Source of the DNA: Eledone cirrhosa
Taxonomy: Eukaryota
Direction: 5' to 3'
Length of the DNA stretch: 64,000 nt
NCBI GenBank assembly: GCA_964016885.1
Contig: OZ024743.1
Coordinates: forward strand, 184,326,001 to 184,390,000
Every line of letters starts with the position of its first letter. Position 1 is the stretch's first letter. Made by a program: the position numbers and the translations under genes. Shown here in pieces: positions 1 through 64,000 of the stretch. Under the pieces are notes generated by a model that was not told the origin of the DNA, did no database searches, and saw nothing but the letters and a program-made list of their open reading frames with translations.

Positions 1-838
1 CATTTTCTTTATATTCCCTGAGCAAATTAATAAGATTTGTTTTTATTGTACATAATTTGATGACTTGTTGGAGTGTATTAAAAGATGCCAACAATTTGTG
101 ATTAAATTGTTATCTTAAGCAACTCACTTTTTAATAGTTGTTGGCTGAGCGAAATTGTAAAAGCCTATGAGCAAATATAAAAAAAAATACACAAACAACA
201 TTTCCTTGTGTTATTACAACATTAGATAAAATAATTGAGCAATGTCGTTATATTTTGCTCTTATTGCACATTAATAGTGTTTCTATTTTTCGGCACAAAT
301 CCATTACGGCAGTCCATTACTGGTACTTTATTTTATCGAATTAGTAAGTATGAAAGTCGAAGTTAACCTCGGCAGGATTTGAACTTAGAATGCAAAGGAC
401 CATAACAATACTGCAAAGCATGGTGTCTGACGCTCTACCAATACTTGTGTTGAGCTGGTCATTAATTTATGGTGGTCGTGCGTGGAGTAGAGCAATCGCT
501 AGTTGAAATATTATGAACAAAACATTTTTATTTGCCGAAGAACATATTTTCAATACTGTTTGTGAATGTGACGAAGGAAATACATTCTGATATGGAACAG
601 TGTACAAAGTGTGTCTGTGAATAACATAATGTTACCTCATGTTGTTGTCAAGACATAATGGATTTCGTATATCCAGTTAGAAGATGAAACCTAGCCATCT
701 CGGATTAGTTATATTTCATGCCATGTGTAAACGTGTTTGAGGATAGCAAAATATGCGCGTTAATTATAATAATTAGTTAATAATATTACAAAATATACCT
801 AATTAAACTCTTTGCTTGAAATTTTATCATTCTTCGTT

Positions 839-894
<56 letters not shown>

Positions 895-2298
895 TCTAGT
901 CCTTCGCTCAAGATTAATCTATAAGTTTAGATGTTTGCCTTCGTTTAAGTAAATATTACAGTAAGATTTTTAATATAAACAACTACAAAAAACAATTAAT
1001 ATTAAAACGAAAAAATTATCAATGATAAAAGAAGCGGATGCAACTTTTTTTTTTATAAAGTTATATTCCTGTTTCTTTAAAGAACATTTCATTTTTGTTC
1101 TATTGTAGGCGAAATAATGCAATGGTTTAATAGGGAAGATATAACTTACGAATTATGTCTCTAACCGTGTAACGCTTTTTAAGTAGATAACTACAATTGA
1201 AAATACTAAAGAAATGGAACCAACAATTCAATTTGAAAGTCGTCTAGTGGCAGTGTATTACTGGTACTTTATTTTATCGACCCCGTAACGATGAAAGGCA
1301 AAAATGCAAATGCTTAAAATTTAAATTGCCTTAATTCTATCGTCTGCTGTTTCATTAAAGGGAGATTATCGTCTGTATTTAATTCTATCGTCTACTGTTC
1401 CACTAAACAGATATACCTCCACTATCGTCTCTATTTATACATTTTAACTTATAACTTATACACATTTGATTTGAAATATTTTATCTAGTCCCCCCCTCTC
1501 AATATTATGATGATTTCTTTCGAATGAAATAGTTCTAGTCCTGTAGAAACCATTTATATATATAATTGAACTGAGTTAAAAATTCACAATATTTATAATT
1601 AAATAAGCTCATATATATATGTGTGTATTTATCTGTTTATTGTATTATATATAATGTGTGTATATACAGGATGTCCCCCAAAAATATATACACACTTCAA
1701 CAGCATTCTAATAACTATTGCCTGTACAGGTAATCAAAGTGTCAATCGAATGTTAGTTTCGTGTTTTAACAGTACAAATTTACAATACACACATAAAACC
1801 AGTGTATATACATACATGAGTGTGTATACACATACATGAATGTGTATATACAATATATATGTATATATATATAGACACATATATTCACGGTGTAACGGTA
1901 CATTAAAATATAGATGCGGGAGAGGGGGGGTGTATATATAGGGGCGCTGGGGATAAAGGAGTGTAAAGCGTGTGTAATTGATATATTGAAGGAGAGGAGC
2001 GTGCAGCGATAGAGTAACAAATATATAGAGAGGGGGAGAGATGGTATTGAAGGGGAGGAGTGCAAAGCGAAAGAGTAAGAGATATATATAGAGACGGAAC
2101 AGATAGAGAGAAACAGGCGTAAGTAACAGTGGAAGAGATATAGAGAGAGGTACTCTGATTGGTTGAAAATTAGCCAATGACATACGATCACCACCACCAC
2201 GGCTATCCCTGAAAAATTTTTTAAGAAGCTACGCATATATGTTAGAACACGAAAAGTGAACATTCTGTTGTTTCACACTTTTCGTGTTCTAACAGATA
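1..2298. repeat. Left arm of a >=2.3-kb near-perfect inverted duplication (partner 14466-16756); probably continues past the window start
   Basis: Position 1 (cattttctttatattccctg) is the reverse complement of the sequence ending at 16756. The match runs to aacagata (2298) / tatctgtt (14466). The ORF track shows mirrored ORFs (1621-1839+ and 14924-15142-). Confidence 0.95.
270..441 (-). mobile_element. tRNA-derived SINE, decayed (mirror copy 16316-16487 +)
   Basis: gttcaaatcctgccgaggttaact...gataaaataaagtaccagt...ttgtgcc...gaaacactatt is shared with the copies at 19127 and 29188. Confidence 0.7.
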
Positions 2299-2305
2299 AA
2301 TATAT

Positions 2306-2922
2306 AGGTTTACATATACATAAACTAGACAGAGCCATAGATATATATATGTGTTTTGGCAACCATTCACGGTGTGGCTCAATGACGAATTAATTAATCA
2401 AATAATCAACAATCAGAACAATATATAAGAAAGTAAGTTCATAGAATCATTTGATAAAATATATACAGTATTTCTCCTCCCAATCAGCATAATTAACCAC
2501 ATAAAAAATCAATTAAACGAGGCTATAAGTTTAAAATGTACTTATGAAGAAACAGTAGATAAATAAACGATAGCTATTTTATCCGCGATCAATAGCTACA
2601 GAAGATTTACCTAGTATTATTATAATTATTATAATTTTGGTATGTTTATGTACATTTTTTCTTCTAACTTTGATTTTGTACCTAATTGTGTATAGTTGGC
2701 TATATGTCTAGTCAGTTTCTACGGGCTATTAGAAATACTGGGTAAATCTTCTGTGGCTGGGGATCACGGATAAAATAGCTATCATTTATTCATCTATTGT
2801 TTCTTCATAGGTGCATTTTAAACTTATAGCCTTGTTTAATTGATTTTTTGTGTGGTTAATTATGCTGATGAGGAGGAGAAATACTGTATATATTTTATCA
2901 AATGATTCTATGGACTTACTTT

Positions 2923-2925
<3 letters not shown>
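2306..2925. mobile_element. Fold-back fragment of HHR repeat family D (homologous to 47871-48785)
   Basis: 2306-2620 matches ~48445-48750 directly; ~2630-2925 is an inverted copy of the same family. Confidence 0.75.
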
Positions 2926-2977
<52 letters not shown>

Positions 2978-3089
2978 ATGTGTGTGTAGACAGTCGATCG
3001 ACTTTCGTCAAATCGGACCGTGGAAACACAGTTTCCATTGGTCTTTCTAATTACTAATACTCTCTATCGGTCGGAACTCCATGTAGAAG

Positions 3090-3204
3090 GAGCAACGTGA
3101 AATAAAGTGTCTTGCCCAAAGACATAACGCATCGCCCGGACCAGGAATCGAACTCACAACCTCACGATTGCGAATCCAATTCTCTAACCACTCAGCCACG
3201 CGCC
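3090..3204 (-). mobile_element. tRNA-derived SINE head
   Basis: Minus strand reads aggcgcgTGGCTGAGTGGttagag (A box)...gaGTTCGATTCCtgg (B box), followed by a tgtctttgggcaagacacttta body. Confidence 0.75.
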
Positions 3205-3213
3205 TATATATAC

Positions 3214-3262
3214 ATAACTTTGATAACTTTGATGGGTTTCGGCCAGTATTGGCCCAGGCCAT
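3214..3262 (-). mobile_element. Very short 3'-end fragment of the LINE family at 9117-13820
   Basis: atggcctgggccaatactggcc...caaagttatcaaagttat matches the LINE 3' terminus at 9117-9166. Confidence 0.8.
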
Positions 3263-3377
<115 letters not shown>

Positions 3378-3432
3378 CATATATACATATATATATATAT
3401 ACATATATACATATATATATATACATATATAC

Positions 3433-3495
<63 letters not shown>

Positions 3496-3496
3496 C

Positions 3497-3618
<122 letters not shown>

Positions 3619-3626
3619 TTCCTTCG

Positions 3627-3690
<64 letters not shown>

Positions 3691-3757
3691 CGTAAAATAA
3701 GAAAATATCTTTTAAAAAAATTTTTTAAAAATTTTTTACTTACTTACTTAAATTTTC

Positions 3758-3839
3758 ACTCCAACTAATTAGTTTCTGCAATGGGATAAAGACAGTTACA
3801 TAATCCAACTGTCGAGAATTCATTGCGTCATCAGGGAGT
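3758..3839 (-). ncRNA. Type I hammerhead ribozyme (family B)
   Basis: Reverse complement of the 4805-4886 motif. Confidence 0.82.
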
Positions 3840-4317
3840 CTATTCTCAGCTGAGCCTCCAGGCAATGCGCGGACACTGGCGGCTCATATAAAAATAATAA
3901 TAATAATTCGGTAGAAAGAACAGCTAGGCGAGGACTGGATTCTATGTACTGAAATTCTCACTGCTTCCAGTCAAATGGCCGATTCTAAAGAATCAATCAC
4001 GTGACATAGAGGCTAGTTAGAAGGAATGGGATGGTAAGATGACTGACGCCTACTAACACCCCAAAAAAAATTTTGAAGTGGTTTTGGCAGGTTTGCTCGA
4101 CAAATCAGTGATTTGGAGATAAATATAGATAATTTAATATATCAACTAACATAGGCGCACAGATGCACGTCCATGCCAGCAAATACACAGGTTATGTCAT
4201 AGTACCTAGGTGGTTCAATGCAGGAGGGTGCAGAACAATAATATAAAAGACGTAAAATAAGAAAATATCTTTTAAAAAAATTTTTTAAAAATTTTTTACT
4301 TACTTACTTAAATTTTC

Positions 4318-4399
4318 ACTCCAACTAATTAGTTTCTGCAATGGGATAAAGACAGTTACATAATCCAACTGTCGAGAATTCATTGCGTCATCAGGGAGT
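4318..4399 (-). ncRNA. Type I hammerhead ribozyme (family B)
   Basis: Reverse complement of the 4805-4886 motif. Confidence 0.82.
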
Positions 4400-4804
4400 C
4401 TATTCTCAGCTGAGCCTCCAGGCAATGCGCGGACACTGGCGGCTCATATAAAAATAATAATAATAATTCGGTAGAAAGAACAGCTAGGCGAGGACTGGAT
4501 TCTATGTACTGAAATTCTCACTGCTTCCAGTCAAATGGCCGATTCTAAAGAATCAATCACGTGACATAGAGGCTAGTTAGAAGGAATGGGATGGTAAGAT
4601 GACTGACGCCTACTAACACCCCAAAACAAATTTTGAAGTGGTTTTGGCAGGTTTGCTCGACAAATCAGTGATTTGGAGATAAATATAGATAATTTAATAT
4701 AGAATCCAGTCCTCGCCTAGCTGTTCTTTCTACCGAATTATTATTATTATTTTTATATGAGCCGCCAGTGTCCGCGCATTGCCTGGAGGCTCAGCTGAGA
4801 ATAG

Positions 4805-4886
4805 ACTCCCTGATGACGCAATGAATTCTCGACAGTTGGATTATGTAACTGTCTTTATCCCATTGCAGAAACTAATTAGTTGGAGT
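4805..4886 (+). ncRNA. Type I hammerhead ribozyme (family B)
   Basis: actcc-CTGATGA-c gcaatg..gacagtt..aactgtc..cattgc a-GAAA-ctaattag-TT-ggagt; stem I actcc/ggagt; palindromic stem III aactaattagtt; GUU cleavage triplet. Confidence 0.85.
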
Positions 4887-5063
4887 GAAAATTTAAGTAA
4901 GTAAGTAAAAAATTTTTTTAAAAGATATTTTCTTATTTTACGTCTTTTATATTATTGTTCTGCACCCTCCTGCATTGAACCACCTAGGTACTATGACATA
5001 ACCTGTGTATTTGCTGGCATGGACGTGCATCTGTGCGCCTATGTTAGTTGATATATTAAATTA

Positions 5064-5149
<86 letters not shown>

Positions 5150-5155
5150 TATATG

Positions 5156-5197
<42 letters not shown>

Positions 5198-5334
5198 TCA
5201 TTTTGTTTCAATTTATCGTTTTCGGTATGCCTAACCGATTTAACTCACTCAATATGCAAATTAGGCTGCTCAGCCGTTAATTTTCATAAGGAAAGTATAT
5301 ACTTTCGAACGTTCAACTATCTGGCAGATGGGTA

Positions 5335-5379
5335 AACGGTGCTGATGATAGCTAACAAGCTTGAAACTAGTACATCGTT
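5335..5379 (+). ncRNA. Minimal type I hammerhead ribozyme (family A, unit 1)
   Basis: aacggtg-CTGATGA-t agct aaca agct t-GAAA-c ta g-TA-catcgtt; GUA triplet, predicted cut after 5372; palindromic mini stem III actagt. Confidence 0.9.
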
Positions 5380-5533
5380 CCTGTGTCAGTGTTGAACAAA
5401 AAGGTGACGTGGTTGCCTTAACACCGTATGGCATAAATTCAGGCTGTTCAGTTTGTTTACAAACGAACAAAGCGACGTTAGCGCCGCTAAACTGATACGT
5501 GCATATATGTATGTGTACCTGTATGCATATGTA

Positions 5534-5583
<50 letters not shown>

Positions 5584-5820
5584 CATGCTACTGTACGTCT
5601 GTATACATATATGTATGTACGTATACATGCATACTTACATTTAAGTAAGTGCCATACTAAGAGTGAGAAATGAAATTTCGTTTTCATTTTGTTTCAATTT
5701 ATCGTTTTCGGTATGCCTAACCGATTTAACTCACTCAATATGCAAATTAGGCTGCTCAGCCGTTAATTTTCATAAGGAAAGTATATACTTTCGAACGTTC
5801 AACTATCTGGCAGATGGGTA

Positions 5821-5865
5821 AACGGTGCTGATGATAGCTAACAAGCTTGAAACTAGTACATCGTT
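5821..5865 (+). ncRNA. Minimal type I hammerhead ribozyme (family A, unit 2)
   Basis: Same motif as 5335-5379. Confidence 0.9.
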
Positions 5866-6019
5866 CCTGTGTCAGTGTTGAACAAAAAGGTGACGTGGTT
5901 GCCTTAACACCGTATGGCATAAATTCAGGCTGTTCAGTTTGTTTACAAACGAACAAAGCGACGTTAGCGCCGCTAAACTGATACGTGCATATATGTATGT
6001 GTACCTGTATGCATATGTA

Positions 6020-6069
<50 letters not shown>

Positions 6070-6306
6070 CATGCTACTGTACGTCTGTATACATATATGT
6101 ATGTACGTATACATGCATACTTACATTTAAGTAAGTGCCATACTAAGAGTGAGAAATGAAATTTCGTTTTCATTTTGTTTCAATTTATCGTTTTCGGTAT
6201 GCCTAACCGATTTAACTCACTCAATATGCAAATTAGGCTGCTCAGCCGTTAATTTTCATAAGGAAAGTATATACTTTCGAACGTTCAACTATCTGGCAGA
6301 TGGGTA

Positions 6307-6351
6307 AACGGTGCTGATGATAGCTAACAAGCTTGAAACTAGTACATCGTT
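6307..6351 (+). ncRNA. Minimal type I hammerhead ribozyme (family A, unit 3)
   Basis: Same motif as 5335-5379. Confidence 0.9.
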
Positions 6352-6505
6352 CCTGTGTCAGTGTTGAACAAAAAGGTGACGTGGTTGCCTTAACACCGTA
6401 TGGCATAAATTCAGGCTGTTCAGTTTGTTTACAAACGAACAAAGCGACGTTAGCGCCGCTAAACTGATACGTGCATATATGTATGTGTACCTGTATGCAT
6501 ATGTA

Positions 6506-6549
<44 letters not shown>

Positions 6550-6786
6550 CATGCTACTGTACGTCTGTATACATATATGTATGTACGTATACATGCATAC
6601 TTACATTTAAGTAAGTGCCATACTAAGAGTGAGAAATGAAATTTCGTTTTCATTTTGTTTCAATTTATCGTTTTCGGTATGCCTAACCGATTTAACTCAC
6701 TCAATATGCAAATTAGGCTGCTCAGCCGTTAATTTTCATAAGGAAAGTATATACTTTCGAACGTTCAACTATCTGGCAGATGGGTA

Positions 6787-6831
6787 AACGGTGCTGATGA
6801 TAGCTAACAAGCTTGAAACTAGTACATCGTT
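6787..6831 (+). ncRNA. Minimal type I hammerhead ribozyme (family A, unit 4)
   Basis: Same motif as 5335-5379. Confidence 0.9.
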
Positions 6832-6985
6832 CCTGTGTCAGTGTTGAACAAAAAGGTGACGTGGTTGCCTTAACACCGTATGGCATAAATTCAGGCTGTT
6901 CAGTTTGTTTACAAACGAACAAAGCGACGTTAGCGCCGCTAAACTGATACGTGCATATATGTATGTGTACCTGTATGCATATGTA

Positions 6986-7031
<46 letters not shown>

Positions 7032-7268
7032 CATGCTACTGTACGTCTGTATACATATATGTATGTACGTATACATGCATACTTACATTTAAGTAAGTGC
7101 CATACTAAGAGTGAGAAATGAAATTTCGTTTTCATTTTGTTTCAATTTATCGTTTTCGGTATGCCTAACCGATTTAACTCACTCAATATGCAAATTAGGC
7201 TGCTCAGCCGTTAATTTTCATAAGGAAAGTATATACTTTCGAACGTTCAACTATCTGGCAGATGGGTA

Positions 7269-7313
7269 AACGGTGCTGATGATAGCTAACAAGCTTGAAA
7301 CTAGTACATCGTT
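7269..7313 (+). ncRNA. Minimal type I hammerhead ribozyme (family A, unit 5)
   Basis: Same motif as 5335-5379. Confidence 0.9.
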
Positions 7314-7467
7314 CCTGTGTCAGTGTTGAACAAAAAGGTGACGTGGTTGCCTTAACACCGTATGGCATAAATTCAGGCTGTTCAGTTTGTTTACAAACGA
7401 ACAAAGCGACGTTAGCGCCGCTAAACTGATACGTGCATATATGTATGTGTACCTGTATGCATATGTA

Positions 7468-7521
<54 letters not shown>

Positions 7522-7758
7522 CATGCTACTGTACGTCTGTATACATATATGTATGTACGTATACATGCATACTTACATTTAAGTAAGTGCCATACTAAGA
7601 GTGAGAAATGAAATTTCGTTTTCATTTTGTTTCAATTTATCGTTTTCGGTATGCCTAACCGATTTAACTCACTCAATATGCAAATTAGGCTGCTCAGCCG
7701 TTAATTTTCATAAGGAAAGTATATACTTTCGAACGTTCAACTATCTGGCAGATGGGTA

Positions 7759-7803
7759 AACGGTGCTGATGATAGCTAACAAGCTTGAAACTAGTACATC
7801 GTT
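7759..7803 (+). ncRNA. Minimal type I hammerhead ribozyme (family A, unit 6)
   Basis: Same motif as 5335-5379. Confidence 0.9.
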
Positions 7804-7957
7804 CCTGTGTCAGTGTTGAACAAAAAGGTGACGTGGTTGCCTTAACACCGTATGGCATAAATTCAGGCTGTTCAGTTTGTTTACAAACGAACAAAGCGAC
7901 GTTAGCGCCGCTAAACTGATACGTGCATATATGTATGTGTACCTGTATGCATATGTA

Positions 7958-8001
<44 letters not shown>

Positions 8002-8238
8002 CATGCTACTGTACGTCTGTATACATATATGTATGTACGTATACATGCATACTTACATTTAAGTAAGTGCCATACTAAGAGTGAGAAATGAAATTTCGTT
8101 TTCATTTTGTTTCAATTTATCGTTTTCGGTATGCCTAACCGATTTAACTCACTCAATATGCAAATTAGGCTGCTCAGCCGTTAATTTTCATAAGGAAAGT
8201 ATATACTTTCGAACGTTCAACTATCTGGCAGATGGGTA

Positions 8239-8283
8239 AACGGTGCTGATGATAGCTAACAAGCTTGAAACTAGTACATCGTT
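8239..8283 (+). ncRNA. Minimal type I hammerhead ribozyme (family A, unit 7)
   Basis: Same motif as 5335-5379. Confidence 0.9.
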
Positions 8284-8437
8284 CCTGTGTCAGTGTTGAA
8301 CAAAAAGGTGACGTGGTTGCCTTAACACCGTATGGCATAAATTCAGGCTGTTCAGTTTGTTTACAAACGAACAAAGCGACGTTAGCGCCGCTAAACTGAT
8401 ACGTGCATATATGTATGTGTACCTGTATGCATATGTA

Positions 8438-8487
<50 letters not shown>

Positions 8488-8724
8488 CATGCTACTGTAC
8501 GTCTGTATACATATATGTATGTACGTATACATGCATACTTACATTTAAGTAAGTGCCATACTAAGAGTGAGAAATGAAATTTCGTTTTCATTTTGTTTCA
8601 ATTTATCGTTTTCGGTATGCCTAACCGATTTAACTCACTCAATATGCAAATTAGGCTGCTCAGCCGTTAATTTTCATAAGGAAAGTATATACTTTCGAAC
8701 GTTCAACTATCTGGCAGATGGGTA

Positions 8725-8769
8725 AACGGTGCTGATGATAGCTAACAAGCTTGAAACTAGTACATCGTT
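8725..8769 (+). ncRNA. Minimal type I hammerhead ribozyme (family A, unit 8)
   Basis: Same motif as 5335-5379. Confidence 0.9.
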
Positions 8770-8923
8770 CCTGTGTCAGTGTTGAACAAAAAGGTGACGT
8801 GGTTGCCTTAACACCGTATGGCATAAATTCAGGCTGTTCAGTTTGTTTACAAACGAACAAAGCGACGTTAGCGCCGCTAAACTGATACGTGCATATATGT
8901 ATGTGTACCTGTATGCATATGTA

Positions 8924-8969
<46 letters not shown>

Positions 8970-9082
8970 CATGCTACTGTACGTCTGTATACATATATGT
9001 ATGTACGTATACATGCATACTTACATTTAAGTAAGTGCCATACTAAGAGTGAGAAATGAAATTTCGTTTTCATTTTGTTTCA

Positions 9083-9120
<38 letters not shown>

Positions 9121-9204
9121 CTTTGAATAACTTTGAAATGTTTTGGCCAGTATTGGCCCAGGCCATGTCTAACTTAATAGCACCACCTAGCGAAGTCTTT
9201 CAAT

Positions 9205-12200
9205 TCAGGATTTGGGCACCATGGCCCATTCGAGAAGAGAATTACTGTTTGCGGCGACATATCCGGGTGTGGGTGGTTTGTCCGGGATTACTTGGAGGAA
9301 TTTGTCCAAAGACTTCTTGAATTTTGTGTGGTCAGTTTCTGTTTTGACGTGTCCTGGTGTGATGTTGAAGAGAGCAGGGCCGATTGAGGTGAAATAATTG
9401 TGCCGTATTGTTGTTATGAGTTGCGATTTAGATTTTTGTATGGGACGGATAGCACGGGGCCCAAGCCTTGGGTGTATCTTGAAGGCGATGCCAACATCAT
9501 TTGGGCAGTGATGATGGAACATTTTCCACATCATGCAGATAATATAACGCTCACCGCGACGTTGGAGTGAGTAAAGTTTCAGGTTTTCTAGTCGACCCCA
9601 GTAGTCAAGGTCTGACATGCCATCTATCTTTTTCGTGATTGCCCTTTGAGGAGCTTCAAGTTTCATGATACTTTGTTTCGTGTGGGGAGACCACAGTGGA
9701 CAACAGTATTCAAGGTGTGGTCGGGCAAAAGTAGAGAAGAGAAGGATAATGGTGTGGGAATCTCTCGACTGGAAGGTTCTGAGGATCCAGGGACACATTC
9801 TGCGGGCCATGTCAACTTTGCTGCTTATATGCGTGGCCCAGCTTATGTTGCTGTCCACGGTTACTCCCAAGTCTCTGGTGTTGTTAGATGCCACGAGAGT
9901 TTCCCCGGAGGGAAGGGAGTACGGGAGTTTCAGAGCATCCTCTTTTCCAAAGTGGATCAGTTCGAATTTGTCTTCATTCAGTAACATGTTGTTCTTTTCC
10001 GCCCATTGGGTAACAGCCAGTAAGTCTGACTGAAAGCTTATCCGGTCATCCACGCCATTGATGACCTTTTGGAGCTTGGAATCATCAGCGAAAATTTTAA
10101 TGTTGCTGTGTTTGATGATGTCAGTGATGTCATTAATATAGATGATGAAGAGAAGTGGGCCCAACACAGTGCCTTGTGGGACCCCACTACTGACTTTGGC
10201 TGGGCTGGATTTGACTCCTTCAACTACAACATGTTGGGTTCTGTTTGACAGGAAGCTCTTGATCCACTGCAGCAGCTTTCCAGTGACACCAATATTGGAC
10301 AGCTTTCTCAGTAGAATGTTATGATCAACCCTGTCAAAGGCCTTGCTGAAATCAAGGTAGATAACATCAGTGTTGGAACCCTCTCCCAAGGCTCTCAAAA
10401 TGTCATCAAAGTGATGCAGTAGCTGCGTCAGGCAATCCCTTCCATTACGGAATCCATGCTGGTTGGAGTTCAGCATATTGTTACTCTCAAGGAAGTGGGT
10501 CATTCGCGATCTCACCACTCTCTCAAATACCTTAATGATATGAGAGGTGAGTGAGATTGGACGGTAATTCACGGCAAGGGATTTGTTTCCTTTTTTGAAA
10601 ACTGGGACAACAGACTGGGATAGAAGGTTTTCTGGCACATATCCAGCATCCAGTGAGTTCCGCCACAGATTGGCAAGAGGAGATGCAAGTTGGTGTTGAC
10701 ACGCCTTCAAGACACAAGCAGGGAACCTATCGGGACCTACTGCTGAATTATGCTTGATTTCCTTTATTGCCGCTAAGACAGCAGGGGCGCCAAACGTTAT
10801 GTCCGATAAGGTGTAATGGGGAGTAACATCGCCGATACAGCCCAGATCGGCCATATCAGGATTGCTGAAAACAGAGCAGTATTGTTTCTGCAGTATCTCA
10901 CCCATGGTTTTAGCATTGTCTTGAAGAGTGCCATTTTCATCAATTAGAGGGCCAACAGTAGAGCCAGTGATTTTGTGTTTTTTTGCAAATGAAAAGAACA
11001 CTTTGGGATTGAGTTTGATCTTCTCAATGGCCCAGGCCTCTTCAGCTCTTCTCTGATTGTTGATGAGAGACATTATGTTGTTTTGGAGGTTATGTTTTTT
11101 AATCTCTACTGATGAAATGGCAGTCAAGTTGATGTGTTGCTGCTGACTGTATTTCAGCTTGTTGATTTTTTTGTTCGTTCTCTTAATTTTTCTGATGAGC
11201 GTTTTTCTATTTCTAGGGATTCTGCTCTTAGATTTGTTTATAGTTCTTAATGGGGTGTGTTTAGCACATATGTTTGTAACAGTGTCCACAAATGTCTGCC
11301 AGGACTTTTTGATGTTAGTGGGTGTATGAGTGTGCGTGAAGGACCAGTCGACATGTGCAAGATCATGACTGATCGCTTCCCAGTTTGCATTGTGGAAATC
11401 CATAGCGTCAAACGGATGGACAGGAGAGATGACATTAGGTTTGTATATTGGACGGTGGAATCTCAGATCACAGAGAACCATGTCATGATCAGAGAGTAGA
11501 GTTTTCTCCACTGCAATATTGTGGATATTGTCAGTGTGATTGCTGAAAATTAAGTCTAGGACGTTTTTGTGGCACCTCGTTGGTTCGAGCACCAGTTGGG
11601 ATAGGAAGAAATCATCCATGAAGTCAAGAAGCGATTCCACTGCTTCCCTGTTAGAGGTTGAGGCAGAAGAACCTGGTGGCAGGCTGTTTGTGGACCAGTC
11701 AACTCCGGGGAGGTTGAAGTCCCCCATCATTAAGATGTTGTCAGGGTGACACTCTTGGATGAAACACTTTATGCTGTTGAGGCATTCCTTGAAGCATGGT
11801 ACAGGCGTTTGGGGTGGCCTATAGAGCCCAACTACTATTAGGTTGTTGGTTTGACTGAATACAGTGACTGCTTCACAGTATCCATTAGTGAATATGTTCA
11901 TAGCCTCTGTTGAGAAAGAATTATGGACATAAATGGCAGTTCCGCCCTTTCTTCTGCCAGCGCGATCAGCACGGATGGCTTTGAAATTTTTCACTTTCAC
12001 CTCGGCTTCCAAGTGGAGGTTACTGAGATGGGTTTCAGTGAGGGCGAAGAAAGGGATGTGGTTTGGATGGACATCAATCCAGTCCTCCAGGAATTTGATC
12101 TTCCATTTTTGAGTATTGGTGGAAGGGCTGATGCCTTGGGCGTTAAGCAAAAATGTAGAGGCGAGAGTGGATGGTTTTAATTGTTTTGGTGTGTTGTTAA

Positions 12201-12225
12201 TTTGTTTGTTTGTTAATGGCAGCAA
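9205..12225 (-). CDS. LINE ORF2: apurinic-like endonuclease + reverse transcriptase (no AUG at its 5' end; frame open from 12342)
   Basis: APE motifs LLNAQGI, ALTETHL, GDFN, LDLIF, SDH; RT motifs YRPISLTS, QHGF, DFSKAFD, GVPQGTVLGP, FADD; 1006 aa uninterrupted. Confidence 0.96.
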   Translation of the reverse strand: MLPLTNKQINNTPKQLKPSTLASTFLLNAQGISPSTNTQKWKIKFLEDWIDVHPNHIPFFALTETHLSNLHLEAEVKVKNFKAIRADRAGRRKGGTAIYVHNSFSTEAMNIFTNGYCEAVTVFSQTNNLIVVGLYRPPQTPVPCFKECLNSIKCFIQECHPDNILMMGDFNLPGVDWSTNSLPPGSSASTSNREAVESLLDFMDDFFLSQLVLEPTRCHKNVLDLIFSNHTDNIHNIAVEKTLLSDHDMVLCDLRFHRPIYKPNVISPVHPFDAMDFHNANWEAISHDLAHVDWSFTHTHTPTNIKKSWQTFVDTVTNICAKHTPLRTINKSKSRIPRNRKTLIRKIKRTNKKINKLKYSQQQHINLTAISSVEIKKHNLQNNIMSLINNQRRAEEAWAIEKIKLNPKVFFSFAKKHKITGSTVGPLIDENGTLQDNAKTMGEILQKQYCSVFSNPDMADLGCIGDVTPHYTLSDITFGAPAVLAAIKEIKHNSAVGPDRFPACVLKACQHQLASPLANLWRNSLDAGYVPENLLSQSVVPVFKKGNKSLAVNYRPISLTSHIIKVFERVVRSRMTHFLESNNMLNSNQHGFRNGRDCLTQLLHHFDDILRALGEGSNTDVIYLDFSKAFDRVDHNILLRKLSNIGVTGKLLQWIKSFLSNRTQHVVVEGVKSSPAKVSSGVPQGTVLGPLLFIIYINDITDIIKHSNIKIFADDSKLQKVINGVDDRISFQSDLLAVTQWAEKNNMLLNEDKFELIHFGKEDALKLPYSLPSGETLVASNNTRDLGVTVDSNISWATHISSKVDMARRMCPWILRTFQSRDSHTIILLFSTFARPHLEYCCPLWSPHTKQSIMKLEAPQRAITKKIDGMSDLDYWGRLENLKLYSLQRRGERYIICMMWKMFHHHCPNDVGIAFKIHPRLGPRAIRPIQKSKSQLITTIRHNYFTSIGPALFNITPGHVKTETDHTKFKKSLDKFLQVIPDKPPTPGYVAANSNSLLEWAMVPKS

Positions 12226-13358
12226 TGGGAGTTTGTGCAGTGGGGTGATAGTGGAGGGTGGTGCTGGGTGATAGCTCGAATGTTTTTTTCCAGTTCTTTT
12301 GCCAGATTCATTATGGCTAAAAAAGAGGAAGAGGTTTCCTGTTTAGAAGACTGTTGGTGACTGTGGTAGTGGTTATTTTTATGTAGGTTATGGTTTTTGT
12401 TTTTGCTTTTATTTTTAATTTTATTTTCATTTGTCCGACGTGTCCCCGGGAGATGGGTAAAGGGACAATCCCGGTCTAAACACAATCTGTCTCGCAGGGA
12501 AAAGCGGCAGATTTGTGGATTCCTTGTTTGAGTTATTGGTGGTTGTGTTGGTGTTAAATTAGAGTATGTATTATGGTGGTGGCTGTTTGTGGGGATAGAT
12601 CGTTTTGTCCTAGGTAAATGGGTGAATTTGCAGCCACTATCCGTACATATTCTATAGCGTAGAGAGTAGCGGCAAATGATGGGGTTTCGAGTGGGTGGGT
12701 ATGTGGGTGTGTGTGTTGTGAGAGGTGTAGATGATGGTTTGAGTAGGATTTGACGACCTTTGTGGACTGTGGGAGGGAGAGTTCTTGTTCTGGTATTAGA
12801 AGGTAAATTCCTTGAAATAGCAGTAGCCAAAGATGTTGTAGTAGTAGGCAGAGAATATGTTGGCAGTGGTGATGATTGGACTGCTGGGCCAGAGAAAGGA
12901 TGTGGCGTTTCCTGCTGTGAGACAGAGGCTACTGGGAGGTCAATAGTTTCATTTAGTAGATCGGCCATTGTTGATGAATCAAGGAGTGCTTCACACTGTT
13001 GTTGTTGTTGTCGTTGTTGTTGTTGCTGTTGTTGATGTTGTTGTTGTATCTGTTGTTGTTGTTGCCGTTGTAGCTGCTGTTGTTGTTGTTGCTGCTGCTG
13101 GACAGCATTCGAAGAAAAAACACACCGTAGTTTATCCAAATGTTTATTGATTAATTTAAAAGCAATTTCGATTTGCTTTAATTTATTTTGAATCTGTTGT
13201 TCAGATCGAGTTTTCAAAAGTTGAACTGTACGTTTAGCAATGTCGTTCAGAGATGAAGCATCTATGTCTTCTGTTTGGGTAAGGCAATGCCATGTGTTTA
13301 TTAGAATGTCGATTTCATTATCAGACCAGTTCTGTTTGGATTTTTGCTGGTTAGCCAT
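12213..13358 (-). CDS. LINE ORF1 (~381 aa from first ATG): Myb/SANT-like N-terminus, polyQ, two CCCH zinc fingers
   Basis: NWSDNEIDILINTW; Q-tract; CRYSLRYRICTDSGCKFTH and CRFSLRDRLCLDRDCPFTH; lies upstream of and overlaps ORF2. Confidence 0.85.
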   Translation of the reverse strand: MANQQKSKQNWSDNEIDILINTWHCLTQTEDIDASSLNDIAKRTVQLLKTRSEQQIQNKLKQIEIAFKLINKHLDKLRCVFSSNAVQQQQQQQQQLQRQQQQQIQQQHQQQQQQQRQQQQQCEALLDSSTMADLLNETIDLPVASVSQQETPHPFSGPAVQSSPLPTYSLPTTTTSLATAISRNLPSNTRTRTLPPTVHKGRQILLKPSSTPLTTHTPTYPPTRNPIICRYSLRYRICTDSGCKFTHLPRTKRSIPTNSHHHNTYSNLTPTQPPITQTRNPQICRFSLRDRLCLDRDCPFTHLPGTRRTNENKIKNKSKNKNHNLHKNNHYHSHQQSSKQETSSSFLAIMNLAKELEKNIRAITQHHPPLSPHCTNSHCCH

Positions 13359-13479
13359 TCTAGTTTTGAGTGTGTGTGTTTTAGTTAAGTATTTCAATAT
13401 ATATATTTTTTTTTTATTATTTATTTTTGTTTTTTGTTTTTCTTGTGTGTGGGTGAGAAGAGTATATATATAAATATGA

Positions 13480-13555
<76 letters not shown>

Positions 13556-13790
13556 GTATATTCTGGTTATTTGAAATTAATTAAATTAATGAAAAGACGA
13601 AAGTATATAATAATAATTTGTAGTTAAAGGAAAATGTACTCACAAGTTGGAAAACACGTGGTTTCAAATATATAATAATATAGATGTATGTAAATGTATT
13701 AACCGGTCAATTTTTGTTTGTTTGGTTTTGTTTTGTGGTTTTGTTTTGTGGCTGTGTGACTTGCTGCTTACTCGGGGAGAGAAGTAAAAA

Positions 13791-13820
13791 CACGTCCTTA
13801 TACTTCAACTGCTCAACTGC
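13791..13820 (-). promoter_or_regulatory. Candidate LINE internal Pol II promoter (Inr-like CAGTT plus DPE-like GGACGTG)
   Basis: Minus strand gCAGTTgagCAGTTgaagtataaGGACGTG immediately after the (TA)n tract; spacing is shorter than the canonical +28. Confidence 0.4.
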
Positions 13821-16756
<2,936 letters not shown>

Positions 16757-17036
16757 TATATACACTGATAATTGCAATTGTATGTAAATATTTTGTTTTT
16801 GTATTGTATATTTTATGTTTTCTATTATGTATAATATATTGATTTAATATTGATTGTTTTTTGTAGTTGTTTATATTAAAAAGTCTGAAAATATTTTTAT
16901 ACATCTTACACTAATATTTATAAGATAATTTATAATAACAATTACATAATCTAATTACATTACAACGATAATTTATTATTAATATATATCCTGTTTAACT
17001 AGAGTTATTACAAGCGTTGCCTTAAAAAAATATTAA

Positions 17037-17993
17037 ACTAGACATGAAAAATGCGCAAGCTCAAAAGTGCCACAGAATGTTATAATAAACCTTCAAAAGT
17101 GTGGGACTAGAGTTGTTGCTAAAAAATATTGTAATCATTATATATCGTACATTCTGTGGCATCCTTTATAAAAATAGCTTAAACCAACGAAGCCTTTATT
17201 TTTACGCTATTTCACTTAGTTAATTCTTAGAGTGTAACATATAAAAATAAATACATCTATGTTTAATGTAATAACAGCTATAAATAATTACGTAATATTA
17301 TTATCATATACTCATAGTAACAAAATAATTGTGTTGAAACTTAATATGATGCTTATATGAACGATCAAATCTATAATGATAATTTCTTAAATATACTAAT
17401 AGTAAAATAATTTAGTTATCTATTGTTACATTTTCATAGAACTATAATATTAACAATCGTATTGCATTATCAAATTTTTATCACTACAAACTTTCATATT
17501 GGAATTACCTTAAGCCACTTATTATTACTTCGCTTTCGTACTTTTACAGCTGTAGATATTGCGCTGTATCTTATATCTAATATCAATATCTCGTGGTAAT
17601 TTGCATGAAGTGTAAAATAGGTTTATTAATAACTTTAATATGAAATGTATTATACAGGGCTGCGGAGTCGGCCAAAAATTGACTGGCTCCAACTCAGGAT
17701 CCGATACTCCATTATTTCCTAAATTTCAGCTCCGCAGCTCTGTTATTATATTAATTAATTTATTTTATAGTTGTAAATGATATTTTTATATGTTACACTC
17801 TAAGAATTAACTAAGTGAAATAGCGTAAAAATAAAGGCTTCGTTGGTTTAAGCTATTTTTATAAAGGATGCCACAGAATGTACGATATATAATGATTACA
17901 ATATTTTTTAGCAACAACTCTAGTCCCACACTTTTGAAGGTTTATTATAACATTCTGTGGCACTTTTGAGCTTGCGCATTTTTCATGTCTAGT
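17037..17993. repeat. ~213-bp inverted repeat pair (17037-17249 / 17781-17993)
   Basis: actagacatgaaaaatgcgc...ataaaaata vs tatttttatatg...catgtctagt. Confidence 0.9.
17655..17742. mobile_element. Small MITE-like element with 13-bp terminal inverted repeats
   Basis: cagggctgcggag...ctccgcagctctg (1 mismatch), a GC-rich island in AT-rich DNA. Confidence 0.5.
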
Positions 17994-17998
17994 ATATA

Positions 17999-18872
<874 letters not shown>

Positions 18873-18895
18873 ATATATATATACATATATATACA

Positions 18896-18979
<84 letters not shown>

Positions 18980-19126
18980 TGTTCTAATCCACCATATTTC
19001 ACTTATAACGCGATAGTATAGCCGCACATGTGTATCTTGTGCATTTGCATGTGTGGTTGTATGTGTACTCCCGCGCGTGGGTATACATATGTATATATTA
19101 TTGTATTGCTTTACTTTACTAGGTGG

Positions 19127-19313
19127 ATTGGCAGTATCAGTAGAGGGTTGGACGTAATGCTTTGACGCATAGAGTTACGCCCCTTTCAATTCTGAGTTCA
19201 AATCCCGCCGAGGTTAACTTTACCTTTCATTCTTATAGGGTCGATAGAATAAAGTACCAGTAATGCACTGGGTAATTGCTGGCCTTGTGCCAAAAGTAGA
19301 AACAATTATTATT
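19127..19313 (+). mobile_element. tRNA-derived SINE
   Basis: ggcagtatcagtagag...ctgaGTTCAAATCCcgcc...aaagtaccagt...ggccttgtgcc...(att)n tail; homologs at 29188, 25095 and 270. Confidence 0.8.
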
Positions 19314-19527
19314 GTTTTATTTTTCTGTTTGCTTATCTTTTCTTTATCATAAATTTTATTGGGACATATATATATACCTATATAGTATGTTTATATGTGT
19401 GTATATATTTATATGTATGTGTATGTGTATACATACAAGTGTGTGTGTATATGTGTGTGTGTGTGTATGTGTGTGTGTGCGTATACGTGTATGGATGTGT
19501 ATAAATGTATGTATGTATGTGTGAGGG

Positions 19528-19564
<37 letters not shown>

Positions 19565-19676
19565 ATGCGGATGTGCGTGTGTATATATTTATATTTGTGT
19601 GTGTACGGGTATGGATGTGTATGTATATAGTGGCTATATGCATATGTATGAGTATATACGCACATGCATGTATGCA

Positions 19677-19719
<43 letters not shown>

Positions 19720-19868
19720 GACAGGGGTTGTTCGCATATGTATGTGTGTGTGTGTGTCTGTATTGGATGTGTTAGTATACGTATGGGTGCAAGTCCATAT
19801 GAGTATATATGTATGGACACCTATGTATATTTACATATTTTTGTATAGGTATGTGCGTGGATATCTAC

Positions 19869-19904
<36 letters not shown>

Positions 19905-20126
19905 ATGTAGATGTATATATATATATATACGTGTGTGCGTATATATATGTATGATTGGATTCTTGTATGTGTGTCTGTATATATACGTGTGTATAAATAT
20001 AATCTGAGTTTTTCGAATATTAATAATAATATTCGATTCGTTTGCAATTATGCAAACAGCCTCTTTTTTAAAGCCATGTCAGTAGAATGAGCCCCTCATT
20101 CTTGCTCTTGTGTTGGCATGTAAACA

Positions 20127-20176
20127 GAACTGCAGACACTAATGTTTCTGGGTATTACCCTTCATCAGTGCAGTTC
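20127..20176 (-). ncRNA. Type I hammerhead ribozyme in a ~340-bp element bounded by 31-bp inverted repeats (20000-20030 / 20308-20338)
   Basis: Minus strand gaactgca-CTGATGA-a gggt aat accc a-GAAA-cat ta gtg-TC-tgcagttc; 8-bp stem I; GUC triplet. Confidence 0.88.
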
Positions 20177-20386
20177 ACTGTTCACCTGCCATCTGTCAGA
20201 GCTAGTGAAAACATATATTTTCTAAAATATACAGTGACTGGTCGGCCTTATTTACATATTAGCAGAGGGCTGATCAGTCAGATCTGCATATTAGTAGATC
20301 CACTGACATTATTATTAATATTCGAAAAACTCAGATTACATTTATTGTATTCAGCCATCTAGAGCGATAATTTTAAATTTATTTAC

Positions 20387-23457
<3,071 letters not shown>

Positions 23458-23510
23458 CCCAGCATGGCCTCAGTCGGATGGCTGGAACAGGTAAAAGAGT
23501 AAAAGAGAGA

Positions 23511-23542
<32 letters not shown>

Positions 23543-24040
23543 ATTTATATGTATGTGTGTATGTAGGTGTGTGTGAGTAAGTATGTATGTAGATGCGGAC
23601 ACATATAGGGTGGTCGTGTACGTGTGTGCCTACATCTATGTGTATACGTGAGTATGTGTAGGTATTTGTGCAAGACCAAGTATGGGTGTTTGCGTGTATA
23701 TATGGGTGAGTGTATGTATGTATATATATAGGTGTGTGTGTGTGTGTGTGTATATGTATATATATATATATATATAAATATGTGTATGTGTATATATATA
23801 TATCTATGGGTATATATGGATGTGTGTGTATATATATAGGTGTGTGTGTGTGTATGTATATATATATAAATATGTGTATGTGTGTGTATATATATATATG
23901 TGTATATATGGATGTGTGTGTATATATATATAGGTGTGTGTGTGTGTGTATGTATATATATATATATATATATATATCAATATGTGTATGTGTATATATA
24001 TCTATGGGTATATATGGATGCGTGTGTATATACATATATA

Positions 24041-26200
24041 ATTCAAGAAATAAGAGTAACATGGTTGGCTGATAAGGGCTTTATTCACAGAAAAACTATA
24101 AAACTTTTATACTCAACTGCAGCCAACATAGAATCGCACATACGTAAGATCAACCACAAAAATATCTCTAAGGAAATAACCCCACCAATAAACAACATAG
24201 TACCAGATACAAAACAGATACACATAACAGTATCACAACCACAAACGCATCTGAACATACCACAGCAAAAATTCAATAGGCATGAATCGCAACCCACACA
24301 ACAATTTACAAAACCTCAATGTGAAAGCTGCACGGAATAATACCTCAAACTGCAATTGCCACCTGCCAGATAAGTGCCCATTAGGGAATAGGTGCCTAGA
24401 TTCTAGCTTAGTGTACATGTGTACTGTAAACTCGGGCAACTCCACCTGGCGCTACATAGGATCCACTGCGGGTGATTTTTAAAAAAAGGTGGTATGTCCA
24501 CAGACATTCTATGAAGAACCGCGCACTGGTGAATTCTACAACCCTCGCCAATAAAATCTGGCAACTTAAGGACAAAAACCTTGATTACAATATTAGCTGG
24601 TCAAAATTAGCAGCCGCAAAGGTCTATAGCAGCGGTATGTCCCATTGCGGGCTCTGCAACCTTGAATTGCTACATATCTTAAGATACGATAAAATGCTAC
24701 TTAAGAGCAAAATAGAAAAGTCAATTTTCTGCAATCATAGGATTGCGACTAAATTTACGAGATTTAAACCACTGTGATTAGAACCAGCATCCTCAAAATT
24801 AATGGAAAACCACTTAGACATTAACATATAAAATCCGCGTTCTCACACAGCCTATTTCAGAACCATAAATTTCTATAAACACCTTCCAGCCTCCCTCCAT
24901 CTATACCACCAAGATAGGACGGCAATGTCTACAAACATTTACCAATTATCTTGTCAGCCCATAAATCAATCTCGTCTTTGCTGTTGTTTATTCTTTCGGA
25001 CCACACAATTATATCTACATATCTCATATTGCACCCATGATCTCTAACAGATGAACTTAATTCTAAGTACATTATCCTATTACTTTTACACTCCTTTGAA
25101 ACTCTTATTATTATAATTATCAATTTGGGTGGGAGGGAAAAGTCGATGAAATTGACCCAGTGCGTGACTGGTACTTTATTTTATCGACCCCGTAAGGATG
25201 AAAGGCAAAGTAATCCCGCCGAGGTTAACTTTACCTTTCATCCTGACGGGGTCGATAAAATAAAGTGCCAGTCACGCACTGGATCAATTTCATCGACGTT
25301 TCCCTCCCCCCCAAATTGCTGGCCTTGTGCCTAAATAAGAAACCATTATTATAATTATCATCTCAATGCACCCTATCCCTAAATTTATTCATCATGTTCT
25401 CTATCTATTTACCATGCATGTTTTATTGTTGATGTTATTGTCTTAATTATACACTATTTTGTTATTGATGTTGCGAAAACTAAACCCCCATGATTCGAAC
25501 TAGCAATCCCAAAATTTACTGAATTCACAATTTCACTTAATACCAGCTACCAGTAAACCATAAATTTCTATACACCCCCTCCATCAATCTCACTAAGTTG
25601 ATACAACAGGAGAAAATACCTAACACAAGCGCTTATCTGTCAAACCATAAATCAATCTCCGTTTTATTGTTGGTAGGATGTCAGACCCACAGCTCACTTG
25701 TATCTAAATCTCTCATAATTGCACTTAAAGTGTAGATTCCAAAATCTGACTCTAAGTACATTTTATTATTTATCCCTTCATCTAAGTTAATTCATCCCTT
25801 GACTACTACCTCTAATGTACCCTATGGTAGATTTCGCATGTTACTTAATACATCTGTATCATATCTGTTTGTTTACGATGCTTGTTTTATCATTATATTC
25901 TATTTCTTACTTGTATTGATGTTATTGTTTTAATTATTCACTATCTAGTTAGTTTGTTACCGATGTTATTGTTCTGGTCTAACACCACTCTCTTATAAAA
26001 GCCATGCCTTGCATATCATCCTCATATCCGCGCACTCTGATGTATTGACTGGTTGTAAACAAAGTATTGGAGATCGATTGACGCAGCACTAAGCGATTAG
26101 CGAGCTCTAGACCGACCAGATCAACGAAACAATTGTCAGCACTGTGAATAAAGCCCTTATTATACAGCCAGCCATGTTACTCTTATTTCTTGAATTAGTA
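24041..26200 (+). pseudogene. Decayed PLE 3' part (GIY-YIG) with inverted terminal tail and degenerate HHR (26032-26142)
   Basis: CNCHLPDKCPLGNRC..LVYMC..YIGST, then frameshifted ..CGLCNLE; 24041-24090 is an inverted copy of ~26142-26195; ctgatgt...GAAAcaattGTC. Confidence 0.8.
25095..25350. mobile_element. Fold-back pair of SINE 3' halves
   Basis: 25122-25212 is the reverse complement of the SINE segment at 25228-25318 (gtcgataaaataaagt.ccagtcacgcactgg). Confidence 0.75.
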
Positions 26201-26762
26201 TTACTCCAAGTATAACCTACATAGAAATCACCGCGAACTCGCTGCATCACTATGGAAGCGTCTTGTTGAGTCAAACTAAGCCATACGTTAAAACCATCCA
26301 CAACACAGAGTACTCTAACTGGACTACCTCTAAGTGGATTACCTACAACGATAACTTGTTATCTCGTATATATATAATATATATGTGTGTGTATGTGAGC
26401 GGGTGGATATGTGCGCACATACGTATGTGAGTACGTGCATGCCAAATATGTGAATATACATCCGTATTTGTCTTGTCTTTCATGTCCAGTGTATAATTGT
26501 CCCTTTTTCCTCTACCTGTCAACACTAACGCATCCTAAGTATGACTTATAGCCTAACGAACGCTTCAAACAAGTATGGCTGTGGAAGACAGGCAGTCATA
26601 GTCGGGTGAAAGATAGACGTCGTTTTGTAAATAAGCTGATTTTAGGATGAATAACGAACCAATGAGTTGAGACCGCAGAACACCATGTTGTTGGAATGCG
26701 GTAAATATAACAAGGTACTGGATATATTCACACAAAATCAGAGACGAGCTTACATATTGAGG

Positions 26763-26852
26763 CATATCTGAGGATCTTTCGATTCCAAAGTCAGGTTCGA
26801 TCAATAATAGATCGTTCCTCGAGCTGATCGACAGTGAAACATGTGTAATATG
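26763..26852 (+). ncRNA. Type I hammerhead-like motif with long, partly decayed stem II
   Basis: catat-CTGAGGA-tctttcgat...atcgacagt-GAAA-c atgt g-TA-atatg. Confidence 0.65.
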
Positions 26853-26964
26853 TTATGATACAACACTAATTCTTTGTTCCTTTATTCTTATACTATTATA
26901 CTCTGCTCTGCGAGAGCATCGAGTGCTCACCCGGCATACCACCTACGGACGCAATTATCTTTCA

Positions 26965-27001
<37 letters not shown>

Positions 27002-27021
27002 ATTATTATTATTATTATCAT

Positions 27022-27096
<75 letters not shown>

Positions 27097-27605
27097 TTGA
27101 TGTACTGGAGCTAGACATATTGTTGTCTTTAATGCGTAGAAATGTCCGTGATCTCCAGCAGACAATTGATGAAGGGAAATTATCCCCCGTTCGTGCTTTC
27201 CTCTTATTTATAAATACACTTTATCCAGCAACCACTCAGCCCCTGTTTCTTCTAAAAAAAATTTATTTATATATATATATAGAAGTTGGTGGTTCACTAC
27301 TGGATATAACTAGTCATTCCGTATAGTTAACCATGACACAATATTATCAAAAGCGCTCAACGTAACGCAACTCTTTGGTGTAAGATTCTGTTGGCGGTGT
27401 GGATTTAAATATTATTGAATAAAGTGACAAGAGTCCGGAAAGTTGAGAATCCTTTAAAGTATTTATTTCTGCAGACACTATGTATATTTCAATGGCCAGT
27501 ATAATTCCAGCGACATCATATATGCATGTGCGCATGGGCATTGCTGATTTTGTTTTCGTCCGTTGTCTTGTATTCTCTTTGTTAATTTTCTTAAGTTTAT
27601 ATATA

Positions 27606-28035
27606 TACTAGCAGAGGTACCCGGCGTTGCTCGGGTAATAAATAGCAGTTATGTATACCATTTATGTCAATACTTCAGTGCTGCTTCGAAAACTATACTT
27701 TTACAAAATCATCGGCTTTTTCTCAAAGGGGGTTCCTGTCCCCAGGGGTCCCCTACTCAATATGTGCCAATTCTGAGAGTTCACATTCATCTGTAGAACA
27801 AACGTAGCCCATGTGTCAAGTTTTGTGAAAATCGGTTGCGAACTCCAGAAGTTATGACGTTTTGTTGCATTGCACTGCAGTTCTTCAGTCGACTCCAAGG
27901 AAGTGGTTAAAGGGGGTTATCTACCGGGAGGCCCTATAATCAATATCTGGAAAAATGAAAGTGCCCATGACCATCCGGAGTAGATAAGTAACCTATGTCT
28001 TAAGTTTGGTGAAAATACTTTAGAAATGCATAAGG
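27606..28035. mobile_element. Possible Helitron/Helentron-type non-autonomous element
   Basis: Starts tactagcagaggtacccggcgttgctcggg (sub-terminal hairpin), contains aagttt.gtgaaaat repeats and ends in a microsatellite; resemblance only. Confidence 0.4.
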
Positions 28036-28483
28036 CTTGTGCGTGCGTGCGTGCGTGCGTACGCGTGTGTGTGTGTTTGTGTGTGTGTATATGTTTGTGT
28101 GTGCGTATGTATATGTATGTGTATGTCCGTCGGCGCATACGTATGTACTGGCCTAAATCTTCATTATTTACTTTTACTATTTTAATAACCTCTGTCATTT
28201 TCGTTTTCAATTTTATTTACATCATTCTTAAACTCCGGGGCTGGAAATCATTCTGTTATTTTAAATAGAATATTAGTCTAACGACTCCATTTATACCATA
28301 AACTTGGTCTTGTCTTTGCATGAAATTGTTCTTCTCAGTCCACATAACGACGTATTATCCTCACTTTTTTTCCCGTTCATTGCCAGGGAACGTCTTCACG
28401 AACCAAAATATCGTCTTCCTGTTTTCCTTCGGTCGCAACGTTTCTCGAAATATTTACTTCTGCGTTCACAGATTAATTTTTTT

Positions 28484-29074
<591 letters not shown>

Positions 29075-29187
29075 TTAATCTGTTATTTTAATAAATATTT
29101 GCTCTACGGTTCTTATATATTTGATATATATTTATCCTTATCGAGCCCTCTTTGGATTTTAGTCTTCAAATTTATTATTATTACTAT

Positions 29188-29365
29188 TGGCAGTATCGGT
29201 AGAGGGTCGGACGCCATGCTTTGAAGCATAGAATTACGTCCCTTTACGATCTGAGTTCAAATCCCGCCGAGGTTGACTTTGCCTTTCATCCTTACGGGGT
29301 CGATGAAATAAAGTACCAGTAATGCACTGGGTAATTGCTGGCCTTGTGCCTAAAGTAGAAACAAT

Positions 29366-29370
<5 letters not shown>
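29188..29370 (+). mobile_element. tRNA-derived SINE
   Basis: Closely similar to 19127-19313. Confidence 0.8.
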
Positions 29371-29406
<36 letters not shown>

Positions 29407-29424
29407 TACATATATATATGTATC

Positions 29425-31034
29425 TGTCCACCGCTCCACCACCCACACCCCACGCCCCCGCACTCCGACCCATGTCTCCCCTTCCTCCTCACCTACCACC
29501 CCTCCACCGCACCATCCTCTGCCTCTTCCGGCGCCTCCAGCTCGACCCGTCCACCTCCCCCATCTTCCTACCCCACACCTCCCCTCCTTCAACCGCGCGC
29601 GCAATCTCCGCTCCCTCCTCGTCCGCAGCGCCCTACACCCCAACCCCCGTCCCACTCTCTCTCTGTCATGCATGACTTCCGCTGCACCTCGTCTACGGAC
29701 TTCGCTGCACGGAGTGCAGCGCAACCTACGTCGGACAGACCGGACGTCGCCTGGCGGATCGATTCACGGAGCACCTCCGAGATATTCGTCTCGGCGGCAG
29801 TTCTCCTATCGCCCACCACCTCACCGTCTGTGGCCTGATCCAATGGTATGGGACCCCCGCCACCCGCCTCACGGTCGAGCAACACACCATCTTCACCCTA
29901 CAGACCCACACACCCCCAGCCTGAACTCCCCCACTCCTCTTCTTTTAGCCTTCGACGCCCCCCCCCACACATCCCCTGCTAATACCACTAAAACACTCCC
30001 TAGTTTCACTGTCCCCTCCACTTCCAGCCATCCCCCACCCCCTTGGCCCACCCCACAACAAATAATATTAACACCCCCACCCCCTGTCCCACCCCACAAC
30101 TAATAATACTAACACCCCACCCCTCCCCACACCCACCAGTACATATATACACACACTCACACTATTCACACACCCTACTACCACCACTAACCCCCACCTA
30201 CTCCACACCCACATGCCACCACTAACCCCCACTCACACACCCGCATTCAACCCCTCCCCCACCACCAGTAATACTAACACCCACTCTACCACACACACAC
30301 ACACACACTCATATCCAAACACACACAAACACTCCCTCCTACAGTCCCCAGCACCTTCTCCCCCCCCCCTCACAAACACATCCCACTAACACCTCCACTA
30401 ATATACACCGCCCCTCCCCACCACCACCCTCTCCCTCAACCTTTCACACATACCCATCTCTTCCCCTGTTCACCGCACCTCCGCACACACATACACACAT
30501 TCCACACCACATACAGACCATCACTACACCTGTCAGCCTCCTCACTACTTTGCCTGCTGTCACCTTCCTACTGCTATCTCATTCCTCCCTCCCACCTCCT
30601 TCGCCCTGCCTTAACCCTCTGACCACTTCCTGTTGCGCGCGCACCCCACAACTCTCCACTTCCTCAATACTCTACCAAGGATTTTGCACCACCAGTCCAC
30701 CGCTCCAGCCATCGACCATGCTACACTCGGAATCTTCAACATCCGTTCCTATAGTCCGTGGAAAAACATCCCGGAACACACACACACACACAAACACTTA
30801 CACTATTTTCGCACCACGCAACCATACATCCACACCACACAAAAATACACACACACGTGCGTATCCTCACATACACACACTCAACCTCCGGACACCACAC
30901 GTCCCCTCTCCCCACCCCATCTGACCCCTCCCCATCCACACGCACACCGACCTATACCCCACCCCATGTACACACCGGTTTCCCTATTACCCGAACATGG
31001 AACCTCATTCTTCTCCCAACTCTCACATTCACAT

Positions 31035-31092
<58 letters not shown>

Positions 31093-31465
31093 ACACCTTC
31101 ACACACACACATCACCTTCAGCCCTCCCCGCTCGGATGCCCCGTCTCCCTCTCCTCTCTCCCCCCTCCATCCACCCACCAACACCCCTACACGCCTCACA
31201 CCCTTTCACCACTTGTTTCATTATAATTTTTTTTACCCTCTAAAAAAAATGTTTTCCTCCCGTTTCTCTCCTTCCTTTTTTAATGTCTTTCCACCACTCC
31301 CCCTCACACCCTCAGAACTCTTTTCCTGTCCACTTTTCTCCTGATGAAAGGCTTATGTCCGAACGTCGTCCCCCACCCCCACTCTCAAGCGTGAAACTAA
31401 TATTAACATTTTTTACTGCCTCTTCGCTGCCACGTTGTTGTTTTTTGTTTACTGTTTCAACTATA
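29425..31465 (+). pseudogene. GC-rich decayed PLE 3' part (Neptune-like GIY-YIG) with HHR remnant at 31341-31368
   Basis: From 29703: RCTECSATYVGQTGRRLADRFTEHLRDIR, later RLTVEQHTIFTLQTH; upstream LHRTILCLFRRLQLDPSTSPIF; CTGATGAaaggcttatgtccGAAcgtc. Confidence 0.75.
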
Positions 31466-31522
31466 ATATATATAATATATATATATATAATATATTTATA
31501 TATATATATAATATATATATAT

Positions 31523-31658
31523 ATAAACCCGCCATTGGCTTTGATGACGGCCTCGGAACCGGCTAGAGGCCTTCGTCACTGTCCCCCTAAGTCGGGGGAC
31601 AGTGACGAAGGCCTCTAGCCGGTTCCGAGGCCGTCATCAAAGCCAATGGCGGGTTTAT
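31523..31658. repeat. Perfect 65-bp GC-rich hairpin with 6-nt loop
   Basis: 31523-31587 is the reverse complement of 31594-31658; loop taagtc. Confidence 0.95.
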
Positions 31659-31804
31659 CGAGTGAGATCGAAAGAACAAGTCATGAAGACAAACTGACCC
31701 AAGTTTGATAAATATATATTAAAAAATAAAACTACTGTTATGTTTTTCTAGACAGTAATCTTGCGAACAAATATCGTCCGCACCCTGTACATATATGTAT
31801 ATAT

Positions 31805-31918
<114 letters not shown>

Positions 31919-31923
31919 ATATA

Positions 31924-32059
<136 letters not shown>

Positions 32060-32118
32060 AAAGACGTAAAATAAGAAAATTTTGAAAATTAAAAATCAAC
32101 TTACTTACTAAAATTTTC

Positions 32119-32200
32119 ACTCAAACTAATTAGTTTCTGTAAGGGGATAAATATAGTTACGTAATATAACTATAGAGAATTCCTTACGTCATCAGGGAGT
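32119..32200 (-). ncRNA. Type I hammerhead (family B'), one stem I mismatch
   Basis: Reverse complement of 32715-32796 with ggagt changed to tgagt. Confidence 0.7.
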
Positions 32201-32714
32201 CTATTCTCAGCTAAGTTCCCAGGCGATGCGCGGACACTAGGAACCCATATAAAAGTTGGAGTGAAAATTTTAGTAAGTAAGTTGATTTTTAATTTTTTAA
32301 ATTTTCTTATTTTACGTCTTTCATATAATTGTTCTGCATCCCCCTGCATAGAACCACAAAGGTACTAAGACATAACATATATATTTGCTAGCATGGGTGT
32401 ACATCTGTACACATATGTTGGTAGATATACTAATTCTCTATATTTATCTCCAAATTATTTGTTGAGTAAAACTTGCCAAAATTTACTGCTGATTCATGGT
32501 AGTAGTAGGCTCTTGTCATAATACTACCCCGCTCCTCTCTGATTAACCTCAGTGTCACGTGATTGATTCTTTAGAATCTGCCACTGACCAGAGGCAGTGA
32601 ATTTTTCAGTGCTCTGGAATTTAGTCCCCGCTAGCTTTATTCCATCCACTGAATTATTATTTTTATATGGGTTCCTAGTGTCCGCGCATCGCCTGGGAAC
32701 TTAGCTGAGAATAG

Positions 32715-32796
32715 ACTCCCTGATGACGTAAGGAATTCTCTATAGTTATATTACGTAACTATATTTATCCCCTTACAGAAACTAATTAGTTGGAGT
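32715..32796 (+). ncRNA. Type I hammerhead ribozyme (family B')
   Basis: actcc-CTGATGA-c gtaagg..tatagtta..taactata..ccttac a-GAAA-ctaattag-TT-ggagt. Confidence 0.87.
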
Positions 32797-33051
32797 GAAA
32801 ATTTTAGTAAGTAAGTTGATTTTTAATTTTTAAAATTTTCTTGTTTTACGTCTTTCATATAATTGTTCTGCACCCCCCTGCATAGAACCACAAAGGTACT
32901 AAGACATAACATATATATTTGCTAGCAGGGGTGTACATCTGTACACATATGTTGGTAGATATACTAATTCTCTGTATATATATGTATGTATATATATGTA
33001 TGTTTATATATGTATGTATATATATGTATGTTTATATATGTATATATATAT

Positions 33052-33099
<48 letters not shown>

Positions 33100-33177
33100 A
33101 TATATACATGTATATATATGTGTGTATGTATATATATGTGTATGTATATATATATATATAATATGTCTATGAATATA

Positions 33178-34339
<1,162 letters not shown>

Positions 34340-34343
<4 letters not shown>

Positions 34344-34733
34344 TAAACGGAATAGAAAATGCTGACAAATTGTTCACAGTGAAAAATAGTTTAATTGGGA
34401 ATAAATGAGAATTAGTAATTGTATTGGTTAGTATTCAGTTTTGGTTTTAAGTTTTACCGGTTGCGCATTTCTAAATGCTTTTCAAAAATAATTTTGAGAT
34501 AGAGCGTCCGTGATGTTTGCTCAGATCACGGACGCTGTATCTCAAAATTATTTTTGAAAAGCATTTAGAAATGCGCAACCGGTAAAACTTAAGACCAAAA
34601 CTGAATACTAACCAATACAATTACTAATTCTCATTTATTCCTAATTAAACTATTTTCACTGTGAACAATTTGTCAGCATGTTCTATTCCGTTTACCAATA
34701 TATAATAACTTGTGTGTTACACCTTTATTCTTT

Positions 34734-34738
<5 letters not shown>
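34340..34738. repeat. Fold-back copy of dispersed repeat family E (also ~18280-18728 and ~56400-56845)
   Basis: gcatttagaaatgcgcaaccggtaaaactt present in both orientations here and at the other two loci. Confidence 0.8.
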
Positions 34739-34816
<78 letters not shown>

Positions 34817-34829
34817 TTATATACATATA

Positions 34830-34884
<55 letters not shown>

Positions 34885-34949
34885 GTACATATATATATGT
34901 GTATATATATATGTATATATATATATATATATATACACATATATATATG

Positions 34950-35020
<71 letters not shown>

Positions 35021-35037
35021 ATATATACATATATATG

Positions 35038-35084
<47 letters not shown>

Positions 35085-35512
35085 TTATATATACATATAT
35101 ATGTGTATATATATATATATGTATATATGTTTATATATGTATATATGTATATATGTTTATATATACATATATATGTGAATATATATATATGTATATATAT
35201 ATACATATATATGTGTATATATATATATATGTATATATGTATATATATACATATATATGTGTATATATATATATATGTGTATATATATATAAATGTATAC
35301 ATATATATATATATATATATATATGTAGATAAATCTACCAAGAGTTTACGGTAGTGTCCAATCCGTATGAAGAACTCAATGTATTCCGGATATCATGGAA
35401 AGAAGAGATGTAATGAAAAATCACTTTCGGTGAAAGATAAACGGTATACAGAGTCAAGATAAAATATTAAACAAATAATGAATAAACAATTCCTTATATT
35501 AAACAAAAAAGG

Positions 35513-35666
35513 TTCATTATTTAACGATCGTTTCTAGGATATATATGTGTTAGAATTGGTATGCATATTCAACAGATCTATGTACAAAATTATACAAAAT
35601 TATACAAATTATCAAGATTAAATATACATACCAACACATATATACGCCGTCTTCAGAAATAATGAA
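35513..35666 (-). ncRNA. Type I hammerhead ribozyme with very long stem II (left arm)
   Basis: Reverse complement of 47502-47655. Confidence 0.8.
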
Positions 35667-36365
35667 GTATATTTATTGATAATAACAACAATTCAAAATT
35701 TCAGGTCCGTTTGGGAACAAAATTGACCAATGAAAACACAAAGGGTTAAATGCAGTTCGGTGTGTGTATATACATGTAAAACCCTTACACATATTTTACA
35801 AAAATGTATGTATAATTTGTATACGCATACTAAAAGGATGGATGCAAATACAAAATTTCAAGGTTAATGTCTCTGTAAGTTTATAATGTACAGATAAGAT
35901 GCGTATTGACACTTATGAAATTAAGTATATAAATATATTTTTTCATACTCACACATATCCGTACAATCACACATACACGCGCGCATATGCATAAATATAC
36001 ACATAACCACGAACATACAAACACACACACACCCCCACTCACATTTATATATGTGGATATAAAATCATAAGCACATGGATATTAATTCACTCACGTAAAA
36101 CACTGGCACACACATTTTTAGATCAAGATACAGAAATTAGGTGGTAGGGGGGGGAGAGGTCAGTATTCAACGGTCTGAGCAGACTGCCTAATATAGATGT
36201 ATCTATAAACTAAGAAAATAAAAAAATGAAAAAATGAAAAAATAAAAAATAAAAAATAATAAATAAACATTAAAGAGGAAAGAATTGAAAGAAGACAGAA
36301 AAAAGAAAAAAGAAAAAAGAAAAAAGAAATATATCAAGAAAATAAATATATATATATACATATAT

Positions 36366-36410
<45 letters not shown>

Positions 36411-37000
36411 TATATATATATAATATACATATATATACACATAGACACACACACACACATACATAAATATACACACATATACAAACACATACATACATAT
36501 ACACACATCCACATTAAGAACATACATACACACTCATATATAAACATTTACATATACACACATACATACATATACACATATACATACAAATACACATATA
36601 TATATATATATACACATATATACATATATATGTATATACACGTACATATACACACACATATACATATAATCACACATACTATATAGACACAGATATATAT
36701 AACCACACACATACATGCACATATACAACACTTACATACTAATATACATACAGATATACACATACATAGCTATATATACACACACAAATATATACAGACT
36801 TACATATATACATACAGACAAATACTTACGCATCTATATATCGGTATATACATACAAACACCACTACACTATCACACAACTTAGAAATACAAAGAGAAAA
36901 ATATATACCTATACACACATACATATACAAATAGAAAAATATATAGATATATATATATATATACATATACACACACATATACATATACATATATATATAT

Positions 37001-37040
<40 letters not shown>

Positions 37041-37282
37041 CATATACACATACACACACATACACATATACACACATACATACATGTACACACACATAGA
37101 AATATTTACGCATACACACATACATATATACATATAAAGTCATACACACACATACACCTACACGAACATACACATACACATATATAAAGATATATATACA
37201 CACACACACACACACAACACATACACACATACACATATATATAAAAAATAAATAATAAAGATATATACATATATATATACAC

Positions 37283-37331
<49 letters not shown>

Positions 37332-37684
37332 CACCTAAATATACATACACATACATACACACATACATAGACATACATGTACATACATACACGTACATCG
37401 ATATACATACATATATATATACACACATAGACATATACATACATACACACACAACTTACATACACACATATATATACATGTATATTCATACATAGAATTA
37501 GATATATAATCATACATACATATGCACTTACTTATACTCATACATACAAATACATACGCATCCATATATGCGTATATACATAAAAACACCACTACAACCT
37601 CACCTAACTCAGACATACAAATAAAAATAATAATAAAAAGGCATATGTATATACATATATACACGCATTAATAGAGATATATAT

Positions 37685-37737
<53 letters not shown>

Positions 37738-37982
37738 CACACATACATTCATACACATATATATATAGATACCCACACACTCATACCACCATAAATACAC
37801 ATACAAACACCCACATATACATATATATACACACGTATATATATATATATATACACACACATAAAAAACAGACATGCACATATATATATATATTTTTTTA
37901 CACTTATATATACACATATTATATACACATACACAACCTCACATATACACACATACACATAAGTTATATTATAATAATAAAA

Positions 37983-38051
<69 letters not shown>

Positions 38052-38115
38052 CATATAAACATATACATACATATATACACACATACGAATATAGACATAT
38101 ATTCACACATAGACA

Positions 38116-38159
<44 letters not shown>

Positions 38160-39222
38160 TACATATACACAGATACATATACACACTCACATATATATGT
38201 GTGTGTGCACACACACATATATACACACATACGCATATATACACATAAACACATATATGTGCATACATGCACACACACACACATATATCACATAGATACG
38301 AAGATAGACATATAAATAGAGAGACATACATATATATACACAACACACATACACACACATACATACACACACATATACATATACATATATATATATATAA
38401 ATATATATTCCTATATATACACATATACATATACATACATATATACATATATATACATACACATATACATACACACATTCACATACACATATATATATAC
38501 ATGCATATATACACATATATACATACATACACACACTCATATATACACACACAATCTTACATTCATATTTGCATGCGCATATATGTATTTTTATATTTAG
38601 ATATAAATACACAAACCTATATAGACACCTACCTACATATATATTCATACATACACGCTTACAAATACAGATGATAATAGTATGGGGGAAAGGGGGGGTT
38701 TGGAGAAGGGGATCATAGTAAATATATGTTTCAAGAAACATAGAATATTTTCCGTATCTTTATCCAATGTATGTTTTTACATAGTTTCAGTGTTAGGAAA
38801 TACAACAAACAAGAACTAAGGCAAAATCTATGCATCTCAAAATAAACAAGTATACCATTAATTATATGTTAACTAAACCAAAGATAGTTAACATATTGAT
38901 TTCTAAGGTGTAAATTAGTTAGGTTTATAATATTTGAAGCAGAATTTTGAAGTTAAATAGTAGTAGAGTATTAATTATAGTATAACTAAATTAAAGTTAA
39001 TAACGTTATAGTATCAATATTAGGAAATGAATTTAGTAATAGGGAAAAAACAAATAAAATAAAGTATTACATCGGTAGTAGAATATAAATTATAGGTTAA
39101 CTAAATTAAAAATTATATATTTATTTCTATAGTATATGTTAATTAGGTATATAATACATAAAGCAGATATTGTATTTTATCAATAGCATAATATAATTAT
39201 ATGCAAATAGAAATCAAAATTA

Positions 39223-39253
<31 letters not shown>

Positions 39254-39808
39254 CATATATACATATATATACACATACATATATATATACATATATACAC
39301 ATATACATACACACACACATAACACATACACATATACATATACATATCTTTTTCAAAAAATTGCATAGAATATATTAACTAGGTATATATCCAAAACACA
39401 TCCCATTCTATGATTACATGACATTCTGCAATTCGTCTGTATAAGGATACTAATTTTAAGCAAATTAAAATTAAATTTTTAGGTTGATTAAAATTAAAAC
39501 CAAATTATAAATATATTTCTAAAATGTATATTAATTAGGTCTATAATACTAAAAATTATTTCTCTGTCATTGGATACACGATATTATTTTGTTATATTTT
39601 ATCTGTAAAAGAATTATAATAAAAGGTTTAAATAAATTAAAATTAATCTATAAATTAAATTACTAAGTATATATTAGTAATATTTAAAGGTTTTTCACAA
39701 TTTATGATTACATAATATTTTATATTCTCATCTGTAATAAAATTTTAATTAAATTAAATTTATAGGTTAACTAACATTTAAATTAAATTAATTTCTAAAA
39801 TAATGTTA

Positions 39809-41815
39809 TTAATTAGGTTTATAATATTTAAATGTTTTTTTTAGTTTATGATTACACGATATAATTAATTCCTGTCGTTTATTTAATAAGATATCCTTAG
39901 ACTTCATTATTTCAAATAGTTCTTGGGAACATAATCTACATTCATTTCTATTATTTTGATAAGGGGTGGCTCTTTTGAGCACACTCCAGGTCAAATCATA
40001 TTCTATATTCTTATTTTTATAACTATTGATTTTTTCTGCTAGAGATGTTGTATTAGCCAGTGCGGCATTTTTAAAACTATGCTTGTGGGTATTAAACCTT
40101 GTCTTAAAATTGTTAGAGGTAGCTCCTATATATGAGCAAATAGAATCTTTAGTTTTAACATTACATTTATAGACTATGTTGTTAACAAGACAATTCCCTT
40201 TTAATGGGCAGTTTGCTTTGTTTCTACAGTTACATCCTTTCGTTAATTCTGTATTTGAGGAGATATTATGGTTAATTTGATGTACTGGTGGTATACTTAT
40301 GGTTTTCTTACATTTATATGCATTATATGCACTTATATTTTGTTTTATGTTATTTGTTGTAGAGTATGAGAATTTAACTGTAGACCTATTTAAGATTTGA
40401 TGGTATTTGTGGTTTGGCGGGAAGTTTTTCTCAAGGATATAAAAAAATTTTTTAGCAATATTATCCTTAACTTGTAAATTAAAAGGAGCATTATACCAAG
40501 TAACCCGTCTATTACGGTTTCTATGTTGTTTATTATTTTTATTATTTTTATAGGTTGTATCGTGATTTTTACTAGGAGGATTAATGTTAATGATCTCACC
40601 ACAACTATTTTTAGTTATATTTGTAGATTTAGGTGTTTTATCCTTTTTATTAGGAGTTTTATTATTAATATTTATTAGAGTTGTATGATGAGTAGTTTTT
40701 TGAGAGTTACTATACTTTATATTAGAAGATTTGGTATTTTGGGGTATAGTGTGGGTGGCATTTAGGTGTATACTTTTCATTTGGTGTTTGTTGGTAATAT
40801 TATGTTGTATGCTTTCAGTATTTTTAGTAGAAGGTATATACTCTAATCTATTTTTGTGGCCACTTCTATCTAGAGCTTCGTTATAGAAGGTCGCATTTTT
40901 ATCAAATACATCTTGGTTAGAAGAAAGGTTAGAAATTCTAAGTGATATATTATATGCAAGGTTTTTAAGGATAGATTTAGGGTGATTAGATTGTGAGTGT
41001 ATGTAATGTAAGTTTTGGTTAGGTTTATGGTAAGGTTGGTAGATACCCGTAGCTAAATCTAAAGTTATATCTAGGAAATTTACTACTTTACTTGTTTTTT
41101 CAAAAGTAATATTAAGATTATAATAGTCTTTAAGGAAAGTTCTAATATGTTTTTTGTTTTTTTCAATTTCTGAAAGGCTAAGGTTGTTAGAAAGAAGAAG
41201 ACAGTCATCACGATATAAACCACCTTTGAGGTGGGGAAAAGAGGCATTTATGTTGAAAAGGAGAAAGAGGCCCACAAGATCAGTAATTTGGGCGGAATCG
41301 CTTGAACCCATAGTAATATCAAAAAGATTACTATATGTGTTTCTGGTCCAGTATTCATTCTGAAATTCAATAAGTGTTAGTCTAGCATGTGTAATAATAT
41401 TAATGTCATCCAAAGTTAAGTTAGATCTATTTTTAGCAAATATCAATGCTTTGTTCAGGAGTATAGGTGATATAGAAGAATAGTAATTATCTATATCAAA
41501 TTGTAGGAAAGAAGCAGAAGATTTACACCTAATATTTTTAAACCAGTTAATTACCTGGGAGGTGTTTTCCCAGAGTGGTAAAATAACGTGTTTTCTTATT
41601 TGTGGGATGACTCTATCTAAAATTTTTTTGCTAATTATTCCAATATCTGATTTGGAGGGACATATAAGTCTAATAGAAGGATTTGAGTTAAAGTTAGATT
41701 TGTGATCTTTCAGGTTGAAGTGTGGTCTTTTCAATGCCAAAGGTTCAGTTCTATCTTCAATGTTTAGTTTTTTTACTATGTTGTGTGTTTTGTTGTTGAT
41801 GTTGGTGAGTGACAC
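39809..41815 (-). CDS. PLE reverse transcriptase + C-terminal GIY-YIG endonuclease, 5'-truncated
   Basis: KDHK..NP.IRLI, FLQFDIDNYYSSI, FDITMGS, GLYRDD, NFLDITL, CNC..CPL..C linker, IVYKC..SYIGAT..FKTR..H, CRLC; 668 aa uninterrupted. Confidence 0.93.
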   Translation of the reverse strand: MSLTNINNKTHNIVKKLNIEDRTEPLALKRPHFNLKDHKSNFNSNPSIRLICPSKSDIGIISKKILDRVIPQIRKHVILPLWENTSQVINWFKNIRCKSSASFLQFDIDNYYSSISPILLNKALIFAKNRSNLTLDDINIITHARLTLIEFQNEYWTRNTYSNLFDITMGSSDSAQITDLVGLFLLFNINASFPHLKGGLYRDDCLLLSNNLSLSEIEKNKKHIRTFLKDYYNLNITFEKTSKVVNFLDITLDLATGIYQPYHKPNQNLHYIHSQSNHPKSILKNLAYNISLRISNLSSNQDVFDKNATFYNEALDRSGHKNRLEYIPSTKNTESIQHNITNKHQMKSIHLNATHTIPQNTKSSNIKYSNSQKTTHHTTLININNKTPNKKDKTPKSTNITKNSCGEIININPPSKNHDTTYKNNKNNKQHRNRNRRVTWYNAPFNLQVKDNIAKKFFYILEKNFPPNHKYHQILNRSTVKFSYSTTNNIKQNISAYNAYKCKKTISIPPVHQINHNISSNTELTKGCNCRNKANCPLKGNCLVNNIVYKCNVKTKDSICSYIGATSNNFKTRFNTHKHSFKNAALANTTSLAEKINSYKNKNIEYDLTWSVLKRATPYQNNRNECRLCSQELFEIMKSKDILLNKRQELIISCNHKLKKTFKYYKPN

Positions 41816-41850
41816 ATTATTAGATTTTTTATAATTTTTTCTGAGTTCTT

Positions 41851-43317
41851 GTGGGCCTCTTTCTCCTTTTCAACATAAATGCCTCTTTTCCCCACCTCAA
41901 AGGTGGTTTATATCGTGATGACTGTCTTCTTCTTTCTAACAACCTTAGCCTTTCAGAAATTGAAAAAAACAAAAAACATATTAGAACTTTCCTTAAAGAC
42001 TATTATAATCTTAATATTACTTTTGAAAAAACAAGTAAAGTAGTAAATTTCCTAGATATAACTTTAGATTTAGCTACGGGTATCTACCAACCTTACCATA
42101 AACCTAACCAAAACTTACATTACATACACTCACAATCTAATCACCCTAAATCTATCCTTAAAAACCTTGCATATAATATATCACTTAGAATTTCTAACCT
42201 TTCTTCTAACCAAGATGTATTTGATAAAAATGCGACCTTCTATAACGAAGCTCTAGATAGAAGTGGCCACAAAAATAGATTAGAGTATATACCTTCTACT
42301 AAAAATACTGAAAGCATACAACATAATATTACCAACAAACACCAAATGAAAAGTATACACCTAAATGCCACCCACACTATACCCCAAAATACCAAATCTT
42401 CTAATATAAAGTATAGTAACTCTCAAAAAACTACTCATCATACAACTCTAATAAATATTAATAATAAAACTCCTAATAAAAAGGATAAAACACCTAAATC
42501 TACAAATATAACTAAAAATAGTTGTGGTGAGATCATTAACATTAATCCTCCTAGTAAAAATCACGATACAACCTATAAAAATAATAAAAATAATAAACAA
42601 CATAGAAACCGTAATAGACGGGTTACTTGGTATAATGCTCCTTTTAATTTACAAGTTAAGGATAATATTGCTAAAAAATTTTTTTATATCCTTGAGAAAA
42701 ACTTCCCGCCAAACCACAAATACCATCAAATCTTAAATAGGTCTACAGTTAAATTCTCATACTCTACAACAAATAACATAAAACAAAATATAAGTGCATA
42801 TAATGCATATAAATGTAAGAAAACCATAAGTATACCACCAGTACATCAAATTAACCATAATATCTCCTCAAATACAGAATTAACGAAAGGATGTAACTGT
42901 AGAAACAAAGCAAACTGCCCATTAAAAGGGAATTGTCTTGTTAACAACATAGTCTATAAATGTAATGTTAAAACTAAAGATTCTATTTGCTCATATATAG
43001 GAGCTACCTCTAACAATTTTAAGACAAGGTTTAATACCCACAAGCATAGTTTTAAAAATGCCGCACTGGCTAATACAACATCTCTAGCAGAAAAAATCAA
43101 TAGTTATAAAAATAAGAATATAGAATATGATTTGACCTGGAGTGTGCTCAAAAGAGCCACCCCTTATCAAAATAATAGAAATGAATGTAGATTATGTTCC
43201 CAAGAACTATTTGAAATAATGAAGTCTAAGGATATCTTATTAAATAAACGACAGGAATTAATTATATCGTGTAATCATAAACTAAAAAAAACATTTAAAT
43301 ATTATAAACCTAATTAA
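41851..43317 (+). CDS. Inverted, more truncated copy of the same PLE ORF (RT C-terminal half + GIY-YIG)
   Basis: Matches the last 488 aa of the 39809-41815 ORF. Confidence 0.9.
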   Translation: MGLFLLFNINASFPHLKGGLYRDDCLLLSNNLSLSEIEKNKKHIRTFLKDYYNLNITFEKTSKVVNFLDITLDLATGIYQPYHKPNQNLHYIHSQSNHPKSILKNLAYNISLRISNLSSNQDVFDKNATFYNEALDRSGHKNRLEYIPSTKNTESIQHNITNKHQMKSIHLNATHTIPQNTKSSNIKYSNSQKTTHHTTLININNKTPNKKDKTPKSTNITKNSCGEIININPPSKNHDTTYKNNKNNKQHRNRNRRVTWYNAPFNLQVKDNIAKKFFYILEKNFPPNHKYHQILNRSTVKFSYSTTNNIKQNISAYNAYKCKKTISIPPVHQINHNISSNTELTKGCNCRNKANCPLKGNCLVNNIVYKCNVKTKDSICSYIGATSNNFKTRFNTHKHSFKNAALANTTSLAEKINSYKNKNIEYDLTWSVLKRATPYQNNRNECRLCSQELFEIMKSKDILLNKRQELIISCNHKLKKTFKYYKPN

Positions 43318-43872
43318 TAACATTATTTTAGAAATTAATTTAATTTAAATGTTAGTTAACCTATAAATTTAATTTAATTAAAATTTTATTACAGATGAGA
43401 ATATAAAATATTATGTAATCATAAATTGTGAAAAACCTTTAAATATTACTAATATATACTTAGTAATTTAATTTATAGATTAATTTTAATTTATTTAAAC
43501 CTTTTATTATAATTCTTTTACAGATAAAATATAACAAAATAATATCGTGTATCCAATGACAGAGAAATAATTTTTAGTATTATAGACCTAATTAATATAC
43601 ATTTTAGAAATATATTTATAATTTGGTTTTAATTTTAATCAACCTAAAAATTTAATTTTAATTTGCTTAAAATTAGTATCCTTATACAGACGAATTGCAG
43701 AATGTCATGTAATCATAGAATGGGATGTGTTTTGGATATATACCTAGTTAATATATTCTATGCAATTTTTTGAAAAAGATATGTATATGTATATGTGTAT
43801 GTGTTATGTGTGTGTGTATGTATATGTGTATATATGTATATATATATGTATGTGTATATATATGTATATATG

Positions 43873-43903
<31 letters not shown>

Positions 43904-44966
43904 TAATTTTGATTTCTATTTGCATATAATTATATTATGCTATTGATAAAATACAATATCTGCTTTATGTATTATATACCTAATTAACATATACTATAGA
44001 AATAAATATATAATTTTTAATTTAGTTAACCTATAATTTATATTCTACTACCGATGTAATACTTTATTTTATTTGTTTTTTCCCTATTACTAAATTCATT
44101 TCCTAATATTGATACTATAACGTTATTAACTTTAATTTAGTTATACTATAATTAATACTCTACTACTATTTAACTTCAAAATTCTGCTTCAAATATTATA
44201 AACCTAACTAATTTACACCTTAGAAATCAATATGTTAACTATCTTTGGTTTAGTTAACATATAATTAATGGTATACTTGTTTATTTTGAGATGCATAGAT
44301 TTTGCCTTAGTTCTTGTTTGTTGTATTTCCTAACACTGAAACTATGTAAAAACATACATTGGATAAAGATACGGAAAATATTCTATGTTTCTTGAAACAT
44401 ATATTTACTATGATCCCCTTCTCCAAACCCCCCCTTTCCCCCATACTATTATCATCTGTATTTGTAAGCGTGTATGTATGAATATATATGTAGGTAGGTG
44501 TCTATATAGGTTTGTGTATTTATATCTAAATATAAAAATACATATATGCGCATGCAAATATGAATGTAAGATTGTGTGTGTATATATGAGTGTGTGTATG
44601 TATGTATATATGTGTATATATGCATGTATATATATATGTGTATGTGAATGTGTGTATGTATATGTGTATGTATATATATGTATATATGTATGTATATGTA
44701 TATGTGTATATATAGGAATATATATTTATATATATATATATGTATATGTATATGTGTGTGTATGTATGTGTGTGTATGTGTGTTGTGTATATATATGTAT
44801 GTCTCTCTATTTATATGTCTATCTTCGTATCTATGTGATATATGTGTGTGTGTGTGCATGTATGCACATATATGTGTTTATGTGTATATATGCGTATGTG
44901 TGTATATATGTGTGTGTGCACACACACATATATATGTGAGTGTGTATATGTATCTGTGTATATGTA

Positions 44967-45016
<50 letters not shown>

Positions 45017-45080
45017 TGTCTATGTGTGAATATATGTCTATATTCGTATGTGTGTATATATGTATGTATATGTTTATATG

Positions 45081-45153
<73 letters not shown>

Positions 45154-45398
45154 TTTTATTATTATAATATAACTTATGTGTATGTGTGTATATGTGAGGT
45201 TGTGTATGTGTATATAATATGTGTATATATAAGTGTAAAAAAATATATATATATATGTGCATGTCTGTTTTTTATGTGTGTGTATATATATATATATATA
45301 CGTGTGTATATATATGTATATGTGGGTGTTTGTATGTGTATTTATGGTGGTATGAGTGTGTGGGTATCTATATATATATGTGTATGAATGTATGTGTG

Positions 45399-45453
<55 letters not shown>

Positions 45454-45806
45454 ATATATATCTCTATTAATGCGTGTATATATGTATATACATATGCCTT
45501 TTTATTATTATTTTTATTTGTATGTCTGAGTTAGGTGAGGTTGTAGTGGTGTTTTTATGTATATACGCATATATGGATGCGTATGTATTTGTATGTATGA
45601 GTATAAGTAAGTGCATATGTATGTATGATTATATATCTAATTCTATGTATGAATATACATGTATATATATGTGTGTATGTAAGTTGTGTGTGTATGTATG
45701 TATATGTCTATGTGTGTATATATATATGTATGTATATCGATGTACGTGTATGTATGTACATGTATGTCTATGTATGTGTGTATGTATGTGTATGTATATT
45801 TAGGTG

Positions 45807-45865
<59 letters not shown>

Positions 45866-46109
45866 GTGTATATATATATGTATATATCTTTATTATTTAT
45901 TTTTTATATATATGTGTATGTGTGTATGTGTTGTGTGTGTGTGTGTGTGTATATATATATCTTTATATATGTGTATGTGTATGTTCGTGTAGGTGTATGT
46001 GTGTGTATGACTTTATATGTATGTATGTATGTGTGTATGCGTAAATATTTCTATGTGTGTGTACATGTATGTATGTGTGTATATGTGTATGTGTGTGTAT
46101 GTGTATATG

Positions 46110-46149
<40 letters not shown>

Positions 46150-46529
46150 ATATATATATATGTATATGTATATGTGTGTGTATATGTATATATATATATA
46201 TATCTATATATTTTTCTATTTGTATATGTATGTGTGTATAGGTATATACCTTTCTCTTTGTATTTCTAAGTTGTGTGATAGTGTAGTGGTGTTTGTATGT
46301 ATATACCGATATATAGATGCGTAAGTATTTGTCTGTATGTATATATGTAAGTCTGTATATATTTGTGTGTGTATATATAGCTATGTATGTGTATATCTGT
46401 ATGTATATTAGTATGTAAGTGTTGTATATGTGCATGTATGTGTGTGGTTATATATATCTGTGTCTATATAGTATGTGTGATTATATGTATATGTGTGTGT
46501 ATATGTACGTGTATATACATATATATGTA

Positions 46530-46574
<45 letters not shown>

Positions 46575-46755
46575 ATTTGTATGTATATGTGTATATGTAT
46601 GTATGTGTGTATATGTAAATGTTTATATATGAGTGTGTATGTATGTTCTTAATGTGGATGTGTGTATATGTATGTATGTGTTTGTATATGTGTGTATATT
46701 TATGTATGTGTGTGTGTGTGTCTATGTGTATATATATGTATATTATATATATATA

Positions 46756-46796
<41 letters not shown>

Positions 46797-47501
46797 ATAT
46801 ATGTATATATATATATTTATTTTCTTGATATATTTCTTTTTTCTTTTTTCTTTTTTCTTTTTTCTTTTTTCTGTCTTCTTTCAATTCTTTCCTCTTTAAT
46901 GTTTATTTATTATTTTTTATTTTTTATTTTTTCATTTTTTCATTTTTTTATTTTCTTAGTTTATAGATACATCTATATTAGGCAGTCTGCTCAGACCGTT
47001 GAATACTGACCTCTCCCCCCCTACCACCTAATTTCTGTATCTTGATCTAAAAATGTGTGTGCCAGTGTTTTACGTGAGTGAATTAATATCCATGTGCTTA
47101 TGATTTTATATCCACATATATAAATGTGAGTGGGGGTGTGTGTGTGTTTGTATGTTCGTGGTTATGTGTATATTTATGCATATGCGCGCGTGTATGTGTG
47201 ATTGTACGGATATGTGTGAGTATGAAAAAATATATTTATATACTTAATTTCATAAGTGTCAATACGCATCTTATCTGTACATTATAAACTTACAGAGACA
47301 TTAACCTTGAAATTTTGTATTTGCATCCATCCTTTTAGTATGCGTATACAAATTATACATACATTTTTGTAAAATATGTGTAAGGGTTTTACATGTATAT
47401 ACACACACCGAACTGCATTTAACCCTTTGTGTTTTCATTGGTCAATTTTGTTCCCAAACGGACCTGAAATTTTGAATTGTTGTTATTATCAATAAATATA
47501 C

Positions 47502-47655
47502 TTCATTATTTCTGAAGACGGCGTATATATGTGTTGGTATGTATATTTAATCTTGATAATTTGTATAATTTTGTATAATTTTGTACATAGATCTGTTGAA
47601 TATGCATACCAATTCTAACACATATATATCCTAGAAACGATCGTTAAATAATGAA
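47502..47655 (+). ncRNA. Type I hammerhead ribozyme with very long stem II (right arm)
   Basis: ttcattattt-CTGAAGA-cggcgtatatatgtgtt ggtatgtatatt...aatatgcatacc..aacacatatatatccta-GAAA-cgatcg-TT-aaataatgaa; 10-bp stem I; palindromic stem III aacgatcgtt. Confidence 0.82.
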
Positions 47656-47801
47656 CCTTTTTTGTTTAATATAAGGAATTGTTTATTCATTATTTGTTTA
47701 ATATTTTATATATATATATATATATACAAATATATACATATATATATATATACAAATATATACATATATATATATATACATATATATATACAAATATATA
47801 C

Positions 47802-47832
<31 letters not shown>

Positions 47833-47870
47833 CATATATACATATATATATATATAATACATATATATAT

Positions 47871-48785
47871 ACAATAAAGTATGTCCATAGAATCATTTGA
47901 TAATATATATACACCATTTCCTCTCCCAATTATCATAATCAACCACACAAAAAACCAATTAAACCAGGCTATAAGATTAAAAGGCACCTATGAAGAAATA
48001 GTAGATAAATAAACGACAGCAATTTATTCGCGATCAACCGCTATAGAATATTTACCCAACATTTCAATAGCACGTGGAAATCGATTAAATATACCGTCAA
48101 CCATACACAATTAGGTATAAAATTAAAGTTAGAAGAAAAAATGCATATACACATGCCAGGATTACGTTTCTACCCTTAGGGTTTCGTTCGCTTTCGGAAA
48201 TATCCTATCAAGGATAAATTCTCGAGCTTCGAACTCATCAGGAAACAAACTCACTTGGACAAAGAATTTTCTTATGTGATCCCCGCCAGAAACGAATTTA
48301 AAATGGCTAAGAACTGTGACGTGACAGTGGTCAAGTCAGAAAGAATATGATTGGTGGCTTACGGTAAGTGGGCTGGTTGCTAGAAAGAGCAGCCCAATAT
48401 TGCCCAAATTGCATCTCAACCTTGTGAGAGATTATCAAATATAAAGATTTACATATACACAAACTAGACAAAGTCACAGATATATATGTTTTGGCAACCA
48501 TTCACGATGTGGCTCAATGATTAATTAATAAATTAAATAATCAGAGCAATATAATATAAAGTATGTCCATAGAATCATTTGATAATATATATACACCATT
48601 TCCTCTCCCAATTAGCATAATCAACCACACAAAAAAAAACAATTAAACCAGGCTATAAGATTAAAAGGCACCTATCAAGAAATAGTAGATTAATAAACGA
48701 CAGCAATTTATTCCTGATCAACCGCTATAGAATATTTACCCAGCATTTCAATAGCACGTGGAAATCGATTAAATATACCGTCAAT
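47871..48785 (-). mobile_element. Non-coding HHR repeat family D: ~1.3 tandem 682-nt units
   Basis: gtatgtccatagaatc recurs at 47879 and 48561; HHR in the unique part; (TA)n flanks. Confidence 0.8.
48166..48246 (-). ncRNA. Type I hammerhead ribozyme (family D)
   Basis: Minus strand gtttc-CTGATGA-gttcg...atcct tgat aggat...cgaac-GAAA-ccc taa ggg-TA-gaaac; canonical G10.1-C11.1 pair; GUA triplet. Confidence 0.88.
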
Positions 48786-48811
48786 ATATATATTTACATA
48801 TATATATATAC

Positions 48812-48929
<118 letters not shown>

Positions 48930-49079
48930 ATACTTTGGGAGGGTCATGTTGCCAATAAGAAACACACGCACCAGTTGCTTTCACTTCAATTTATTATAAT
49001 AAATTTATAAATTTAGGAATTTATAAATTTCTGGTTGGTTGGTTGGTTGGTTGCACAACCAGATAGTTGTTTATATATT

Positions 49080-49122
49080 GTCAAAGTTCTTTCGTCACAC
49101 ATTCTGTGACCTCATCAGTGAC
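49080..49122 (-). ncRNA. Minimal hammerhead ribozyme (inverted pLTR)
   Basis: Reverse complement of 53580-53622. Confidence 0.8.
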
Positions 49123-49552
49123 TGGGGATTCTTTTCTTTGTTTTTGTGCCTCTCCTTTGTTCTGTCCTACGCCATTTTGTTTCTGTGTGTGTGTTGTATG
49201 CTAAAATAGAACATAAGGGTAAATTAGAGAACATAGAAATAAAAATAGAATCTACACACGGAAAAGACCCAATGTTTAGACAAATCACAGAGGCAATAAA
49301 CATAAAAGAATTACAACCAAAATTAAATAGAAAATATGAGTGGAACAGCAACATCACAACTTACAATTAAGGACAAAATGAAAACACATACACACATAGA
49401 ACAAACAACCAACCGGTAACATGTAAATAAACAAATAAATAAACAAATATAAACACACACAGACACCCGGATGTGGTACATGCGCAGACTGAGCACACAA
49501 CCCACACACAGAAACAAAAGGAGAGGCACAAAAACAAAGAAAAGAATCCCTA

Positions 49553-49595
49553 GTCACTGATGAGGTCACAGAATGTGTGACGAAAGAACTTTGAC
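49553..49595 (+). ncRNA. Minimal hammerhead ribozyme (5' pLTR)
   Basis: gtca-CTGATGA-g gtcaca gaatg tgtgac-GAAA-g aa c-TT-tgac; CUU triplet. Confidence 0.82.
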
Positions 49596-49719
49596 AATAT
49601 ATAAACAACTATCTGGTTGTGGAACAAACAAACCAGAAATTTATAAATTCCTAAATTTATAAATTTATTATAATAAATTGAAGTGAAAGCAACTGGTGCG
49701 TGTGTTTCTTATTGGCAAC

Positions 49720-52700
49720 ATGACCCTCCCAAAGTATAACAATATCGGTTTCAACACACGATTTCAGATAAAGAATCTTGCTAAACAAATTCAGAAACGA
49801 AATATCGTAAGCCTTAGCCAGGCTAACAAGATACTGAAAACCACCATGTTCTGTTGTCTACGAAAAACCATAACATCTCGACAACTACACTTCATAAAAG
49901 AATGTGCCTCGTCCCGAGTTTACACGAACACCATCAACACCGACGTAAGAAGATTACAACTCACCAAAAAACAAGCAGATAGGCTAAAACGAACACTAAT
50001 TCTAAACATAAAAAGATCTATAGAGAATTAAGTCATCAAGAAAAACATAAGCGTAACCTAATATAAGAAATAGCTAGGATCACCACACCTAGAGAGAAAC
50101 TAATATTTATAAGCCTTATACGTCCTGAAGAACAGTACATTGCTCAAGAATGTGATAAGCAATTTAACAAGAAACTAAAGTAGCTTAAGCAGATAAAACT
50201 AAATCAGGATACTGTAGAGAATACCAATAGATATCCCGACAAAATTGACACTATAAATATGGCCGACACCTCATTAACAGATGAGTTCAACAACAACAAC
50301 AACACAAATATATACAGCAACACGGCAATAGATGACGATGAGTTATCTGTATTACTTCTACCACCGAAATTTGCGACATTCAAGAAGGTAAATATGATTA
50401 GTTGTCTGTCAGAAATAGAAAAATCATTTACAAAATTACGTTGGAGCCTCAAAAGCAAAAACAAAAATAAAAGTAACAATATACGCACACACATATACAA
50501 CACACATCCCAACAACAACAGACACACAGACACAAACAACAATAACAACAACACACACACCAACAATAATAACATACCCAGAAACAACAACAACAGACAC
50601 GCAGACACAAACAACAATAACAACACACACAACAATAATAACACACACGGAGACAACAACAACAACACACATCAACAACAACACACATCAACAACAACAA
50701 CACACACACATTCAATGCCTCTCACCACCACCACAATCTTAACAAACACACAGACACAGAAAACAAGTAATGACAGTAGCACAGAAATCACAGAAATAAG
50801 GGAAAGTAATAGGATTAAAAGGAGAAGGGAGACTTTGGACAAAGAAAATAAGCAAGACGAACACACAGACATACAAAATAGAGTAGATAATAACAATGAG
50901 CCAGTGGAAAGAGACAGGAGTAATTATGAGAGACATAGAAACAACCATGAGGCTGTTGGTGGAAATAGAAATAGAAATAGAAACAACACAACTAACAATA
51001 ACAATAGCACTAGTACACATAAAGCAGCAGCCTGGAACTCTACTTTTTATAATCCCTCCGATAAGTCGTTCAACCTGCGACGAGTCCACGCCACGACTTT
51101 ACCATTTAACAAACGCACGCAATTGCCGCCGCAGGTCGATGAACAAGCAGAAGCACAATTTAGTATAGCTAAATCCGAACTTAGAAATATTATAGAACAG
51201 TATAGCAAGAAGCATAATAGAGTGGAGGCCCAGCAACTGTGAGAAAAATCTGCAAATGGCTTGCGTAAGCTCATGCAGCGCTCACGTAATGGAGAGATAG
51301 CATGCTTTCCAACAGACAAGTCTGGCAGAATGTCGGTTGACAGCCTGCCAAACTACATCCAGGCAATGCAACCCCACATCACTAACACAAGAGAGGTAAC
51401 ACCACAGGAGCATGAGGATAGAGAAAAAGCCCTCAATGCTCATATGGTGATGTGGACGAATATAATGCAGCCCAACAAAAGGACTGCCAACAACTTCCAG
51501 GCCTGGAACAATGACGTGCCGGCGTTGTATGGGCTTCGAAAAGACCATAAAACGGGCAGTGACCCTGTCACGGGACCACCAACACGGCCAGTCTGTGAGG
51601 CTAACATTGCTAGTAACTACAGACTGTCCTTCTTCCTCTCCCTGATCATACGCCCCATCATTGAAATGTCCCCAGATGTATGTGACAGCACGGAGGACCT
51701 CCTCAGCAGAATCGGCGAGAGTAACCGATCTAGGGACCTAACAAACTGCATAATAGATAGTATGGATGTTGTGTCCCTGTATCCATCTATTGACGAGGAT
51801 TTTACTGTGGAGAAATGCGTAGAATTGATCAGTGAGAGCAATGTTGAGTTCCGTGGGATTGATACCAGTGAGCTGGGACTCCTACTTAAGCTTACCTATA
51901 GTAATAATTACCTAGACACATATGACCTTAGCAACCTGTGCCCTACAAGACCAGCAAGAGGCAGACCACCTACAATTACCTCAATGGCCAAGAAAACCCA
52001 CAGAGATAGATGGAACGGGTAGACCAGAGCCATACGGACACCCGAAAACCACGATGAACTGAAGAAAATGATTGCACATGCGGTAGGGGCCAGCATAAAA
52101 CTAACCCTTAAGGAACATATGTTCAAATTTAATGGAAAAACATATGCCCAAGAGGAAGGAGCAGCCATTGGTGTTAGCATTGCAGACGACATAGATAACT
52201 TATTCATGGTATGGTGGGACAGTAGACTTAAACTTAAACTTAAAGAACAATTAGAAGACCCCTTAACCCTGATAATGTACTCCCGCTACGTTGACGATAT
52301 AAACATCGTAGTTAAGACACCCCCACTAGAGAACAGTCAGGAACTAGAGAAAAACACAATGGAAAGCATCCAGCAAATAGCTAACTCCATCCACCAGAGT
52401 ATTAGAGTTACTATAGACTACCCAAGTAAACACCCCAACCATCGATTACCTGTACTAGACACAGAGCTCTGGTTAGATACCAAACAAATCCTCCATTCCC
52501 ATTATGCCAAACCCATGACTTCCAAACATCTGATCCACCGAAACTCGGCTGTTTCGGACCATACCAAAATCAACATACTGATTGCGGATTTGGTACGGGT
52601 GATGAGAAACGTGTCCCGCATGTGCAACCCCGAATAACTAGAGAGACACATACAACACTTCATCCACCGTATGCAGTTCTCTGGTTACAATCAGAGAGAT

Positions 52701-53378
52701 AGAATCAGAGTGTATAGAGGAGCCAGAACCAAATGGGAAAAATGGTAAATAATGACACAAATGGGACCTGCCCCTTGTATAGGAGCAAATTTTCGAATAG
52801 AATAGAAAGAAATAGGAATAAGGCTAATAGAATAAACTCATGGTATGATAGCAATACATACCAGAGTGTAATGTTCATCGATACAACCCCTAGAGGTGAA
52901 TTAGCTTACAAATTTAGAAGGGCCCTAGATAAACATAAACTCAATATTAAGATAGTAGAAAGACCAGGTACCTCCGTAAAAACACTTATTAGCAAGACAT
53001 AGCCTTTCCAAAGACCCCCCTGTATAGATAAGAAATGTATAACCTGTAAAATAATCCCCCATATTAACTGTAAAACTAGAAATGTAGTGTATAGCATAAG
53101 ATGTACTGAAAGACAATGTAGAGACAACTCGTAGTTTAGGGGAACGGATAAATGAACACTGGCGAGACCTTCAAGATAGTAAAGAATCATCTGTACTCTA
53201 CCAACATGCTAAAATATAACATAAGGGTAAATTAGAGAACATAGAAATAAAAATAGAATTTACACACAGAAAAGACCCAATGTTTAGACAAATCACAGAG
53301 GCAATAAACATAAAAGAATTACAACCAAAATTAAATAGAAAATATGAGTGGAACAGCAACATCACAACTTACAATTAA
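49720..53378 (+). pseudogene. PLE RT/GIY-YIG ORF broken by stops and frameshifts
   Basis: PTDKSGR, LYGLRKDHK..PPTRPVC, SMDVVSLYPSID, GAAIG, YSRYVDD, LPVLD, then CKTRNVVYSIRC; in-frame stops at 51240, 52020 and 52635. Confidence 0.88.
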
Positions 53379-53579
53379 GGACAAAATGAAAACACACACA
53401 CACATAGAACAAACAACCAACCGGTAACATGTAAATAAACAAATAAATAAACAAATATAAACACACACAGACACCCGGATGTGGCGCATGCGCAGACTGA
53501 GCACACAACACACACACAGAAACAAAATGGCGTAGGACAGAACAAAGGAGAGGCACAAAAACAAAGAAAAGAATCCCCA

Positions 53580-53622
53580 GTCACTGATGAGGTCACAGAA
53601 TGTGTGACGAAAGAACTTTGAC
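53580..53622 (+). ncRNA. Minimal hammerhead ribozyme (3' pLTR)
   Basis: Same motif as 49553-49595. Confidence 0.82.
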
Positions 53623-53867
53623 AATATAAAAACAACTAACCAGAAATTTATAAATTCCTGAATTTATAAATTTATTATAATAAACTGAAGTGAAAGCAAC
53701 TGGTGCGTGTGTTTCTTATTGGCAACATGACCCTCCCAAAGTATAACAATATCGGTTTCAACACACGATTTCAGATAAAGAATCTTGCTAAACAAATTCA
53801 GAAACGAAATATATATATATATATATATTTGATGTGAGAAAAACCACAGACCCTCCATCTCAACTCA

Positions 53868-53905
53868 CCTTTTGAAAAGCAAAAGGACTGCGAAACCGGT
53901 AAAGG
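53868..53905 (+). ncRNA. Degenerate minimal hammerhead
   Basis: cctt-tTGAAaA-gca aaaggac tgc-GAAA-c cg g-TA-aagg; stems intact, two core substitutions. Confidence 0.45.
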
Positions 53906-54019
53906 AACCAAATAAATATATATATATATTTTTTTTAAATAAGACTTCAGTTGCATTTTCGATTTCATCTCTTTTTCTTTATACTTTCACTCGTGTAGGA
54001 CACCTCGGTTATTTTTCAT

Positions 54020-54056
<37 letters not shown>

Positions 54057-54079
54057 CACTTTCTAATATATATATATAT

Positions 54080-54960
54080 ATGAACACAAAAACTGGAAAA
54101 ATATTCCCAAATGGAAATATGAACTGCAAAAGCAGCAATCTAATTTACTGCATTAAATGCCCGAATTGTGAAGAACTATATGTCGCTGAAACTGGAAATG
54201 CACGGGTGCACCGACAGCAAATCAGAGACCCAAATGTCCGTCAGATACCCCGAGTAACCATCTAACAACATGTGGTGAGAAAATATTTATAATATTTCCA
54301 TTCTACAAATTACACAGCCCAAGTGAAATCAAGAGAAAAATCAAAGAAAAGAATTTTATTGATAAATTTCAACCCAAGCTAAATGAACAATAATAATGGC
54401 GATTTACTCCTACTATGACTATGACTACGACCATGCCGACTACCACCACTAACAACAACAACAATAATAATAATAATAAAAGTGATGTTGATGGTGATGA
54501 TTACTAGAAAATGCTATTATCATCATTTCTAAAAATAGCAAAACAATTGATGCTTTGGATAGGGTCAAATAGAAGTCGTTAGACATGCTCAACCAACCGT
54601 AACGGCTAAACGCATCAGCTTTAGTAATCCAGTGAAACTACACACTGATTAGTCGAAATACAGTTTGCAAAATTTAGCATTCTGTAGCCACTTTTCACTG
54701 TATATAAGGCACAAAATGTACCCATCTCATTACAGTTGAAAATTGCAAGCTTGACTGTCACCACAAAATATGAACCTGAAGATTGCGAAAGCATGAAAGT
54801 AATTGTTCAATTAACATTTAACATTTAATATTCCACCATATTATTTCATTCTAATACCATTAGAATTTTAAAGGATTGTAAATAAAACGAGTAAATCAGA
54901 CAAAGCTGGAATTCCTTTTATTAATATAATCTTCTATACACAATTATATACAACCGTGTA
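54080..54960 (+). pseudogene. Decayed PLE 3' end (GIY-YIG) with hammerhead-like motif at 54771-54809
   Basis: NCKSSNLIYCIKCPNCEELYVAETG..HRQQIRDP; tgaac-CTGAAGA-t tgc gaaa gca t-GAAA-gtaa-TT-gttca (stem III broken). Confidence 0.75.
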
Positions 54961-55042
<82 letters not shown>

Positions 55043-55045
<3 letters not shown>

Positions 55046-56021
55046 TACTGTACGTCTGTATACATATATGTATGTACGTATACATACTTATATTTAAGTA
55101 ACAGCCGTACTAAGAATGATAAATGAAATTTCGTTTCATTTTTTCCGTTTATCGTTTTCGGTACCCCGGCCGATTAACTCAACCGATATGCAAATTAGGC
55201 TGCTCAGCCGTTAATATGCATAAGGAAAGTATATACTTTCAGACGTTCAACCATCTGGCAGTAACGTATACGTTGCTGACGATAGCTAATAAGCTTGAAA
55301 CTAATACAGCATTCCTTTGTCAGTGTTGAACAAATGAGCAACGATTGTTGCTAGACACTGTACGGCTTAATTCGGGATGTTTGTTTACAAACACACCGAG
55401 CAGTATAATAAATGTTCGGTGAATACATACGTACATATATATATGTGTGTATATGTATGTATATATATATATATACATACTACTGTATGTCTGTATACAT
55501 ATATGTATGTACGTATACATACTTATATTTAAGTAACAGCCATACTAAGAATGAGAAATGAAATTTCGTTTCATTTTTTCCATTTATCGTTTTCGGTACC
55601 CCGGCCTATTAACTCAACCGATATGCAAATTAGGCTGCTCAGCCGTTAATATGCATAAGGAAAGTATATACCTTCAGACGTTCAACCATCTGGCAGGAAG
55701 GTATACGTTGCTGACGATAGCTAATAAGCTTGAAACTAATACAGCATTCCTTTGTCAGTGTTGAACAAATGAGCAACGGTGGTTGCTAGACACTACGGCT
55801 TAATACGAGATGTTTGTTTACAAACACACCGAGCATTATAATAAATGTTCGGTGAATACATACGTACATATATATATATGTGTGCATGTATGTATATATA
55901 TATATATATATACATACTATTGTACGTCTGTATACATATATGTATGTACGTATACATACTTATATTTAAGTAACAGCCGTACTAAGAGTGAGAAATGAAA
56001 TTTCGTTTCATTTTTTTCATT

Positions 56022-56023
<2 letters not shown>
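55043..56023 (+). mobile_element. Diverged family A subfamily: ~2.2 tandem 435-nt units with HHR motifs at 55270-55312 and 55705-55747
   Basis: Shares gcaaattaggctgctcagccgttaat, ggaaagtatatac and tgtcagtgttgaac with the 486-nt unit; acgttg-CTGACGA-tagctaataagctt-GAAA-cta-ATA-cagcat. Confidence 0.88.
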
Positions 56024-56054
<31 letters not shown>

Positions 56055-56262
56055 CACGATAAATTAACGGAGCCATACACTCTCGTTATTACCTGTCAAT
56101 AATGTGCAAGTAAAAGCAATCCTGAGCTCTTTAAAATACAATATTTTGAAAAGGTAACACACTAGAGAGAGATAGTGCGCCATCAATAAAACAGGGAAAA
56201 TCACCAGTGTATGGAATTTATAATTTATGGAAGGCAGAGTAGACACACTGGTGGTTTTATAT

Positions 56263-56301
<39 letters not shown>

Positions 56302-56302
56302 G

Positions 56303-56334
<32 letters not shown>

Positions 56335-56845
56335 TATATGTATCCCTGCTGATCATTATCACAACAACGAACCTCTTTACTACTACTACTACTACTACAC
56401 ACACATATTTGTTTTGAAAGACTTATTTTTCAGTGACTTCTCAATCAGCCGACACAAACCTACATTTGGCGCAAAATCAATTTTTAACATTCACATGACC
56501 TCTACCGACCAATCAAAATTGTTTTGACCACAAGAATTTTTGCAACACGAATTGGCGCGAAACTTATTTTAATACATCTGGAGCCACTTTTTTCACATAA
56601 AACAGGTAGAATTTCCAAAACTAATCAGATTAGAGCAAACATCACGGGCGCTCTATCTCAAAATTATTTTTGAAAAGCATTAGAAATGCGCAACCGGTAA
56701 AACTTAAAACCAAAACTGAATACTAGCGAATACTATTACTAATTTTTACTTATTCCTAATTGAACTATTTTTCACTGGGAACAATTTGTCAGCATTTTCT
56801 TTTCCGTTTACCAATATATCATAACTCGTGTGTTACACCTATATT

Positions 56846-56989
<144 letters not shown>

Positions 56990-57201
56990 TATATATATAT
57001 ATGTATATATATATATGTATATATATATAAATATATATATATATATACATATATATGTATATATACATATATATGAATATATATATATGTATGTATATAG
57101 AGATAAGTATGTATATATATATGTATATATATATGTATGTATATATATATGTATGTATGTATATATATATATGTATATATATACGTATATATATATATAT
57201 G

Positions 57202-57249
<48 letters not shown>

Positions 57250-57250
57250 G

Positions 57251-57283
<33 letters not shown>

Positions 57284-57386
57284 GTGTATTATATATATAT
57301 ATGTATATATATATATGTATATATATATATATACGTGTATATATATATATGTATATAATGGAAAAATTTGAACGTGTATGTATATA

Positions 57387-57421
<35 letters not shown>

Positions 57422-57570
57422 GGATTAGAATACTGGAGCGTGTTTGAGTCAAACACCCTCTTCGTATTATAGAAATGACAGTAAAAGGTATAGCTCAATG
57501 CAGTTAAACAGAGCCAAAAAATTAAGAGAGTAAAACAAAGAATCCTTTAATACATCAAAAGTTTTTATTA

Positions 57571-57608
57571 GCCGACAATGTTTCGTCCTATTAAGGACTC
57601 ATCAGGGC
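57571..57608 (-). ncRNA. Minimal type I hammerhead ribozyme
   Basis: Reverse complement of 62061-62098. Confidence 0.9.
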
Positions 57609-57944
57609 AATCAAAACAACAAGAGGTAATTTCGGCAGATACAAGCCAGAAACTCTGAAGAATATGGAGTGTACATACACTAATGTCTTACAAAGATATA
57701 CCATAATAAAAATGAAGATAAAAATAATAAAATTATAAAATTATAATAACTAAGGATGTAGATAACATTAAGAACCATATTACAAATATAGTCCAAAGCC
57801 ACCAACTTAAATCTAAACAAATTTGGTTATATAGAGCAGGAATTATATATAACACAGTATAATACATTATAATAATAATATATTTATACCAACATTAAAA
57901 TTCCAAATTAAAAATCAAAAGGTACAATATATACATGTATATAT

Positions 57945-58026
<82 letters not shown>

Positions 58027-58492
58027 TACAATACACATATCTATTTTCTATTACACAGAAATTAAGCCCTATTGGAAGTTTGAATATTAAAAATATTAAA
58101 AATAAGCATGGTAATAGTGAAAATAATGCTAATACATCTACCCAATATACATGAGGCAATAATATGATATAATTACAAGAAACACTTATAACAAATAATA
58201 AATAATAAACAACAAAATTATATAATTCAATACAATATAATAAAGTAGAATAGGTAATCCCCGGTTAATTTACAGAAACAATATAGATGTCACAGTGAAA
58301 TACAATGATAAAATGTTAACATTATATTAACAATTACCATAAACAATATGTACAACATGATTCATACTGGGTTACATAATAAATGAGGAAATATCAATCA
58401 TATAATATAATACAATAATACTCAAAAAAACTATATTGGTACAGGGAACAATTATGATGTTACAGAAAAAATATGTTGTTACAGAAAAAATA

Positions 58493-60115
58493 TATCGTGA
58501 TGATGCATTGTTTATAATTAACTCTAGTACCAACAATGTAGAACGTAATAAGAAGAAGCTCTTATAAGTTTTTTAATAGCTACAACCTTTCAATCACGAT
58601 AGCATAGAAATGATAGAGCGGTAACTTTTTAGATTGACTTGACCACTCTTTAAACCTTGGGGCACCATAGTAGCCTTAAGTACCAATTCTTTCTTATGTA
58701 TGCCCCCAATTCTAACCACCCTAAGTCTATGATAAACTCTATAATTAAAGGGCTGTTTCTAATAGGATTTCCACACTATCTAAGACATAGGAACTTTTAA
58801 TGAACATGCGGAGTACTATAATAACGCCCTAGCAAATTCAGGTCACTCTAGTAAAATAAATTATAATAATAGTAACTTTAGAAAGTCTCCGCTTACTCTT
58901 AATAATAATAACATTATATCACATAACATGGCTATGAATGGGAGTAGCAAACTTAGTAACCGTAGAACTTATATAGGAGTATCTGAACACACCCATAAGT
59001 TATCCCACCGGACTCGTAATAACAAATATAATACCTCTAAGAGACAAGTCGAGCCCCCTGTGCGCTCACGCATTGGTGTTGGTTTGGCTGGATCTTGTTC
59101 TAGTAATGTTGCTCCTACTGATCCTATCATTGGCCTTAATCCTCTTGTGGGGATTCTGGACAACAGCGGATCTACTAGAGGTAGAAACTATAATAGGCAT
59201 AACGAAATTATGGCTGATTCTATGAATGTGGCTTCAACTATTCCCGATAGTAACCCTAGTCTCGACGACGGGACCTTTAATAGAGGTAGGGTCGATAAGA
59301 ATAAAAATAAAAATAAAAATAGAAGGCGATTGAATACTTATTTCAACCCGCCATATAATCAGGATGTATCAACTAATATCCCTAGGTCTTTCTTCACTAT
59401 CCTGGAGAAAAATTTCCCCCCTTCTCACAAATACCATGGTATTTTTAATAAAAATGTTATTAAACTCTCATTCTCTACCACCCCTAATATTAGTTCTCAT
59501 TTAGCTAGCACTAATAATAGGAAAATTAGGGATGGATTCTCCTCTCTACATACTAATAGTCTGAATGCATCGGACAATGCTTTACCACCAGAACAGTCCT
59601 TATCTAATAGAGGTCCTACGTGCAATACATCACCACTCGAGCCAACCAATAACACCCGGAAGTGCAATTGTAGAGTGAGTGCTAACTGCCCTCTAAACGA
59701 TAACTGCCTTTCTAAGAACATTGTCTACGCTTGCGAGGTTATAACTAATTCCTCTAAAAGAACATATATAGGATCTACTTCAAACACTTTTAAGACTAGG
59801 TTTAACTCTCATATCTCTAACTTCAAACATGTTAGGTTTAAGAATTCTACCTCTCTAGCGCATTATATCTGGGATCTTAAGGGAGCTTATATACCATATA
59901 GCCTTAACTGGAGTTTAGTAGCACGATCTAACCACCTTTCTGCACATAGTAAGTTTTGTAATCTCTGTATACTTGAGACACACTCTATTATTTTCTCTAG
60001 CGTACCCTTACTGAATAGAAAGTCTGAGATATTCTCTTCTTGCCCCCATGCAATTTCTAATTCTTACTTTTATTATAAACCCAAATGTTCTAGTAGTACA
60101 AATCGTACCCATTAG
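58493..60115 (+). pseudogene. PLE RT remnant (decayed) + linker/GIY-YIG (open 58928-60115)
   Basis: tat cgt gat gat = YRDD at 58493; YFNPPYN..NFPPSHKY..CNC..CPL..IVYAC..TYIGSTSNTFKTRF..CNLC. Confidence 0.88.
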
Positions 60116-61638
60116 CAGATATATTCCATTACTTAGTTTTTTGTTTGGGTTCTTTTGTTTGCTAACACTAATATTATCATTGGTTTTTGAGGACTCTTCA
60201 TTCTAGCTCTCATAATCATTTGGCCACTGTACCATATCTATGCCTTCACTATTACACCTTGTTAGTATACATAAGATTACACACGTTATTATCTTTATAT
60301 ATTCTTTTATTACCATAACTTTAATTTTAATTTTAACATTATTTTTATTTTTATTTTTAATTCTATTTTTATTTCTAAGTCTATTCTGATTTATCTATCG
60401 AACCCCCCCCCCCCTTCTCCTCCCCCCCCCCCCATGCACACAAACTTATTGTCAACCCCTCAGATTGAATATAATTATATTAACTCCCCCCCCCCCTCTG
60501 TTATGCTCTGTTCTATTGTTTCATTATAGTATATCGAATATACTTATGCCACTTCGCACCCTCCATATATTTTGTCAATTCTGTCCCCATTAGCCTACCT
60601 TAACTCTACTTAAGTCAGTTTTTTAGATATCGTTGCGTATATGATAGTGTAATTTTATTCCTTTTTGTAAACATTTGTAACGATACATTAAAGTTTATAT
60701 ACTTTAATGACTTAGACTATAGCTAATTTTATACTACCTTATCGGATGGGTTTGATATTTTTAATGTTAATTTATCAGATAGGGTTTGGAGTCATTTAAA
60801 ATGATCGCTTTCCTTGGTGTTTACCAAATTTCTTAATGCACGCGAGGCCTAAATGTGTATACATTTGCTTTGTTTTGTAATTTCCGGTTGATTGTATTTA
60901 TTTGTTTTATCCTATTTACTATTCACTGCCTGGCTTCGCTCACTCATCCACACATGTCTGTCTACTAACCTTGAAATTATAAGTATTTATTTATATATTT
61001 TATGCCAATTTTTAAAATATATTACATTATGATATTGATCCTTATTACTTACCGTCATTATGATATTTAAACTTTATATATCATATAAGATGTCTGGATT
61101 TTTTAATATTTTAATATTGTAATATGTAACATTATGATATTTAGACTTTACATATCATGTTAGATGTCTGTATATTTTTTCTGTAACAACATATTTTTTC
61201 TGTAACATCATAATTGTTCCCTGTACCAATATAGTTTTTTTGAGTATTATTGTATTATATTATATGATTGATATTTCCTCATTTATTATGTAACCCAGTG
61301 TGAATCATGTTGTACATATTGTTTATGGTAATTGTTAATATAATGTTAACATTTTATCATTGTATTTCACTGTGACATCTATATTGTTTCTGTAAATTAA
61401 CCGGGGATTACCTATTCTACTTTATTATATTGTATTGAATTATATAATTTTGTTGTTTATTATTTATTATTTGTTCATAAGTGTTTCTTGTAATTATATC
61501 ATATTATTGCCTCATGTATATTGGGTAGATGTATTAGCATTATTTTCACTATTACCATGCTTATTTTAATATTTTTAATATTCAAACTTCCAATAGGGCT
61601 TAATTTCTGTGTAATAGAAAATAGATATGTGTATTGTA

Positions 61639-61722
<84 letters not shown>

Positions 61723-62060
61723 CATATATACATGTATATATTGTACCTTTTGATTTTTAATTTGGAATTTTAATGTTGGTATAAATATATTATTATTATA
61801 ATGTATTATACTGTGTTATATATAATTCCTGCTCTATATAACCAAAATTTGTTTAGATTTAAGTTGGTGGCTTTGGACTATATTTGTAATATGGTTCTTA
61901 ATGTTATCTACATCCTTAGTTATTATAATTTTATAATTTTATTATTTTTATCTTCATTTTTATTATGGTATATCTTTGTAAGACATTAGTGTATGTACAC
62001 TCCATATTCTTCAGAGTTTCTGGCTTGTATCTGCCGAAATTACCTCTTGTTGTTTTGATT

Positions 62061-62098
62061 GCCCTGATGAGTCCTTAATAGGACGAAACATTGTCGGC
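62061..62098 (+). ncRNA. Minimal type I hammerhead ribozyme
   Basis: gcc-CTGATGA-gtcct taat aggac-GAAA-c att g-TC-ggc; fully canonical core; GUC triplet. Confidence 0.92.
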
Positions 62099-62175
62099 TA
62101 ATAAAAACTTTTGATGTATTAAAGGATTCTTTGTTTTACTCTCTTAATATATATATATATATATGTATATATATA

Positions 62176-62246
<71 letters not shown>

Positions 62247-62271
62247 GTAAATATATATGTATATATATATG

Positions 62272-62360
<89 letters not shown>

Positions 62361-62361
<1 letters not shown>

Positions 62362-64000
62362 TCACTGCTTGACTTTATGAATGAGTTTTATTGTCTCAAC
62401 TTGTCCTTGCACCAATGAGACATCAGAAGAACATTCTGCATCTAGTGTTTAGTAACCACACTAACACTATACATAATATTACAATGGAAAAACCCCTTCT
62501 CTCAGACCATGACATGGTTCTTTGTAACCTGAGATTCCACCAGCCGAAAGCTAATCCCAGGGTCCTCTCTCCAGCCCACCCATTTGATAACATGGATCTC
62601 TACAATGCCAACTGGGATGCAATTATGAACAAACTATCACATGTCGACTGGTCTTTTACACACGCACACACTTCCACCAACATCAAAACATCTTGTCAGA
62701 TCTTTGTAGACCCTGTCAAAAATATTTGTACAAAACACACCCCACCAACACCTGTGAACAAACCAAGTGCAGTTTCCCTCAAAACAGATAAACAATTATC
62801 AGAAAAATAAAAAGAACAAATAAACAAATTAACACACTAAAATACTGCCAGCAGCAACACACACATTCGATGGCTATCGCTCTGCTTGTGTAAAAAAAAT
62901 ATAACCTCCAGCAATGCAGGATGACCATCAACAATAACCAGAGAATAGCTGAAGAGAGGTGGGAAATTGAGAAAATCAAACTGAACCCTAAAGTGTTCTT
63001 TTGCTAAAAAAACACAAGGTCACCGTCTCCACTGTTGGCCCCCTAGTTGATGAAAATGGCACACTCCAAGACAATGCCAAAACCATAGGCGAGATACTGC
63101 AGAAACAATACTGATCTGTTTTCAGCAACCCTGATATGGCCGATCTGGGCCGTATCAGTGATGTTAATCCCCAACATACTATCTCAGACATAATGTTTGG
63201 TGCCCCTGATGTCTTAGCAGCAATAAACGAAATTAAACACAATTCAGCAGTAGGCCCTGACAGGTTCCCTGCTTGTGTCCTGAAGGTGTGTCGACACCAA
63301 CTTGCATCTCCTCTTATTAATCTGTGGAGGAACTCACTGGACACTGGTTATATTCCTGAAAACTTTCTGTCCCAGTCCGTTGTCCCAGTCTTCAAAAAGG
63401 GAAATAAGTCCCTTGCAGTGAACTACCGTCCGATCTCACTCACCTCTCATATTATCAAGGAATTTGAAAGGGTGGTGAGATCACGAATAACCCACTTTCT
63501 TGAAAGCAACGGCCTGCTGAACTCCAACCAACATGGGTTCCGTAATGGAAGGGACTGCCTAACGCAGCCCCTGCATCATTTTGACGATGTTTTGAGAGCC
63601 TTGGGAGAGGGCTCCAACACTGATGTCATCTACCTTGATTTCAGCAAGGCCTTTGACAGGGTTGATCATAAGATCCTACTGAAAAAACTATCCAATGTTG
63701 GTGTCTCTGGAAGGTTACTACAGCGGATCAAATGTTTCCTGACACGCAGAACCCAGCATGTTGTAGTCGAAGGAGTAAAATCAAGCCCTGCCAAAGTCAG
63801 CAGTAGCGTCCCACAAGGCACTGTGTTGGGCCCACTTCTTTTCATCATCTACATTAATGACATTACTGACATCATCAAGCACAGCAACATTAGAATCTTC
63901 GTAGATGATTCCAAGCTCCAAAGGGTCATCAATGAGGTGGGTGACCGGACTTGCCTTCAGTCAGACCTACTGGCTGTTATCCAATGGGCAGAAATGAATA
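62361..64000 (+). pseudogene. Decayed 5'-truncated copy of the 9117-13820 LINE family (ORF2), running off the window
   Basis: SDHDMVLC..HPFD.MD..NANW and downstream DFSKAFD/VPQGTVLGP DNA homologous to ORF2; stops and frameshifts. Confidence 0.92.

What the first reader, a model, noticed from the sequence alone, without database searches (positions are those of the whole stretch)
5198..9088. Eight-unit hammerhead-ribozyme tandem array: candidate non-LTR retrozyme / circular RNA system
Seen: eight head-to-tail 480-490-nt non-coding units, identical as far as I can read except for an internal (TA)n. Each has a complete minimal type I HHR (CUGAUGA, GAAA, GUA triplet, palindromic ACUAGU stem III) plus further hairpins (gaaagtatatactttc, gaaatgaaatttcgtttt). 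Established: metazoan non-LTR retrozymes are tandem HHR repeats whose transcripts self-cleave to monomers and circles; minimal HHRs with palindromic stem III act as dimers; PLE RTs are the proposed mobilisers. Inference: this array is a very recent rolling-circle-type retro-insertion of a ~486-nt circular RNA, with a monomer at the long end for such elements. I cannot tell whether this family has been described.
Basis: partly seen in the sequence, partly recalled or inferred. Interest (0 to 1): 0.92.

Follow-up and report, generated by a model that had tools for sequence, protein, structure and literature searches.

The report
Ribozyme repeat hitchhiking on Penelope retrotransposons
The eight-unit array is one of about 25,000 hammerhead-bearing copies of a non-coding repeat family whose insertions end at two fixed sites inside TA microsatellites and carry identical units on two outward-facing arms, which likely records a Penelope-type enzyme copying one small, probably circular, RNA round and round.

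Summary
Confirmed: eight 480-490-bp units, identical outside a (TA)15-20 tract, each with a type I hammerhead (predicted cut after 5372). It is a non-LTR retrozyme, a known kind: 8,299 exact copies of this hammerhead and 25,066 family-wide in a 3-Gb animal genome, with covarying stems across three subfamilies. The added value is the insertion anatomy. 866 insertions end at one fixed site (alpha) fused to (TA)n; 51 of 71 fully held ones have a second, inverted arm ending at a site about 60 nt upstream (beta). This is the Penelope-like-element (PLE) 'tail' signature of two internal priming sites. Both arms share one haplotype (32 of 32); 0 of 54 multi-unit arrays are mixed; arm lengths are independent and run through the ribozyme cut. 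So arrays were likely made at insertion from one monomer lineage, probably a circle, not by later local amplification. One array has a 7-nt loss exactly at the cut in all five units, a possible ligation scar. Not shown: expression, cleavage, circles, or which PLE helps (Hydra-type is one candidate). The scan saw PLE-type ends before on a ribozyme-free repeat in another genome.

The parts
5199..9088 (+). Retrozyme insertion: 8 full units plus the first 15-18 nt of a ninth; single-arm (non-inverted) type
5329..5383 (+). Type I hammerhead of unit 1 (core CUGAUGA 5342-5348, stem II 5349-5362, GAAA 5363-5366, palindrome 5366-5371, predicted cut after 5372); repeated with cores at 5828, 6314, 6794, 7276, 7766, 8246, 8732
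5373..5858 (+). Predicted 486-nt monomer between two cuts (inferred circle); 69% paired as a circle, -164 kcal/mol
5502..5630 (+). Internal TA/TG/CA microsatellite block with (TA)18 at about 5544-5579; predicted long hairpin; its length and pattern mark each array
9015..9027 (+). Site beta (in the last unit; 5629-5641 in unit 1): where inverted arms of other insertions end; not used as an end in this array
9028..9088 (+). 'Tail' of about 60 nt between beta and alpha, with a hairpin; ends at site alpha (9085, up to 9088 by TA microhomology), the fixed 3' end
5051..5198 (.). Left (TA)n target tract; 5' truncation junction
9086..9119 (.). Right (TA)17 target tract fused to alpha
55044..56024 (+). 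Older 435-bp subfamily array (about 2.3 units, 76.6% identical), same alpha end; both hammerheads (cores 55276, 55711) have lost the stem III palindrome (ACUAAU)
18117..18856 (+). Older copy of the same family (91-95%), interrupted by another element at about 18280-18726, ending at alpha in (TA)n
39809..43317 (.). Hydra-type PLE ORF (39809-41869, minus) with inverted partial copy (41845-43317, plus): DKT, CxCX5C, C-terminal GIY-YIG; same clade as one candidate helper, not shown to be the helper

Best explanation
This is a non-coding hammerhead retrozyme present in about 25,000 copies whose insertions end at two fixed sites in (TA)n and carry haplotype-identical units on both arms; its tandem transcripts likely self-cleave (as dimers) to a 460-490-nt monomer that is likely ligated into a circle, and a Penelope-like reverse transcriptase/endonuclease likely inserts it in trans. 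Mechanism, step by step: (1) inferred: arrays are transcribed, neighbouring hammerheads pair their palindromic stem III and cut after GUA; (2) inferred: a host ligase closes the monomer; (3) inferred from shown anatomy: the PLE protein cuts both strands of a (TA)n tract and primes reverse transcription from each DNA end, one at site alpha and one at site beta about 60 nt upstream; (4) shown: copying runs through the ribozyme junction for 0-12 or more units and stops at roughly random points; (5) shown: the two arms are joined head to head, mostly through short microhomology; when only one arm is kept the result is a plain array like the one in this window; (6) shown: all units of an insertion carry one haplotype, and lineages with a broken hammerhead core did not spread, so selection likely acts on the RNA monomer.
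For: Copy numbers, reversed-pattern controls 0: 8,299 exact 45-nt hammerheads, 25,066 family-wide cores, 866 exact alpha-(TA)n junctions, 727 exact beta-(TA)n junctions. Of 80 alpha-anchored insertions on contig C1: 51 inverted with beta end, 4 inverted with other or unclear end, 16 single-arm, 9 ran off the fetched stretch. Five of five fully held arrays found without anchoring on an end have alpha on one arm and beta on the other (L032-L036). In the 65%-identical third subfamily 10 of 15 listed ends are at the homologous alpha, 4 at beta, 1 elsewhere. A 5-nt indel typed in 69 insertions (30 carriers): 0 of 54 multi-unit arrays mixed, 32 of 32 two-arm insertions concordant, chance 0.51 each, p = 4e-10. 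Microsatellite signature concordant between arms in 30 of 37 versus 0.23 expected; 19 signatures in 59 arrays. Rare variants fixed in all covering units: 8 events in 7 insertions, 5 of them on both arms; partial ones 5, single-unit ones 101. Arm lengths independent (n = 50, rho -0.06); 28 alpha and 30 beta arms pass the cut site. Hammerhead stems covary over 12 variants: 7 of 16 pairs change on both sides, 91.7% of cells paired, slid controls 32-48%. Deletions in the 12 nt before the cut: 18 units at 13 loci, none spread to a second locus as a multi-unit lineage; same-size control window outside the ribozyme: 136 units, dominated by one 1-nt deletion in many pure arrays. L105 lacks the last 7 nt before the cut in 5 of 5 tandem units. 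Two adjacent internal RT starts explain the PLE tail in vitro (PMC11167929); inverted 5'-truncated copies, tail and (TA)n targets are PLE traits (PMC8557442); retrozyme circles are shown in coral, mussel and axolotl (PMC7229834).
Against: No RNA data: none of 6 runs holding the unit is on record as RNA, and the 4 laid were contigs. 5' ends are not enriched at the cut (3 of 103, p = 0.43): expected for a circle but equally for uncut multimers. The scar evidence is 2 loci (7 nt in five units, 6 nt in one unit); chance that both abut the cut is roughly 0.1 (my estimate). Arm concordance could also arise if one source locus dominates a cell. 'Rare' is relative to 86 insertions held: one such variant is a wider sub-lineage. 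The 12 variants are related, so its shuffle count is not a probability. No PLE terminal repeat homologous to the unit was found in 1.18 Mb of held DNA. The tail (about 60 nt) is longer than the 30-40 bp in the literature, though PLEs of this genome show about 35-90 nt. In the bioRxiv study 8 of 9 predicted retrozyme dimers did not cleave in vitro, and the Anolis PLE used uncleaved RNA.
Confidence: 0.72

Rival explanations
1. Same PLE-driven two-site priming, but the template is linear: uncut multimeric transcripts of source arrays, or cut monomers copied by repeated end-to-end template jumps, with no covalent circle.
For: No RNA evidence for circles here; PLE in vitro used unprocessed RNA and the ribozyme was dispensable (PMC11167929); a junction deletion could also come from one imprecise jump; haplotype purity is preserved when pure source arrays are copied.
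Against: Pure arrays for many different variants (19 signatures in 59 arrays; 0 of 54 mixed; one deletion lineage with different but internally constant periods of 459, 463 and 471 bp) need a frequent one-monomer bottleneck; the same 7-nt loss in five consecutive units fits one closed template better than five separate jumps; core-damaged variants do not spread.
Confidence: 0.17
2. Solo PLE terminal repeats inserted as monomers and were then amplified locally into minisatellites by unequal crossover, as proposed in bioRxiv 10.64898/2026.07.22.740005.
For: Some units differ in (TA)n length within arrays; 5 partial variants exist; many insertions are one unit or less.
Against: Both inverted arms share rare variants and signatures; arrays end at fixed alpha/beta and random 5' points like single retro-insertions; units are near-identical between loci on different parts of the chromosome; no homologous pLTR found (limited sample).
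Confidence: 0.05
3. The inverted arm is a fold-back copy of the first cDNA (self-priming, as argued for PLE inversions in PMC3846280), so there is one priming event and beta is a resolution site.
For: A few junctions are near-symmetric (L090, L097, L143); both arms share the haplotype.
Against: Either arm can be much the longer (L083, L105, L112 long beta; L085, L077 long alpha) and lengths are uncorrelated; most junctions are asymmetric; two RT starts were seen directly for a PLE in vitro.
Confidence: 0.04
4. The array is an assembly expansion, or a DNA-level rolling-circle (Helitron-like) satellite with a chance ribozyme look-alike.
For: Units are identical; no long reads over this locus could be laid; Rfam hit is sub-threshold.
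Against: Thousands of dispersed copies with distinct flanks; very high depth in an independent or source short-read run and presence in runs of 3 further organism labels; covariation of the ribozyme stems; 5' truncation, inversion and tail are retroelement marks.
Confidence: 0.02

Closest known systems
Metazoan non-LTR retrozymes (Cervera and de la Pena 2020, PMC7229834), especially newt/axolotl HHR_Amex1 and Amex2 repeats
   Same: Non-coding tandem repeats, one type I hammerhead per unit, low GC; helix III of 1-2 bp with palindromic loop (as Amex1); U-U at the base of helix II (as Amex2); thousands of copies; PLEs coexist
   Different: Monomer 460-490 nt versus 170-400; internal microsatellite hairpin; strict (TA)n targets with no discernible TSD; two fixed 3' ends and inverted second arms, which the sections I read do not describe; expression and circles not shown here
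Retrozymes as non-autonomous PLE derivatives (bioRxiv 10.64898/2026.07.22.740005)
   Same: Dependence on PLEs; size within their 51-972 bp range
   Different: Their evidence is co-occurrence and pLTR homology and they suggest local amplification; here the evidence is insertion anatomy, arrays look made at insertion, and no homologous pLTR was found in the DNA held
Endonuclease-bearing PLEs: Poseidon of Anolis (PMC11167929), Hydra and Neptune clades (PMC8557442), Penelope of Adineta (PMC3846280)
   Same: Partial tandems, inverted 5'-truncated arm, tail on one end only, AT-rich or (TA)n targets, hammerhead in the repeat
   Different: No ORF; many full units per arm; tail about 60 nt; priming sites lie about 270 and 330 nt downstream of the cut rather than shortly after it
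Non-autonomous Chlamys elements such as MRC1 of Chlamydomonas (PMC8557442)
   Same: Non-autonomous, multicopy head-to-tail insertions attributed to a PLE
   Different: Those share 3' sequence with their helper and mostly lack hammerheads

Membership tests
Non-LTR retrozyme | [quoted passage not shown] | tested here: met
   8 of 8 units; many other arrays
Non-LTR retrozyme | Non-coding, no LTRs | tested here: met
   Longest ATG ORF 56 aa on the sense strand, 137 aa antisense across low-complexity sequence; no ORF of 150 aa or more listed in 5199-9088; no terminal repeats beyond the units. PBS/PPT were not searched separately
Non-LTR retrozyme | Dispersed, high copy number | tested here: met
   25,066 cores, 866 alpha ends
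Non-LTR retrozyme | Hammerhead structure conserved by covariation | tested here: met
   7 of 16 pairs change on both sides, core invariant except N7 and H17; few independent lineages
Non-LTR retrozyme | Self-cleavage of the transcript | not testable with these tools
   Indirect only: deletions abutting the cut at 2 loci
Non-LTR retrozyme | Expressed as monomeric linear and circular RNA | not testable with these tools
   No RNA holder listed; contigs only
PLE-mobilised element | Fixed 3' ends with optional tail, inverted 5'-truncated arm | tested here: met
   51 of 71 closed insertions alpha plus inverted beta; conserved in three subfamilies
PLE-mobilised element | Microsatellite/(TA)n target shared with autonomous PLEs of the genome | tested here: met
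   Hydra-type, Neptune-like and other PLEs here also end at two sites in (TA)n
PLE-mobilised element | Sequence homology to the pLTR of an autonomous helper | tested here: inconclusive
   None by profile search in 1.18 Mb of held loci; the genome was not searched exhaustively
Autonomous PLE | RT plus GIY-YIG ORF | tested here: not met
   No ORF in the unit
Minimal PLE hammerhead (min-HHR, PMC4209133) | No helix III/loop 3, long helix II (7-8 bp), poorly defined loop 1 | tested here: not met
   Helix II 4 bp, palindromic helix III present, conserved internal loop 1
Rfam hammerhead families | Gathering score | tested here: not met
   Best 18.5 bits versus 52 for RF02275; none at gathering

The most novel reading that the evidence does not exclude
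One ribozyme-made RNA circle is primed twice by a single PLE complex, at two fixed sites 60 nt apart, from both ends of a cut (TA)n tract; both polymerases roll round the same circle, so each insertion is a clonal record of one RNA molecule, including ligation scars at the ribozyme cut. The RNA has no homology to its helper and may be served by more than one PLE clade (chimeric two-armed insertions with two different PLE families). This would explain PLE inversions and tails and show the retrozyme circle as the true transposition template.
Probability: 0.35. Interest if true: 0.82.

Novelty: new member of a known kind. Interest (0 to 1): 0.6.

Why it matters
How retrozymes move, and whether their circles are the template, is stated as a hypothesis in the papers read (PMC7229834 discussion; the 2026 preprint says the mechanism remains to be elucidated and favours local amplification), and how PLE tandem/inverted structures and tails form is listed as open in PMC8557442. 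This young family gives hundreds of near-identical insertions whose ends, junctions and haplotypes can be read directly, and names exact substrates (circle, alpha, beta, (TA)n target) for the existing in vitro PLE assay. It also accounts for several megabases of this genome (8,299 exact copies of about 470 bp for the youngest subfamily alone).

Tried and rejected
Rfam at gathering level: nothing; at E-value level only microsatellite-driven miRNA hits and a weak hammerhead. Pfam did not recognise the 4 PLE ORF pieces; it typed only the LINE next to the array. RNA evidence: no RNA holder listed; laying 4 runs gave contigs only. Enrichment of 5' ends at the ribozyme cut: rejected, 3 of 103; an apparent excess at unit-map positions 245-300 (24 of 103, p = 0.04) was a post hoc window and is not used. 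Helper search: profile of three subfamilies over 1.18 Mb of held loci found only the hammerhead of an unrelated 310-bp retrozyme. Chimeric junctions: L068 (alpha arm plus 43-nt beta arm of another PLE family; clean, but a copy of that piece lies 1.3 kb away), L198/L246 (third-subfamily arm with a non-standard outer end plus Hydra-type arm ending at its own alpha), L131/L177 (alpha arm plus Hydra-type arm whose outer end is replaced by a LINE): three cases, two partners, deletion between neighbours not excluded, so no helper is named. Naiad as helper is less likely only if the host is a cephalopod, where PMC8557442 says Naiads are remnants; the host was not determined. Look-up of earlier findings by sequence gave nothing.
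Full report
Observation. The array is real: eight units of 480-490 bp from 5199 to 9070 plus 15-18 nt of a ninth, identical outside a (TA)15-20 tract, between two (TA)n tracts. Each unit has a type I hammerhead with a GUA triplet and a predicted cut after 5372. The descriptor matched 0 of 5000 shuffles of the unit, and the part without the microsatellite folds at z = -4.9. Rfam does not reach its threshold. By PMC4209133 (passages) the motif is the canonical metazoan type with a short palindromic helix III that works as a dimer; PMC7229834 (parts 2-4 of 6) describes both the palindromic tetraloop and the U-U at the base of helix II in axolotl retrozymes.

Family. The window lies in a 3.0-Gb animal assembly; the host was not determined. 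Exact-pattern counts, each with 0 hits for the reversed control: 8,299 copies of the 45-nt hammerhead and 25,066 of a family-wide core. A 435-bp subfamily (76.6% identical) has an array at 55044-56024 and 1,634 first-look candidates; a 476-bp subfamily about 65% identical has 130. Over 12 hammerhead variants chosen from these three subfamilies (the commoner ones of the 30 listed), 7 of 16 pairs change on both sides, 91.7% of cells pair, and slid controls give 32-48%; the variants are related, so this is a few independent events. Six public runs under four organism labels hold the unit; none is on record as RNA, and the four laid were contigs.

Insertion anatomy. The array's 3' end is not the ribozyme cut but a fixed site, alpha, fused to (TA)n in 866 places. 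A second fixed site, beta, about 60 nt upstream, is fused to (TA)n in 727 places for the two commonest junction forms. I fetched 80 of the first 100 alpha junctions listed on contig C1 (two were already held, the last 18 were left): 51 have an inverted arm ending at beta, 4 are inverted with another or unclear end, 16 are single-arm, and 9 ran off the stretch, 7 of them showing an inversion. Arrays found by the unit's interior show the same: alpha plus beta in 5 of 5 fully held. The third subfamily ends at the homologous alpha in 10 and beta in 4 of 15 listed ends, and most second-subfamily ends are also at these sites. Both arms point their 3' ends outwards; 37 of 60 junctions have 1-36 nt of microhomology, 3 are blunt, 20 have filler or fall in the microsatellite. 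The 5' ends are spread over the unit, 3 of 103 at the cut. Arm lengths are uncorrelated (n = 50) and 28 alpha and 30 beta arms pass the cut. This is the PLE signature: inverted 5'-truncated copy, a tail on one end and (TA)n targets (PMC8557442, passages and section 11; PMC3846280, passages), which PMC11167929 (parts 1-2 of 4) traces to two adjacent internal RT starts and cutting of both target strands. Autonomous PLE families in the held loci show the same two-ended layout with their own tails.

Template. A 5-nt indel typed in 69 of the 80 insertions (30 carriers) is never mixed in 54 multi-unit arrays and agrees between arms in 32 of 32 (p = 4e-10). The microsatellite block differs between arrays far more than within (45 arrays, p = 2e-28) and its signature agrees between arms in 30 of 37, against 0.23 by chance. 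At sites covered by three or more units, 8 rare events in 7 insertions are fixed in every unit, 5 across both arms; 5 variants are partial and 101 single-unit. One of those rare events is a wider lineage: genome-wide the same 1-nt deletion fills many pure arrays, each with its own constant period (100 of 136 matches listed). In the 12 nt before the cut only 18 units at 13 loci carry a deletion and none founded a lineage; both multi-nucleotide deletions abut the cut, one in five consecutive units. I read this as repeated copying of one monomer, with intact ribozymes needed to found new insertions. The scar is suggestive only (two loci, about 0.1 by chance), and one test window against one control is thin.

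Helper. No homologous PLE terminal repeat was found in 1.18 Mb of held DNA. A young Hydra-type family (RWR/DKT/CxCX5C motifs as defined; 99% identical copies, 3,344 candidates) is joined tail-out to retrozyme arms at two loci, and another PLE family at one; none is decisive.

Comparison and novelty. It works like, and on all testable points is, a non-LTR retrozyme; cleavage and circles are untested. That PLEs mobilise retrozymes is proposed in PMC7229834 and argued from co-occurrence and pLTR homology in bioRxiv 10.64898/2026.07.22.740005 (parts 1-3 of 5 and term search), which suggests local amplification; the present family argues against that for its own arrays. I found no description of two-armed, two-site retrozyme insertions or of this family in seven searches or in passages of the review PMC7761336; the library lacks most subscription papers, and unread supplements (PMC7229834 figures S6 and S9; the preprint's tables) may bear on this. 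The term 'twin priming' and its L1 origin are recalled, not from a call.

Verdict. New member of a known kind, with unusually clear genomic evidence on mechanism. Interest 0.6; best explanation 0.72.

Noticed in passing
L167, L168, L210-L221 (e.g. G000:C1:5544272-5546336): A second, unrelated 310-bp hammerhead retrozyme family (U-U at stem II base, palindromic ACGCGU, GUA) with 3,693 exact hammerhead copies and the same two-armed layout; arrays of 20 or more units.
   Followed up: partly
window 3680-5060: Another tandem-plus-inverted element (period 560 bp, arms 97-99.8% identical) between (TA)n tracts, directly left of the array; it has a CUGAUGA but no hammerhead by my descriptor.
   Followed up: partly
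window 39809-43317, 58784-60115; L131, L177, L180-L209: Hydra-clade PLEs (DKT, CxCX5C, no CCHH) are abundant and young here, with a hammerhead, (TA)n targets and a tail of about 90 nt; Pfam misses their ORFs.
   Followed up: partly
window 54076-54958; L222-L245: Neptune-like PLE 3' end (CX4CxxC linker, CCHH GIY-YIG) whose hammerhead also has a U-U at the stem II base; copies about 90-93% identical.
   Followed up: partly
window 49118, 49557, 53584, 20168, 2865: Further hammerhead-like motifs of other PLE families; at least eight distinct hammerhead families occur in the held loci.
   Followed up: no
L068 (about 1720-1810), L246, L177: Chimeric two-armed insertions joining a retrozyme arm to an arm of a different PLE family.
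   Followed up: partly
L094 (about 240-560): Alpha tail and a 14-nt beta arm separated by filler made of a PLE hammerhead piece and an inverted copy of the flanking DNA.
   Followed up: no
window 9205-12342 (minus): 1045-aa open LINE ORF2 (endonuclease plus RT) whose 3' end abuts the same (TA)n tract as the array; a near-identical copy also sits at a (TA)n tract in L177.
   Followed up: no
L098 and L127: Two separate insertions share the same inversion junction through a 5-nt microhomology, a possible joining hot spot.
   Followed up: no
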